Source: Squalus acanthias (taxonomy: Eukaryota). From it: a stretch of 64,000 bases of DNA. Of this stretch, positions 1 to 64,000 are shown one piece after another (the stretch's first letter is position 1; every line of letters starts with the position of its first letter). The notes below the pieces were generated by a model that had not been told where the DNA came from, did not search any database, and was given only the letters and a program-made list of their open reading frames with translations. Location: positions 93,622,001 through 93,686,000 of the forward strand of contig CM059432.1 of NCBI GenBank assembly GCA_030390025.1. Reading direction: 5' to 3'. Made by a program: the position numbers and the translations under genes.

Positions 1-1144
1 ATAACAAAAGGAAAAGACATTAAGGTTGGGCGGGAAACGGAAGATTTTGTACTATAATTACAAGCTCCAACCGTCCATCTCTCTCTTATCTTCGTATCTT
101 GCTGGTGTTCATCCTCGTGGCTGCTCCTGTGTTCTTGACTCGCCGTCTCGTTCCTGCTTGCCTCGTGTCTCTTTTCAAAAGACTGTTGAACTTTATGATC
201 CGCTCGGATCTACCTCGTGTCGTGTCGCGAAGACCTGTGTAGAACTGGGCTCTGAAGCCTTGAAGCGGGCGCACCATTCCGATAAGTCGGTAAACGGTGT
301 TGGAACCGAAGGCCCGAGATGAGATGAGATGAGATGAGAAGAGAAGAAGACCATACTTATCGCCACGGTCAGTAAGCCCCGACCGCGCCTGTAGGTCGAA
401 TAGACATTTTCCTTGCCAGGAAGACTTCTTCGAATTTTACAGAACTGCCAGGAAGATTACTTTTTGAATTCTATCGCATCCGTGCGAGGACACAGGAAGA
501 CTCTTTTTTTGAGTAGAGTCGGAACTCCGAGGACAACACAGATCTTCATGACAGCAGACGTTCCAGCCTGCTAGCCGGAGCAGAACGAGTAAACAAGTGG
601 GGCCAGGAGACCCCCTGATCGACACGTGGGTGCTGCGGTGAAAAACATCCGATCAGAGGTTTCAGAATTCTCCGAGTTATCACGAGTGGTGAGCATGAGT
701 CTCGAATCCTACGAATCTAGCTAGGACAGATATTGATAGGGGAGGGTTTTAAGTATTAAGGATAATTGTAATGTGTGCCCCATTTACAATGTGTCGTTCG
801 TTCCTCGTTTCCCTGAAATTAATTACATAACTGCGTGCAAGATTGTACTGTCATTAATCTGTGCGTATGACATGTATTTCGTAATCTTAAGTACTATGCA
901 ATAAAGATTTTCCATTTCGTACCATTCAACCGAGTCTACCTGAGTTTTATCTCCATTACTGCTCTCGCATCTAAGTCCAGTGTCTAGAACCGTAAGGGCG
1001 AGTGGGTCGAACCATTCACAGGTGTGTCTAGTGCTCCCAGACTGGCTGGAGACCAGAACAGGCAACAAGGCCTAAACCCGCACTAGCACCCGGGCTGCAC
1101 AGAGCCACACGAATCTCACAGGCTGAGAGACATCAACCCTTACA
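1..1144 (+). mobile_element. LTR (3' part; solo or 3' LTR), probably Gypsy-type, inserted in a MITE
   Basis: Ends CCCTTACA like the LTR at 7125-8472; AATAAA at 900; shared downstream motif; MITE sequence resumes at 1145 (gtac); CpG-rich. Confidence 0.65.
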
Positions 1145-1880
1145 GTACGCACTGTGTACTCACCCGTAAGGCGTCCTGAAGTGCCGGTTTCCTGCATGCA
1201 CTGCGCATGCGCGGGAAACCGGAACTTCCGGTCTGGTGAAGGGGGCGGTTCATAGGTGAACCGCGTGCGCGGTAGAGGCTGCGCGCACACAGCAAACTTA
1301 GGTTTTTTTTCAGGTTTCTACGGGAAAGTAAGTATTGAAGAACCTACGCTTTTAAAAAGGAGGCGCAGGAGCCGTTTTCAACAAGGTAAGTGGTCAATTA
1401 AGTATAATTTAAAAAAAATTTCAACAGGTTTATCTTTTTTAGATACTTTAAAGAAAGGTAAGTTTATTTTTAGCACTGTTAAAAAGTATTTTAATTTTTT
1501 CAAAAATTTAAATTTTTGTTTAAAGTAGTTAATTTATTTAACTATAGTTATTTTATAAATGTGATGGTTTTTTAAAAAATTTATTTTAAGTTTAGCTGTT
1601 CTTTTGGGGCCGATTTCAATTCATAGATTTGACAGGTCTTCCTGTCAAATCTATGAATGAAAGATGGTCTGCTGCCATTGGCTCTCCATGGCCCACGTGA
1701 TCCCAGGGGATGCATCGCACTAACTGCACCCCTGGGACACGCAAGCACTGCGCGCCAGCACTTGGAGCAGGCCCAGGAGCTGAAGTTCCCGTGGGCCCAA
1801 AACACAACGGCAGGCGCGGTACGTAAGTGCGCGCGGGATCCTTACCCCCGCAGCAAGCCGGAGAGGCGAATTTCAGGGCC
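1145..1880. mobile_element. Harbinger-type MITE (left end outside the window)
   Basis: Reverse-complement homologue of 30660-31423; terminal AATTTCAGGGCC; internal palindromes. Confidence 0.75.
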
Positions 1881-1962
1881 AATATATTTCCAAGTCAGGA
1901 TGGTATGTAATTTGATGGGGAACTTGTAGGTGATGATGGCGACTGCTGCCCTTGTCCTTCTA

Positions 1963-3497
1963 AGAACATAAGAAATAGGAGCAGGAGTAGGCCATTCGGC
2001 CCTTCGAGCCTGCTTTGCCATTCAATGAGATCATGGCTAATCTTCTGCCTCAATTCCATTCACCGGCCCTATCGCCATATCCCTTGATGACATTACTAGT
2101 CAGAAATCTATCGACTTCTGTTTTGAATATACCCAATGACCGAGCCTCCACAGCCCTCTGGGGTAGAGAATTCCAAAGATTCACCACCCTGTGTGTGAAG
2201 AAATTTCTTCTCAGCTCAGTCCTGAATGGCCTACCCTTTATCCCGAGGCTGTGGCCCCTGGTTCTAGACTCCCCAGCCAAGGGAAACATTCTCCCAGCAT
2301 CCACCCTATCAAGCCCTGTAATAATTTTGTATGCTTCAATGAGATCCCCTCTCATTCTTCTGAATTCAAGAGAATACAGGCCTAGTTTACTCAATCTCTT
2401 CTCATACGACAGTCCCGCCATCCCAGGAATCAATCTCGTGAACCTTCGTTGCACTCCCTCTATGGCAAGTATATCCTTCCTTAGGTAAGGAGACCAAAAT
2501 TGTACACAGTACTCCAGGTGTGGTCTCACCAAGGCCCTATATAATTGGAGTAAGATTTCTTTACTCCTGTACTCAATTCCTCTTGTAATGAAGGCTAGCA
2601 TACCATTTGCCTTCCTAATGGCTTGCTGCACCTGTACATTCACTTTCAGTGACTCTTGTACAAGGATACCCAGGTCTCTTTGCGCATCTGCATTCCCCAA
2701 TCTTTCACCATTTAGGAAATATTCTGCCTTTCTGTTTTTTCTACCAAAGTGGATAACTTCATATTTATCCACATTATAATCCATCTGCCATGTTCTCGTC
2801 CACTCAGAGCCTGTCGAGATCCCCTTGAAGCCTCTTCACATCCTCTTTGCAACTGACACTGCCACCTAGCTTTGTGTCATCAGCAAATTTGGAAATGTTA
2901 CATTTAGTCCCCTCATCCAAATCATTGATATAGATTGTGAATAGCTGGGGCCCAAGCACCGATCCTTGCGGTACCCAACTAGTCACAGCCTGCCATCCTG
3001 AAAAAGACCCGTTTATCCCTACTCTTTGTTTTCTGTCTGTTAACCAATTCTCAATCCATGCTAGTATATTACCCCCAATTCGATGTGCCCTAATTTTGCT
3101 AACTTACCTGACGAAGGAGCGACAGCTCCGAAAGCTTGTAAAATTAAATAAATCTGTTGGACTATAACCTGGTGTTGTGCGACTTCTAATTTTGTTCACC
3201 AACCTTTTGTGTGGGACCTTATCGAAGGCTTTTTGAAAATCCAAATACACATCTACCGGTTCCCCTTTGTCTACTCCACTAGTTACAGCCTCAAAGAACT
3301 CCAATAGATTTGTCAAACAGGACTTCCCTTTCATAAATCCATGTTGACTCTGCCCAATCTTACTATTAGTTTCTAAGTGCCCAGTTATTGCATCCTTTAT
3401 AATAGATTCCAGCATTTTCCCAACTACTGATGTGAGGCTAACAGGTCTGTAGTTCCCCGTTTTCTCTCTCCCTCCTTTCTTAAATAGCGGGGTTACA
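1963..3497 (-). mobile_element. CR1 (HER1-like) LINE, 5'-truncated
   Basis: RT and C-terminal ORFs ([23 protein letters not shown]); (TTCTTATG)n tail; TTCTA target duplication at 1958-1962 and 3498-3502. Confidence 0.92.
3104..3141 (+). ncRNA. Minimal type I hammerhead ribozyme (Penelope-type)
   Basis: ttac-CTGACGA-a-ggagc(gaca)gctcc-GAAA-gc-tt-gtaa; lies in a ~87-nt insertion in CR1. Confidence 0.8.
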
Positions 3498-5001
3498 TTC
3501 TAGGTGGTAGAGGTCGTGGGTTTGGGAGGTGCCGCCAAAGAAGTCTTGGCGAGTTGCTGCAGTGCATCTTGTAGATGGTGCACACTGCAGCCACGGTGTG
3601 CCGGTGGTGGAGGGAGTGAATGTTTGAGGTGGTGGATGAGGTGCCAATTAAGCGGACTGCTTTGTCCTGGATGGTGTTGAGTTTCTTGAGTGTTGTTGGA
3701 GCTGCACTCATCCAGGCAAATGGTGAGTATTCTCATCACACTCCTGACTTGTGCCTTGTAGATGATGGAAAGGCTTTGGGGAGTCAAGAGGTGAGACACT
3801 CGCCGCAGAATACCCAGCCTCTGACCTGCTCTTGTTACCACAGTATTTATGTGGCTGGTCCAATTAAGTTTCTGGTCAATGGTGACCCCCAGGATGTTGA
3901 TGGTGGGGTACTCGGCGATGGTAATGCCGCTGATGTCAAGGGGAGGTGGTTAGAATCTCGCTTGGTGGAGACAGTCATTGCCTGGCACTTGTGTAGCATG
4001 CATGTTACCTGCCTCTTATCAGTCCAAGCTTGAATGTCGTCCAGGTATTGTTGCATGCGGGCATGGACTGCTTCATTATCTGAGGAGCTACGAATGGTAC
4101 TGAACACTATGCAAACATCAGCGAACATCCCCACTTCTGACCTTATGATGGAGGGAAGGTCATTGATGAAGCAGTTGAAGATGGTTGGGCCTAGGACACT
4201 GCCCTGAGGAACTCCTGCAGCGATGTCCTGGGCCTGAGATGATTGACCTCCAACAACCACTACCATCTTCCTTTGTGCTAGGTATGACTCGAGCCAGTGG
4301 AGAGTTTTCCCCGATTCCCATTGACTTCAAATTACTAGGGCTCCTTGATGCCACACTCGGTTAAATGCTGCCTTGGTGTCAAGGGCAGTCACTCTCACCT
4401 CACCTCTGGAATTCAGCTCTTTTGTCCATATTTGGACTAAGGCTGTAATGAGGTCCGGATCCGAGTGGTCCTGGCGGAACCCAAACTAAGCATCAGTGAG
4501 CAGGTTGTTGGTGAGTGAGTGCCACTTGATAGCAGTGTCGATGACACCTTCCATTACTTTGCTGATGATTGAGAGTAGACTGATGGGGCGGTAATTGGCC
4601 AGATTGGATTTGTCCTGCTTTTTGTGGACAGGACATATCTGGGCAGTTTTCCACAATGTCGGGTCGATGCCAGTGTTGTAGCTGTACCGGAACAGCTTGG
4701 CTAGAGGCACAGCTAGTTCTGGAGCACAAGTCTTCAGCACTACAGCCGGGATGTTGTCAGGGCCCATAGCCTTTGCTGTATCCAATGCGCTCAGCCGTTT
4801 CTTGATATCACGTGGAGTGAATCGAACTGGCTGAAGACTGGCTTCTGTGATGGTGGGGACCTCGGGAGGAGGCCGCGATGGATCATCCACTCGGCACTTC
4901 TGGCTGAAGATGGTTGCAAACGCTTCAGCCTTGTCTTTTGCACTCGCGTGATGGGCTCCACCATCATTGAGGATGGGGATGTTCATGGAGCCTCCTCCTC
5001 C

Positions 5002-8000
5002 TTTAAACTAATTAAAGGGGGGGTGGGAGGATTCAGGAAAGAGTGAATTTAAAAGCAGCGAGAGAAATGTCAAGGCTCTAGAGCAGAGTAGAGTTTTAGG
5101 TAAAAATAAGCAGAGTGGGTCAGGAAGGGTCAGAGAGAGTAACAAAGGTAATAAGGCATCAGTGACTAAGGTGACATCAGGGAAAAATAGAAATAAGTCA
5201 AAGCTAAAGGCACTATATCTGAATGTGCGAAGCATTCGCAACAAAGTAGATGAATTAATAGCGCAGGTAGAAATGAACAGGTTTGATCTACTAGCCATAA
5301 TGGAGACATGGTTGCAAAGTGGCCAAGGTTGGGGACTAAATATTCCAATATGCTTAACTTTTAGAAGAGATAGGCAAAATGAAAAAAGAGGAGGGGTAGC
5401 CCTGAAAATAAAGGATGGGATAAAGACAGTAGAGAGAAAGGATCTTAGCTCCGAAAATCAAGAAATAGAATCTGTTTGGGTGGAACTAAGAAACAGCAAG
5501 GGGTAGAAAACATTGGTGGGAGTTGTTTATAGGCCCCCAAATAGTAGTTGTAATGTAGGGCAGAGTATAAATCAGGAAATTAGAGGCACATGTAGCAAGG
5601 GTAATACAGTAATCATGGGGGACTTTAATCTACATATGGACTGGGCAAACCAAATTTGCAGTAATAATGTGGAGGACGAATTCATGGAATGTATGCAAGA
5701 TAGTTTTCTAGATCAGTATGTTGAGGAACCAATTATGGAACAGGCTATTTTAGATCTAGTATTGTAGAATGAGAAAGGGTTAATTAATAACCTTGTAGTA
5801 AAGGGGCCTTTAGGGAAGAGTGACCATAATATGACAAAATTTTATATTTAGTTTGAAAGTGATTTAGTTAAATCCAAAACTAGGGTCTTAAATCTAAACA
5901 AAGCAAACTACGTAGTTATGAGGGGCGAGTTGGCCAAGGTAGATTGGGAAACTACATTAAAAGATATGATGGTAGACAAGCAATGGCTAGCATTTAAAGA
6001 AATAATACATAGTTTACAACAAATATACATTCCTTTAAGGCACAAAAACCCCACAGGAAAAAGTGGTCCAACCGTGGCTAACAAGAGAAGTTAAAGATAG
6101 TATTAGATCAAAGGAAGAGGCTTAAAATGTTGCCAAAAAGAGTAGTAAGCCTGAGGATTGGAAGGATTTTAGAATTCAGCAAAGGATGATCAAGAAATTG
6201 ATAAGGAAAGAGAAAAAAGAATTGAGAGTAAACTAGCGAGAAACATAAAAAGACAGTAAAAGCTTCTACAGTATAAGTATGTAAAAAGGAAAAGATTAGC
6301 AAAAGTAAATGTGGGTCCCTTACAGGCTGAGACAGGAGAAACTATAATGGGGAATAAGGAAATGGCAGAGAAATTAAACAAATACTTTGTGTCTGTCTTC
6401 AAGGAAGAAGATGCAAAAAACTTCCTGGAAATAGTGGAGAACCAAGGCTCTAGCGAGAATGAGGAACTGAAAGAAATCAGTATTAGTAAAAAAAAAATAG
6501 TACTGGAGAAATTAATAGGACTGAAAGCTGATAAATCCCCTGGACTGGATGGCCTGCATCCTAGGGTTTTGAAAGAGGTGGCTATAGAGATAGTGGATGC
6601 ATTGGTTGTCATTTTCCAAAATTCCATAGATTCTAGAACGGTTCCCGCGATTGGAAGATAGCAAATGTAACCCCACTATTTAAGAAAGGAGGGAGGGAGA
6701 AATCGGCAACTACAGATTAGTTAGCCTGACATCAGTAGTAGGGAAAATGCTAGACTATTATTAAGGATGTGATAACAGGGCACTTAGAAAATAATAATAG
6801 GATTGGGCAGAGTCAACACGGATTTATGAAAGGGAAATCATGTTTGACAAATCTGTTAGAGTTTTTTGAGGTTGCAACTAACAGAATAGATGAGGGGGAA
6901 CCGGTGGATGTGGTGTATTTGGATTTTCAGAAGACATTCAATAAGGTGCCACACAAGAGGTTATTAAACAAAATTAGGGCTCATGGGATTGGGGGTAATA
7001 TACTAGCATGGATTGAGGATTGGTTAACAGACAGAAAACAGAGAGTAGGAATAAACGGGTCATTTTCGGGTTGGCAGGCTGTAACTAGTGGGGTACCGCA
7101 AGGATCAGTGCTTGGGCTTCAGCTTGTAAGGTTTCCAAAATTTGCAGATCCCCAAAACCTAAGGAAAAAGGACTTTGGAACTACCCCAGAGTGATAAAAA
7201 TGCATTTGGGCCTAACATAAGGAATTTAAGACCAAAAACCAAGTTTTGGCATTTTAAAAGACATGTCTGGACCTGTAAGGGAGAAAAGGCTGCACAGGAG
7301 GTGGGGTCGACCTCTATAAAAGCAGTTTTGGGTATTGCAGTTAAATTGCATTGTCTGGGGAATCGGGATGACCTCACTCAAGCCCCAGCAAGCATTAACA
7401 TTTTGACAATAAACCCTAGGAGAAGACAGTCTCATCCCATCAAAAACCAATCAGCTAAGAAGATCGACAGGATGCAAACCATCCAAAAAAAACCATTTGA
7501 CACTTACAGAACCCATTAAAGACATGCATAAAGATAGGAGTCCTAGGCCCAGTCAAGAAACCCAAAACATGAGGACAATGCAAACTCCGATTAAACAACA
7601 GATCGACAGGATGGAGCTATCTTGAATCCACTTCACACATTTATAAAACCAGTTAACATGCTAGTAAAGTCATTACTGTTAACGAGGTCTTACAATGAAC
7701 AGGATTTGATTTGGTTTTGACAAGGCCACTTCAATTTAGTATAATTGAAAGCCCATCAAGCAGTTACAACAGTTCAGTAAGAGGGGAGTTCAAGTTCTCC
7801 AGTAAAACAGTTCAAGTTCAACAGAAGGCAGTTCTACAGTTCAATCGAAAAGCCTGTTTTCAGCAAGAAGTCAGGGCTGGAGATAGAGTTCAGGAGAAGC
7901 AGGCAGAAGGCAGTTTCTACAGTTCTGCAAGAAGGCAGTTCCACAGCTCGGAAGAAGACAGTTTAAACAAAGGCAGAGTTACAGCAAGAAGTTCAACAAA

Positions 8001-9441
8001 GAAGGCCAACAACTTCACAAGCAGACCAACACGCAAGAAGAAACCAGAGCGACTGCCTCAGTGACCATCAGACACCTCACGGCAACAAGGGCCTTACGAA
8101 ACCTTTTACTCAAAAGACTCTAAACCCTAACTCTCAACTGTCAAGGATTCGTTTGGTGAGCATTATCCTTGGTTCTCCAGAGTCCAACCTAGCTAGTGAA
8201 GTGGGATTGGGAGGGGTGAAGTATTCTTCTAAGATTATTTCCCTCGCTTGTACCAATGTGTTCCCCAACCTGTGTTTAAGCATTAAGAGTGTTTTAAGTT
8301 TGTTACCTTTTTCTTTTAATAAAGTCAAAATTCTTTCATCAGAACCTGTTGTCCACTGCATCCTTATTCACAACCCCTAAATAAGTCCAAGGTCTAGAAC
8401 CAGGGGCGTGGGAGCGATTCGAACCGCTCACTGAGTCAGAGGTGAGGCTGACCCTATACACCACCCCCTACAAACTATTCACAATCTACATCAATGATTT
8501 GGATGAGGGGACCAAATGTAATATATTCAAGTTTGCTGATGATACAAAGTTGGGAGGGAATGTAAGTTGTGAGGAGGATGCAAGAAGGCTTCAAGGGGAT
8601 ATAGACAGGCTAAGTGAGTGGGCAAGAACATAGCAAATGGAATATAATGTGGAGAAATGTGAAGTTATCCATTTTGGTAGGAAAAATAGAAAAGCAGAGT
8701 ATTTTTTAAGTGGTGAGAGATTGGGAAATGTTGTTGTTCAGAGGGACCTGGGTGTCTTTGTACACGAATCACTGAAAGTTAACATGCAGGTACAGCAAGC
8801 AATTAAGAAAGCAAATGGTATGTTGGCCTTTATTACAAGAGGATTTGAGTATAAGAGTAAAGACATCCTACTGCAATTATATAGGGCCCTGGTGAGACCA
8901 CACCTGGAGTATTGTGTACAGTTTTGGTCTCCTACTTGCCATAGAGGGAATGCAACGAAGGTTCACCAGACTGATTCCTGGGATGGGGGGATTGTCCTAT
9001 GAGGAGAGATTGAGTAGACTAGACCTATATTCTCTAGAGTTTAGAAGAATGAGAGGTGATCTCATTGAAACATACAAAATTCTTACAGGGCTTGACAGGG
9101 TAGATGCAGGGAGGATGTTTCCCCTGGCTGGGGAGTCTAGAACCAGGGGTCACAGTCTCAGAATAAGTGGTCGGCCATTTAGGACTGAGATGAGGAGAAA
9201 TTTCTTCACTCAGAGGGTAGTGAATCTTTGGAATTCTCTACCCCAGAGGGCTGTGGAGGCTTAGTCATTGAGTATATTCAAGACAGAGATCAATAGATTT
9301 TTGAATATTAAGGAAATCAAGGGATATGGGGATAGTTCAGGAAAGTGAAGATGAGGTAGAAGATCAGCCATGATCTTATTGAATGGCAGAGCAGGCTCGA
9401 AGGGCCAAATGGCCTATTCCTGCTCCTATTTCTTATGTTCT
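5002..9441 (+). mobile_element. CR1 LINE, nearly complete ORF2 (APE + RT), decayed, split by a solo LTR
   Basis: [42 protein letters not shown]; 3' tail ttcttatgttct. Confidence 0.93.
7125..8472 (+). mobile_element. Solo LTR (~1.35 kb), Gypsy-like
   Basis: TGTAAGG...CCCTACA termini; 4-bp target duplication agct/aact; interrupts CR1 RT at QL|FTIY; AATAAA at 8318; no PBS or PPT in the flanks. Confidence 0.85.
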
Positions 9442-11819
9442 CCCATTAGTTGTTTAATTGTCCACCACCATTCACGACTGGACATTGATTGTGGGATTGC
9501 TTAGCTGTCTATAGCATGCTGCTTCTACTGTTTAGCATGCATGTAGTCCTGTGTTGCAGCTTTCCCAGGTTGGCACCTCATTTTTAGGTATGCCTGGTGT
9601 TGCTCCTGGCATGCTCTTCTGCACTCCTCATTGAACCAGATTTGGTCCCCTGACATGATGGTAACGGTCGAATGAGGGATATGCCAGGCCATGATGTTAC
9701 AGATTGTGGTGGAATACAATTCTGTTGCTGCTGATGGCCCACAGCGCCTCATGAATGCCCAGTTTTGAGCTGCTAGATGTATTCTGAATCTATCCCATTT
9801 AGCACGGTGGTAGTGCCACACAACACGATGGAGTGTGTCCTCAGTCTGAAGACGGGATTTCATCTCCACAAGGAGACGAATTCCCATGATCACTGCTACC
9901 AATGCGGTCATGGACAGATACAGCTGCGACAGGTAGATTGATGAGGACGAGGTCAAGTAGGTTTTTCCTTCGTGTTGGTTCTCTCACCACCTGTCGCAGG
10001 CCCAGTCTGGCAGCTATGTCCTCAGCCAGCTCGGTCAGTAGTGGTGCTACCGAGCCACTCTTGGTGATGGACATTGAAGTCCCCCACCCAGAGTACATTC
10101 TGTGCCCTTGCTACCCATGTGTTCAACATGGAGCAGTATGGATTCATCAGCTAAGGGAGGGTGGTAGGTGGTAATCAGCAGGAGGTTTCCTTGCCTGTAG
10201 TTGACCTGAAGCCATTGTTCAGAGTCAATGTTGAGGACTCCCAGGGCCACTTCCTCCTGACTGAATACCACTGTGCCGCCACCTCTGGTGGATCTGTCCT
10301 GCCAGTGGCACAGAGCATACCCAGGGATGGTGATGGAGGAGTTTGGGACATTGGCTGAAAGGTATGATTCTGTGAGTATGACTATGTCAGGCTGTTGCTT
10401 GACTAGTCTGTGGGACAGCTCTCCCAATTTTGACATAAGTCCCCACATGTTAGTGAGGAGGTCTTTGCAGGGTCGACTGGGCTGGGTGTGCCATTGTTGT
10501 GTCCGAAGCTGGTGCCTAGGTCGATGCCAGGTGGTCCATCCGGTTTTATTCTTGTTATTGCTTTTCATAGCTGTTTGTTACAACTGAGTGGCTTGCTAGG
10601 CCATTTCAGAGGGCAGTTAAGAGTCAACCACATTGCTGTGGGTCTGGAGTCACATATAGGCTAGGCCAGACCAGGTAAGGACAGCAGATTTCCTTCCCTA
10701 AAGGACATTAGTGAAACAGATGGGTTTTTACGACAATCCGGTAGTTTCATGGTCACCATTACTGATACTTTTGAGCATTATGAGGTAATTTGTTTGTTTA
10801 AGCAAAGTTATGATTAAACAGTAAGTCATACAACTTAATAGTGCAGTTAAAGATAAATTTTCCACTCCTGGCACAGGTTGGGAGCATAAATCAGCAATAC
10901 GCATCCCTTGCCCATAAATTTTCCTCCCATAAATATCAAGCAGAAATTTATCTTTAAATGATTTAAAGCAGGAATGTAAAGAGATTAACCAGCAAACAAT
11001 GAGGAAAGCTGTGGATGAGGTGGGGCGGGGAATGTCTGGAACAGAAAAGGAATTGCAAACAGGTCAGGAAAGGATGCAGACAGGTGGGAAGGCAATGTAG
11101 TCGGTCCTTAAAATCTACTTCACCTGTCTTAATATGGCTCGATGTCAAATTTTGTCTGATAACGCTGCTGTGATGTGCCTTGGGACGTTTTACTACATTA
11201 AAGGTGCTAAATAAATACAAGTTATTGTTGTAGCAGAAGGGTTGGGGCCTAAAGGGACAAAGGGTGTATTTTTTGAGTCCCACTCCTCCCACAGGGCTGC
11301 TGGACCATGCTCCCCCCAATACTGCCAGAGTTTGACCTGCCAAATCTCCAAAACCACTTCCCCAATCCTCCCGAATTCCAGGACCTCCTCCCATGATACC
11401 CTCTCCCCCTTTTCCAGATCCGGGATCCCCCTCTCAAATCCCTAGACAGCATTCTCAGATCTCAGGATCACCCTGAGACCATCCTCTCCAACACTCCCCA
11501 GATGACCCCTACCAGTGAGCTCGGATTCCAAAATCTGCCCCAGTGTTCCCAGAACTTCTTTCTTCAGTGTACCCGGAACCCCCTCCTAGTGCAGGGAAGG
11601 GACCTACTCTCAAAATACATCTAGAGCCCGATACCCCATCCCAATACTGCCAGACCTCAGGCCTTGTTCCCAGATCCTAGAGCCACCCCAATGCTGTGTC
11701 CCTGAATATTACTTTGCTCAACATCCCTGTCCTTCTACAATTTCCAACGACTGTGACCAATGCTGCAGATCTGCTAGTATGTCGAATACATAATAGCTAT
11801 TAGAGAAACAGTCCATCTT

Positions 11820-12040
11820 AGTCAACTCATTATGAGTCAGAAATGTTGTGTGGGACTAGAGTCACGTGTAGGCCAGCCCAGGTACATATCACAGATTCCC
11901 TTCCCTGATCGACATTAGTGAAGCAATTGTGTTTTTAACAATAGCTTTAATGTTCATTTTTCTAGTGCCAACCCACAATTCACCAAATTTATTGAATTCA
12001 GTTTCACAACCTGCCACAGTGGGCTTTGAACAATCAATGC
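11820..12040 (-). mobile_element. Old SINE related to the LINE-B 5' region
   Basis: Degenerate match to 20490-20710, including a B-box remnant near 12020. Confidence 0.6.
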
Positions 12041-12059
12041 TCTGATTAACTCACTTTAT

Positions 12060-12600
12060 CCTGTATTACAAATTCCAGTAGTTTGCCAAAATACTGAAGA
12101 TTAACTGGCCTGTAATTTCCTAGCCTATCTATGACTCCTTTTTTGGAGAGGCAAGTCGCATTTGCCATTTTCCAGGCCTTTGGTACTATTTTCTTTTCCA
12201 ATGATTTTTAGAAAAATATAGTCAGATTCTCTGTTATTTCCCTCGGGATCCTCAGATGTAAACCATCAGGTCCCAGTGATTTGCCTACCTTAAGTTTGAG
12301 TAACTTCTTTAGTAACATTTCTCTTTGAATAATAAACTCCACTTACTGCCATACAGCCACCCCTTGTGGTTCTATAATCTCAATATCCACCTGCTTTGTA
12401 AAAACTGGGGCAAAGTACATATTTAGTATCTGCCATTCCTTCACTCTCGCTACAAACTTGCATTCTTCATCTTTTAGCAGCCCTACCCTTATCTTGATCA
12501 TGCTCTTACTACTAATATATTTATACAAAACATTTTTACTGCCATTTTTGGTTCATTCCTAAAATCTTCCTTTTTGTAGTGTTCCTATATTCTTCATACT
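12060..12600 (-). mobile_element. Old CR1 ORF2 fragment
   Basis: YKYISSK..RVGLLKD..LNMYFAPVFTKE-like peptide. Confidence 0.65.
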
Positions 12601-12973
12601 AGTTGTGGTGTTGCACATGGTCTTCATCTAGTCTTCAGGTGAAGTGGGTTAGAGGATAGTGGATAATTGGACCAGGGCGCACAGACATAATTCATTCTTT
12701 TTGTATAATATTTTGATTTGATATTATAGTTAAATAGCAAAACTTACACTAATTTGGCAAACAAGTATCTTCACCACACGGACTGGAGCGGTTCAAGGCG
12801 GCGGCTCACCACCTCCTTCTCGAGGGTTATTAAGAATGGGCAATAAATGCTGGCCGTGCCACATCCCACGAATGAGTAAAAAAAAACAGGGAAGTAGAGC
12901 TGATTGGAGCATACGCATTCCTCTTCAGTACGGACTGAGGAGCTAATTGAGATGAAAAACTAAACTGCTACTG

Positions 12974-13836
12974 CAGCAGCAAATTACCCAGCTTTCAGGA
13001 GAACAGCGACCACGACACAACCCTGCCACGGCAACCTCTGCAAGACATGCCAGATCATCAACACAGATACCATCATCACACGTGAGGACACCACCCACCA
13101 GGTACATGGTACATACTCATGTGACTCAGCCAACATTGTCTACCTCATACGTTGCAGGAAAGGATGCCCCGGAGCATGGTACATCGGCGAGACCATGCAG
13201 ACACTGCGACAACGTATGAACGGACACCGCGCAACAATCACCAGGCAGGAGTGTTCCCTCCAAGTCGGGGAACACTTCAGCAGTCAAGAACATTCAGACT
13301 CCGATCTTCGGGTAAGCATTCTCCAAGGCGGCCTTCGAGACACACGACAACGCAAAATTGTCGAGCAGAAACTGATAGCCAAGTTCCGCACCCATGAGGA
13401 CGGCCTCAACCGGGATCTTGGGTTCATGTCACGCTACATGTAACCCCACCTGACGTAGAGTCATCCAGACTCGAGTCGTCGTTGGCTTGTTCTCTCTACA
13501 CAGATGCGGCTGGACCTGCTGTGATTTCCAGCAAAAAAAGTTTTTTGTTTTCCATACAGACCCCAGCATCTGCCACATTGTCTTTGATGTAATGTTTTCC
13601 TGACTGACCTGTTTGGACACCATCCACACCTTTGATTGCAGTGATTATCTCTCTGCCGAGGTGTGATAAAGGGCAGTTGGAAAGATTAACTATAATCATC
13701 TGGCAGTGTTCTCTGACTATATATGCTGTGACTATATGCATCTCTTCACTTCACCTGACGAAGGAGCAGCGCTCCGAAAGCTTGTGATTTCAAATAAAGC
13801 TGTTGGACTATAACCTGGTGTTGTGCGACTTCTCAC
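12974..13836 (+). mobile_element. Penelope-like element, 3' part (GIY-YIG endonuclease + pseudo-LTR)
   Basis: CDSANIVYLIRCRKGCPGAWYIGETMQTLRQRMNGHR...GLNRDLG; hammerhead near the 3' end. Confidence 0.9.
13751..13787 (+). ncRNA. Minimal hammerhead ribozyme in Penelope-like element
   Basis: tcac-CTGACGA-a-ggagc(agc)gctcc-GAAA-gc-tt-gtga. Confidence 0.82.
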
Positions 13837-13879
13837 AGCAGTACTACTGGTGGGAGGATGTGTGACATGTTTAATTAAG

Positions 13880-14555
13880 CAAATTCCAACAACAATTTGC
13901 ATTTACACAGAGCCTTTAACATCAAAAAACATCGTCAGGTGTTTAATAGAGCTGCAATCAAACAAAAATGGACACCACGCCATAAATGGAAATATTAGGA
14001 AGGGTGACCAAAAGCTTGGTCAAAGAGCTGGGTTTTACAGAGGGTCTTAAAAGGAGGAGAGGAAGGTGGAGAGGCAGAAGGTCTTAAGGAGAGAATTTCA
14101 GAGCATGCAGCTAAGATGGTTGAAGGCATTAGCCAATAGTGGGGCGACAGGAAAGGGAAAGAGTGTAGCAATATTATTGAGACAATATCATTGCACTAGA
14201 CCACAAGGATTTAGATAGAGAAGTGCTCAAACAAAATCCTTTTGGATTGCTCTGAGGAATAGCAATATTATTGGAAATATAAACAGCAGAAAGGAAATTG
14301 AGAATGAAACTTGACAAATTAGAGAGATGTGTATTAACAATAGAATTATAACTGCAGGAGATTTTAATGATCTGGAATAAACTAGAATAGAGAAAATGTT
14401 TGTTGAGAAACCCACTTCTGGCCAAACTTTTGGTCACCCCCTCCTAATATGCCTTCTTTGGATCAACATACTTTAAAATAAAAATTTACACCTGTGTGAA
14501 GTGCCTTGGGATGTTATTCTACATTAAAGGTGCTAAATAAATGCAGTTGTTGTCA
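13880..14555. mobile_element. L2-type 3' fragments (13880-14160 minus, 14410-14555 plus) flanking a CR1 APE scrap
   Basis: Match to L2 3' ends at 36300-36510 and 58900-59143; IITAGDFN-like remnant. Confidence 0.6.
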
Positions 14556-15854
14556 GTCCTCCAAGAGCTTCTGAACCAGCTTCATTATGTCTCTTACCCT
14601 AACTCACGATTCAGGCTACATCATTCATAACTCACATTTACAGTACGGCAATGAGTCACTCAAATGAAAACTATGCAAAGCCTTACATGTACCTGCACAT
14701 ACTGTAGTGTGCATTCTTTCATATATCATAACTTGAGAAAGCATGCAATATATTTTCTGTTCAATAAAAAGTACTGTAATGCATCCAATTGGATATGTTT
14801 AGCTGGAACCTGAAAACAATTTCACCAGAAACCACTTAAAACTGCATTTAGAGAGAACAGATATAGTTAGATGTCTTGTGGTTTGACTGTGGAAAGAATT
14901 GCCAAGCTATACCACATAATGCCAGTATAATAAATCCAGATTAACATAATGACAGAACTTTACACAAAGTCCCTAGCCTTCTACTCCCAGGAAGATCAGC
15001 TAAACATGCAATCCCTAACCAAGCATTTGTTTTTGTTACTCAGCATACTAAAAAAAATTGTCACTTCAACATATATTAAGCGTCTATCACACAAAAATTA
15101 TTGAAACAATCACACTTGGCTTTGCCTACATTCAACAGTCACTTAATTCAAAAGTCATCAGACGTGATAAAGTGGTTCATAAACGCAAGTATAATAAAGC
15201 CTTACACGATAGAAACCGGTATTTTACATGCGATCAAAGGAATCTTGATCCAAAGCTTGGCAAAATTGATGTTGAGGATGAATTACATTTTTTAAATATA
15301 ATACAACTTTTAACTGATGTTTGAAAACACCTCTACATGACTCTCTCTCGAGTGCAAATAAACGGAATGATTGCCATCTCATGCAACTCTCAACTGCACA
15401 CAAATTGTAGATTTGAACCCAAGTCACATAGACAACTGTGACGGTTCCTAATGAAGAACCTACAGGATTTATTTAGATAAATGTGTGCACTGCGTTAATG
15501 CTTTTCCGTTACTATATAAAGACAAATAATTGCATTTACTGTACTCATGACTGAAACCAAGCTAAAATACAGTAGAAGACTACACATTCATTTTATTTCA
15601 AATTTCCATTTTTTTTATCCTTAAGTTATTCCACAAACGTCAGCTTTTCATTGTACTGTAGGCAACAACAAAGTATTACACTGCCTGTACAATCAAATCT
15701 AAGAATTTCCTTCGGCGTGAGGAGTACAATCAAACCACGAGACTTTCTGGGTACTAGTTCTAGATGTTATGCACCGAATTAATCATTTTCATATTTCACA
15801 AATCTGGCTGCGAAACCAAAAGAATTTTTAAAAAAAGGAGGAAAAAAAACTTAC

Positions 15855-16140
15855 CATGAAAAATGACGAAAGAAGCCTCTCATTCGCGCAGCTGCTCCTC
15901 ACTCAAGTTGATGGAAATTTAAAAACACCAGCAGCTTAAGTGCTACACAAACACCAACTAAAGCTGTAAATTGCAACGTACTGTATTAAGAATAGCGGTC
16001 TCGCTTTCGTTATGCTGCAATTATCTGCTCCTCACAGAGATCTGCACAGCAACGAGATTGCTGCGCTACTTGGCTCTCACCTTCTACTCCTCCCACACAC
16101 TGTACGAGACAGAGCCCGCTGCAAACAGCTGGGCAGAGCG
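15855..16140 (-). other. Putative 5' exon(s) of an unidentified divergent transcript
   Basis: Minus-strand donors GAAG|GTGAGA (exon end 16081) and CATG|GTAAGT (exon end 15855); possible ATG at 15883 (MRGFFRHFS..) or 15857; no downstream exon recognised. Confidence 0.4.
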
Positions 16141-16450
16141 AGAGCACGCGTGCGCAGCCCTGGAGAACAAAAAAAACCCGCACCAGAGGGGCGGGGGAAT
16201 TAGCACGCGCCTGCTCAGTGACGCCTCCAGCATCCGGCCACAGGTGGCGGAGAGACTACAATTCCCAGTGTACGCCGCGGCACGAATCAGCCAATCGTGG
16301 CTGCCGCACTCTGCCCCCCCCCCCCACCCCGGCTGGGTCAAAGGTTGCGAGCGGTGAGTGAAGTAAGATGGCGGCGGGTCGGGTGAGAGTGATCTTGAAA
16401 ACAGTGAAAGATGTCTGTCCTTTCGACTCTAACGTGCGCAGCGCCAGGTA
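16100..16450. promoter_or_regulatory. CpG-island promoter, probably bidirectional
   Basis: CpG-rich; GC box GGGGCGGGG ~16188; TGACG ~16219; ZNF143-type ACTACAATTCCCAG 16255-16268; CCAAT 16291-16295; YY1-type AAGATGGCGGC 16365-16375. Confidence 0.85.
16368..16447 (+). CDS. MRPL53: MRPL53 coding exon 1 (MAAGRVRVILKTVKDVCPFDSNVRSA-R)
   Basis: ATG in aagATGGcg context inside a CpG island; CPF.SNV.S.R motif of the L53 family; AG|gtagg donor, phase 2, matching exon 2. Confidence 0.93.
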
Positions 16451-16739
16451 GGAAATGCCTCCAGAATGAAAAGCCCCTCTTCTACTTGCTTCTGTGGAGA
16501 TTTTAGGTTACAGCCTTTTGCCCGTAGTTTCCATCCGAGAAAAAGAGCAAGACTGACTATTCAGAGGTGCTCTGAATAAAATTCATTGAGATGTAAAGAC
16601 AAGCAATTGTACTGAAAGTGCAGTGGGACACAGGCTTGTAATTTATGCTGTATACAACCAATAGATATCTGACAGTCCTTCACTTTCACCACGTGAAAGC
16701 TTGAATGGCAATACAAGTGTTGAAGAAAAAAGTAGAAGC

Positions 16740-16875
16740 AAAATACTGGAAATCTGAAATAAAAACAGAAAATGCTGGAAACACTCAACTGGTCAGGCAG
16801 CATCTGTGGAGAGAGACAGAATTAACGAAAAATCCTCGACCTGAAACATTAACTCTGTTTCTCTCTCCACAGATA
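16740..16875. mobile_element. Inverted remnant of a second Penelope-type pseudo-LTR
   Basis: Arms atctgtggagagagacagaattaa and ttaactctgtttctctctccacagat; related pieces at 13450-13580 and 20970-21028. Confidence 0.6.
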
Positions 16876-17063
16876 CCTTTTCTAATAAAACCATAAGGGG
16901 ATACTGGGTTGCCCCAGTGTCATCAAACAAAAATGCCCCCTTTTTAGAGAGGCACAACTAATAAGGAACTAAGCTTTGTTTTATTTTTTTAATTTGTTCC
17001 TGGGATGTGGGCATCGCTGGCAAGGCCAGCATTTATTGCCCATCCCTAATTGTCTTTAAGAAG

Positions 17064-17879
17064 TCATGATGTGGAGATGCCGGCGTTGGACTGGGGTGGA
17101 CAAAAATGAGAAGTCGCACAACACCAGGTTATAGTCCAACAGATTTATTTAATTTTACAAGCTTTCGGAGCTATCGCTCCTTCGTCAGGTAAGTTAGCAA
17201 TGAGAGAATCTCCCAGAATTCACAATTTAAACCCAGACAAAATCTATTCACATTATTCGCTACAACAAAGAGCACAGCCAAGACAATGAGATGTGTCCCA
17301 GGGGGTCCAGCGTGTCAAACCACCTGCTGGCTGCATATCCTGTCAATTTGTGTTCTTGTGTTTTTAAAAAAAAAACAAAAAAAAAACAAAAAAAAAACAA
17401 AAAAAAACACCTGGGAAGACCGGCCATGATGTCAAGTCACGTTCTGTATCGTGACATGAACCCGATATCGCGATTGAGGCCATCCTCATGAGTGCGGAAC
17501 TTGGCTATCAGTTTCTGCTCTATGATTTTGCGCTGTCGTGTATCTCGAAGGCCGCCTTGGAGAACGCTTACCCGCAGATCCGAGGCTGAATGCCCCTGGC
17601 TGCTGAAGTGTTCCCCGACTGGGAGGCAACCCTCCTGCCTGGCGATTGTTGCGCGGTGTCCGTTCATACGTTGTCTCAGTGTCTGCATGGTCTCGCCGAT
17701 GTACCATGCTCTGGAGCATCCTTTACTGCAACGTATCAGGTAGACAACGTTGGCCGAGTCACATGAGTAGGTACACGGTACATACTCATGTGACTCGGCC
17801 AACGTTGTCTACCTGATACGTTGCAGTAAAGGATGCTCCAGAGCATGGTACATCGGCGAGACCATGCAGACACTGAGAC
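17064..17879 (-). mobile_element. Penelope-like element with 5' snap-back inversion
   Basis: GIY-YIG ORF 17437-17802; 97-bp inverted repeat; hammerhead at 17155-17192. Confidence 0.9.
17155..17192 (-). ncRNA. Minimal hammerhead ribozyme in Penelope-like element
   Basis: Reverse complement reads ttac-CTGACGA-a-ggagc(gata)gctcc-GAAA-gc-tt-gtaa. Confidence 0.82.
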
Positions 17880-20695
17880 TGTTAGGGAGGGAGTTCCAGG
17901 ATATTGACCCAGCGATGGTGAAGGAATGGTAATATATTTCCAAGTCAGGGTGGTTTGTAACTTGGAGAGGAACTTGCAGGTGATGGTGTTCCCATGCACC
18001 TGCTGCCCTTGTCCTTCTAGGTGGTAGAGGAAGAGGTCACAGGTTTGGGAGGTGCTGTCAAAGAAGCCTTGGCGAGTTGCTGCAGTGTATCTTGTAGATG
18101 GTACACACTGCAGCCATGGTGTACCGGTGGTGGAGGGAGTGACTGTTTAAGGTGGTGGATGACACTTGCCGCAGAATACCCAGCCTCTGGACCTGCTCTT
18201 GTAGCCACAGTATTTATATGGCTGGTTAATGGTGACCCCCCCCCCCCCCCAGAATGGTGATGGTAATGCCGTTGAATGTCAAGGGACAGTAGCTAGACTC
18301 TCTCTTGTAGAGATGTCATTGCCTGGCACTTGTGTGGCGTGAATGTTACTTGCCACTTATCAGCCCAAGCTTGAATGTTGTCCAGGTCTTGCTGCATTCG
18401 GGCATGGACTGCTTCATTATCTGGGGGAGTTGCGATTGGAATTGAACACTGTGCAATCATCAGCGAACATCCCCACTTCTGACCTTATGATGGAGGGAAG
18501 GTCCTTGAAGCAGCTGAAGATGGTTGGGCCTAGGACACTGTCCTGAGGAACTCCTGCAGTGATGTCCTGGGGCTGAGATGATTGACCTCCAACAACCACC
18601 TTCCTTTGTGCTAGGTAGGACTCCAGCCAGTGGAGAGTTTTCCTCTGATTCCCATTGACTTCAATTTTACTAGGGCTCCTTGATGCTACAATCGGTCAAA
18701 TGCTGCCTTGATGTCAAGGGCAGTCACTCTCACCTCACCTCTGGAATTCAGCTCTTTTGTCCATGTTTGGACCAAGGCTGTAATGCGGTCTGGAGCAAAG
18801 TGGTCCTGGCAGAACCCAAACTTATTGGAGAGTAAGTGCCGCTTGATAGCACTGTCGACGACACCTTCCATCACTTTGCTGATGATTGAGAGTAGACTGA
18901 TGGGGCGGTAATTGGCCAGATTGGATTTGTCCTGCTTTTTGTGGACAGGACATACCTGGGCGGTTTACCACATTGTCGGGTAGATGTCAGTGTTTTAACT
19001 GTACTGGAACAGCTTGGCTAGAGGTGCAGCTAGTCTGGAGCACAGGTCTTCAGCACGACAGCTGGTATGTTGTCGGGGCCCATAGCGTTTGCTGTATCCA
19101 GTGCACTCAGCCGTTTCTTGATATCTCGTGGAGTGAACGAATTGGCTGAAGACTGGCTTCTGTGATGATAGGATGTCAGGAGGAGGCCGATATGGATCAT
19201 CCGCTCGGCACTTCTGGCTGAAGATGGTTGCAAACGCATCAGCCTTGTATTTTTCGCTCGCGTTTTGGGCTCCTCCATCATTGAGGATGGGGATATTCAT
19301 GGATGTTTAATTGTCCACCACCATTCACGACTGGATGTGGCAGGACTGCAGAGCTTTGATCTTGCTCCATTGGTTGTGGGATTGCTTAGCTCTGTCTATA
19401 GCATGCTGCTTTCGCTGTTTAGCATGCATGTAGTCTTGTGTTGCAGCTTCCTCAGGTTGGCACCTCATTTTTAAGTATGCCTGGTGCTTTTCCTGGCATG
19501 CTCTTCTACACTCCTCATTGAACCAGGGTTGGTCCCCTGGCTTGATGGTAATGGAGTGAGGGATATGCCAGACCATGAGGTTACAGATTGTGGTGGAGTA
19601 AAATTCTGCTGCTGCTGCTGATGCCTCATGGATGGCCAGTTTTGAGCTGCTAGATCTGTTCTGAATCTATCCCATTTAGCACGGTGGTAGTGCCACACAA
19701 CACGATGGAGGGTGCCCTCACTGAAGACGGGTCTTTGTCTCCACAAGGACTGTGGTGCTCACTGCTAACAATGCTGTCATGGACAGATGCATCTGCAACT
19801 AGTAGATTGGTGAGGACGAGGTCAAGTAGGTTTTTCCCTCGTGTTGGTTGTCTCACCACCTGCCGCAGACCCAGTCTGGCAGCTATGCCCTTCAGGACTC
19901 AGCCAGCTCCGTCAGTAGTGGTGCTACCGAGCCACTCTTGGTGCTGGCCATTGAAGTCCCCCACCCAAAGTACATTCTGTGACCTTGCTACCCTCAGTGC
20001 TTCTTCCAAGTGGTGTTCAACATGGAGTAGTACTGATTTATCAGCTGAGGGAGGGCGGTAGGTGGTAATCAGCAGGAGGTTTCCTTGCCTATGCTTGACC
20101 TGAATCAATGCGACTTCATGAGGTCCTGAGTCAATGTTGAAGACTCCCAAGGCCAATCCCTCCCTCCCGTATACCACTGTGCCGCCACCCCTGGTGGGTC
20201 TGTCCTGTTGATGGCGGAGTCTGGGACATTGGCTGAAAGTGATTCTGTGAGTATGACTATGTCAGGCTGTTGCTTGACTAGTCTGTGTGACAGCTCTCCC
20301 AATTTTGACACAAGTCCCCAGATGCTAGTGAGGAGGACTTTGCAGGGTTGACTGGCCTGGGTGTGCCATTGTCATGTCCAAAGTCGGTGCTGAGGCCGAT
20401 GCCAGGTGGTCTCTCTGGTTTTATTATTATTGTGTTTCGTAGCGGTTTGTTACAACTGAGTGACTTGCTAGGCCATTTCAGAGAGCAGTTAAGAGTCAAC
20501 CACATTGCTGTGGGTCTGGAGTCACATGTAGGCCAGACCAGGTAAGGACGGCAGATTTCCTTCCCTAAAGGACATTAGCGAACCAGATGCGTTTTTACGA
20601 CAATCCGATAGTTTTCATGGTCACCATTACTGATGCTAGCTTTTTATTCCAGATTTATTTCATTAACTGAATTTAAATTCCCCAGCTGCCGTGGT

Positions 20696-20771
20696 GGGAT
20701 TTGAACTCATGTCTCTGGATTATTAGTCCAAGCCTCTGGATTACTAGTCCAGTAACATAACCACTATGCTA
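20696..20771 (-). promoter_or_regulatory. Pol III type-2 internal promoter (A box TAGCATAGTGG 20771-20761; B box GAGTTCAAATCCC 20708-20696)
   Basis: Match to TRGCNNARYGG and GTTCRANNC consensus at the element's 5' end. Confidence 0.75.
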
Positions 20772-20799
20772 CCGTTCCCGTAATAAAACAAAGGAAGCT

Positions 20800-20968
20800 T
20801 ATAAAAATTAAATATTACACCTAGTGTCCAGTCCTGGTCGCAGAAGGCCTTGAGCGTACCAGCGGACACCGCGTGCTCCCTCTCCAAGGCCACCCGGGTG
20901 CAGACGAGGGGCAGGCAGCCTGAGCGACCACCCTCATGAGCCGTGTCCAACTTGGACCTGTAACTGGT
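20800..20968 (-). mobile_element. Tx1/L1-clade ORF2 C-terminal fragment
   Basis: CLPLVCTRVALEREHAVSAGTLKAF resembles the Tx1-type C-terminus (RVSLEREHA..GTLEAF), from recall. Confidence 0.6.
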
Positions 20969-22084
20969 TCTCCACAGATGCTGCCTAACCTGCTGAGTGT
21001 ATCTAGCCTTTTCTGTTTTTATTTCAAGTGTTGAAGATGTAAGACCAATGATGGCAAAGTACAAGGAGGAATTGCTGCTAAGTGAGTATCAGGTCCTAGG
21101 CGCTAAATTAAAAAGCAGGACCTCGAGGGTGCTAATCTCCCGATTACTACCCGAAACATGTGCTAATTGGCATAGGGAGAAACAACGTAAGAAACTGAAC
21201 GTGTGGTTGAAAGAATGGTGTGGGAAAGAGGGATTCTAGTTCATGAGACACTGGGACAGAAATGAACTGTACTGCTGGGACCAAGGTCCTAGCAGAAAGG
21301 ATAAACAGGACTTTAGAAAGGACTTTAAAATAGTAAAGGGGGGAGGGTTGAGGTGGATATAACAGTAATGCGCAAATAAGAAAAAGAAGGGATGAGAGCA
21401 AGAATCAGTACAAAAAGATAACATAAATATCAGGGCAGAGAAATGGTTATGTAGAAGTAATAAATTACAAAGATAAGAGCATTGAAAAATAAGAACGTAT
21501 ATAAATTGCCTGTATAGAAATGTACAACATTTCAACAACAAAACGGGGGAATTGGAGGCAAAAATAAAAAGTGAGGAATTAGATGTAATAGGGATAATAG
21601 AAAATATTGTAGGCTATAAGGTATTTAAAAATGACAGGGAAGGAAGAAGGGGTGGTGGGGTAGTTGTGTTAATCAGAAATAACATAATGGCAGTAGCAAG
21701 AAAGAACATAACTAACAGAGATAGAAACAGAATCCATGTGAATTGAGATAAAGGATTGGTCATGCAATATTGGGGTCATATTACAGACCACCAAATAGTG
21801 GAAAGGAAGTAGAGGGAGAAATATGTAGGCAAATATATGAAATGAGTAAGAAAACACAGAATCATAATCATGGGGGATTTCCAACTACCCTCAAGTAAAC
21901 TGGCAGGGAGAAGGGATGAAGTTGTTACAGTGTGTAAAAATACTATAAATTTTCTGACCCATTATGCAAGAAGCCCAACAAGGGAGGAAGCAGTGCTAGC
22001 TCTAGTAATGGGAAGTGAACCAGAGCAGACAAGAAAAGTAATCCTGGGAGAACAGCTAGAGAGCAGTGATCACAATATAATAAT

Positions 22085-22793
22085 GGCCTGGAATTTGCGG
22101 TCGGGACGACGGTGAACTGGCAATGTTCGCCGTCATTTCACCTTTGAAACTGACTGCAACTTCGGGATTTGGCGCATGTGCGCCCCCCCCCCCCCTCCTC
22201 CACACACACACAGAGCTGGCAATCTGTGTAATCATCCAAATCAGGGAAACTGACCAAAACTTCAGCTCTTCCACAGTAATTACCCACTAAAAGTTAGACC
22301 CAAAGGGATTAAATATAACTAGGGTTTTGACAGAGTTATTACTGCTAAACAAATGTTAAGGACCTGGAAAACTAATTTTAATTTTGTGCCGTGTCAAATT
22401 TGTCTATTTTAATAAAAAAATTAAAATTTTTAAGAAACTTTTTTGCAAAAAATAATTTTTTTTAAAGTTTGTCCATCTTTATTTCAGGTTTGCCTTTTCC
22501 CCATGTGAGAGCCCCAATGTTAGTTTTGCTCTTTCTAACATTTTTTTAAAAAGTGAGAATTTTAAGAGCTTACTCACTTTCTTGTTTGCTGTCTGAGAAT
22601 TCTGCGTTTTGATTGACAGCTTGTTGACGTCACAGCAGTTTGCACAAGAGGGTCCCCACTATACTTCATTGATTTGAATTGAATGGCGGAAAAGCCAAAG
22701 TTCTCGACACGGGTTGCGAGATCCTTGTGCGAAGCGTACTTCAGGGCCAGCAGTGAATGCCTTTGCTTCACTGCCAACTGCAAATTCTGGGCC
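22085..22793. mobile_element. Harbinger-type MITE
   Basis: TIRs GGCCTGGAATTTG / CAAATTCTGGGCC; flanks AAT/ATT; interrupts CR1 after SDHNII. Confidence 0.75.
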
Positions 22794-23389
22794 ATTGTTT
22801 AAGATAATGATTGAGTGAGATATAGATAGTACAAAGACCAAAGTAATAAACTGGAGAAAAACCAATTATGAAGGAATGAGGATTTAATTAAGGAAGGTAA
22901 ACTGGAGTAAATAATTGACAAAGAAGTAGAAAAACAGTGGGCAATAGTTAAATGGAGAGATCAGTAGAGTCCAGGAGAAACATATTCCTCTTTAAAACAA
23001 AACCAAGATGAACCTACCAAGAAATGCGACACCATGGATAAATGGAGTTGAGGATAAAATTGAATCTAAAGAAAGGCATGTGCAAAGTACAGAAACAATA
23101 AAGGAGAAGATGACAAAAGGGAATGTAGCTTAGGAAAGGGGTAAAAAGACAAGGAGAAAATACGAAATGAAAATATCAAAGAATATAAAAAGAAATAGTA
23201 AAGTATTCTATAGGCACATAAGTAACAAAATGAGATTTAATATAAGGTTAGGGTCACTAAGGGATGATCAAGATAAACTCACAGGAGATGATACTGAAAT
23301 GGCAGGGATGCTGAATAGAAATTTTGCCTCCGTTTTCAGTGAAGAGACTAACCAAGTGGCAATCTAAACAGTAGAAATCGAGAGACATT

Positions 23390-24171
23390 GGCCTGATTTT
23401 GCTGTAATAATAACGGCGAGGCTATCACCGCTTGCCTGTTATTACAGGGTAAATCTGACAGCAACTTCTGGTGTCTGCACATGCGCAGTTAAATGTGGAA
23501 ATCCAGAAGTTGCTGTGAGAGATACCCTGCTCCTCCACAGGGTGCTCTGTTGGAGTCCTCGCCGATAGACTTGACTTTGAAATCACTGCAATGGCGTGAA
23601 CTTGTGGCACTTACCCACTAGTTCCGCACTAAAGATGGATGAAATAGTTAGGGCTGGTGCATTCAGGATTAAGTGAGTTTCTAATGGTGTAATAAGTGAT
23701 AATTACTGCTGAACAACCTCTGTGGCCCTGAAAAATTAATTTTACAAGTGTGGAGTCTCATTCCCTCAGAAGAAAATTAATGTTGCAGAATTTAAAAAAA
23801 ATTAAAATTAAATTATTTTTCAGTTTTTGTTTTCCTCTTTTATCTCTCTACCTTAATCCATCTGTATGTCCCAATCTTTATTTTGCTTCCTGTACAATGA
23901 TTTAAATGTAATTTATATTTCCTGTTTTTTACTTGTTGGTTTGCAGTCTGTGTGTCTCAGTGAGGATACTTCAATCTGATTGGTTGAAGAGCTTCGCTGT
24001 TGCTTTTCCTGCTTACAGACATCACTGATCCCCTGTAGAGGGCGACGCGCTGGATCAGATACCCGATTAGTGGAAATCCCCGCTGACAAGCCTGCAAAAA
24101 GTCACTGGGCAACTGTGCACGAGGTGAACGGTGAAAGGTATTCTTTCGCCACTGCTATCAAAATCCCAGCC
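23390..24171. mobile_element. Harbinger-type MITE
   Basis: TIRs GGCCTGATTTTG / AAAATCCCAGCC; ATT target duplication. Confidence 0.75.
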
Positions 24172-24648
24172 ATTACAACGGTTGAAAAGGAAGATACTAG
24201 CCAAACTTAAGGAGGACAAAATCCTGGGATCAGATGGATTGCACCCACAAATACTCAAAGTAACTAGGGAGGAGATAGTAGAAGCATTACTATCAATATA
24301 TAAAAATTCATTAGAAAGAGGAATAGTGCCAGAGGACTAGTGAACAGCAAATGTAATTCCTGTCATCAAAAGAGAGATAGATCTAATCCAGGGAACTATA
24401 GCTAGGTTAGTGATAGGAAAGATACTAGAATCTTTGCCAAAAGATCAGGTAACAAAATATGGAGAACATAAAAATTAGCATGGATTTTTGAAAAGGTCAC
24501 ATCTAATTAACCTTATTGAATTCTTTGAAGAAGTAACAGAAAGAGTAGACAAGAGCAATGCAGTGGTATACATGGCCTTTCAGAAGGACTTCGGTAAGGT
24601 CCCATCTAAGAACCTCATGACAAAGGTCAGGGCATGAGGGGTCAGGAG

Positions 24649-24803
24649 CGATGTTCCCTGTAAGTTTTTTTTGGGTGCGCAGCCCCTTTAGAGTGCTGAG
24701 CGGCCCATTCAAACTTCTGCGCATATGCGGTTTTTCCATTCAGAAACCGGCAAGTGGCCTGAGCGGGAGCTTCAGACAGCTGTGCAGCTAAACGGGAACA
24801 TTA
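24649..24803. mobile_element. Small hAT-type MITE
   Basis: TIRs CGATGTTCCC / GGGAACATTA; imperfect 8-bp duplication gtcaggag/atcgggag. Confidence 0.6.
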
Positions 24804-27149
24804 ATCGGGAGCCGTGTGGGCAAATGGATAGAAAGATGGCTACAAAACAGAAAACGGGGTAGGAATTAAGAGAAGTTTCTCGGACTGGCATAAAGTGGGA
24901 AGTGGTGTCCTGCAGGGATTTGTGCTGGGACAACTGTTGTTCGCCATATTATATAAATGATTTGGACTCAGAAATTGAAGTATGGTGTCAGAATTTGCTG
25001 ATGATACCAAATTGGGGGGTGGGTGGGTATAGCTAATAATGTGGAGGACTGCATCAAAATACAGGAAGACATAAACAGGCTTACAGAATGGGCAGATGAA
25101 TAGCAAATGAAATTCAATATAGCAAAGTGTGAGCTGGTTCATTTTGGAGGAGGAATAAGGAGGCCACTGAAAAACTAAATGGGGTAGAGGAGCAAAGAGA
25201 TCTGGGAATACGGATACATAAATTGCTAAAAGTAGCAATGCCAGTTCATATGACCATAAAGAGTGCAAACAAAGTACTGTGGTCCATTTCTAGAAGAGTA
25301 GAATACAAAAGCAGGGAGGTAATGTTAAATTTGTATAGAACTTTGGTTAGATCACACTTGGAGTACTGTGTGCAGTTCTGGACTCCATACTACAAAAAGG
25401 ATATTGAAGCACAAGAGAAAGTACAGGAAAGATTTACATGGATGTTGCCAGAATTGAGAGGAAGCAACTATCAAGAGAAATTGAGCAGGATGGGCTATTT
25501 TTTCTGGAAAAGGCAAGATTAAGAGCAGATTTAATAGAGGACTTAAAATTAAGAAGGAGTTCGATAGGGTGGATGTGGAAAAACTGTTTCCATTTGTGGG
25601 TGAGCCCAGTACAAGGGGGAATAAATATGCGATATCCACTAACAGATCAAATGGAGAATTTAGGAGGAATGTCTTTACACAGAGAGTGGTGAGAATGTGG
25701 AACTTGCTGCCACATGGAGAGGTTGATAAGATTGATGCATAAATGAGAGTGTACAGAAGAGATTTACTAGAATGGTTCCAGGGATGAGGGAATACAGTTA
25801 CGTGGATAGACTCGAGAAGCAAGGGTTGTTCTCCTTGGAGCAGAGAAGGCTAAGAGGAGATTTGATAGAGGTGTTTAAAATCATGAAGGATTTAGAAACA
25901 GTAAATAAAGAGAAATGGTTTCCAGTGGCTGAAGGGTCGATTAATGAGAGGGCACAGATTGACAAGATGATTGGTGATTGGCAAAAGGATCAGAGGCGAC
26001 ATGAGGAAAAATGTTTTTACACAACAAGTGGTTGGGATTTGGAATGCACTGTCTGATAGGGTGGTGGATACAGATTCAATAGTAGCCTTCAAAAGGGAAT
26101 TGGATAAATACTTGAAGGAGAACAAATTGCAGGGATATGGGGAAAGAGCGGAGGAGTGGGACTAACTGGATTGCTCTTCGAAAGAGCCGGCGCAGACTCA
26201 ATGGACCGAATGGTCTCCTTCTGTGCTGTACTAGTCTATGATTCTTTGAGGGAGAAGGGAATAGAAAAATACGGGTGCAAGGTGGAAAGAGGTAATTAGA
26301 GTGGGAGGATTTTCATGTGGAGTATAAACACCAGCATAGACCAGTTGGGACGAATGGCCCGTTGCTGTGCTGTAGATTCTAGGTAAGATTTATTTATGAG
26401 CGGTGGTCTAGGAACACTCCTCAGAAAAAAAACTTTGTTTTAACACTTGTTACAGTTGCCAGTACATTTTTTTAAATTTTAGTAACTTGTATCACAACCT
26501 GTGGATCACCGATGAAGTGTAGTCACTATTACATATACAAACACAACAGCAATGTCCCACAGAGGAAGTATATGACCAGTTAATCTGTTTCTGATGTCAT
26601 GGTATCTTTAATGTCCATCTAAACAGCCAGATAGGGCCTTGATTAATATCTCATTTGGCACTTCTGACAATGCACCTTCTCCAGACATTCTGATTATTGC
26701 CAGAGATTTGAGATTTTGTGGGCTTTGCATTATTTCATGTCACATCCTAGCCTCTTTGAAGTATGCTATTAATAGAAGCTGGTGGGGAGGGAATTTGAGA
26801 GTTTAGTACCTGGTAAAGTTAGCAATCCTAAATTGGTCATCACATTTCATATAAGCTGCAATTGGTTTATTATGTGTATTTATTCTAGTACATAAGTGTG
26901 TGTGTTTATGGGTCCAGTAATTTGAATTCAAGTAAAACTAGGTTTTGCTAACTGCTAAAGAAGTACTTGAAACCATTTTCCTGAAAATTTGGCATGTCTC
27001 ACAAATGTGACACCTGTACATGTATTATTATAGCAGTTTATGATAGTGTACATCTCACAAGAATAGAGAAAAACATGAAAAGACTTTCTAGTTTAACATT
27101 TTGGCAAAGTTTGTGTCCATTTACATTTCATTTCCAACTTGTTTTGCAG

Positions 27150-27262
27150 AGAATTTCTTGCTGCAATAGGAACAGAAAAGGCACGCCTAACAAACTCCAA
27201 CTGTCGGATTGTAGCCGATGTAAAGCATGATGAGACGGAGCCTGTTATAGCTGTCACATTCA
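27150..27262 (+). CDS. MRPL53: MRPL53 coding exon 2 (EFLAAIGTEKARLTNSNCRIVADVKHDETEPVIAVTF)
   Basis: ttttgcag acceptor and A|gtaagt donor; aligns with human [37 protein letters not shown] (recalled); phases consistent. Confidence 0.96.
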
Positions 27263-28191
27263 GTAAGTTTTGCTCCCTCTTTTTGCCCATTAAAGGTGTA
27301 GGTATCAGAATAGTAAAAGGAAACCCACATCCCATTCCCCAGAAGCCCAGAGGCTTGTCACTGTAAACAAAGTAAGCGAATAAATGTTTGTAACAGTCAC
27401 AGGTTCAATAAACATAACCCTGTTCTTTTGGAATTTATCTGATCACAGGTAACTTTGTTTAGAGATACAGTTTTAGGTATTAATGTGCAGCTTTCAAAGA
27501 GCCACTCTGCATTTTTCATCCAACCTTTGTTTCATTATCTGGGGACTGATGTCCTTTATATAATTTTCCCATAACTGATCGTCAGTCTGAGCTACTGGCT
27601 AATCTCTGCTATTGACCATAAATTGCCTTTTCTGGTTCATGGTCATCCTCTAATCATGTTTTTGAGCCACATAGACCAGTATAAAGTTGGACTGCTCCAG
27701 GTGAAGTCTGGAAGCTTTTACATGGCGTGACAGAACTTGAATAAACACGTTTACGCAGAGCTGAGCAATTTTTTTTCATTTTATTTTAAATAACAATTAT
27801 GTTTATTTGGGAACTAGATTGCTAGAGGTGTATTTTGTCTGAAATAATTTGGAAGAGATTGTTTTATGGAGATAGTTACTGATCAGTAGATTTGAAAATT
27901 AAAATTGGTATCAGCCTTCTTTAATTTGAGTAGGTTGGTTGATCAATGTAGTTGAAAGAGGCTGATTGTAAATCAACAGACTAGTTCATTTTTCATGAAA
28001 TCTACAAGTAAACAGACACAAATTTCCAGTGAGGTACACCTATTTCCTACTGCTCTCATGTCATGTAAAAAAACAAAATATGTAAATTTCTAGACAGAAT
28101 CCACTTACAAACTAGCTGTCCTTAGACTAGCTGACACCTAACTTTCTCTGTTTTAGGCCATCCATGTTCATACCAAAGCTTGGAATCTCTG

Positions 28192-28775
28192 TCATAGAAT
28201 AGAATCATAGAATGATACACATAGAAGGAGACCATTCAGCCTGTCGTGCCTGTGCTGGTTCTTTGAAAGAGTTATCCAATTAATCCCACTCCCCTCTCCT
28301 TTCCCCGTAGCCCTGCAAATTTTTCCCCTTCAAGGATTTATCTAATTCCCTTTTGAAAGTTATTATTGAATCTGCTTCCACCACCTTTCAGGCAGTGTGT
28401 TCTAGATCTAAACAACTTGCTGCATAAAAAAAATTTTTTTTCCTCATCTCACCTCTGGTTCTTGTGCCAGTGAGGTACATCACTCTGACTGACTAGAGAA
28501 CAAGGTACTTCTGTGCTCTACAACCCTCTGAGAACTCTGCGTTCTCCCAATTCTGGCCTCTTGTGCATCCCCCACTTCCTTTGCTCCACTATTGGCGGCC
28601 GTGCCTTCAACCGTCTAGGCCTTAAGCTCTAGAATTCCCTCCCTAATCCTTTATGCCTCTCCACCCCTCTCTTGTCCTTTAAGACCATCCTTAAAGCCTT
28701 ACTCTTTGACCAATCTTTTAGTCTCCTCTCCTTTGGCTGGGTGTCAACTTTTGTCTGATTACGCTAGTGTGAAGC
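28192..28775. mobile_element. CR1 3' end (minus, 28192-28470) and L2 3' end (plus, 28515-28775)
   Basis: (ATTCTATG)n tail; match to other L2 3' ends in the window. Confidence 0.7.
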
Positions 28776-29574
28776 GCCAACCTCAGTTTCGCAACCTCAT
28801 TTGTGCTGATTTGGGAAATGTGGTGCAGAGGCCAAATGTCTGTTTGCAAGAGAGGAATAATTCGATAGGGAGCGTTCATTGCCCGACACTTGAACATCTC
28901 CTGGTGGCCAATCAACAATAACATTGGTGATGGTTTGACAGGAAGCAGTCTGCACATTCCTGCCAACTGAACCATACCATGTCCGAGGGGAGTTAATAAG
29001 GAAAGAAAACAGAAGAAAGTTTGATGATGATGCAACTTACTGTGTCAGAGTAGAATGTATGTTTGTGCCAATAATCTGGACCTGGTGTAGAATGTTCTAT
29101 TATATACAATTTTATCAATCTGTTCTTTAAACATTTGTTTATATAAACTGTACCTTTATTAGTCTGTAGCCTAAATGCACACATTAAGCTGGCCTGTCAT
29201 AGAGTATATCAAAATTTCACATCACTTTCCTATCGGTAAGAAATTGATTTGAAATGTTGCCTTGGTTTGAATAATATTTTTCTAATGCACCAAGGGGATC
29301 AGTACTGACTGCATTTTCAACAGTAACATGAGCAGTCTGCCGCAGTTATACAGCCCACACACGTTGCTATCGAGTTGAGTAGAAGTAGTACCGTGGGTGC
29401 ATGCATGAAGACTTTATTAATGGTGAAATTGGTCATTCGTAGAGAAATTCCTAATGATTGAAAAGACTGAACAGGATAAGCTGACTCCTTAGTTAGGAGA
29501 AAACAAATAGTATAATAGCTTACAGTTTTTCCTTGAACTTCTTAAAAGATTTTAAAATTGCACTGTCTGCATTT

Positions 29575-30310
29575 ACAACAGTAACTTACATTTATATAGC
29601 TCCTTTAACAAAGAAAAAATGTCCCAAAGTGCTTTGCAGAGACACAAGGGGAAGAAATGGACATCACTCCAAAGGAGGAGAGATTAGCAGGGGTTACTAA
29701 ACCCTTGGTAAAGAGGTGAGTTTTAAACATGGTCTTGAGGGAGGCAGAGGAGCTTTGGGGAGGGAATTCCAGAGCCCGGGGCCTCGGTGTCTGAAGGCAC
29801 AGCCTAAAGATAGAGCGAATGGAGAGAAGAATGCACAAGACACTAGAGACACAGATAAGAATTTTAAATTTGAGGTGTTGGAAGACCGGGAAGCAATGCA
29901 GGTTGGGAAGGACAGGGGTGATGAGTAAGCAGGACTCTGCGAGATAGGGCAACAGAGTTTTGAATAAGCTGAAGTTTTTGGAGGGTGGATGACAGAAGGC
30001 CAGACGGAAGAACATTGGAGTAATCGAATCTGGAGGTGACAAAGGAATAGATGAGGGTTTCGCTAGCAGTTTGACTGAAGTAGGGGGCAGAGGCAGGTGA
30101 TGTTATGGAGGCGGATATGGGCAGTCTTTGTGATTGAGAGCATATGGGGCTGGAAGCTAAGCTCGACGTTGAATAGGATGACAAGGTTGTGAACAATCTG
30201 GTTCAGCCTGAGATAGTAGCTGGAAAGGGCATGGAATTGGTGTGAGCGTATGGAGTTTGTGGTAGGGACCGAAGACGACTGCCTTCAGTCTTCTTAACAC
30301 TTAGCTGTAG
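29575..30310 (-). mobile_element. L2 LINE 3' fragment
   Basis: SETLIYSFVTSRFDYSNVL..LQLIQNS peptide; L2 tail. Confidence 0.8.
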
Positions 30311-30659
30311 TTGATGAGCACATGTAGTACAACTGTTGGCTTTATCTTACAACTTTCTAGAAAGTTGTATTGCTCTTTACCATCACTAAAACACAAAGAT
30401 CATGCCAGATTGGTAACAACTCTCTGAAGAAAAGCTTTTACGTGACCCATGGAGTTCTCCATTGCCTCAAGCCTGTATAGAAGTGCTATAAAAAAGCAAC
30501 TAAATAGCATAGAGTGACAAGTAGTTTATAAGCCTTTATTCCCTTTTGAAGTTGATCTGGATAAAAAGGAAGATTAAATGGGTAACTTCACAATTAATCA
30601 AAACCGTCTATTGAAAATAGATTTCGGAGGCACCAAATACCGAAAGGCAAAAAGAAATA

Positions 30660-31423
30660 GGCCCAGAAATTAAACAGTGAGGGTTCCCGCGGGGGTAAGG
30701 AATCCCCGCGATATCGCACTCCGCGCCTACCTTTTTGCTCCGGGCCCACACGAACTTTAGTCTGAAAGGCTCTCTCTCTTGGAACCGTGCAGTGCTTGCG
30801 TGACCCAGAGACGCAATTAGTTTGTGCGAGCTCTGGGATCATGTGATTCAGTTAGAGCCAATGGCAGCACACCATCTTTCATTCATAGTTTTGACAGGAA
30901 GACCTGTCAAAGCTATGAATACTATACCCCCCCAAAAGAACAGCTAAACCTCAATTAAATTTTTTAAAAAGCCATCACATTAACAAAATAAGTATAGTTA
31001 AATAAATTAACCACTTTAAACAAAAAATTAAATTTTTGAAAAAATTTAAAATCTTTTTAAAAGTTATAAAAATAAACTTACCTTTCTTTAAAGTCTCTAA
31101 AAAAGATAAACCTGTTGAAAAAATTTTAAAATAACACTTAATTAACTACTTACCTTGTAAAAAGGGGGTCCTACGCCTGCTTTCTTTATGTGCAAAATGT
31201 TCACCACTTACCTGCGCGTTCAAAGCTGAAAAAATAACTAAGTGCACTGCGTGCGCACAGCCTGTAGCGCGCACGCGGTTCACTTAGGAACCGCCCCCTT
31301 TTGAATTCACGAAGTGCCGGTTTCCCGCGCATGCGCAGTGCATGCAGGAAACCGGCAATTGGAGACCTAATACACGAGAGTACACAGTGTGTACTCTCGC
31401 ATATTAGGTCTAATTTTCGGGCC
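30660..31423. mobile_element. Harbinger-type MITE in MRPL53 intron 2
   Basis: TIRs GGCCCAGAAATT / AATTTTCGGGCC; ATA duplication; homologue of 1145-1880. Confidence 0.8.
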
Positions 31424-32356
31424 ATAATCTTGTGATATGACGCACATTAGAATTGGAGTACAAACACTGCCACTATCTCCATTGTGTCCCAGGGCTGGGA
31501 AGGGAGCAAAAATTGATGAGGGTTCCTGTTCTTGACAACTGTCAGTAACCCCTGTTAGAATAATATTATGGATGCTGGGTGAGGACAGGACTAGGCTCGA
31601 CTATGATGGCCCCTGTTGTTGAATATGTTATCACCCTTCACTCTGCATGCTTCCAGCTGAAGTGGAACAGCGAAACAGAATGAGTCACCACCTTCAAAAG
31701 AGGGATAAGGAGGAGAAAATGGAGGAGGAAAAAAAGGTTCTAGCGAGTAAGAGTTAACAGCATGAAACTGTCCGTAATTGACCTTAACTTTCTCAGAGAA
31801 GCCATAAAGGGTGGCTGGTGTGAGAAATGAAACTTCGATGCTGTTGTACTAACGAGACAGCAGAGGTGTGGTGGGGGGGAGGGTGGAGGTTAAGTTGCAT
31901 TTTCGGGGCAGAGTAGAGGAATGCTTGATGCTGATTTTAAAAGTATTCCACTCCCTATACTGACATCTTGATCAGTACAAAGTACACCCCTCTCCAACTT
32001 AAGTTTAAAATCAGAAAGGGAAGCTGAACTAATGCTAGTCCATGTTTATTATGGCATGCAGCTGCCTCTCAAAACAAAAGCATTTTTGTCTAATACAAAA
32101 GGGAAACTAAAACTGCACCCAGGATCTATAGTTGTTGGATAAGTTCACAAAACCACAACTGCCATCATTTCATTAATGTCAGCAGTCAAAGTGTGGCTCA
32201 GGATTACATTATGGTCTTTGAGAAATTCACCACAGGTTAGGGTGACAAACCAAGACATGGCTGAGGTGTTAAATGGATACTTCACATCTGTATGAAGTGG
32301 CAACATATTAAGGTGCTACCAAAATTAAGTCTTGGAAGTTAAGGCAGAAATAATCC

Positions 32357-34990
32357 TTTTTTTTATATCCCTGGCAAGGTCAGCATTTATTGCTCATCCC
32401 TAATCTCCCTTGAGAAGGTGGTGGTGGTGAGCCACCTTCTTGAACTGCTGCTGTCCGTGTGGTGAAGGTACTCCCATAGTGCTGTTAGGGAGGGAGTTCC
32501 GGGATTTAGACTCAGCAATGATGAAGGAATAGTGATATATTTCCAAACCAGGATGGTGTGTGACTAGGAGGGAAACTTGCAGATGATGGTGTTCCCATGT
32601 GCCTGTTGCCCTTGTCCTTCTAGGTGATAGAGGTCGTGGGTTGGGGAGATGCTGTTGAAGAAGCCCTGGCGAGTTGCTGCAGTGCATCTTGTAGATGGTA
32701 CACACTGCAGCCATGGTGCGCCGGTGGTGGAGGGAGTGAATGTTTAATGTGGTAGATAGGGTGCCAATCAAGATAATGAAGTAGTCCATGTCCGCATGCA
32801 GCAAGACCTGGATGACATTTAGGCTTGGGCTGATAAGTGGCAAGTAACATTCGCGCCACACAAGTGCCAGGCAATAACTATCTCCAACAAGCGAGAGTCT
32901 ATCCACCGCCCCCTGACATTCAATGGCATTACCATCGCCGAATCCCCCACCATCAACATCTTGGGGGTCTGCATTGACCATAAACTTAACTGGACCAGCC
33001 ACATAAATACTATGGCTACAAGAGCAGGTCAGAGGCTGGGTATTCTGTGACGAGTGTCTCATAAGAACATAAGAATTAAGAGCAGGAGTAGGCCATACGG
33101 CCCCTCGAGCCTGCTCCGCCATTCAATAAGATCATGGCTGATCATCGACCTCAACTCCACTTTCCCGCCCGATTTCCATATCCCTTGATTCCCCTAGAAT
33201 CCAAAAACCTATCTATCTCAGCCTTGAATATACTCAAAGACTCAGCATTCACAGCCCTCTGGGGCAGAGAATTCCAAAGATTCACAACCCTCTGAGTGAA
33301 GAAATTCCTCCTCATCTCAGTCTTAAATGGCCTACCCCTTATCCTGAGACTATGCTCCCTAGCTCTAGACACTCCAGCCAAGGGAAACAACCTCTCTGCA
33401 TCTACCCTGTCAATCCCCTTCAGAATCTTGTATGTTTCAATGAGATCACCTCTCATTCTTCTAAACTCCAGAGAGTATAGGCCCAATCTACTCAATCTTT
33501 CATCATAGGACAGCCCTCTCATCCCAGCAATCAATCTAGTGAACCTTTGTTGCACCGCCTCCACGGCAAGTATATCCTTCCTTAGATAAGGAGACCAAAA
33601 CTGTGCACAGTACTCCAGGTGTGGTCTCACCAAGGCCCTGTACAATTGTAGCAAGACTTCCTTACTCTTATACTCCAACACCCTTGCAATAAAGGCCAAC
33701 ATGCCATTTGCCTTTCTTATTGCTTGCTGTACCTGCATGCTAGTTTTCTGTGTTTGTTGCACGAGGACACCCAAATCTCTCTGAACACCAACATTTGAAA
33801 GTTTCTCACCATTTAAAAAATATTCTGTTTTTCTGTTCTTCCTACCAAAGTGAATAACCTCACATTTCCCCACATTATACTTCATCTGCCACCTTACTAC
33901 CCACTCACTTAGTCTAACTATATCCCTTTGCAGACTGTGTTCTCCTCACAGTTTACTGTCCCACCTAGCTTTGTATCATCAGCAAACTTGGACACATTAC
34001 ACTCGGTCCCTTCATCTAGGTCATTAATATAGGTTGTAAATAGCTGAGGCCCCAACACTGATCCTTGCGGCACCCCACTATTTACAGCCTGCCAACCTGA
34101 AAAACATCCATTTATCCCTACTCTCTGTTTTCTGTCCATTAACCAATCCTCTATCCATGCTATTATATTACCCCCAACCCCATGAGCCCTAATCTTGTGT
34201 AATAATCTTTTATGTGGCACCTTATCGAATGCCTTTTGGAAATCCAAATATACTACATCCACTGGTTCCCCTTTATCTACCCTGCTAGTTACATCCTCAA
34301 AAAACTCTAATAAATTTGTCACCTCCAAAGCCTTTCCACCATCTACAAGGCACAAGTCAGGAGTGTGATGGAATACTCTCCACTTGCCTGGATGAGTGCA
34401 ACTCCAACAACACTCAAGAAGCTCGACACCATCCAGGACAAAGCAGCCCGCTTGATTGGCACCCCATCCACCACCTTAAACCTACATTACAACAGTGACT
34501 ACACTCAAAAAGTACTTCATTGGCTGTTAAGCACTTTGAGTCGTCCGATGGTCGTCTAAAGCTTTATATAAATACAAGTCTTTTTCTTTCTTTCTTTTAA
34601 ATATTCACTCACCCCACCACTGGCGCACCGTGGCTGCAGTGTGTACCATCTACAAGATGTACTGCAGCAACTTGCCAAGCTTCTTCGACAGCACCTCCCA
34701 AACCCGCGACTTCTACTACCTAGAAGGACAAGGGCAGCAGGCGCATGGGAACAGCATCATCTGCAAGTTCCCCTCCCAAATCACACACCATCCTGACTTG
34801 GAAATATATTGCCGTTCCTTCATCGTCGCTGGGTCAAAATCCTGGAACTCCCTACCTAACAGCACTATGGGAGTGCCTTCACCATATGAACTGCAACGGC
34901 TCACCATCACCTTCTCGAGGGCAATTAGGGATGGGCAATAAATGCTGGCCTTGCCAGCGTCGCCCACATCCCAGGAATGAATTAAAAAAA
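32357..34990. mobile_element. Two back-to-back LINE-B 3' fragments (32357-32770 minus; 32771-34990 plus, split by CR1 and an L2-type tail at ~34481-34598)
   Basis: [37 protein letters not shown] 3' tails at both outer ends. Confidence 0.8.
33062..34318 (-). mobile_element. CR1 LINE, 5'-truncated
   Basis: ORFs 33151-33885 and 33918-34355; (TTCTTATG)n tail. Confidence 0.9.
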
Positions 34991-34994
34991 TTAG

Positions 34995-36510
34995 CGAGCT
35001 GCTTTGTCCTGACCTCTTTGTGCTCATCTTGTCCATGAGACCCACTTCCTGCTCCCTCGACCCTATTCCCACCAAACTGCTGACCACCCAACTTCGTTTT
35101 CTGGCTCCCATGTTAGCTGACATTGTTAACGGTTCTCTCTCTTCAGATACTGTCCCCCCTCTCCCTCAAATCTGACGTCATCACCCCTCTCAAACAAAAC
35201 AACCCTTGACCCCCTCCATCCTTGCAAACTACCGCCCCATCTCCAACCTCCCTTTCCTCTCCAAAGTTCTTGAACGTGTTGTCCCTCCCAAATCCATGCC
35301 CATCTTTCCCACAACTCCATGTTTGAATCCCTCCAATCAGGTTTCTGCCCCTGTCACAGTACCGAAACGGCTCTCATCAAAGTCACAAATGACATCCTTA
35401 TCTATCTAAGCATAGCCAGAGAATCACCTGCAACGGCTTCTCTTCCTGCTCCTGCATCGTTACCTCTGGTGTCCCCCAAGGATCTATCCTTGGCCCCCTC
35501 CTATTTCTCATCTACATGCTGCCCCTTGGCGACATCATCCGAAAACACAGCGTCAGTTTCCACATGTACGCTGATGACACCCAGCTCCACCTCACTACCA
35601 CTTCTCTCGACCCCTCCACAGTCTCTAAATTATCGGACTGCTTATCCAACATCCAGTACTGGATGAGCAGAAATTTTCTCCAATTAAGTATTGGGAAGAC
35701 TGAAGCCATTGTTTTCGGTCCCCGCCACAAACTCCGTTCCCTAGCCATTGACTCCATCCCTCTCCCTAACATCTGTCTGAGGCTAAACCACACTGTTCGC
35801 AACCTTGGTGTCATATTTGACCATGAAATGAGCTTCCGACTACATTTCAGTGGCATAACTAAGATCGCCTATTTCCACCTCGTAACATCGCCTGTCTCCG
35901 CCCTTGCCTCAGCTCATCCACTGCTGAAACCCTCATCCATGTCTTTGTTACCTCTAGACTAGACTATTCCAACGCACTCCTGGCTGGTCTCCCACATTCT
36001 TCCCTACGTAAACTTGAGGTCATCCAAAACTCGGCTGCCCGTGTCCTAACTCGCACCAAGTCCCGTTCACCCATCACCCCTGTGCTCGCTGACCTACTTT
36101 GGCTCCCGGTTAAGCAACACCTCAATTTCAAAATTCTCATCCTTGTTTTCAAATCCCTCCATGGCCTCGCTCCTCCCTATCTCTGTAATCTCCTTTAGTC
36201 TCTGCGCTCCTCTAATTCTGCCCTCTTGAGCATCCCTGATTATAATCGCTCAACCATTGGTGGCTGTGCCTTCTGTTGCCTAGCCCCATAGCTCTAGAAT
36301 TCCCTGCCTAAACCTCTCCGCCTCTCTACCTCTCTTTCCTCCTTTAAGACTCTCCTTAAAACCTACCTCTTTGACCAAGCTTTTGGTCACCTGCCTTAAT
36401 TTCTCCCTATGTGGCTCACTGTCAATTTTTTTGTCTTTTAATGCTCCTATGAAGTGCTTGGGACATTTTACTACGTTAAAGGCGCTATATAAATACAAGT
36501 TGTTGTTGTT
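34995..36510 (+). mobile_element. L2 LINE (RT + C-terminus + tail)
   Basis: NYRPISNLPFLSKVLERVV, HSTETAL, FHMYADDTQL; ataaatacaagttgttgttg tail. Confidence 0.9.
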
Positions 36511-39422
36511 GGATAGTGTCACGTTTCTTGAGTGTTGTTGGAGCTACACTCATCCAGGCAAGTGGAGAGTATTCCATCACACTCCTGACTTGTGCCTTGT
36601 AGATGGTGGAAAGGCTTTGGGGAGTCAGGAGGTGAAACACTCGTTGCAGAATACCCAACCTCTGACCTGCTCTTGTAGCCACTGTGTTTTGACTAAAAAC
36701 AAAGCTTTTAAAATAGATTGGGCTGCTGGCCTAGATGGTGTTAACCCTAGAGTACTGAACGAAATGGTGGCTGTATTATGCAAGCTATTGGCTCATATAT
36801 TTAACAGCTCTTTGAGATCTGGGGTCATTTCCATGAGCTGGAGACAAGAACCATGTGGTGACAATATTTATAAGTCAGAATCTGAGAATCATAAGTCTGT
36901 TAGTTTAGATCAGCCTTGTAACTCTCTATACTGCCTCCAGCAGCTGAATGTTTCTTGTTTCTTAGTGACCAGAACTGGATGCAGTATTCAAAGTGCGGTC
37001 TGACCATGAGCATTATAAAGTTTGATCACTACATCCTTAAATTTTAGCAATGTAGTTTAACAGCCTATTGGCTTTGTTGATTGCTGTTCTGCATGTGTTG
37101 GACATATTTATTACTGATTTTACCAAGACTTCTAAATCTCTGACACTGATGTTTTAAAAATACATGAACAAAATAAGTTTTACTGTTTATTCAAAAAGAA
37201 GTTTCATTTAAGTATAATTTAATTTTTTAGTTACCAATGTAAATTGCAACGAAAATACAAATCTGTTTGCCTTATTCTACCAATACCAACACTAACTGGC
37301 CTTTTTCTCAAGAATGTATGCGGTATTTGTATTTTTTTGGCGGGTTAATCTAAGCACATAAGACAACAAAGAAAGAAAGCAAATTTAGAAAATAAGTTTT
37401 TCAAATAAGGTTCCTGGACTCTGAGGGGATCCCAGAGATCACCAGATTTGTGTATTTTTTTTTTAATATTAACTTACTAATACGTTTTTTTCTGTTCCAG
37501 CATTACTAATAAAAATATGTTTCCAACAATGATTGCAGCGTCTTTCAGGGCCAGAGATCCCTGGAATGTGTCCATACTAGCAATGGTCCCTGTAGGTGTA
37601 AATATTTCCAGCGACTCCCCTGTACAGAAAAGTTTTTGAAATCTTTTGATTTCGACAACATTCAATATGCTTTCCAAAGTGTATTTTTTTTATAAAATGG
37701 GATTCTGTTTGCTTCTATTATCAAATATCAACATTATGCAAATTTGATTTATTTAGTTTGCAACTAAGGAACCAATTGTGATTACTTGTATATACAGTAC
37801 TTGCGTAGATTAGAAATTAGGTTATTGCTTGAAGATTGAAATTAGAGAGGGTCACTGTTATGGAGGATCATACTACAGATCACTTAAATGAGCCCACTCT
37901 CTTTATTCTGAACTCTCCAGCGTTTCTTGCCTCTCTCGGGCTCCTAATCATAGTCTGTACTCCTTGTTTCTGTTCAGCAGTAGCACGTTGTGGAACATGA
38001 AGCATGAATTACAACTAAATTTCCTATTCTCCGGGAGCAGTGGTGACTGGGATATCTTGTTTGCAGGTGATAGTTTTTTGACTAGAAAGTTGTTGTACAT
38101 TTGCTTTTATACATGATTATATGTGGCATCTCATTTATTGCACACAGCCATTTTGATACCACTTGCCGCACCCTACATCTGCGCAGTGGCTGCTTTAAAT
38201 TGAATATTGTTGGCACAAGTGTTATAAAATATTGAAAATATATGAAAATAGTTTTACAACTCGTAGGCAATTAATTTTTATTAAGGATATGCTACCATCT
38301 ATTTCCCAGCATTTTCTCCTCTGATGGTCCTTTCTAGGCTATACACTCCTGTAGCTGAGAGGAAAAGGAGGGAGCTTCCACTCGTGTCACATTCAATACT
38401 GCTCTTAGCTGGCTACTAAGTAAGTGTGCAAGAATATACCAGTGGAAATTTCCCACCCAACTTTCACTTGCTTCTTGATTGAACAATTGTTCCGGGTCAA
38501 AATACAATTTGAAGAATTCACCTCTCTTTACTTATTGGCAGTGGCAGAAAAAACATGTGTGCTATTCTGTACAATCCAAAGCCCATGCATCATGTCCTGA
38601 CCCATACCAGAACTCATTCTCTTTAACATTGGTAAGAAGAGCACTTAGTTCTCTACAAGACTGTTACGTAAGCAGCACGACAGGAGATACTAGCACTTAA
38701 ATCAGGCTTCCATGTACTTCAATAGCAACCCAGAAAGTCTGTACAAAATATTAATGATGAACACTGATTCTGTTACCTTTGGAATTCTCACCCAGACGGA
38801 CTTGTTACCCGTAGCTCTCTCTTGAATACAAAAGTTCAAATTTAGAGTTATTGATCAATTGCTGAAACTGTGTTCAATTGACTTTGTAAAATCTCTGACT
38901 TTATAACTTCAGACGAATTTCTCCAAGTCTTTGTGTGCCAGTGGCTAGTGAGACTGAATTTGAGAGACATTGACCTTTATTCTAGCTCTGGGTACATCCT
39001 GCTATGCCACCTATTGTTTTAGAAAAATAAATTATTTCAAGGCAGTAGTCTCATCTTGGCACAATGTCATGGGATTTAAGAGGAACAAAAATTGGATTTT
39101 CTTAACCTATCTTCTCTAACTTGGAGTGCAGTCAAAAGTAAACATGCATTATTCATAAATTTTGTGTTCTACTTTACAGCATATATAATTCCACAAGTTG
39201 TATTTTGGTGATGTATAAAATTATTTCCTTTTTTCCATAGGTTAAAAGCATATTTGTGAAAAATTGAACTCCCAGATTGCATTTAATGAAGTAAATTATG
39301 TGAATACTCAGCCTTCATGAAAGAATGTTGGCCTCAAATGATCAGAGTTTGGCTTGTTTATTTTAGGGTAGAGTTACTATATCCTTTAAACTTTTTTTAA
39401 AAAGTTTTTTTTCTCTCTACAG

Positions 39423-39550
39423 ATGACGGAGAAAGATTGGTAATGAAAGCAGCAAACTTGACATCCAGGGAGATGCTGTCATTTTTCAATGAGCGATGCT
39501 TTGCAAAGGATCCTCGGGCACAAGAGACTGCTTCAAAAAAAAGGCAGTAA
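39423..39550 (+). CDS. MRPL53: MRPL53 coding exon 3 (N-DGERLVMKAANLTSREMLSFFNERCFAKDPRAQETASKKRQ*)
   Basis: Polypyrimidine tract and tacag acceptor; similar to human DGHRLIMRGAHLTALEML (recalled); TAA at 39548-39550; spliced CDS 80+113+128=321 nt. Confidence 0.95.
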
Positions 39551-39740
39551 AGTTAAATTGGACATTCCTGTTATGTATTCATGTGCATGCACACAGTTCG
39601 GGCCTGGTCCAGCGCCGAATGACACTTGACTTGTTTAAAAAACAGCAAATGGCATATTTACAGAGGATGGAACTGTCCAATATGTTAAAGCTCCTTTTCA
39701 GTTCATCATTTTAAAAGTTGTATCCTTCAGAGCTAAGACC

Positions 39741-39968
39741 AATAAAGGATTCACCAATATGGGTAATTACAGTGTCCCAGCAACTACTGTCAAAATACTT
39801 GATTGTGATAACGTATTGCTGTGTTAGCACATTGTACTTGTATTGACCACTTAATAAAAGTCCTGTCCAGGTAAGAATAATGTATTACTTTACTGACCAG
39901 TATTTTTCATTAATAAGTTTGACTAATGGAACTCTTTTGTGACTGTATATCAATGATTCTGAAATAAA
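39741..39968 (+). terminator. Candidate MRPL53 polyadenylation signals (AATAAA at 39741, 39853, 39963)
   Basis: Three AATAAA hexamers 190-420 nt after the stop codon; which one is used is unknown. Confidence 0.55.
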
Positions 39969-41164
39969 GCTGAGGACAACAGAAAGGTATCTGCAGTGAA
40001 ATGATTCACCTTCAGATTTAAAAAAAAATGGTGGGAGATAGAAGCCATAATTTAAAAAAATTAAAATTTTTTAGACCTGGGGCATTTCTTCCCATGAATA
40101 AAATTGGCAAAGCCTGCTTTATATGTTTAGCTATTAGCTATTATTTGCATATTTCCCAAAGTAAGATGGACACTAGAATGTCCCTCATGTATTACTGTAA
40201 ATTGAAGGCATTTCACTCATTGTTATATAAAACCCACAAAAATTATTATTCTAACTATATTTTCTATAGCTATAGGTAAAAGAAAATCTAGTTGCCATAT
40301 AGGGTCATGTCATTTGATTACATGCAAAAAAAAATGTGAATATGCACCATTGTTTTTATTTAAAGTACTTTCATCTAAAACTGGATCATTTGAATCTTGT
40401 CCACGCAATGCAGCATTATTCTAAAATGTTCCTATAAACCCAGCACATTTACATTAGATTGAATGGAATGGGATTAAAAAGACTCTAAGCAAATGTTTCC
40501 ATCAACATTCTGCCTGTTTACTGTATTGCATTTTCTGTTGTCAGTTTGATTGACAGTTTTAAAACCATATTTTTCTAGCATTTCTCTTTTCAATATATTG
40601 GTTCTATTCCCAATAAACAGGTGTGAAATTTCAGAACAAGGATGTGCAAGGTTTTTACATTGTTGGTCTTTGTATTGTTTTTATGTCTTTTTAAGCCCCT
40701 GTGTCTTGGATCATTCTCAGAGTGAGTCCCAAGCCCCAAACCTTCAAAAGTATTTAACTTTGTTTTGATATGTAGGTAAAGTTTTGGTAATGCACCCAGA
40801 TAAATGAACAGCAAACTCTGGCAGTTGATGTTAGGCACTGGACTACCTTAGGCCTCCATAAGATTTCACTTCAGTCTTTGAAAGTGGTAAGGGTATTATA
40901 ACAGACCTCATTGAAGTTTAACATGTGAAGTGAATTTATTTAACAATGAACAATGTAACATAGTTACATAGTCACAGTAGGAAGTCTTATCTAACTCCTT
41001 GAGTAGACAAAGTATTTAAACAATCACAACTAGAACTAGTCTAATCTTTTATAAAAGAGACCTAGGAGTCTTAGAGGACTTGACATTAAACACACCTACC
41101 CAATACAGAGCAACAATCAACAAAGCCAATAGTATTTTGAACTACAAAGCCAAAACAATATAAT

Positions 41165-42510
41165 GGGCCTGAATTTGTGGCGGAGGCCTCGGGAACCACA
41201 GAGACTCGCGCTCCTGGGTCTCTGCGTAGACATGCGCAGAGGCCCACGTATCCCAGGGGAGCATGCGGTTCGCAAGCGCCACTAGGATCACGTGAGCCAG
41301 CCCAACGAATGACAGAAGGGGGCTCCCTATTCATTCTTAATCGGGATTCTGTATGTATGGAAACCCCATAAATATAAATGGGAATACCCCAAAAAATGCC
41401 TCTACACTTCAAATAAATAAATAAAAAAATCACATTTACAATTAATTAAAATGGCATTTAATTAAATATTTAAAACAATTTAATTTTTTGAAAAATAAAT
41501 TTACATGTTTTAAAAGGGCTGAAAATAAACTTGCCTTATTTCACAGGTATATTAAATGTATAAATTATTGATAAAATTTTATTTTTCTGTTTTTTAAAAC
41601 TTACTCTGGTTGACCAGAAACTTAACTGGACCAGCCACATAAATACTGTGGCAACAAGAGCAAGTCAGAGGCTGGGTATTCTGTGGCAAGTGTCTCACTT
41701 CCTGACTCCCCAAAGCCTTTCCACCATCTACAAGGCACAAGTAAGGAGTGTGATGGAATACTCTCCACTTGCCTGGATGAGTGCAGCTCCAACAACACTC
41801 AAGAAGCTCGACACCATCCAGGACAAAGCAGCCCGCTTGATTGGCACCCCATCCACCACCTTAAACATTCACTTCCTCCACCACCGGTGTACTGTGGCTG
41901 CAGTGTGTACCATCTACAAGATGCACATCAGCAACTTGCCAAGGCCTCTTTGGCAGCACCTCCCAAACCCGTGACCTCTTCCACCTAGAAGGACAAGGGC
42001 AGCAGGTGCATGGGAACACCACCACCTCCAAGTCACACACCATCCTGACTTAGAAATATATCGTCGATCCTTCATCGTCGCTGGGTCAAAATCCTGGAAC
42101 TCCCTACCTAACAGCACTGTGGGAGTACCTTCACCACACGGACTGCAGCGGTTCAAGAAGGTGGATCACCACCACCTTCTCGAGGGCAATTAGGGATGGG
42201 CAATAAATGCTGGCCTTGCCAGCGATGCTCACATCCCATAAACGAATAAAAAAAATTAAAAAGCATACCTTACGCCTACTTTTACCAGGCGTAAGAATTT
42301 CATGGGCATTTGCTGGGCAGAAGTTGGGCAAATAGTCCAACTCTCTGCCCGTGGATGCCCTATTCCTGGGGATGCGGATCATCTGTCAAGAAATTGCTTG
42401 ACAGATCACAAGTTCCAGGTTTTAGCGCACGCGCAGCGCATGCCTAAATCTGGAACTTGCACTGCCCTTACGGGCACGTACGCACCCGTAGGGGCTGCAA
42501 ATTACAGCCC
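41165..42510. mobile_element. Harbinger-type MITE containing a LINE-B 3' fragment (~41606-42260, plus)
   Basis: TIRs GGGCCTGAATTTG / CAAATTACAGCCC; AAT duplication; LINE-B ORF 41648-41974. Confidence 0.8.
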
Positions 42511-43686
42511 AATATAAGTCAGCGGAATTAATGATCAAACTAGAGTGCTCTGATGAAACTTCATTTTGAATATTGCATCCAGTTCTGGTTGCGGAGACAC
42601 AAGGGAGAGATACAAGTGCTGCAGGTCTTGAAATTGGTGTTTGGGAGGTAATCTTCGAGGTATACAAGATGGTTAAGGGTATGAAAAAATGTTAAACTGG
42701 AATACAATAAATTAGAGTTAGGGGACACAGGTTCAGACTAGTAAAAAGCAAATTTGGGACTGATTTGGGAAAATCTTCCCCCAAAAAGTGATGAACATAT
42801 GGAATGGACTCCAGATTATGTAATGGAACGGAAAACCCTGAAATCATCCTCTGAACAATTAGATACTGTAATGGCGGTGGACTGTAGGATCCTTCTGGAT
42901 GAATTAAGATGGGCTGAATGGTATTAATGCATAATTATCCTGTGAAAAACTTTTAAATACACAGTATTTCCTTTTCAGGAATATCAAGCTTTCAGTTCTT
43001 TTCAAATTGTCTTTTAGGGGTATTTCTGTGCTCCCTGTGCATATCTCAAAAGCACTAAATTTAATTGACAGAAAATTATTGGCTGGTAGTGAGCAATTTT
43101 GTGATTTGAGGATTTTTTTCTCCTTATTTGCCTTGAGATTCAAACAGCTTTTTAGCTTTTTTGGTATTTTCCAACTGCCTTGAATCAAACAAATTTATCT
43201 CTTACATTCTGAAAAACAGATACTGTGACATCCTGGATTTTGAATAATTAGATCTCAAATTCAAAAAAAACCTATCAGTCATATAAGTAACTAATCCTGA
43301 AGTCTATATTGATACGTAATTTTTTTTAAATTCCAACTTTCTGCGAAATTCCTGTCTACAAACGTTACTTCCTGTTGACATGTTTTTTGGTCGCACTTTT
43401 CCTTTTTTAAGTTAATATGGCAACATTTCCCATTTATTTTTCCTACATTAACTTGCTCCTGTCACAATGTAGTTACAGGCTCTGGACACTAGTTGGCACT
43501 GTATTATCTTTTCCTCACAAATCACTCAATGCTTTCTGAAAAAATACATCCACCATTTTGTTTTTCGTAACTGAAATTTATGATATCAAAAATAAGGTTT
43601 TAAACAAAAAAAACAAAGTAACATTTTACAGTAACATGATTACATTTTTTTATTAATTTTTTTAAATGTCTTTTAACAGATTCATA

Positions 43687-45057
43687 TAGACCAGTTAACC
43701 TAACATCTGTTGGGAAATTGCTGGAGTCTACAATTAAGGTGACTGAACACCTCAAATTGTCAGTTGATCAGAGAGAGCCAGCATGGATTTGTGAAAGGTA
43801 GGTCATGCCTGACAAACCTGATTGAATTTTTTGAGGAGGTGACTAAAGTAGTGGACAGGGGAATGTCAATGGATGTTATTTGTATGGACTTCCAGAAGGC
43901 ATTTGATAAAGTCCCACATAAGAGACTGTTAACTAAAGTAGAAGCCCATGGAATTGAGGGCAAATTATTGACCTGGTTAGGAAATTGGCTGAGCAGCAGG
44001 AGACAGAGCAGGGATAATGGGTAGGTACTCAAATTGTCTGGATGTGACTAGTGGTGTCCCACAGGAATCTGTGTTGGGGCCTCAACTATTCACAGTTTTT
44101 ATTAGTGACTTAGATGATGACATAGAAAGTCATATATCCAAATTTGCCGATGACAGAAAGATAGACAGAATTGTCGGCAGTGTAGATAAAAGCATAAAAT
44201 TACAAAGGGATATTGATAGATTAAGTGAATGGGCAAAACTGTGGCAAATGGATTTCATTGTAAGCAAATGTGAGGTCATCCACTTTGGACCTAAAAAGGA
44301 TAGAACAGGGTACTTTCTAAATGGCGAAAAGTTAAAAACAGTGGAGGTCCAAAGAGACTTGGGGGGGGGTCCAGGTACATCGATCATTAAAATGTCATGA
44401 ACAGGTACGGAAAATAATCAAGAAGGCTAATGGGATGCTGGTCTTTATATCTAGAGGACTAGAATACAAGGGGGTAGAAGTTATGCTGCAGCCGTACAAA
44501 GCCCTGGTTAGACCACACCTGGAGCACTGTGAGCAGTTCTGGACACCACACCTTAGGAAGGATATATTGGCCTTGGAGGGAGTGCAGCGTAGGTTTACCA
44601 GAATGATACCCGGACTCCAAGGGTTAAGTTACGAGGAGCGACTACACAAATTAGGGTTGTATTCCCTAGAATTTAGAAGGTTAAGGGGTGATATAATCGA
44701 AGTTTTCAAGATATTAAGGGGAACAGATAGGGTAGATAGAGAGAAACTATTTTCGCTGGTTGGGGATTCTAGGACTAGGGGGCATAGTCTAAAAATTCAG
44801 ACTTTTCAGGAGTGAAATTAGGAAGCACTTCTACACACAAAGGGTGGTAGAAGTTTGGAACTCTCTTCTGCAAATGGCAATTGATGCGAGATCAATTGTT
44901 AATTTTAAATCTGAGAGTGATAGCTTCTTGTTAACCAAAGGTATTAAGGGATATGGGCCAAAGGCGGGTATATGGAGTTAGGTCGCAGATCAGCCATGAT
45001 CTCATTGAATGGCGGAACAGGCTTGAGGGGCTGAATGGCCTACTGTTCCTATGTTCA
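43687..45057 (+). mobile_element. CR1 LINE, 5'-truncated
   Basis: SQHGFVKGRSCLTNL, KFADD, RPHLEHCEQFW; 3' tail cctatgttc. Confidence 0.9.
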
Positions 45058-45194
45058 TTGAAGTTTTTACTTGAAAACCTCAGCCTGTCCCAAAAGCCTG
45101 GGCTTGGATGTGCTATTTCTGTTCAGAGCTGTGAATGTTACCTGAATTCAGATTGAGTACACGGCATATGTTCATACTGCAAAAATTCCCAGCA

Positions 45195-45575
45195 TGCAGC
45201 AACAACAACTTGTATTTATATAGTGCCTTTAACATAGTAAAACGTCTCAAGGCGGTCACAGGAGCATTATCAGAAAAAATTGACACTGTGCCACATGAGA
45301 TATTAGGACAGGTGAAAGCTTGGTCAAAGATGTAGGTTTTAAGGAGCTTCCTAAAGGAGGAGAGAGAGGTTTAGGGAGGGAATTCCAGAGCTTAGGGCCT
45401 AGGTGGCTGAAAGCACGACCGCCAGTGGTGGGGCGAAGAAAATTGCGGGTGCACAAGAAGCCAGAATTGGAGGAATGCAGAATTCTCTGACGGTTGTCAG
45501 GCTGGAGGAGGTTACAGGGATGGGGCGGGGCGGGGCGGGGCAATGGAGGGATTTGAATGCAAGGCTGAGAATTTA
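45195..45575 (-). mobile_element. L2 3' fragment
   Basis: GGRAFSHLGPKLWNSLP peptide; (CAA)n tail. Confidence 0.8.
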
Positions 45576-47399
45576 AAAAAAATTTAGTACTGCTTAGTCA
45601 GCTGAACTGCTGGAATATTTCTCTTTAGCAGTTTCTGCTCAGTTTTTCCAAAATGATTTGAAGAAAAGGTAGAGGACTAATTTCAAAAGCTTTATTGAGG
45701 CAAATTCCTTAAGCAGAGTGGTTGTTTATGAGACAATATGAAGACAAGAATGACAATGTACCGATTACACAATTGTTCTAGTTTTTGCTTCACGTTCTAT
45801 AAACGTCAGAAAATATTTTAAGCCAAGGGACAGTGTGTCTTTTCTCATCCAAATCTGAGTTCATTTATCAAAATGTGCATGTTCAATTTTGAAGCAGTCT
45901 AATTATCTTGCCTTTGTTTTGTTCACAGTTAGAAAGCATAAACATTCAATTACTGACAACAGTGAGATGGTGTATTTCATCATCCTAATTGCAGTTTCTT
46001 TAAAGTTGAATTTGAAAAGCAAAAAAAATCTCTTTGAGCAAAATGGATAGTAGGTGGGGGAGGAGATAAATAGATTGATGGTGAGGAGGCTTCTGGCATC
46101 TCACCACCCACCCGCCCTTGGGGGTATGAGTAGAGAAGTAGATGGATGGTTAAGGGTGAAGCGAGTGATGGGAATAAGGAGGAGGGGAGGATACAGGGTT
46201 TGAGCAGGTAATTCAAAGGAGAAGTAGTAGTGGTAGTGATGGGAGTGAGTAGGGGTAATGATGAGAGTGAAAAGGTGGTAGGAAGTGGAGTGCTTAGTGA
46301 GAAGGCAAAGGGACAGGGTATGTGATGGAGCAAGAGGATTGAGGAAGCATAGGTGATGGAGGAGGGGTTGGGAAGGGGACTGCTGAAGACTGCAGGTCAC
46401 ATTTGCCCCACAATTGCTACAAATGGAAAATGAAGCATGCGGCCTTCAGTAGCTACTTTTCCAGCCACATCACTCCCCATCATCTCCCATCCTGAAGAAA
46501 AAGAGAAATTAGCGAAAGAGAACATATAAAACAATAAGAGTTAAGGAGAGAAAGAGCAGAACAAAGTCAACAGAGATAGACAACTGAGCCATTTTCTATG
46601 ACATGCTGTGGGCAATGCCATGGGAGACCCACTAGTATATTAAAAGTCACATCCATGCACACATCCTATTTGCAAACCTTGCTTCCTCTTGTCACATTTT
46701 TTTGTTCAACTTTCCTATGTCAATTTCCACTGTCATGGTTTCCCGATGAATCAATTAAATCATTCAAAATGCTTTTTCAAAAAATATTTTGTCTGCTATT
46801 GTTTTCTGGGGTCCAAAATATGGTTTTAAACAAAAGGAAATTTCCAAAAATTACATATTTCATAATTAAATTTGTGAGTTGAATTGTTTTTGTATCTCTT
46901 AATACCTTCTTAAAATAATAGAAATGATAGAAATAACAGCACAAGAGGAGGCTGGTGCTCTCTCCTGTAATCCCATTCCCCCCCAGATCGTTTTATATTC
47001 CTCCTTTTCAAATACTTATCCCATTCCCTTTTAAATGACGTTCTAGTCTCTGCATCAATAGCCACTTGTGGTGAAGCATCTTATGGTCTAATAGCCCTCA
47101 GTGCAAAAACCTTCCATCTCCTTTGGTTCTTCCAGTGAGAATCCTCAGTCTCCCTCCCCTTGTTCTCTATTTGTCCACCAGTGGAAACAATCTTGCAGTA
47201 TTTACCCAGAGTAAAGTCTCCAGGTTTTACTCACTCCTTTACTGGCTGCTCCTCTCTCGGCACCACTCCCGCACACCATGCTGCTGCTACTCCCAGCTCT
47301 GCAGGAAATGCTGGACCCATGCACACCCCAGTCCACTGTCTGCCTCTCTGACCCCCAGTCAAAGTTGCTCCACTGTTAGTAGGATGAACTCACGTCTGC

Positions 47400-47990
47400 T
47401 AGAGCTCTCTCAATAGCACTTGGGATAGAGAGAGCTACCAGGCATGCTAGTGAGTTACAGGCCACAGGGTCCAACAGTTCCAGCGTGAACAAAGTTGATC
47501 AACCATGTTGGAGGTGTGGTAAACATAATCATCATCCAGACTGATGTTTTTGTAAGAAGGTTAAATGTCATAACTGCATGGAATCGAGCCATGTAGCTAA
47601 GTGTTGCCGGAAGCCAGTAGGTGCTGCTGGATTGGAGGCAGAGAGAAGAAAAGAAGGTCCCAAGTCATCATAGTGTTGTGAGGAATCAACAGAAGAAGAA
47701 AAAACTCCAGTGTCTATTCTGTCGATTCCGAAGTGAAACCTGAGGAAGAAACTGTACCACATGGTAAGATGGATGAAGAAGAGACACTTTCTCCTGTGTA
47801 TTCCATAAAAGTAAAAGGGCAACACAAAATTGTGGCCCCTGTTTGGATAGAAAATATTAAATGTGAATTTGAATTGAACATTGGGGCTGCAATATCTATT
47901 ATGTCATCAGAGGTATATGAAGAAAAGTTTAAGGAAATTGCTTTACAAAAAACTGACATTTTACTGAAAAGTTATTCTGGACACCCATTA
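47400..47990 (+). mobile_element. Gypsy LTR-retrotransposon gag-protease relic
   Basis: Two zinc knuckles CWRCGKHNHHPD*C and CHNCMESSHVAKCC from 47506; protease FELNIGAAISIMS (DTGA mutated); LKSYSGHPL. Confidence 0.8.
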
Positions 47991-48064
47991 TCAGACATTT
48001 CCTACAATACAACAGTGACTATACTTCAAAAGTGCTTAATTGATTATAAAGTGCTTTGGTTGTG

Positions 48065-49905
48065 AAAGTTACATTTTGGTAGGAAGAATAAGGAGGTTGC
48101 ATACTGGTTAGAAAATAAGAGTCTAAATAGGGTAGAGGAGGAAAAAGGATCTAGGGGCACAAATACACAAATCAGTAACAGTAGCAACACAGGTTAATAA
48201 GGCCATTAAAAAAAAGCAAACCAAGCACTGGGGTTCATTTCTAGAGGGGATAGAATTGAAAAGCAGAGAAATTATGTTAACTTGTATAAAACCTTGGTTA
48301 GACCACACTTGGAGTACTGTGCAGATGTTGTGGTCTCCATATTATAAAAAGGATATAGAGGCACTGGAAAAAGTGCAAAGATGATTCACAAGGCTGATAC
48401 CAGAACTGAGAGGATATACTTATCTGGTAAGACTCAACAGCTGGGGCTCTTTAGAAAAGAGAATGTTGAGGTGTGAGCTGCTAGAGGTCTTTAAGATTAT
48501 GAAAAAGTTTAATAGGGTAGAGGTAGAAAAGATGCTTCCACTTATGGGGAGACCAAAACTAGGGCCAATAATTTTTTTTATATTCCTCCCTGGGATGTGA
48601 GCGCCGCTGGCAAGCTAAGCATTTATTGCCCATCCCTAATTGCCCTTGAGAAGGTGGTGGTGAGCTGCCTTCTTGAACCGCTGCAGTCCTTGTGGTGAAG
48701 GTAGAATCATAGAATGGTTACAGCACAGAAGAAGGCCATTCGGCCTGTCGAGCCCATGCCGACTCTCAGCTAGTCCCACTCCCCTGCCCTTTCCCCGTAG
48801 CCCTGCAATTATTTTTCCTTCAGATACTTAACCAACTCCCTTTTGAAAGATAAGATTGAGTCTGCCGCCACAACCCTTTCAGGCAATGCATTCCAAATCT
48901 TAACCACTCGCTGCGTATAAAAGTTTTTTCTTACGTCGCCTTTGGTTCTTTTGCCAATCACCTTAAATCTGTGTCCTTTGGTTCTCGACCCTTCTGCCAA
49001 TGGCTGCAGTGTATACCATCTACAAAATGCACTGCAGCAACTCGCTACTCCCACAGTGCTGTTAGGGAAGAAGTTCCAGGATTTTGACTCAGCGACGATG
49101 AAGGAACGGCGATATATTTCCAAGTCAGGATGGTGTGTCACTTGGAGGTGAACTGTTAGGTGATGGTGTTCCCATGCGCCTGCTGCCCTTGTCCTTCTAA
49201 GTGGTAGAGGCCACAGGTTTGGAGGTGCTTTCGAAGAAGCCTTGGCGAGTTGCTGCAGTTAATCTTGTAGATGGTACACATTGTCAATCAACAACAACAA
49301 CAACAACTTGTATTTATATAGTGCCTTTAACATAGTAAAACATCCCAAGGCGCTTCACAGGAGTATTAAAAGACAAAAAATTTGACTCCGAGCCACATAA
49401 GGAGAAATTAGGACAGATGACCAAAAGCTTGGTCAAAGAGGTAGGTTTTAAGGAGCATCTTAAAGGAGGAAAGAGAGGTAGTGAGGAGGAGAGGTTTAGG
49501 CAGGGAATTCCAGAGCATAGGACCTAGGCAACAGAAAAAGCATAGCCACCAAAGGTTGAGCGATTATAATCAGGGATGCTCAAGAGGGCAGAATTAGAGG
49601 AGGGCAGAATTAGAGGAGCGCAGATATCTCGGGGGGGGGGGGGGTTGTGGGGCTGAAGGAGATTACAGAGATAGGGAGGGGCGAGGCCATAGAGGAATTT
49701 GAAAACAAGGATGAGAATTTTGAAATCGAGGCGTTGCTTAACCGGGAGCCAATGTAGGGCAGCGAGCACAGGGGTGATGGGTAAATGGGACTTGGTGCGA
49801 GTTAGGACACGGGCAGTCGAGATTTGGATGACCTCAAGGGTAGAATGTGGGAGGCCAGCCAAGAGTGCATTGGAATAGTCAAATCTAGAGGTAACAAAGG
49901 CATGG
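48065..49905. mobile_element. Cluster: CR1 (plus, 48065-48570), LINE-B 3' end (minus, 48575-49285) with CR1 3' insert (48704-49000), L2 (minus, 49290-49905)
   Basis: Peptide and 3'-tail matches to the same families elsewhere in the window. Confidence 0.8.
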
Positions 49906-50220
49906 ATCCTACTCTAAGATATCCACAAAGGTCAAGGAAACCTCCAAATTGTTTGGACCTGCAGATAGTTATGAGTGTAGTAGTTCTCATTATGGTTCTA
50001 GTATTAGCATAACCCATCTTTCCTGTGTATTACCGGGAGAGTGCTATAGTTATTTATTTTTATCATGTAATTGTAAGATGTAGTGACTGAATTTCTTTAC
50101 TTAATTTTTTTTTAACATTAACCAGGCTCATTCTAGGAGATGATTGTTTTCACCTTGTAATTCTGAGGGGGGAAAGTGACACCAGATGGACCCCTGTTGG
50201 GAATAAGCACATTGTAGCTA

Positions 50221-50493
50221 TTTTTTTATTTATTCACGTGGGCATCGCTGGCAAGGCCAGCATTTATTGCCCATCCCTGGTGAGCCGCCTTATATAACTG
50301 GCTTGCCAGGCCATTTCAGAGGGCATTTAAGTGTTAACCACATTGCTGTGGGTCTCGAGTCACATGTAGGCCAGACTGGGTAAGGATGGCAGATTTCCTT
50401 CCCTGAAGGACATTAATGAACCAGATGGGTTTTTCTGACAATCCAGTAGTTTCATGGTCACCATTACTGATACTAGCTTTTTATTCCAGATTT
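50221..50493 (-). mobile_element. SINE made of LINE-B 5' body joined to LINE-B 3' tail (SacSINE1-like; 5'-truncated)
   Basis: 50297-50493 matches 20455-20655; 50221-50291 matches the LINE-B 3' end. Confidence 0.8.
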
Positions 50494-52469
50494 TGTTTCT
50501 TTCCTCACTGCTCCCCACACCATTGGGTGTACTCGGATCACTATCTTATTTTATCATCAACCTTGCTGGACCTTTCATTATGGCGGATAGAATTTAAATT
50601 GGCAGTGTATGGCAGTGAAGGATGCAGAGTAATACTTTTCAGAGTCTGGTCTGAGAACGTGAGACTTGAACACAAGATGATGTTAATTGAATATGTTAAT
50701 TTATTTAGTAGATGGTTGAGTAAAATCTATGCTTCTGTTTGAATGGCCAGCTGTAACTTAATTCCTGAAAGAGACATTTAGATCTAAGGAATTCTACATT
50801 CTTGAAAACTCAAGAGAAAACAGCAAAATGTTTACCTAGAATTGAATTAAAAGTGTTTCATCCTGAGTGATTTAATGTTTATGTATGACTTGAGCAGGTG
50901 TCACGCTTGAATAGAGGACTTCATATTGATGAAACCATTTGACTGTTGCTCATGCTTTAATTAGCTGTTCCTCTTCCTGTGTAAAGCCTATTCAAATCAT
51001 GCCCTGTCCTCATTCTTCGGAATTAAACCTATACCGTTCACATATCTTTGGCTGTACTTTAAATTGTACAGATCAATAAATTTAACTCCAAAATATTGTT
51101 ACAACATTAATATATGTTAATATATGAGGAATGCATAGTAGAGAGTAATGGAATATGCAGTTCATTCAATGTAATGAATTTGATCAATTTTGGTGCAGTT
51201 GCTTAGAGTAAGCTTTAGATTTTGTGTGGTACAATAACGTTAGTCTCTGAGCACACGTGTAATATGTTATTATACAAAGTATATACTTTGTGTTTTTTTA
51301 AGAGGGTTGTTTTTAATGAGTATACACAGATGCCAAGAAATACATGGACATGATTTGCTTCAGTTGTGGAGGGCAACAGTTATTGGTTGGACTCTGGAGC
51401 AGCTGCCTATGATAAGCATTGTTTCTCTCCTGTTTGTTAAAATCACTCCACATTATAAATAGTGTAGATTAGCAGCATGCAGGATACGCCCCGAGTCCTC
51501 AGAGCAGCTTTCTGAAGCAATCCTGTACTGTAAATTAGGCTTTACACCAAAGTAGTTTCTCTTCCTAATTTTTGACTTTGACTCAATTAAATGAACATGA
51601 GCAGTGAGACTTTAGCCTCCTTGCACTTTAAGGTGATCTGGCATTTGACTGCAAGTATTTCATCTAACCTATGTGGTCCAAACTTCTCTCTTGCTGAGTT
51701 AGAATTCTGAAGTAAATGGAGAACACTAAATAATGAAGGAAGTAAGGTTGCCTTGTAGAGGAAATCTTTATGTATTCAGAACTCATGTGGAGTTGTGTTC
51801 GAGAATCTAAATCCTATCATTTTGTTGCACAGTATACTTACACACTACTGCACAAATATGCTGTGTCACTGGCCCACATTTTCTAATTGCTGAAAGACTA
51901 CAACAGAACTTTATAAATATATGAAAAAATAAAATCGACAAACTTTTAAATTTGTGATAACTTGTCAGTCAATAGATAATTAAGGCTGATAATCCTGTCC
52001 TCTCATTTAACTGTCAGTACATAAGATAAGCTGAGTTCAGAACTGCTATTTGACAGAAAATAAATGCACTTTGTATGCTACATGTGTCTTATATGGATGG
52101 AAAGTTGCCTTGACAACCCATACAGCATGTTGGCACAAGGGACTGTCGGGCCTCTCTAGATGAATGAGCTAAGAGGGGCTGAATGGCCTTGTTTATTCAA
52201 TCTATTTTATGATTAGGAGGGGCATAATAGGATAACATTGGGAAAAACATTATAAATGCCTGGTAGGCAAACATTGTTGAAATGTCTTGGTAGTAATACA
52301 AGAATATTTCCCTGTGGGATCTACACACTGCAATAGAGTGAAAACCAAATAGAAGAATGGGCAATGACAAATTCACCTAAGCACCTAGATAAAATGTTTT
52401 CAAAGTTTGGAGACCCAAGCATATCCTGTTAATCTGTTTGTGGCACTTTTTGTGGTGGGAAGGAGGAAG

Positions 52470-52690
52470 GTTTTTGTTAAATTTGTTCTTAGAATGCAGG
52501 TGGCACTGGCAAGACAGTATTGCTCATCCCGAGTTACTCTGAGGGCATGAACAGTCAACCAAGTAGTTTGGGACTGGAGTCATGAACGGTGGCAGGTTCC
52601 CTTTTCTAAAGCACGTTGGTGAACCAGGTGGTTTTGTAACAACAAACCAGCAGCCTTCATGGTCCTTTTCTGGTTGCAGCCCACAAATTC
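52470..52690 (-). mobile_element. Older SINE with the same body + tail architecture
   Basis: Degenerate match to 50221-50493. Confidence 0.6.
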
Positions 52691-52721
52691 AGACTAATGA
52701 ACTATTAGGCTACAAAATCTG

Positions 52722-54560
52722 GAAACATAGAAACATAGAAAAATAGGAGCAGGAGTAGGCCATTTGGCCCTTCGAGCCTGCTCCGCCATTCAATATGATC
52801 ATGGCTGATCCTCTATTTCAATACCATATTCCCGCTCTCTCCCCATACCCCTTGATGCCTTTTGTGTCTAGAAATCTATCTGTCTCCTTCTTAAATATAT
52901 TCAGTGACTTGGCCTCCACAGCCTTCTGTGGTAGAGAATTCCACAGGTTCACCACCCTCTGAGTGAAGAATTTCTCCTCATCTCAGTCCTAAATGTCCTA
53001 CCCTGTATCCTGAGACTGTGACCCCTAGTTCTAGACCCCCTAGCCAGGGGAAACATCCTCCCTGCATCCAGTCTGTCTAGCACTGTCAGAATCTTATACG
53101 ATTCAATGAGATCCCCACTCATTCTTCTAAACTCTAGTGAATACAGGCCTAGTCGACCCAATCTCTCCTCATATGACAGTCCTGCCATCCCAGGAATCAG
53201 TCTGGTGAACCTTCGCTGCACTCCCTCTATGGCAAGTATATCCTTTCTTAGGTAAAGAGACCAAAACTGCACACAGTACTCCAGGTGTGGTCTCACCAAG
53301 GCCCTGTATATCTGTAGTAAGACATCCTTGCTCCTGTACTCAAATCCTCTTGCAATGAAGGCCAACATACCATTTGTCGTCCTAACTGCTTGCTGCACCT
53401 GCATGTTTACTTTCAGTGACTGATGTACAAGGACACCCAGGTCCCTTTGTACTTCAACATTTTCCAATCTATCACCATTTAAATAATACTCTGCCTTTCT
53501 GTTTTTCCTACCGAAGTGGATAACTTCACATACATCCACGTTATACTGCATCTGCCATGTATTTGCCCACTCACTCAACTTGTCTAAATCACCTTGAAGC
53601 CTCTTTGCATCCTCCTCACAACTCACAATCCCACCTAGTTTTGTGTTGTCAGCAAACTTGGAAATATTACATTTGGTTCCCTCATCCAAATCATTGATAT
53701 ATATTGTGAATAGCTGGGGCCCAAACATTGATCCCTACAGTACCCCACTAGTCACCGCCTGCCACCCCGAAAAAGACCCATTTATTCCTACTCTCTGTTT
53801 CCTGTCTGTTAAACAATTTTCAATCCATGCCAGTATATTACCCCTAATCCCATGTGCTTTAATTTTGCACACTAACCTCTTATGTGGGACTTTATCAAAG
53901 GCCTTCTGAAAATTCAAATACACCACATCCATTGGTTCTCCCTTATCTATTCTACCAGTTACATCCTGAAAAAACTCCAGTAGGTTTGTCAAACACGATT
54001 TCCCTTTCATAAATCCATGTTGACTTTGTCTAATCCCATTGATATTTTCTAAGTGTCCTGTTATCACATCCTTTATAATAGACTCTAGCATTTTCCCTAC
54101 TACTGATGTTAGGCTAGGCAGTCTGTAGTTCCCTATTTTCTCTCTCCCTCCTTTTTTAAATAGTGGGGTTACATTTGCCACTCTCCAATCTGCAGGAACT
54201 GTTCCATAATCTATAGAATTTTGGAAGATGACAACCAATGCAACCACTATATCCATGGCTACCTCTTTTAGTACTCTGGAATGCAGATTATCAGGCCCTG
54301 GGGATTTATCGGCTTTCAGTCCCATTAATTTCTCCAGCACTATTTTTTTACTAATACTAATTTTCTTTAATTCCTCCTTCTCACTGGACCCTTGGTTCCC
54401 TAGCATTTCTGGGAAGTTATTTGTGTCCTCTTCCGTGAAGACAGAACCAAAGTATTTGTTTATTTGCTCTGCCATTTCCTTGTTCCCCATTATAAATTCT
54501 CCCGTTTCTGACTGTAAGGGACCTACATTTGTCTTCACTAATCTTTTTCTTTTTACATAC
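52722..54560 (-). mobile_element. CR1 LINE, 5'-truncated
   Basis: ORFs 52949-53728 and 53735-54538; (TTTCTATG)n tail. Confidence 0.93.
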
Positions 54561-56409
54561 TGGAGTACTACAGCTACTTAGAATTTACCAGTTATTGAGT
54601 GTCTTACTGTTTTCTGAAAATGTCATCCCTGTAACTGCATGAACCTTTTTAGAAATGAAAGGTAAACATCCCTCTTTTAAAATGTTTTTCAGAAAATAAA
54701 ACACAAATTCATAGCAAAGAGGGTGGGCAAGCTGCTCCCAGACTTTACTCTGAAATGGACCCCAAGAAGGTGTGTAGGGGCAGCCTGGGATAACTTTCTC
54801 CATTTTTTTTCTTGTCTCACTGGCTCCTGCTTGGTATTACCCCTCAGTGGCACTTTAATATCAAGAGCTCAGTATGGAAAGGACTGTGGGAAATTGCATC
54901 TTCTTATGTCAATCAGTACAGATTATTTTTCTGTAATTTTGAACCTGAGACATTGCATGTCCATTATTCCATTTCTAATTTTCTGCTTTGTCTATACAAT
55001 ACACCCGCTCTGATGTGCCATAGGTCATTATTTCCCCAGTGGAGGCTAGAATAAGTGTGTGTGTGTGACTATATGGTGTGTATGAACCACAGTTAGGGGA
55101 AAATTCACAATGCCAATGCCTTTCTCCAGCCAGTCACTGGATGATATGTAAGAAGAGCCTGCTTCATGAGACTGATCATCTCTCCTTATGGAAAGCCATG
55201 AAGGCTTCACTCAGCATTGCTCCTTGGTAGCATAGCTGAGATCATGACGACACCATATGGGTGAGTTTCACTGGGATTAGGCTTTGGCATATCAATCTGT
55301 AATTGACAACTGTTAAGTCAGTATGTTCTTTAAGTTTATTATTTTGAATTTATCTCTAAGAGTGATCTAAGAATGATTCACATGACAATCTATTTTCCTA
55401 GGGAGTGCCAAATGTCAAAATTTATAATGGCAAATTTCAATGTTGGATAATATCAACTGGTTTTACTGACTACCCCCCTCCTAGTCTTTATATCACGCTG
55501 GAATTAATATAACATATACATTTTTTGCATGTGATATTACCCCATGCATTCAGTGAAATAATACTCCTTACACTACAGTTGCACTATATGATTGTCAGAG
55601 TTTCACACCTTTTTTCTGAATTTCTACTATAGTTTCTCAAAAATTGAATTTCATATAATTTTCTAAATAAATTATAGTGTATTGCAGGGAAGTAACACGT
55701 GGAGCGGTTTAGAGGATGTTAGAAATTGGGAGAGCAGAGAACAGCCTGGTGATACTCAGTCTTGACACATGAAATTGTGCCCATGGTTCTCTCATATGGT
55801 GTCTTCCTAACCTCAACTACGTTGCTATGTACTCTCAGCTTAGCAAGGCATCTACTGTGGGAGGCTCCATGATAGGAAGAGGATATAAATAAATTAAATA
55901 AGCTGTGAGAGCATAGCTCAAACAATTTATCAATCTCTTTTGAACTCCCTTGAGAAGTTACTGCTCTGTAGAACTCCTATTGTGAAAGGTACTGGCCATT
56001 ATTCTTACCATCGTGATATTTTGTTAATGTTTTTCTCTAAGCCCTGTTCACACTGACTGTCACTTCCCTGGCAGCCTGGGATAAATCTATTTTGCAGCAG
56101 AACATGTGTAAAATAAATTAAAGTTTTAAGATCTCTGTGGGAATGTGAGCATGTAGGTTACCTACACTAGAGACTTTGCCACATTATTAACATTATTTCC
56201 AAAGAAAAGGTACTAATATTACTAGCAAGACTACTTGCTGCCTATTATATATACAAGAGGTATTTTAATACACAAAGTAAATGGGGCTATTTCACACTGA
56301 TCATCATCAGCATTTCACACTGGTCATCAGCATTTAAGGAGAGGGAAGTCCATGTGTCGGCATTTGCTGACAAAAATCAGTGCGGCCCAGACACTTCTCC
56401 TCTTGGTCC

Positions 56410-59143
56410 CACTCCTACTTGAGAATGGATATGGCGGACAAATGGTTTAGCCATTCACCACCAGATCTGGCTGGACCACATACAGCACTATTGGGTCCTG
56501 CTCTCGTCTGCCAAAACTGCTCACTATTCCAGGACCATTCTGGAATGCAAAGATAACCCTGGCTTCTTTTCTCTACTGCAAATCATCTTCTTAAACCCCT
56601 CTCCCTTGTCTCCTCCACCCTCAGCTCCAATCAGAAGTGCAAGGAGCTCATGAACTTCTTCGTCACTAAGATTGAGACCATCCGTTCAGCTGCCACTTCC
56701 CTCCCTTCCCCTAGCCCACTGGGTCAAACTTCCTCCCTAGCCTTGAACTTGTATCTTTCTGTAGTTTCTCTCCCATCTCCCCTCATGCCCTCTCCAAGCT
56801 CATCTTGCCCATGAGACCCACCCCCTGCTCCCTCGACCCTATTCCCACTAAACTGCTGACCACTAAACTTCTCTTCTTGGCTCCCATGTTACCTGATATT
56901 GTTAACGGTTCTCTCTCCTCAGGTACTGACCCATCTCCTTCAAATCTGCCATCATCAACCATCTCCTCAAAAACCAACCCTTGACTCTTCTGTCCTTGCA
57001 AACTACCACCCCATCTCCAACCTCCCCTTCCTCTGCAAAGTCCTTGAACGTGCTGTCACCTCCCAAATCCGTGCCCATCTTTCCTGGAATGCCATGTTTG
57101 AATTCCTCCAATCAGGTTTCCTCCCCTGCCACAGTACTGAAACGGCTCTTATCAAAGTCAGAAATCACATCCTATGACTGTGACCATGGTAAACTATCCC
57201 TCCTCATCCTTCTCAACCTGTCTGCAGCCTTTGACACGGTTGACCACATCCTCCTCTAACGCCTCTCCACCATCGTCCAGCTGGGTGGGACTGCACTCGC
57301 CTGGTTCTATTCTTATCTATCCAGTCATAGCAAGAAAATCACCTGTAATGGCTTCTCTTCCTGCTCCATCACTGTTACCTCTGGTGTCCCCCAAGGATCT
57401 ATCCTTGGCCCCCTCCTATTTCTCATCTACATGCTGCCCCTCAGCAACATTATCCGAAAACACAGCCCGGAATTTTAATCTGGAGGTGGGTAGCAAGTGG
57501 GGAGGCTAGAAAGCGGTCGGGAATCCCAGGAGAACGGGTTTTCTGTAGACCCTGCCAAATTTAATGGCAGGGCATTATTAAAATTTCAAAGCTCTGTTTC
57601 CCGCCCGCAACCAGCCAGATGGAGAGGCTGCAGAGACGAGGGATGGAGGGATCGGGGGGGTGGGTGGATGAATCAGGGCTTGAAGAGGATCGGGGGGGTG
57701 AATCGAGGTCAGAGGATGATGTGGGGGGGGGGAGGGGGGTGAATCAGGGCTGGAGGAGGATCAGGGCTGGAGGGGCGAGGCTGGGAAGGCGATCGGGGGC
57801 CATGGGGGCAGGTCAGAGGTTGGAAGCTGGGGGGGATATCGAAGGCCTCATAGAGGGAGGTCGGTGGGGGGGATCAGAAGCCTCGTGGGGGGATGGGAAG
57901 AGTTGGGGGGGTTGTCCAATCGTGGGGGGTGTGTGAGGCAGGGACTCTGGAACCAACAGGTAATTGGAAAGGCACTTACCTCCTGCATTCAGACCTCCTC
58001 GCCTACCTTTAGCTGGCGGATTCCGCGAGGCCTGGGAAACCCTACCAGCCAGAGTTAAATTTAAAATGGTGGATCACCATGAGGCATGCCAGCCTCATTA
58101 TAATATTTAAATGGGAGACCCCCCGTCCCGCCTCCGTTAAAACTGGAAGTAGGCGGGTTGGGATAGGGGATTCAATTTTTTAAATCTTTAACCTCCTATC
58201 CGACCCCAACCCACCCGTTTTTTGGGGTTAAAAACATGTATGCTGATGACACCCAGCTCTACCTCACCACTACCTCTCTTGACCCCTCCACTGTCTCTAA
58301 ATTGTCAGATTGCTTGTCTGACATCCAGTACTGGATGAGCAGAAATTTCCTCCAACTAAATATTGGGAAGACCAAAGCCATTGATTTCAGTGCCTGCCAC
58401 AAACTTCATTCCTTAGCCACCGACTCCATCCCTCTCCTTGGCAATTGTCTGAGGTTGAACCAGTCTGTACGCATCCTTGGTGTTGTATTTGACCCCGAGA
58501 TGAGCTTCAGACCACATATCCGCGCCATCACCAAGACCGCCTATTTCCACCCCCGTAACATCACCCAACTCCGCCCCTGCCTCAGCTCATCTGCTGCTGA
58601 AACCCTCATTCATACCTTTGTTACCTCTCGACATGACTATTCCAATGCTTTCCTGGCCAGCCTCCCATCTTCGACCCTCTGTAAACTTGAGGTCATCCTA
58701 AACTCTGCTGCCCGTATCCTAACTTACTCCAAGTCCTCGATTTTAAAATTCTCACCCTTGTTTTCAAATCCTTCCATGGCCTTGCCCCTCCCTATCTCTG
58801 TAATCTCCTCCAGCCCTACAACCTTTGAAATATCTGTGCTCCACCAATTCTGGCCTCTTGAGCATCTCCGATTTTAATCACCCCACCATTGGCGGCTGTG
58901 CCTTCGGCTGCCAAGGCCCTAAGCTCTGGAATTCCCTCCCTAAACCTCTCCCCCTCTCTACCTCTCTTTCCTCCTTTAAGATGCTCCTTAAAACCTACCT
59001 GTTTGACCAAGCTTTTTTTCATCTGCCCTAATATCTCCTTATGCAGCTTGGTGTCAAATTTTGTTCAATAACGCTCCTGTGAAGCACCTTGGGGTGTTTT
59101 ACTATGTTAAAGGTGCTATATAAATACAAGTTGTTGTTGTTGT
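56410..59143 (+). mobile_element. L2 LINE ORF2 3' half, interrupted by a GC-rich MITE-like insert (~57464-58233)
   Basis: NYHPISNLPFL, LSAAFDTVDH, MYADDTQLY; L2 tail; insert begins GCCCGGAATTTT. Confidence 0.88.
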
Positions 59144-60599
59144 TTCTAATGCAAGAGCTTGTGGTTACTGCAAACTGTAGATGGGTATCCTCACAAGAAC
59201 AGAAGTTCGCACCTAGAGTGTGCAGGCAGACGGAATACATTTTATAGATGCAAGACTCTGATAGGAGCGGCACAGGGAAAAGAGAAGTAGAAGGATGGAT
59301 GGCAGTGAAGGGAGTAGAAGCTGCAGTGTTACTTTGGGGGGCAAGAGGAGAGAAGCTGGTAATTGTGATTTGGAGTGGGGTGACAAAAGAAAGTACCAAC
59401 ATTAACTTCGGGCAGAAGCTGTACCAACTTCAACTGAAAGGAAAGTAGGGGAAGAAGAATGTCAGCTTGTGTATAGAGGGGAATAAGAGTGGCAGCTTGA
59501 ACTGGGTTAAAATAAAAGATGATTATTGGGTTGAATTAAAAGGTGGGGGGGGGGGAGAGAGAGAGATAAGAGCGTTACCTGGAATGAGGGGCGGTGGGAA
59601 AAGAATGCCAGATTGAATTTGAGGGAGAGAGGGAGTGCCAGTATCAACTGAGAGAGTTGAAGGAGGAGGGTGCCTCTGGGAAAGAGTGGGGTGTTGTTTG
59701 TGATACAGTGTCTCTGAATTCGAGCCTGAGGGGTTGGACATGAGAGTGTGACTTTTCGGGTAACCTTTGTGGAAGTGAAGATCTGGTTGGTCTGTTGAAA
59801 AACAAATGTCACTTTGAGTTTCTTTTTTAATTACCTGAAAATTCTTTTTTTTATGCACTAAATGCCCACATACCAAAATTGAAAGAGAAAGTGGGGAGGC
59901 ACTGGGGAAAGTACAACCACAAACTATTTTTAACAGAGCAAATCAATCACAGGGCTGAAAACAGATGCCTATTAGTAGTAAGAAGAATCAGGAGATGGCT
60001 GAAGAAATGATTAAAGATATAAGTTTTGAAGGCATGCATGTAGTGGCTAATGGCACTGTAGGTGTTTGTAGAGGCAGGGAGCATCAAGGCAGTGGAAGCA
60101 TTTGTAATGTGGGTCAGGATTTTGAATTCAATGCCGTCGGAGACAGGAAGCCAATCGATGTCGGCAAGAACAGGAGCGATAGGGGAGTGAGACTTCATGT
60201 GAAATGGATTACAGGCAGAGGAGCTTTAGAATAAACAGAACTGAGGCAGGGGCTGGGAAGAAGCAATAGTCTGGGATGAGGGTAAGAGTTGGGGCCTGGG
60301 GGACCTGGGGTTTGGCCTTTTATGCATGGGAGAGGGAGAAGTTAGTGTCTGGGACCTCTTGATCCATTAGGTGGAGCAGACTGGAGGGTGGGACTGGGAG
60401 CACAGGGGAGTGCTGAAGTTTAGCAGAACTCAAACAGAGGGCTGCAGAAGCACAGGTGAGAATCTTGGGAGTTAACAGCAGTGAAGAACTATCCTAGGGT
60501 TTTCAGAGCTGGGGTGGGCCCCTATAGCTCAGTTAATATGTTCACATAAATTCCTGTCTGTGCTAACTTAACCCATTTGAAATAAATGGGTTAGTGACA

Positions 60600-61290
60600 T
60601 TTGGTCTCCTCACATGGTGGGTGATATTGAGGCTTTGGAAAGAGTGCAGAACAGGGCCACTAGGCTAATTCCCAGTTTAAAGCATCTTAGTTATCAAGAT
60701 AGGCTAAAAGAGTTGGGACTCTACACTTTAGAGAAGCGAAGACTTAGGGGTGATCTGATTGAAGTTTATAAGATAATGAAGGGAATAGATTGTGTTCCAG
60801 TTGACAGTTTGTTCCAATTAAATAGGTTAGGGAGGACCAGGGGTCAGAAATTTAAGTTGTATAAGGTTAGATCTAGGTTGGATGTCAGGAGGTGGTTCTT
60901 TTCCCAGAGAATAGTGGACCTCTGGAACAGGCTGCTGTCTCGTGCGGTGGACGCTGATTTGCTGAATTCCTTCACGCGAGAGCTGGACCTGTTTCTGGCT
61001 GGGGCGGAGATCACCTCTTACAGAAGGTAGGTACTGCAGGGAATTCAGGGCCAGAGTGATCTCCTGGACTAGTTTCGGTCATCTAGATGGGTCAGAGAGG
61101 AATTTCCAAGAGTTTTTCCCCCCAAATTGGCCTGGGTTTTTAAACTGGTTTCTTGCCTCTCCCAGGGGATCACATGGTTTCGAGTGGGGTGGAGAGTATA
61201 TATTGTGATACACAAGGTATCGCAATAGTGTGGGACAGGCGCGATGGACCAGAGGGTCTTTAATTATCCGTCATTGTTCGTCTGTTCATA
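60600..61290 (+). mobile_element. CR1 3' fragment of a distinct subfamily with a long 3' UTR
   Basis: ALERVQNRATRLIP..RRLRGDLIEVYKI..FFSQRIVDLWN. Confidence 0.8.
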
Positions 61291-61982
61291 TTAAATTAGC
61301 ACAGACAGGAATTTACATAAATATGTTAATGATTGTGCTAAAAATAACAAACAGAAGTGTTGAACATACCACAATTTAAATATAACTGCAGTAGTACAAT
61401 GAGTATATTTATACAAAAGTCTCAACAATTTAGAAAACAAGCCACCAGCACCACCTGCTGGCTGAAGATAGCAAGATTCTTTTCACTTCAGTGGCTTAGA
61501 ATACCACCAGTTACCGCCAGATTCGGGGGGAAAATGGCGGACGCTGCTCTTCCGCCTGCTGCCAGTGGGTCCTGTGGCGGCCGCCATTTTCAGATAGCCA
61601 GCAGTGCTGCTGATGTCGGCGCTCGCCAAAATTATGGAGATTATGTAGATCGTGACGTCAGTGAGTGTGCAACGCTCACTTGATGCCCGATCTGCGAGTT
61701 TCGATTTCACCGCTCCACTTACCGACATGCCTTATGTGCGACGAGCTGAGCAAGCGTTGACAAGCAGGAAGGAGACTCCAGCAGCGATATTTAAAAGAAT
61801 CATCAGCAACTACTTGCAACTTGATATGTTTCTGCGGTTTGACTGGCTCTGTGCAACTTTCTGCAACTCCAGCAGCTTTATTAGCTTCTTTCAAGGTTCT
61901 ATGGTAACAGGGAGTGTTGGGGCAAGTGGAGACGCCTTAATTCTTATTTAAAGGCTTCTGCTCACAACACTTGCTCACAGTC

Positions 61983-63075
61983 ATGGGGGCTCTACTGGCA
62001 GCCCCCCTCACGCTCAAGTATCTTCGGGAGAGGGAGCAGAGGCAGCGAAGAAGTCAAGAAGATACGCGCAGAGAGAGGAGGAGGAGGAGGGCCAGGGGGC
62101 TCTCCACAGGAGGCCTTACCCACCTAGAGTCTTCTGAGAGCACTTCTCTTATATCCACTTAAGCGAAGAGCAGTGTATTAGGATGCTCTGCTTCACCAAG
62201 GAGGTGGTCACAGAACTCTGCCACCTCCTGCAACCAGACCTGCAGCCTGAGCTCCTAGTGGCAGTCAAAGTCACCGTGGCCCTCAATTTCTTTGTCAGCA
62301 GTTACATCCAGTCTGTAGCAGGAGACATAGCTAACATCTCACAGTTCGCTGTCCATTGCTGCATCTGGGAGGTCACTGAGGCTTTCTACACCAGGAGAAG
62401 GGACTACATTTTCTTCTCTCTCAGCAGAGAGAAGCAGGACGAGTGCGCATGTGGCTTTGCCAGGATAGCGGGCATCCCCATGATGCAGGATGCCATCAAC
62501 TGCACTCACGTGGCTTTGCGGGCACCGCATAACAATCCTGAGATCTCCTATAACTGCAAAGGCTACCACTCACTTAATGTGCATTTGGTGTGTGACCACA
62601 CCCAGCACTTCCTGATGGTCAGTTCCCGCTATCCTGGCAGCAGCCATGATGCCTTCACCCTGCGTCAGTCTGATGTGCCAGCAATCTTCCAGCCACCACA
62701 TAAAACTCGAGGGTGGCTGCTCGGAGACAAGATTCTATCCGCTCTGCACTTGGCTCATGATTCCTCTCCGCAACCCCAACACTCATGCCCAGCACTCATA
62801 TAATGAGACTCATGCTTCCACCAGGAACATCATCAAGCAGACCATCGAGCTACTGAAGCAACAGTTCCACTACCTTGACCACTCGGGAGTAGCCCTCCAG
62901 TAGTCGGCAGAGCGGGTGTCCCATTTCGTGGTGGTCTGCTGCGTGCTTCACAACTTGGCCATCATGAAGGTGTAGCCATACCACCAGGGATTGGGGGACC
63001 ACCTCAGGAGGAGGATGAGGGAAAGGAGGAGGAGGAGGAAGAGGAAGATGAGCAAGAGGAAGAGGACAAGTAGGA
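61983..63075 (+). pseudogene. Harbinger (HARBI1-like) DDE transposase, inactivated
   Basis: RRPYPPRVF*..VKVTVALNFF..QDAINCTHVALRAP..KGYHSLNV..YPGSSHDAF..LLGDK..HASTRNIIKQ..CVLHNLA; acidic tail; stops and frameshifts. Confidence 0.88.
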
Positions 63076-63367
63076 AGGGAGGAAGCAGGAAGCAAATCCT
63101 CCTTCCAAAGGACTGTCCGTGAACGCCTCATCAGACTCCGATTCCAACAAATGAAACCCCAGATCCCCGTTGCTCACCACATCCCCATCATACCATCCCT
63201 TTGTCACAGAATATTACAGCATCCTCCTGGGCACAAAGCTGAAATGAGAGTCACCACAAAAGATTCCAAACAAAATTAACAAATTTGTCAAAAATCAATT
63301 GAAACATACAATATGAACTAATTACGCTTGTGCAATTCCTTAGTGCCCATCATTCGTGTGCCTTTTC

Positions 63368-63976
63368 CTACTCTAGTGCTCCCACAGTGGCTGCAGCATA
63401 GCTGGTGGAAGGCTGCTGACTTTCTGTGGGGGAGACTGCAGATGGCCTTGCAGGACGACCTCGAGCAGCTGTGGCCCGAGAAGGCTCGGCTGTAGACATC
63501 ACCACCTCGGCATGGGAGGCAGCAGTCTGGGCTGGCTGGCTGACAGGCAGCAGCAAGGGCAATGACGAAGTGGCAGAGGTCGGAATAGGAATGCTGTCAT
63601 CCTGAGAGAGGACAGCAGGGTCCTGCTCCACTGACCCACTGCCACTTATCCGGCGCAGAGCCTCAGCATTCCTAGCAATCTGTTGGAGCACAGATTGCTG
63701 GGCTGCTGTGACACCCTGCAAGCCAAGTTCGACAGTGGTAAACGTAGCCATGATGGCAGCAGTCTGAGCATGGGTGGCATCAAGCTGAGATTGCATGAGA
63801 GCAGTCTGAGCTTGGATGATATCAACCTGAGACTTCAGGAGAGCGCACTGCACTTCTGCTGCAGCACTAAGACTTTGGGTCGCTTCCACCTGTGCTGCAA
63901 TGGCAGCCGCGACATCGCCAATCACATGCAGCATCATGTCTGGGTCGACACGGTCTCTTCGGGAGTTTTCCATCAT
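63368..63976 (-). CDS. Probable C-terminal part of the Harbinger second (Myb/SANT-type) protein
   Basis: 202-aa Ala/Gln/Ser-rich, coiled-coil-like ORF convergent with the transposase; Myb domain not visible in the window. Confidence 0.45.
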   Translation of the reverse strand: MMENSRRDRVDPDMMLHVIGDVAAAIAAQVEATQSLSAAAEVQCALLKSQVDIIQAQTALMQSQLDATHAQTAAIMATFTTVELGLQGVTAAQQSVLQQIARNAEALRRISGSGSVEQDPAVLSQDDSIPIPTSATSSLPLLLPVSQPAQTAASHAEVVMSTAEPSRATAARGRPARPSAVSPTESQQPSTSYAAATVGALE

Positions 63977-64000
63977 TTCCAGCCTGAAAATCCTGGGCTC

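Follow-up and report, generated by a model that had tools for sequence, protein, structure and literature searches.

The elasmobranch LINE Zenon carries a tRNA-like head, avoids T-runs on its coding strand and is probably transcribed by RNA polymerase III

Judged from its sequence, the elasmobranch LINE Zenon is probably an autonomous element that RNA polymerase III (Pol III) transcribes. Transcription from its tRNA-like head would best explain, taken together, the point at which full-length copies start, a deficit of runs that is specific to T and to one strand, a T-tract at the 3′ terminus and the missing AUG of the open reading frame (ORF). We analyzed a 64,000-nucleotide stretch of Squalus acanthias (contig CM059432.1, positions 93,622,001 to 93,686,000; hereafter the window), for which the original prediction had described a "LINE-B" whose sense strand avoids TTTT (T4) over kilobases, and had ascribed this to selection for Pol III read-through of a coding sequence. 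By sequence comparison this element is Zenon. The family is already known, but its tRNA-headed, T-run-poor architecture appears to be undescribed.

The window contains the following Zenon copies and pieces, with consensus positions referring to the family consensus described below.

9440..10769, minus strand: 5′ part of Zenon copy 1 (consensus 145-1535), 88% to consensus; truncated within the leader and without the tRNA-like head, spans the endonuclease region, no sense T4
3498..5001, minus strand: reverse transcriptase (RT) region of copy 1 (consensus 1532-3038), 93.6% to consensus; RVT_1 match, no sense T4
1882..1962, minus strand: continuation of copy 1 (consensus 3034-3121), past a second CR1 insertion
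5008..9441, plus strand: CR1 insertion that divides copy 1 and itself contains an insert (about 7125-8474); outside the Zenon element
18161..20781, minus strand: Zenon copy 2 (consensus 1-2742), 5′ end complete; one later T4 at 19600-19603
17879..18161, minus strand: further 3′ piece of copy 2 (consensus 2898-3174)
20693..20781, minus strand: tRNA-like head of copy 2, A box 20761-20771, B box 20697-20708
20440..20481, minus strand: predicted anticodon-like hairpin and in-frame GCU of copy 2, just inside the ORF start
10568..10609, minus strand: predicted anticodon-like hairpin and GCU of copy 1
41610..42255, plus strand: 5′-truncated 3′ fragment that retains the stop, AATAAA, GAAT and an A-tail; no sense T4
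34325..34990, plus strand: 3′ fragments ending in GAATT and an A-tail, with an insert at 34482-34596; no sense T4
32368..33061, 32368-32772 on the minus and 32771-33061 on the plus strand: 3′ fragment with a 5′ inversion; no sense T4
50220..50493, minus strand: SINE-sized derivative, leader fused to tail and ORF deleted

The span 3498..10770 given in the original prediction is Zenon only in its flanking parts; the middle (5008-9441) is the CR1 insertion, which is itself interrupted. The 1.35-kb insert within this CR1 begins with TGTA, ends with TACA, contains AATAAA and short internal repeats, and looks like a solo LTR. The tRNA head attributed to the element is present in copy 2, while copy 1 starts at consensus 145 and is headless. 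The 5′ inversion of the copy at 32368-33061 has the pattern of twin priming, a process known from L1. Other elements in the window include Penelope-like (GIY-YIG) pieces at 12964-13443 (plus strand) and 17437-17879, and a fragment at 62138-62803 (plus strand) matching a DDE_Tnp_4 (Harbinger-type) transposase (E 2e-10). The Penelope-like family is young, with about 97% identity between copies and with 920-codon frames still intact at other places in the genome (L198, L207), and its A-runs are strongly depleted (five to six A4 versus about 22 expected under a fixed-protein null).

The Zenon consensus, obtained by majority rule from 16 long S. acanthias copies, measures 3,307 nt and comprises the tRNA-like head, a 330-nt leader, a single frame of 973 codons, a short tail and the poly(A) that is found at Zenon 3′ ends. 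The ORF carries endonuclease (APE) and RT motifs, and natural copies match the Exo_endo_phos and RVT_1 profiles. There is no ORF1: the leader alone lies 5′ of the ORF, and its AUG-started frames reach at most 76 codons. Elasmobranch Zenon elements have been described with a single APE-RT ORF, no ORF1, poly(A) and a length of about 3.3 kb in the available passages of Stuart et al. 2026 (PMC13343379), so that the likeness extends over ORF content, poly(A), length and the first 400 nt. Over those 400 nt, compared by eye, the published SquAca_Zenon-1 (3,314 nt) equals our consensus almost letter for letter. A quick tree of 39 rows, with no named Zenon among them and with long branches as outgroups, placed our element with its best database relatives, away from the CR1 and L2 of the host. 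Daphne, an initial candidate for the family, was given up for Zenon. A genome search with the head and the ORF start listed 40 matches, the best of 9,955 candidates; leaving the copy of the window aside, the remaining 39 were retrieved, and most extend to the tail. The exact pattern of the leader-ORF junction has 2,832 matches in the genome.

In the main text of PMC13343379 the terms 'tRNA' and 'polymerase III' each occur zero times, and the available passages mention neither the head nor T-run avoidance, the terminal T-tract or the missing AUG. Within the open-licence literature, the listings and passages found describe no Pol III-transcribed autonomous LINE and no tRNA head on Zenon.

The counts behind the original prediction were confirmed. 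Plus-strand AAAA, which is T4 on the sense strand of both copies, is absent from 3498-5001 and 9442-10770, and 17880-20780 holds exactly one, at 19600-19603. Its interpretation as a later mutation gains weight, as ACAA is found here in copy 1 and also in the family consensus. A strand-aware count was needed for the fragments at 32360-33060, which lies partly on the plus strand, and at 34320-34990 (without its insert) and 41606-42245, which lie wholly on it; all three are indeed free of sense T4. In total the window holds 19 Zenon segments (8,791 nt), which contain 35 sense A4 against one sense T4, in agreement with the claim that A4 is frequent, and the adjoining CR1 is rich in T4 as had been stated (15 in 3,080 nt, 8.5 expected). 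For copy 1 alone, 4.4 T4 would be expected by chance (P=0.012). Since Zenon copies are not independent of each other, however, the test properly applies to the family consensus. It has no T4 either, in line with the original prediction, and seven runs of at least three T (T3+), versus 14 A4, 11 C4 and nine G4.

How unusual this is depends on the null. Shuffling bases gave an expectation of 3.9 T4 (P=0.017) and 20 T3+, a value as low as the observed one being reached in 0 of 2,000 shuffles. The T4 count, which had been proposed to fall below such nulls, did so against base composition, but not against dinucleotide shuffles (1.4 expected, P=0.22) or permutation of the element's own codons (1.8 expected, P=0.11); trinucleotide shuffles gave 0.5 (P=0.58). 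Uniform synonyms predicted 5.1 (P=0.002), and a fixed protein with the element's own four-fold base frequencies 3.4 (P=0.019). The small P values of the fixed-protein null overstate the case, because this null overshoots runs in general: Zenon itself has 34 A3+ versus 47 under the null, and the T3+ of Penelope also fall below it (8 vs 13.7 and 7 vs 15.2). The zero T4 count is by itself modest, and the real signal is a graded avoidance of TT and TTT. TT stands at 0.70-0.71 of expectation (o/e) in the consensus, and Phe is encoded by TTC and TTT in a ratio of 15:3. Across 208 kb of copies we counted 31 internal T4 at 25 sites, with at most three copies per site, versus 930 A4. Silent positions followed by T carry a T in 8 of 59 cases, those followed by A or C in 97 of 356 (OR 0.42, p=0.024); the same comparison is flat in the other LINEs of the host (CR1 OR 1.14, L2 OR 1.45). 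The corresponding test at second codon positions was flat in Zenon (OR 0.71, p=0.26; CR1 0.73). Inherited changes created a T-run in 0 of 13 cases versus 48 of 536 private ones, a comparison without power.

Other elements of the same host do not share the deficit. Among segments of one genome, T4 o/e is 0.11 for Zenon, 1.33 for CR1 and 1.05-1.20 for L2. The two intact 920-codon Penelope ORFs are T-poorer (17% T) and contain three and two T4; their TT o/e values of 1.03 and 1.10, versus 0.70 in Zenon, reveal no TT deficit.

Among relatives of the element, 79 of 80 metagenome loci (26-40% identity) have T4 within the ORF. The question raised by the original prediction, whether relatives are equally depleted, has a divided answer: in T%, TT o/e and T3 o/e Zenon lies below each of the 64 relatives whose ORF is at least 1,500 nt long, but L133, one of these 64, also has zero T4 (5.4-6.9 expected). 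Of the 64, this locus (L133:54-2789, about 29% identity, 2.7-kb ORF) ranks lowest in TT and T3 ratio; since it lacks its 5′ end, it could be a second headed lineage. In the silent T-T odds ratio only one of the 64, L081, lies below Zenon. The A and B box pattern that finds the Zenon head was absent from all 26 long leaders of relatives. ARAGORN called no tRNA in the 48 of 80 relative loci searched, which is a weak test because it also misses the Zenon head. The closest relatives form the group P0001-P0012 (42-47% identity), and their nearest stand-ins L070 and L080, both partial loci, have two and four T4 against 3.5 and 4.3 expected. Four proteins (P0026, P0029, P0030 and P0033) are about as poor in Phe (1.65-1.85%) as Zenon (1.85%), the median of 120 being 3.3%; P0026 and P0029 fall into the Zenon neighbourhood on the quick tree. 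Over the first 400 nt covered by the published consensuses, five elasmobranch Zenon-1 sequences have the same kind of head and no T4, and those of hagfish and coelacanth are headless with T4 present.

The head at the Zenon 5′ end has A and B boxes, which are kept in five species over the published stretch. Its Rfam tRNA score of 19-20 bits (19.1 for copy 2) is under the gathering score of 29, and ARAGORN called no tRNA in it. For a view of 5′ ends that was independent of the head, 40 were taken from 96 copies ranked by the RT protein only, leaving out the query's own copy and one match at a contig edge. Six of the 40 cover the entire element up to positions 1-9, a seventh has the head as a separate piece, and 33 have scattered starts between 160 and 1908. 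The upstream flanks of these 40 copies gave five pairwise matches at unrelated offsets and no shared alternative 5′ end. Full-length copies begin about 10 nt 5′ of the A box. Folding of the whole leader was no better than that of shuffles (z -0.66). Three AATAAA occur in the first 365 nt, at consensus 123, 134 and 359 (about 20420-20660 in copy 2, minus strand); the remainder of the ORF has no further one.

In 46 headed copies, changes common to at least 15% of them comprise 36 silent and 25 replacement changes and no stop, whereas private changes comprise 431 silent, 1,111 replacement and 68 stop changes (p=3e-7 versus shared). The frame is therefore shown to be under purifying selection in headed copies, which means that the headed element was coding.

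At the 3′ end, AATAAA is found 8 nt past the stop; GAA, a T-tract and the A-tail come about 40 nt after it. The AATAAA at consensus position 3262 is intact in 76 of 80 aligned segments. The terminal tract consists of one T at 40 of 67 ends, two at six, three at ten and at least four at ten, and it is absent from one. At least three T are present at 20 of the 67 ends, whereas an internal GAAT-A5 site has them in one of 50 cases (p=5e-5). A genome-wide search with one tail variant found at least four T at 1,383 ends, and a looser pattern had 10,873 matches; among the first 100 matches listed, at least four T occur at ten terminal and no internal sites, the internal control site showing two T in 18 and three in five of its first 100 genomic matches. 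T-runs recurring solely just 5′ of the A-tail are suggestive of the T+ SINE layout by analogy, but not decisive. In the T+ SINEs B2, Dip and Ves, AATAAA, a T-tract that varies in length and may be complete or rudimentary, and an A-tail follow each other as in Zenon; those SINEs are short, non-coding and mammalian, whereas Zenon is 3.3 kb long and coding, with at least four T at only 10 of 67 ends. According to the available passages of Vassetzky et al. 2021 (PMC8466645), daughter copies of T+ SINEs inherit shortened terminators, and T-tracts also lengthen after insertion, in 24% even of a T-minus subfamily. Such T-creep after insertion could be an alternative source of the terminal tracts. Terminal T length showed no correlation with copy age (Spearman 0.07, p=0.56).

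The first in-frame AUG of Zenon is codon 287, downstream of the endonuclease. The frame opens with Q-T-A-T-K, and the relative P0006 starts with M-A-T-K. An ATG near consensus 360 was rejected as a start because it is not in frame and only about half of the copies have it. Beside the ORF start we found a predicted hairpin with the 7-nt loop CUAGCAA, which presumably resembles the anticodon loop of tRNA-Ala, and whose UAGC could pair with an in-frame GCUA (probability by chance 0.025, post hoc). Among 50 copies, 16 have a tolerated G-U in the stem, 13 differ at the base that would correspond to U33, and none shows compensatory changes. The five published elasmobranch Zenon heads carry the hairpin and GCU as well, as far as their first 400 nt extend. 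No Rfam IRES model matched at E<=10. The hairpin with its GCU is on these predictions a candidate non-AUG initiation element. A parallel would be pseudoknot I of the dicistrovirus IGR IRES, with an anticodon-like loop that could pair with a codon lying in frame immediately ahead of a non-AUG start (PMC3517527, in part), whereas Zenon has neither a match to an Rfam IRES nor covariation nor other identified IRES domains.

SINE-sized forms of Zenon, in which the leader is joined to the last ORF codons, have 138 exact matches in the genome to their deletion junctions. Their several distinct breakpoints suggest a repeated origin of SacSINE1-like elements by deletion of the ORF. We take the Zenon body to resemble SacSINE1 and the Deu domain. 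The Deu-SINEs SacSINE1 and LmeSINE1 have a tRNA head with A and B boxes, a conserved body and a LINE-type tail within about 430-460 nt (Luchetti et al. 2017, PMC5499810, in the available passages, which assign the tail to L2-2_CM). The Zenon deletion forms have the same size; unlike Deu-SINEs, Zenon itself has a 973-codon ORF under selection that separates the body from the tail. It shares the A/B-box head with tRNA-derived SINEs (SINE2), but not their short, non-coding state.

The favoured reading, transcription by Pol III, has to be weighed against three others. The strand poor in T and TT might reflect only the composition or codon usage of the lineage, unrelated to Pol III, with RNA made by Pol II through a captured head or host read-through and polyadenylated ordinarily at AATAAA. 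That fixed dinucleotides or own codon usage account for the zero T4, that AATAAA lies about 40 nt 5′ of the tail, that Penelope too is scarce in homopolymer runs, and that four of 120 relatives are equally Phe-poor and L133 lacks T4 all speak for this. However, the deficit concerns sense-strand T specifically while CR1, L2 and Penelope of the same host retain T4, on three measures Zenon lies beyond every one of the 64 long relatives, the start of full-length copies is about 10 nt 5′ of the A box, and three AATAAA in the first 365 nt would be awkward for a Pol II transcript; we consider the compositional explanation unlikely.

It is improbable, in our view, that the head serves as an RNA-processing or structural module (e.g. 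an RNase P-type cut site) on longer Pol II transcripts, U-runs being avoided at the RNA level because of, for instance, small-RNA processing or proteins that bind U-rich RNA. The sharpness of the 5′ end at the head would fit cleavage as well as initiation, and the missing AUG is compatible with any uncapped RNA, yet five species retain the A and B boxes, other host retroelements under the same RNA surveillance keep their U-runs, and none of our tests supported a cut site. Finally, Zenon could be a long non-autonomous SINE, that is, a Pol III unit carrying a dead LINE ORF, mobilized in trans and lacking T4 without being translated. We hold this to be very improbable: though no AUG precedes codon 287 and both ends recur in the SINE-sized forms (138 exact matches to the junctions), the ORF is open over 973 codons with APE and RT motifs, the 40 RT-selected copies have no other shared 5′ end upstream, and the silent/replacement ratio, with inherited changes in headed copies under purifying selection, largely refutes it.

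Under Pol III transcription, TFIIIC and Pol III would use the A and B boxes of the head, and transcription would have selected against T-runs along the 3.3-kb coding strand. Pol III may then read through 3.3 kb, stop at the terminal or a downstream T-tract, and yield an RNA polyadenylated via AATAAA like those of T+ SINEs. T4 is an efficient terminator of human Pol III, with read-through being common (bioRxiv 10.1101/2025.10.17.683076, in part). The selection for Pol III read-through originally proposed is partly supported: it agrees with the zero T4, the tRNA-like head and those T4 that the host controls keep; against it, the deficit extends equally to TT and TTT. More speculatively, the RNA may be uncapped and its non-AUG start set by pairing of the anticodon-like hairpin with the in-frame GCU. 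Only tentatively do we extend this to a whole cycle without Pol II, in which Pol III initiation, termination at the T-tract, AAUAAA-directed polyadenylation and cap- and AUG-free translation from a tRNA-Ala mimic would be combined, with SacSINE1-type SINEs as internal-deletion offspring.

LINEs are usually viewed as Pol II transcripts and SINEs as non-coding Pol III transcripts (PMC5786205, in the available passages). If Zenon is transcribed as proposed, a coding element that is successful and widespread and has a tRNA promoter would blur the line between the two and would provide a natural multi-kilobase Pol III mRNA, in which cap-independent translation of a Pol III RNA could be tested directly. 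Its compact RT/endonuclease cassette would be of interest for gene-insertion tools, and a shark SINE family could have originated through deletion of the ORF.

Follow-up and report, generated by a model that had tools for sequence, protein, structure and literature searches.

Reviews describe LINEs as coding elements transcribed by RNA polymerase II (Pol II) and SINEs as short, non-coding products of Pol III, whose length is credited to the weak processivity of Pol III; all characterised LINEs are described in PMC10886601 as Pol II products or products of Pol I read-through, with Pol III being poorly processive. Several known systems lie close to the element reported here. Stuart et al. (2026; PMC13343379) described Zenon elements in five elasmobranchs as ORF1-less, A-tailed and absent from repeat libraries, and Persaeus, a short element, arose from lepidopteran Zenon by internal deletion (PMC6740152). 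Bov-tA, SINE2-1_ACar and further tRNA-SINEs derive their remaining parts from bipartite RTE/Vingi LINEs (PMC4494074, PMC5786205). In the dicistrovirus intergenic (IGR) IRES, an anticodon-codon mimic sets a non-AUG start, three base pairs suffice in mutants, and the connecting loop measures 6–10 nt (PMC3517527, PMC10516663). That non-LTR elements might contain IGR IRESs was put forward in a 2013 review, as a possibility only (PMC3894237).

The window analyzed here is a stretch of 64,000 nt from Squalus acanthias (GCA_030390025.1, contig CM059432.1, positions 93,622,001 to 93,686,000). Between 20779 and 16984 on its minus strand, it contains a degraded copy of a single-ORF retrotransposon of 3.3 kb with the order head, body, APE, RT and short A-tail (Table 1). 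The A and B boxes that had been predicted from the sequence were found at the start of this element, and the SINE-like body is followed, as claimed, by the APE domain within ~130 nt, with APE motif I lying 120 nt beyond the body end near 20456. The window copy is defunct: its frame is interrupted by stops and frameshifts, it has lost 155 nt by deletion and received a nested insertion, and it is 88.8% identical to the family majority sequence. The second copy, cited in the original prediction as independent support, does share the body-to-APE junction and contains body and ORF; it lacks the tRNA head as well as the 3′ tail, and so does not itself confirm the head.

Table 1. Features of the retrotransposon and its relatives in the window (positions of the window)
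Feature	Position	Strand	Remarks
tRNA-like head	20690..20779	minus	box positions; sharp 5′ boundary across 30 loci
A box	20771-20761	minus	within tRNA-like head
Anticodon-like arm	20752-20736	minus	within tRNA-like head
Second arm, similar to the anticodon-like arm	20731-20715	minus	within tRNA-like head
B box	20708-20696	minus	within tRNA-like head
Body, conserved, non-coding, ~235 nt, non-Deu	20456..20689	minus	contains most of the 8 upstream ATGs
Body 3′ hairpin with 7-nt anticodon-like loop CUAGCAA (20471-20465)	20456..20481	minus	
Spacer with in-frame TAA (20452-20450) and conserved GCT codon (20443-20441)	20441..20455	minus	inferred start region
N-terminal leader, basic, Arg-rich, in the APE frame, ATG-free	20336..20440	minus	
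APE endonuclease, reverse transcriptase and C-terminal part, broken here	17879..20335	minus	Pfam on sister copies
Later insertion(s): GIY-YIG fragment and inverted duplicate, Penelope-like	17064..17878		strand unassigned; foreign to the element
3′ end: last codons, 3′ UTR with AATAAA, two T, short A-tail	16984..17063	minus	
Second copy, three pieces (10769-9440, 5001-3498, 1962-1882)	1882..10769	minus	split by CR1 insertions
Short derivative, body fused directly to 3′ tail	50219..50493	minus	5′ part missing

The 3.7-Gb genome was searched with a 681-nt query spanning head, body and APE, and 40 of 10,403 candidates were scored. All 40 matches span the query from position 8 or earlier to position 639 or later, and the flanks of 30 loci revealed that agreement begins exactly at the first G of the head, which excludes a chance SINE beside a LINE. 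An APE-only query, chosen as the unbiased test, gave 29 non-self loci (from the top 30 among 40 scored matches; 5,207 candidates), of which 25 reach the head start, two of them across an insertion and three with short deletions; one further locus begins inside the head and three are cut in the body or leader. Among these 29 loci there was no alternative common 5′ end and no other upstream sequence in common. Ten copies, picked for running up to the edge of their locus, were extended, and all ten continue from the head to one common tail ~3.0–3.3 kb from the head. The genomic evidence supports the fixed head-ORF junction of the original interpretation. The 3′ flanks of the extended copies are mutually unrelated, and in three of the ten the two flanks rejoin as a single host repeat. 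Flanking target-site duplications, which had been proposed as a check, did not appear: none longer than ~4 bp was seen in 10 copies inspected. An exact pattern of the body end with the APE start 92–122 nt further on occurs at 3,434 loci at least, with 0 for the reversed control. Linkage between variants of the head and of the ORF extends over distances of up to 2 kb (position 21 versus 1436, p=1.6e-7 over 1.4 kb), some of the tested pairs being non-significant. Proteins annotated in two further shark genera include fragments of the element ORF at 74–82% identity; one contains body end, leader and APE in this order, read out of frame. The view that these copies are repeated chance chimeras of a SINE and a truncated LINE, or the work of a LINE targeting a SINE, could draw on the abundance of short head-body-tail elements (11 of 20 sampled body matches); it is already refuted by the single fixed junction at thousands of loci, the head-ORF linkage, the unrelated 3′ flanks and an identical 5′ end in five species, and the variable junctions belong to the short elements.

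Judged by its match to the published consensus 5′ ends, on which membership rests, the element is a member of the elasmobranch Zenon family. It shares with the consensus sequences CarCar, RhiTyp, ScyCan, SquAca and HypSab a single APE-RT ORF, an A-tail and a length of 3.2–3.3 kb (PMC13343379). By eye, all seven elasmobranch rows in the supplement of that paper (five species, ray included; first 400 nt) open with the same head and body, followed by the same leader; the body is near-invariant among the five published consensus sequences, and both boxes of the head are retained in the five species. The coelacanth row and two hagfish rows have, by eye, 5′ ends without the head. The words tRNA, Pol III, polymerase, promoter, IRES, translation and start codon are all absent from the main text of that paper. 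Beyond sharks, RT relatives reach no more than ~50% identity and come from amphioxus, crustaceans and further contigs, with no relative found in viral contigs. A quick RT tree, a check proposed at the outset, placed the family apart from same-genome CR1 and among invertebrate and other relatives; the tree contained no named Zenon. The suggested comparison with SacSINE1 and DeuSINEs gave no match, since two motifs from the printed Deu alignment miss the body, and alignments of three real Deu-type SINEs from the flanks with head, body and tail did not surpass those of shuffled sequences.

The head is a poor match to tRNA. Its Rfam tRNA score in the window is 19 bits, below the family cut-off of 29, and matches in three of four other copies scored 16–24 bits (best 24.4 bits, E 0.046), all below the cut-off; ARAGORN found no tRNA gene. 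Because the two nearest metagenome relatives that include a 5′ end (L091 and L095, of 19 loci) have short 5′ regions unrelated to it, the head looks like a gain in the shark-ray lineage.

The majority sequence of 3,314 nt contains a single frame of 973 codons from stop to stop, and Pfam identified APE (PF03372/PF14529) and RT (PF00078) on sister copies. The earlier claim that there is no room for ORF1 holds, as this is the only frame and nothing lies further upstream; the absence of ORF1 is, however, not unusual but the rule among Zenon elements (PMC13343379), and the protein is typical of its clade. Non-CpG changes common to at least 4 of 50 copies were 29 synonymous to 34 non-synonymous, compared with 287:862 for singletons (p=5.5e-4); among the 42 copies with the in-frame TAA, described below, the values were 25:20 for shared and 267:726 for singleton changes (p=1.2e-4). 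This synonymous bias of the shared changes implies that the source elements made a working protein. Our comparison of copies thus indicates that the ORF evolved under purifying selection, and this genomic evidence supports the proposed autonomy of the element.

TTTT occurs 0 times in the 3.3 kb of the sense strand, where A-runs number 15, C-runs 11 and G-runs 9. For TTTT alone, 3.9 were expected (P=0.018), and with codons fixed the depletion is modest (P=0.11–0.15); the strong depletion depends on the measure of four T in five positions, for which one window was observed and 20.3 expected, with 0 of 2000 shuffles as low. Within the ORF, two codon models gave expectations of 9.4 (P=0.004) and 10.9 (P=0.0003) such windows, and no comparable deficit exists for A, C or G. 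The observed/expected ratio of T4 was 0.12 in the copies versus 1.04–1.48 for five control queries (CR1- and L2-like repeats of the same genome), the copies being non-independent and younger than the control LINEs. Non-shark relatives with frames above 500 codons, in which the head is absent, contain 7–21 T-runs (ratio ~0.5–2.2). The predicted internal Pol III promoter gains weight from a depletion that is confined to the sense strand and absent in other LINEs and non-shark relatives, and the genomic pattern quite probably reflects transcription of the element by Pol III. On a contrary reading, the head is a relic or an exapted element, Pol II transcribes the element into a capped RNA and T-run avoidance has another cause. 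The polymerases assigned to characterised LINEs and the poor processivity of Pol III (PMC10886601), the AATAAA in the tail and the poor tRNA match of the head would fit such a transcript, which we nevertheless regard as quite unlikely, given a depletion that is T-only, sense-only and inclusive of near-terminators, the preservation of both boxes in five species, and the presence of eight ATGs and three AATAAA within the first 360 nt.

As a separate observation, two sequencing runs that can only be guessed to be RNA covered all 30 bins; their contigs carry no start, strand or polymerase information, and this coverage does not count as evidence here.

T-runs occur only at the far end, between AATAAA and the A-tail, where 31 of 36 parsed tails contain 1–9 T; most have 1–3 T, and four or more directly precede the A-tail in eight of the 36. 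A-tail slippage could be an alternative source of these terminal runs. The arrangement resembles the T+ SINEs (B2, Dip, Ves, Can, C1), which combine a tRNA head, AATAAA, a variable T-run and an A-tail; those SINEs, in contrast, are short, non-coding and reported from placental mammals only (PMC12984919), and the shark tails mostly have 1–3 T. When 20 body-end matches were taken in order from contig 1, outside the list of commonest junctions, nine ran into APE and 11 were fused to varying points of the 3′ end. These fusions show the short forms to be repeated internal deletions that retain the putative promoter and the tail, and are thus SINE-like. The A and B boxes are common to the shark element and tRNA-derived SINEs (SINE2), yet the shark element is 3.3 kb and coding, and the short, non-coding character of SINE2 fits the short derivatives only. 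Bov-tA and SINE2-1_ACar also join a tRNA head to LINE-derived 5′ and 3′ parts (PMC4494074, PMC5786205); SINEs of the Bov-tA type are non-coding and received the head after deletion, whereas in sharks the full coding element bears the head and the short forms descend from it. Persaeus, too, is a Zenon internal deletion with both ends retained, but it is stated to be without tRNA homology and without a Pol III promoter (PMC6740152), unlike the shark short forms with their putative promoter.

No Met occurs in frame before codon 287, which lies beyond APE. Upstream of the ORF, the last ATG is in the ORF frame and in good context, 11 codons before the GCT and inside the body hairpin; it is followed by TAG and, in Squalus acanthias copies, by TAA before the ORF. 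Counted by exact patterns in three classes, both stops are present at 2,001 loci, TAA only at 652 and neither at 320; among long copies, 29 of 50 have two in-frame stops and 2 of 50 an open AUG path. In the consensus sequences of four other species the frame is open, by eye, from the invariant GCT into a leader that is ATG-free and a whole number of codons long. Leader length changes within the Squalus acanthias genome are whole codons in 58 of 62 cases, which is weak evidence because the stretch is an AAT repeat. The spacer of 9–10 nt before the GCT varies among species and is one base shorter in one of them, and one published row for the Squalus acanthias family is one base out of frame near the GCT (all by eye). 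L091 and L095 have an AUG before APE, and the leader of these relatives resembles that of the element but follows the AUG. Our analysis suggests that the shark frame probably starts at a non-AUG codon in the GCT region, and the GCT itself could be the first codon decoded. The cap-independent translation originally proposed would be needed more than first thought, because the frame has no usable AUG. A −1 frameshift from an overlapping 76-codon upstream ORF was rejected, as no canonical slippery site was seen by eye and this ORF is stopped early in one subfamily.

The in-frame AUG of the body hairpin leads to a competing proposal, in which the RNA is still made by Pol III and translation begins at this AUG with stop readthrough, or resumes at a near-cognate codon, for instance ACG, after a short upstream ORF, with no tRNA-mRNA mimic. 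L1 ORF2 tolerates the loss of its AUG. The context and position of the body AUG, the 320 loci that are stop-free from it, and three other species with only one intervening stop (TAG, then CAA; by eye) agree with such a start, and the ACG that follows the GCT in most Squalus acanthias copies agrees with a restart. Elsewhere, however, this codon is ACA or AAA, and the spacer is one base shorter in one species; most copies contain both stops, and the early stop in the upstream ORF of one subfamily also counts against this proposal, which we consider improbable. A related idea, that the stop-bearing majority is non-autonomous and mobilised in trans by a few masters with an open AUG frame, could point to the 320 open loci and the two open long copies; it appears very unlikely in view of the purifying selection inside TAA-bearing copies, the stops in the least diverged clade, and the sampled loci of the commonest open spacer type, five of six being short derivatives.

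With regard to the non-AUG start in the GCT region, an invariant hairpin lies just before the spacer, and its 7-nt loop CUAGCAA, which we take to have the form of an anticodon loop, contains an AGC complementary to the GCU, so that three pairs are possible across a linker of 10–12 nt, depending on the stem end chosen. Such a pseudoknot may set the start, a tentative suggestion based on a hairpin-GCT motif found post hoc. The commonest stem variant retains pairing through G-U in 9 of 30 copies. No covariation was detected for the loop-GCU pairing on 30 copies, 148 of 500 shuffles pair equally well, and the lowest-energy fold contains a helix that competes with the pseudoknot. Body folding revealed no excess stability (z 0.55), and five copies had no match to an Rfam IRES family at E up to 10. 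The likeness to the dicistrovirus IGR IRES (type 6) consists of a structured region of ~200 nt followed by a non-AUG frame with a possible anticodon-codon mimic; the shark body differs in having neither an Rfam match nor covariation.

Of 98 copies, 31 have another base at the loop U (20470), namely C in 18, G in 11 and A in 2, as do 9 of the 29 youngest; the seven other CTAG sites are altered at 4–12%. Among 55 variable sites, the loop U shows the weakest linkage. Such a pattern would fit an error made on insertion, for example misreading of a modified base. By eye, the U is retained in the consensus of all five species; its retention despite recurrent loss suggests that it is needed. Since losing this U removes the TAG, and would open the frame from the body AUG in about one-quarter to one-third of new copies, its retention in five species also argues against a start at that AUG.

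Taken as a whole, we favor, as the rather probable explanation, a Pol III-made, AUG-less coding element that gives rise to SINEs by deletion. TFIIIC and Pol III would very plausibly start at the first G and traverse all 3.3 kb, as the T-runs have been purged from the template. The RNA might, with somewhat less than even confidence on our part, end at or past the T-run after AATAAA and gain an A-tail in the manner of T+ SINEs, as the tail pattern suggests. This uncapped RNA would probably be translated AUG-free from the GCT region, with the body most likely loading the ribosome internally. The APE-RT protein would copy its own RNA by target-primed reverse transcription, as is established for the clade, and the internal deletions that keep promoter and tail would yield ready-made SINE-like elements, as the observed fusions show. 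The fullest version, a vertebrate chromosomal, 3.3-kb uncapped Pol III mRNA with an AUG-free tRNA-mRNA mimic and a modified loop U, whose deletions found SINEs in one step and which has been kept across sharks and rays as a chromosomal equivalent of the dicistrovirus IGR IRES, is on balance doubtful.

Within open full text, no paper on a coding LINE with a tRNA head was found; Repbase, Dfam, subscription papers and supplements may hold an earlier remark. The family itself is known; its putative mode of expression is undescribed in the literature searched and probably rule-breaking. What appears new is a frame without a usable AUG, maintained from a conserved GCT with which an anticodon-like loop might pair. 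If true, the family would break the rule that separates coding Pol II LINEs from short, non-coding Pol III SINEs. This leads to the question as to whether Pol III can make a working 3.3-kb mRNA in vivo, whether a vertebrate chromosomal RNA is translated cap-free and AUG-free in the style of an IGR IRES, and whether SINE bodies may be former LINE translation elements. The deletions would provide a one-step route from LINE to SINE.

The tRNA-like head of the main copy, a dead Zenon retrotransposon on the minus strand (window 20779-16984), contains a duplicated anticodon-like arm (window 20752-20715), and the second of these head arms differs in sequence in other species with its pairing still kept. 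The 3' hairpin of the body (window 20475-20461) resembles the first head arm, with one compensating change. Within the body, window 20500-20480 bears a weak likeness, consisting of a 9-nt and a 7-nt word, to the UCON3 domain of the hagfish SINE supplement. Directly past the B box, window 20695-20688 looks similar to the beta polyadenylation signal known from B2 SINEs, but this sequence could be no more than the 3' end of the tRNA.

Early in the APE domain, at about family positions 560-620, short deletions between small direct repeats are common to many copies, including the main copy. The flanks of the latter (window 20790-20780 versus 16990-16975) form inverted, not direct, repeats over about 12 nt. 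The two closest metagenome relatives with a 5' end among 19 loci, which are not from sharks, have in common a short conserved 5' region (L091:430-700 and L095:370-520) that is their own and is unrelated to the shark tRNA-like head.

Other mobile elements were identified in the window and in the flanks of Zenon copies at three sampled S. acanthias loci (L012, L041 and L065). The DDE_Tnp_4 fragment is from a Harbinger-type transposase, and the Deu-type SINEs are a family separate from the Zenon element.

Other elements in the window and in the flanks of sampled Zenon copies
Feature	Position	Remark
Penelope-like GIY-YIG fragment	window 17878-17064	nested in main copy
Inverted duplicate of nested GIY-YIG fragment	window 17673-17879	
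Penelope-like GIY-YIG fragment	window 13100-13835	
DDE_Tnp_4 fragment	window 62138-62803	
True Deu-type tRNA SINEs	L012:735-1210, L041:300-640, L065:1-460	L2-type tail; in flanks

In the 7-nt anticodon-like loop of the body hairpin (CUAGCAA), the U at window 20470, corresponding to family position 309, is altered in about 25-32% of Zenon copies, at a rate independent of copy age and subfamily. The alteration of this U may stem from misreading of a modified RNA base by the Zenon RT.
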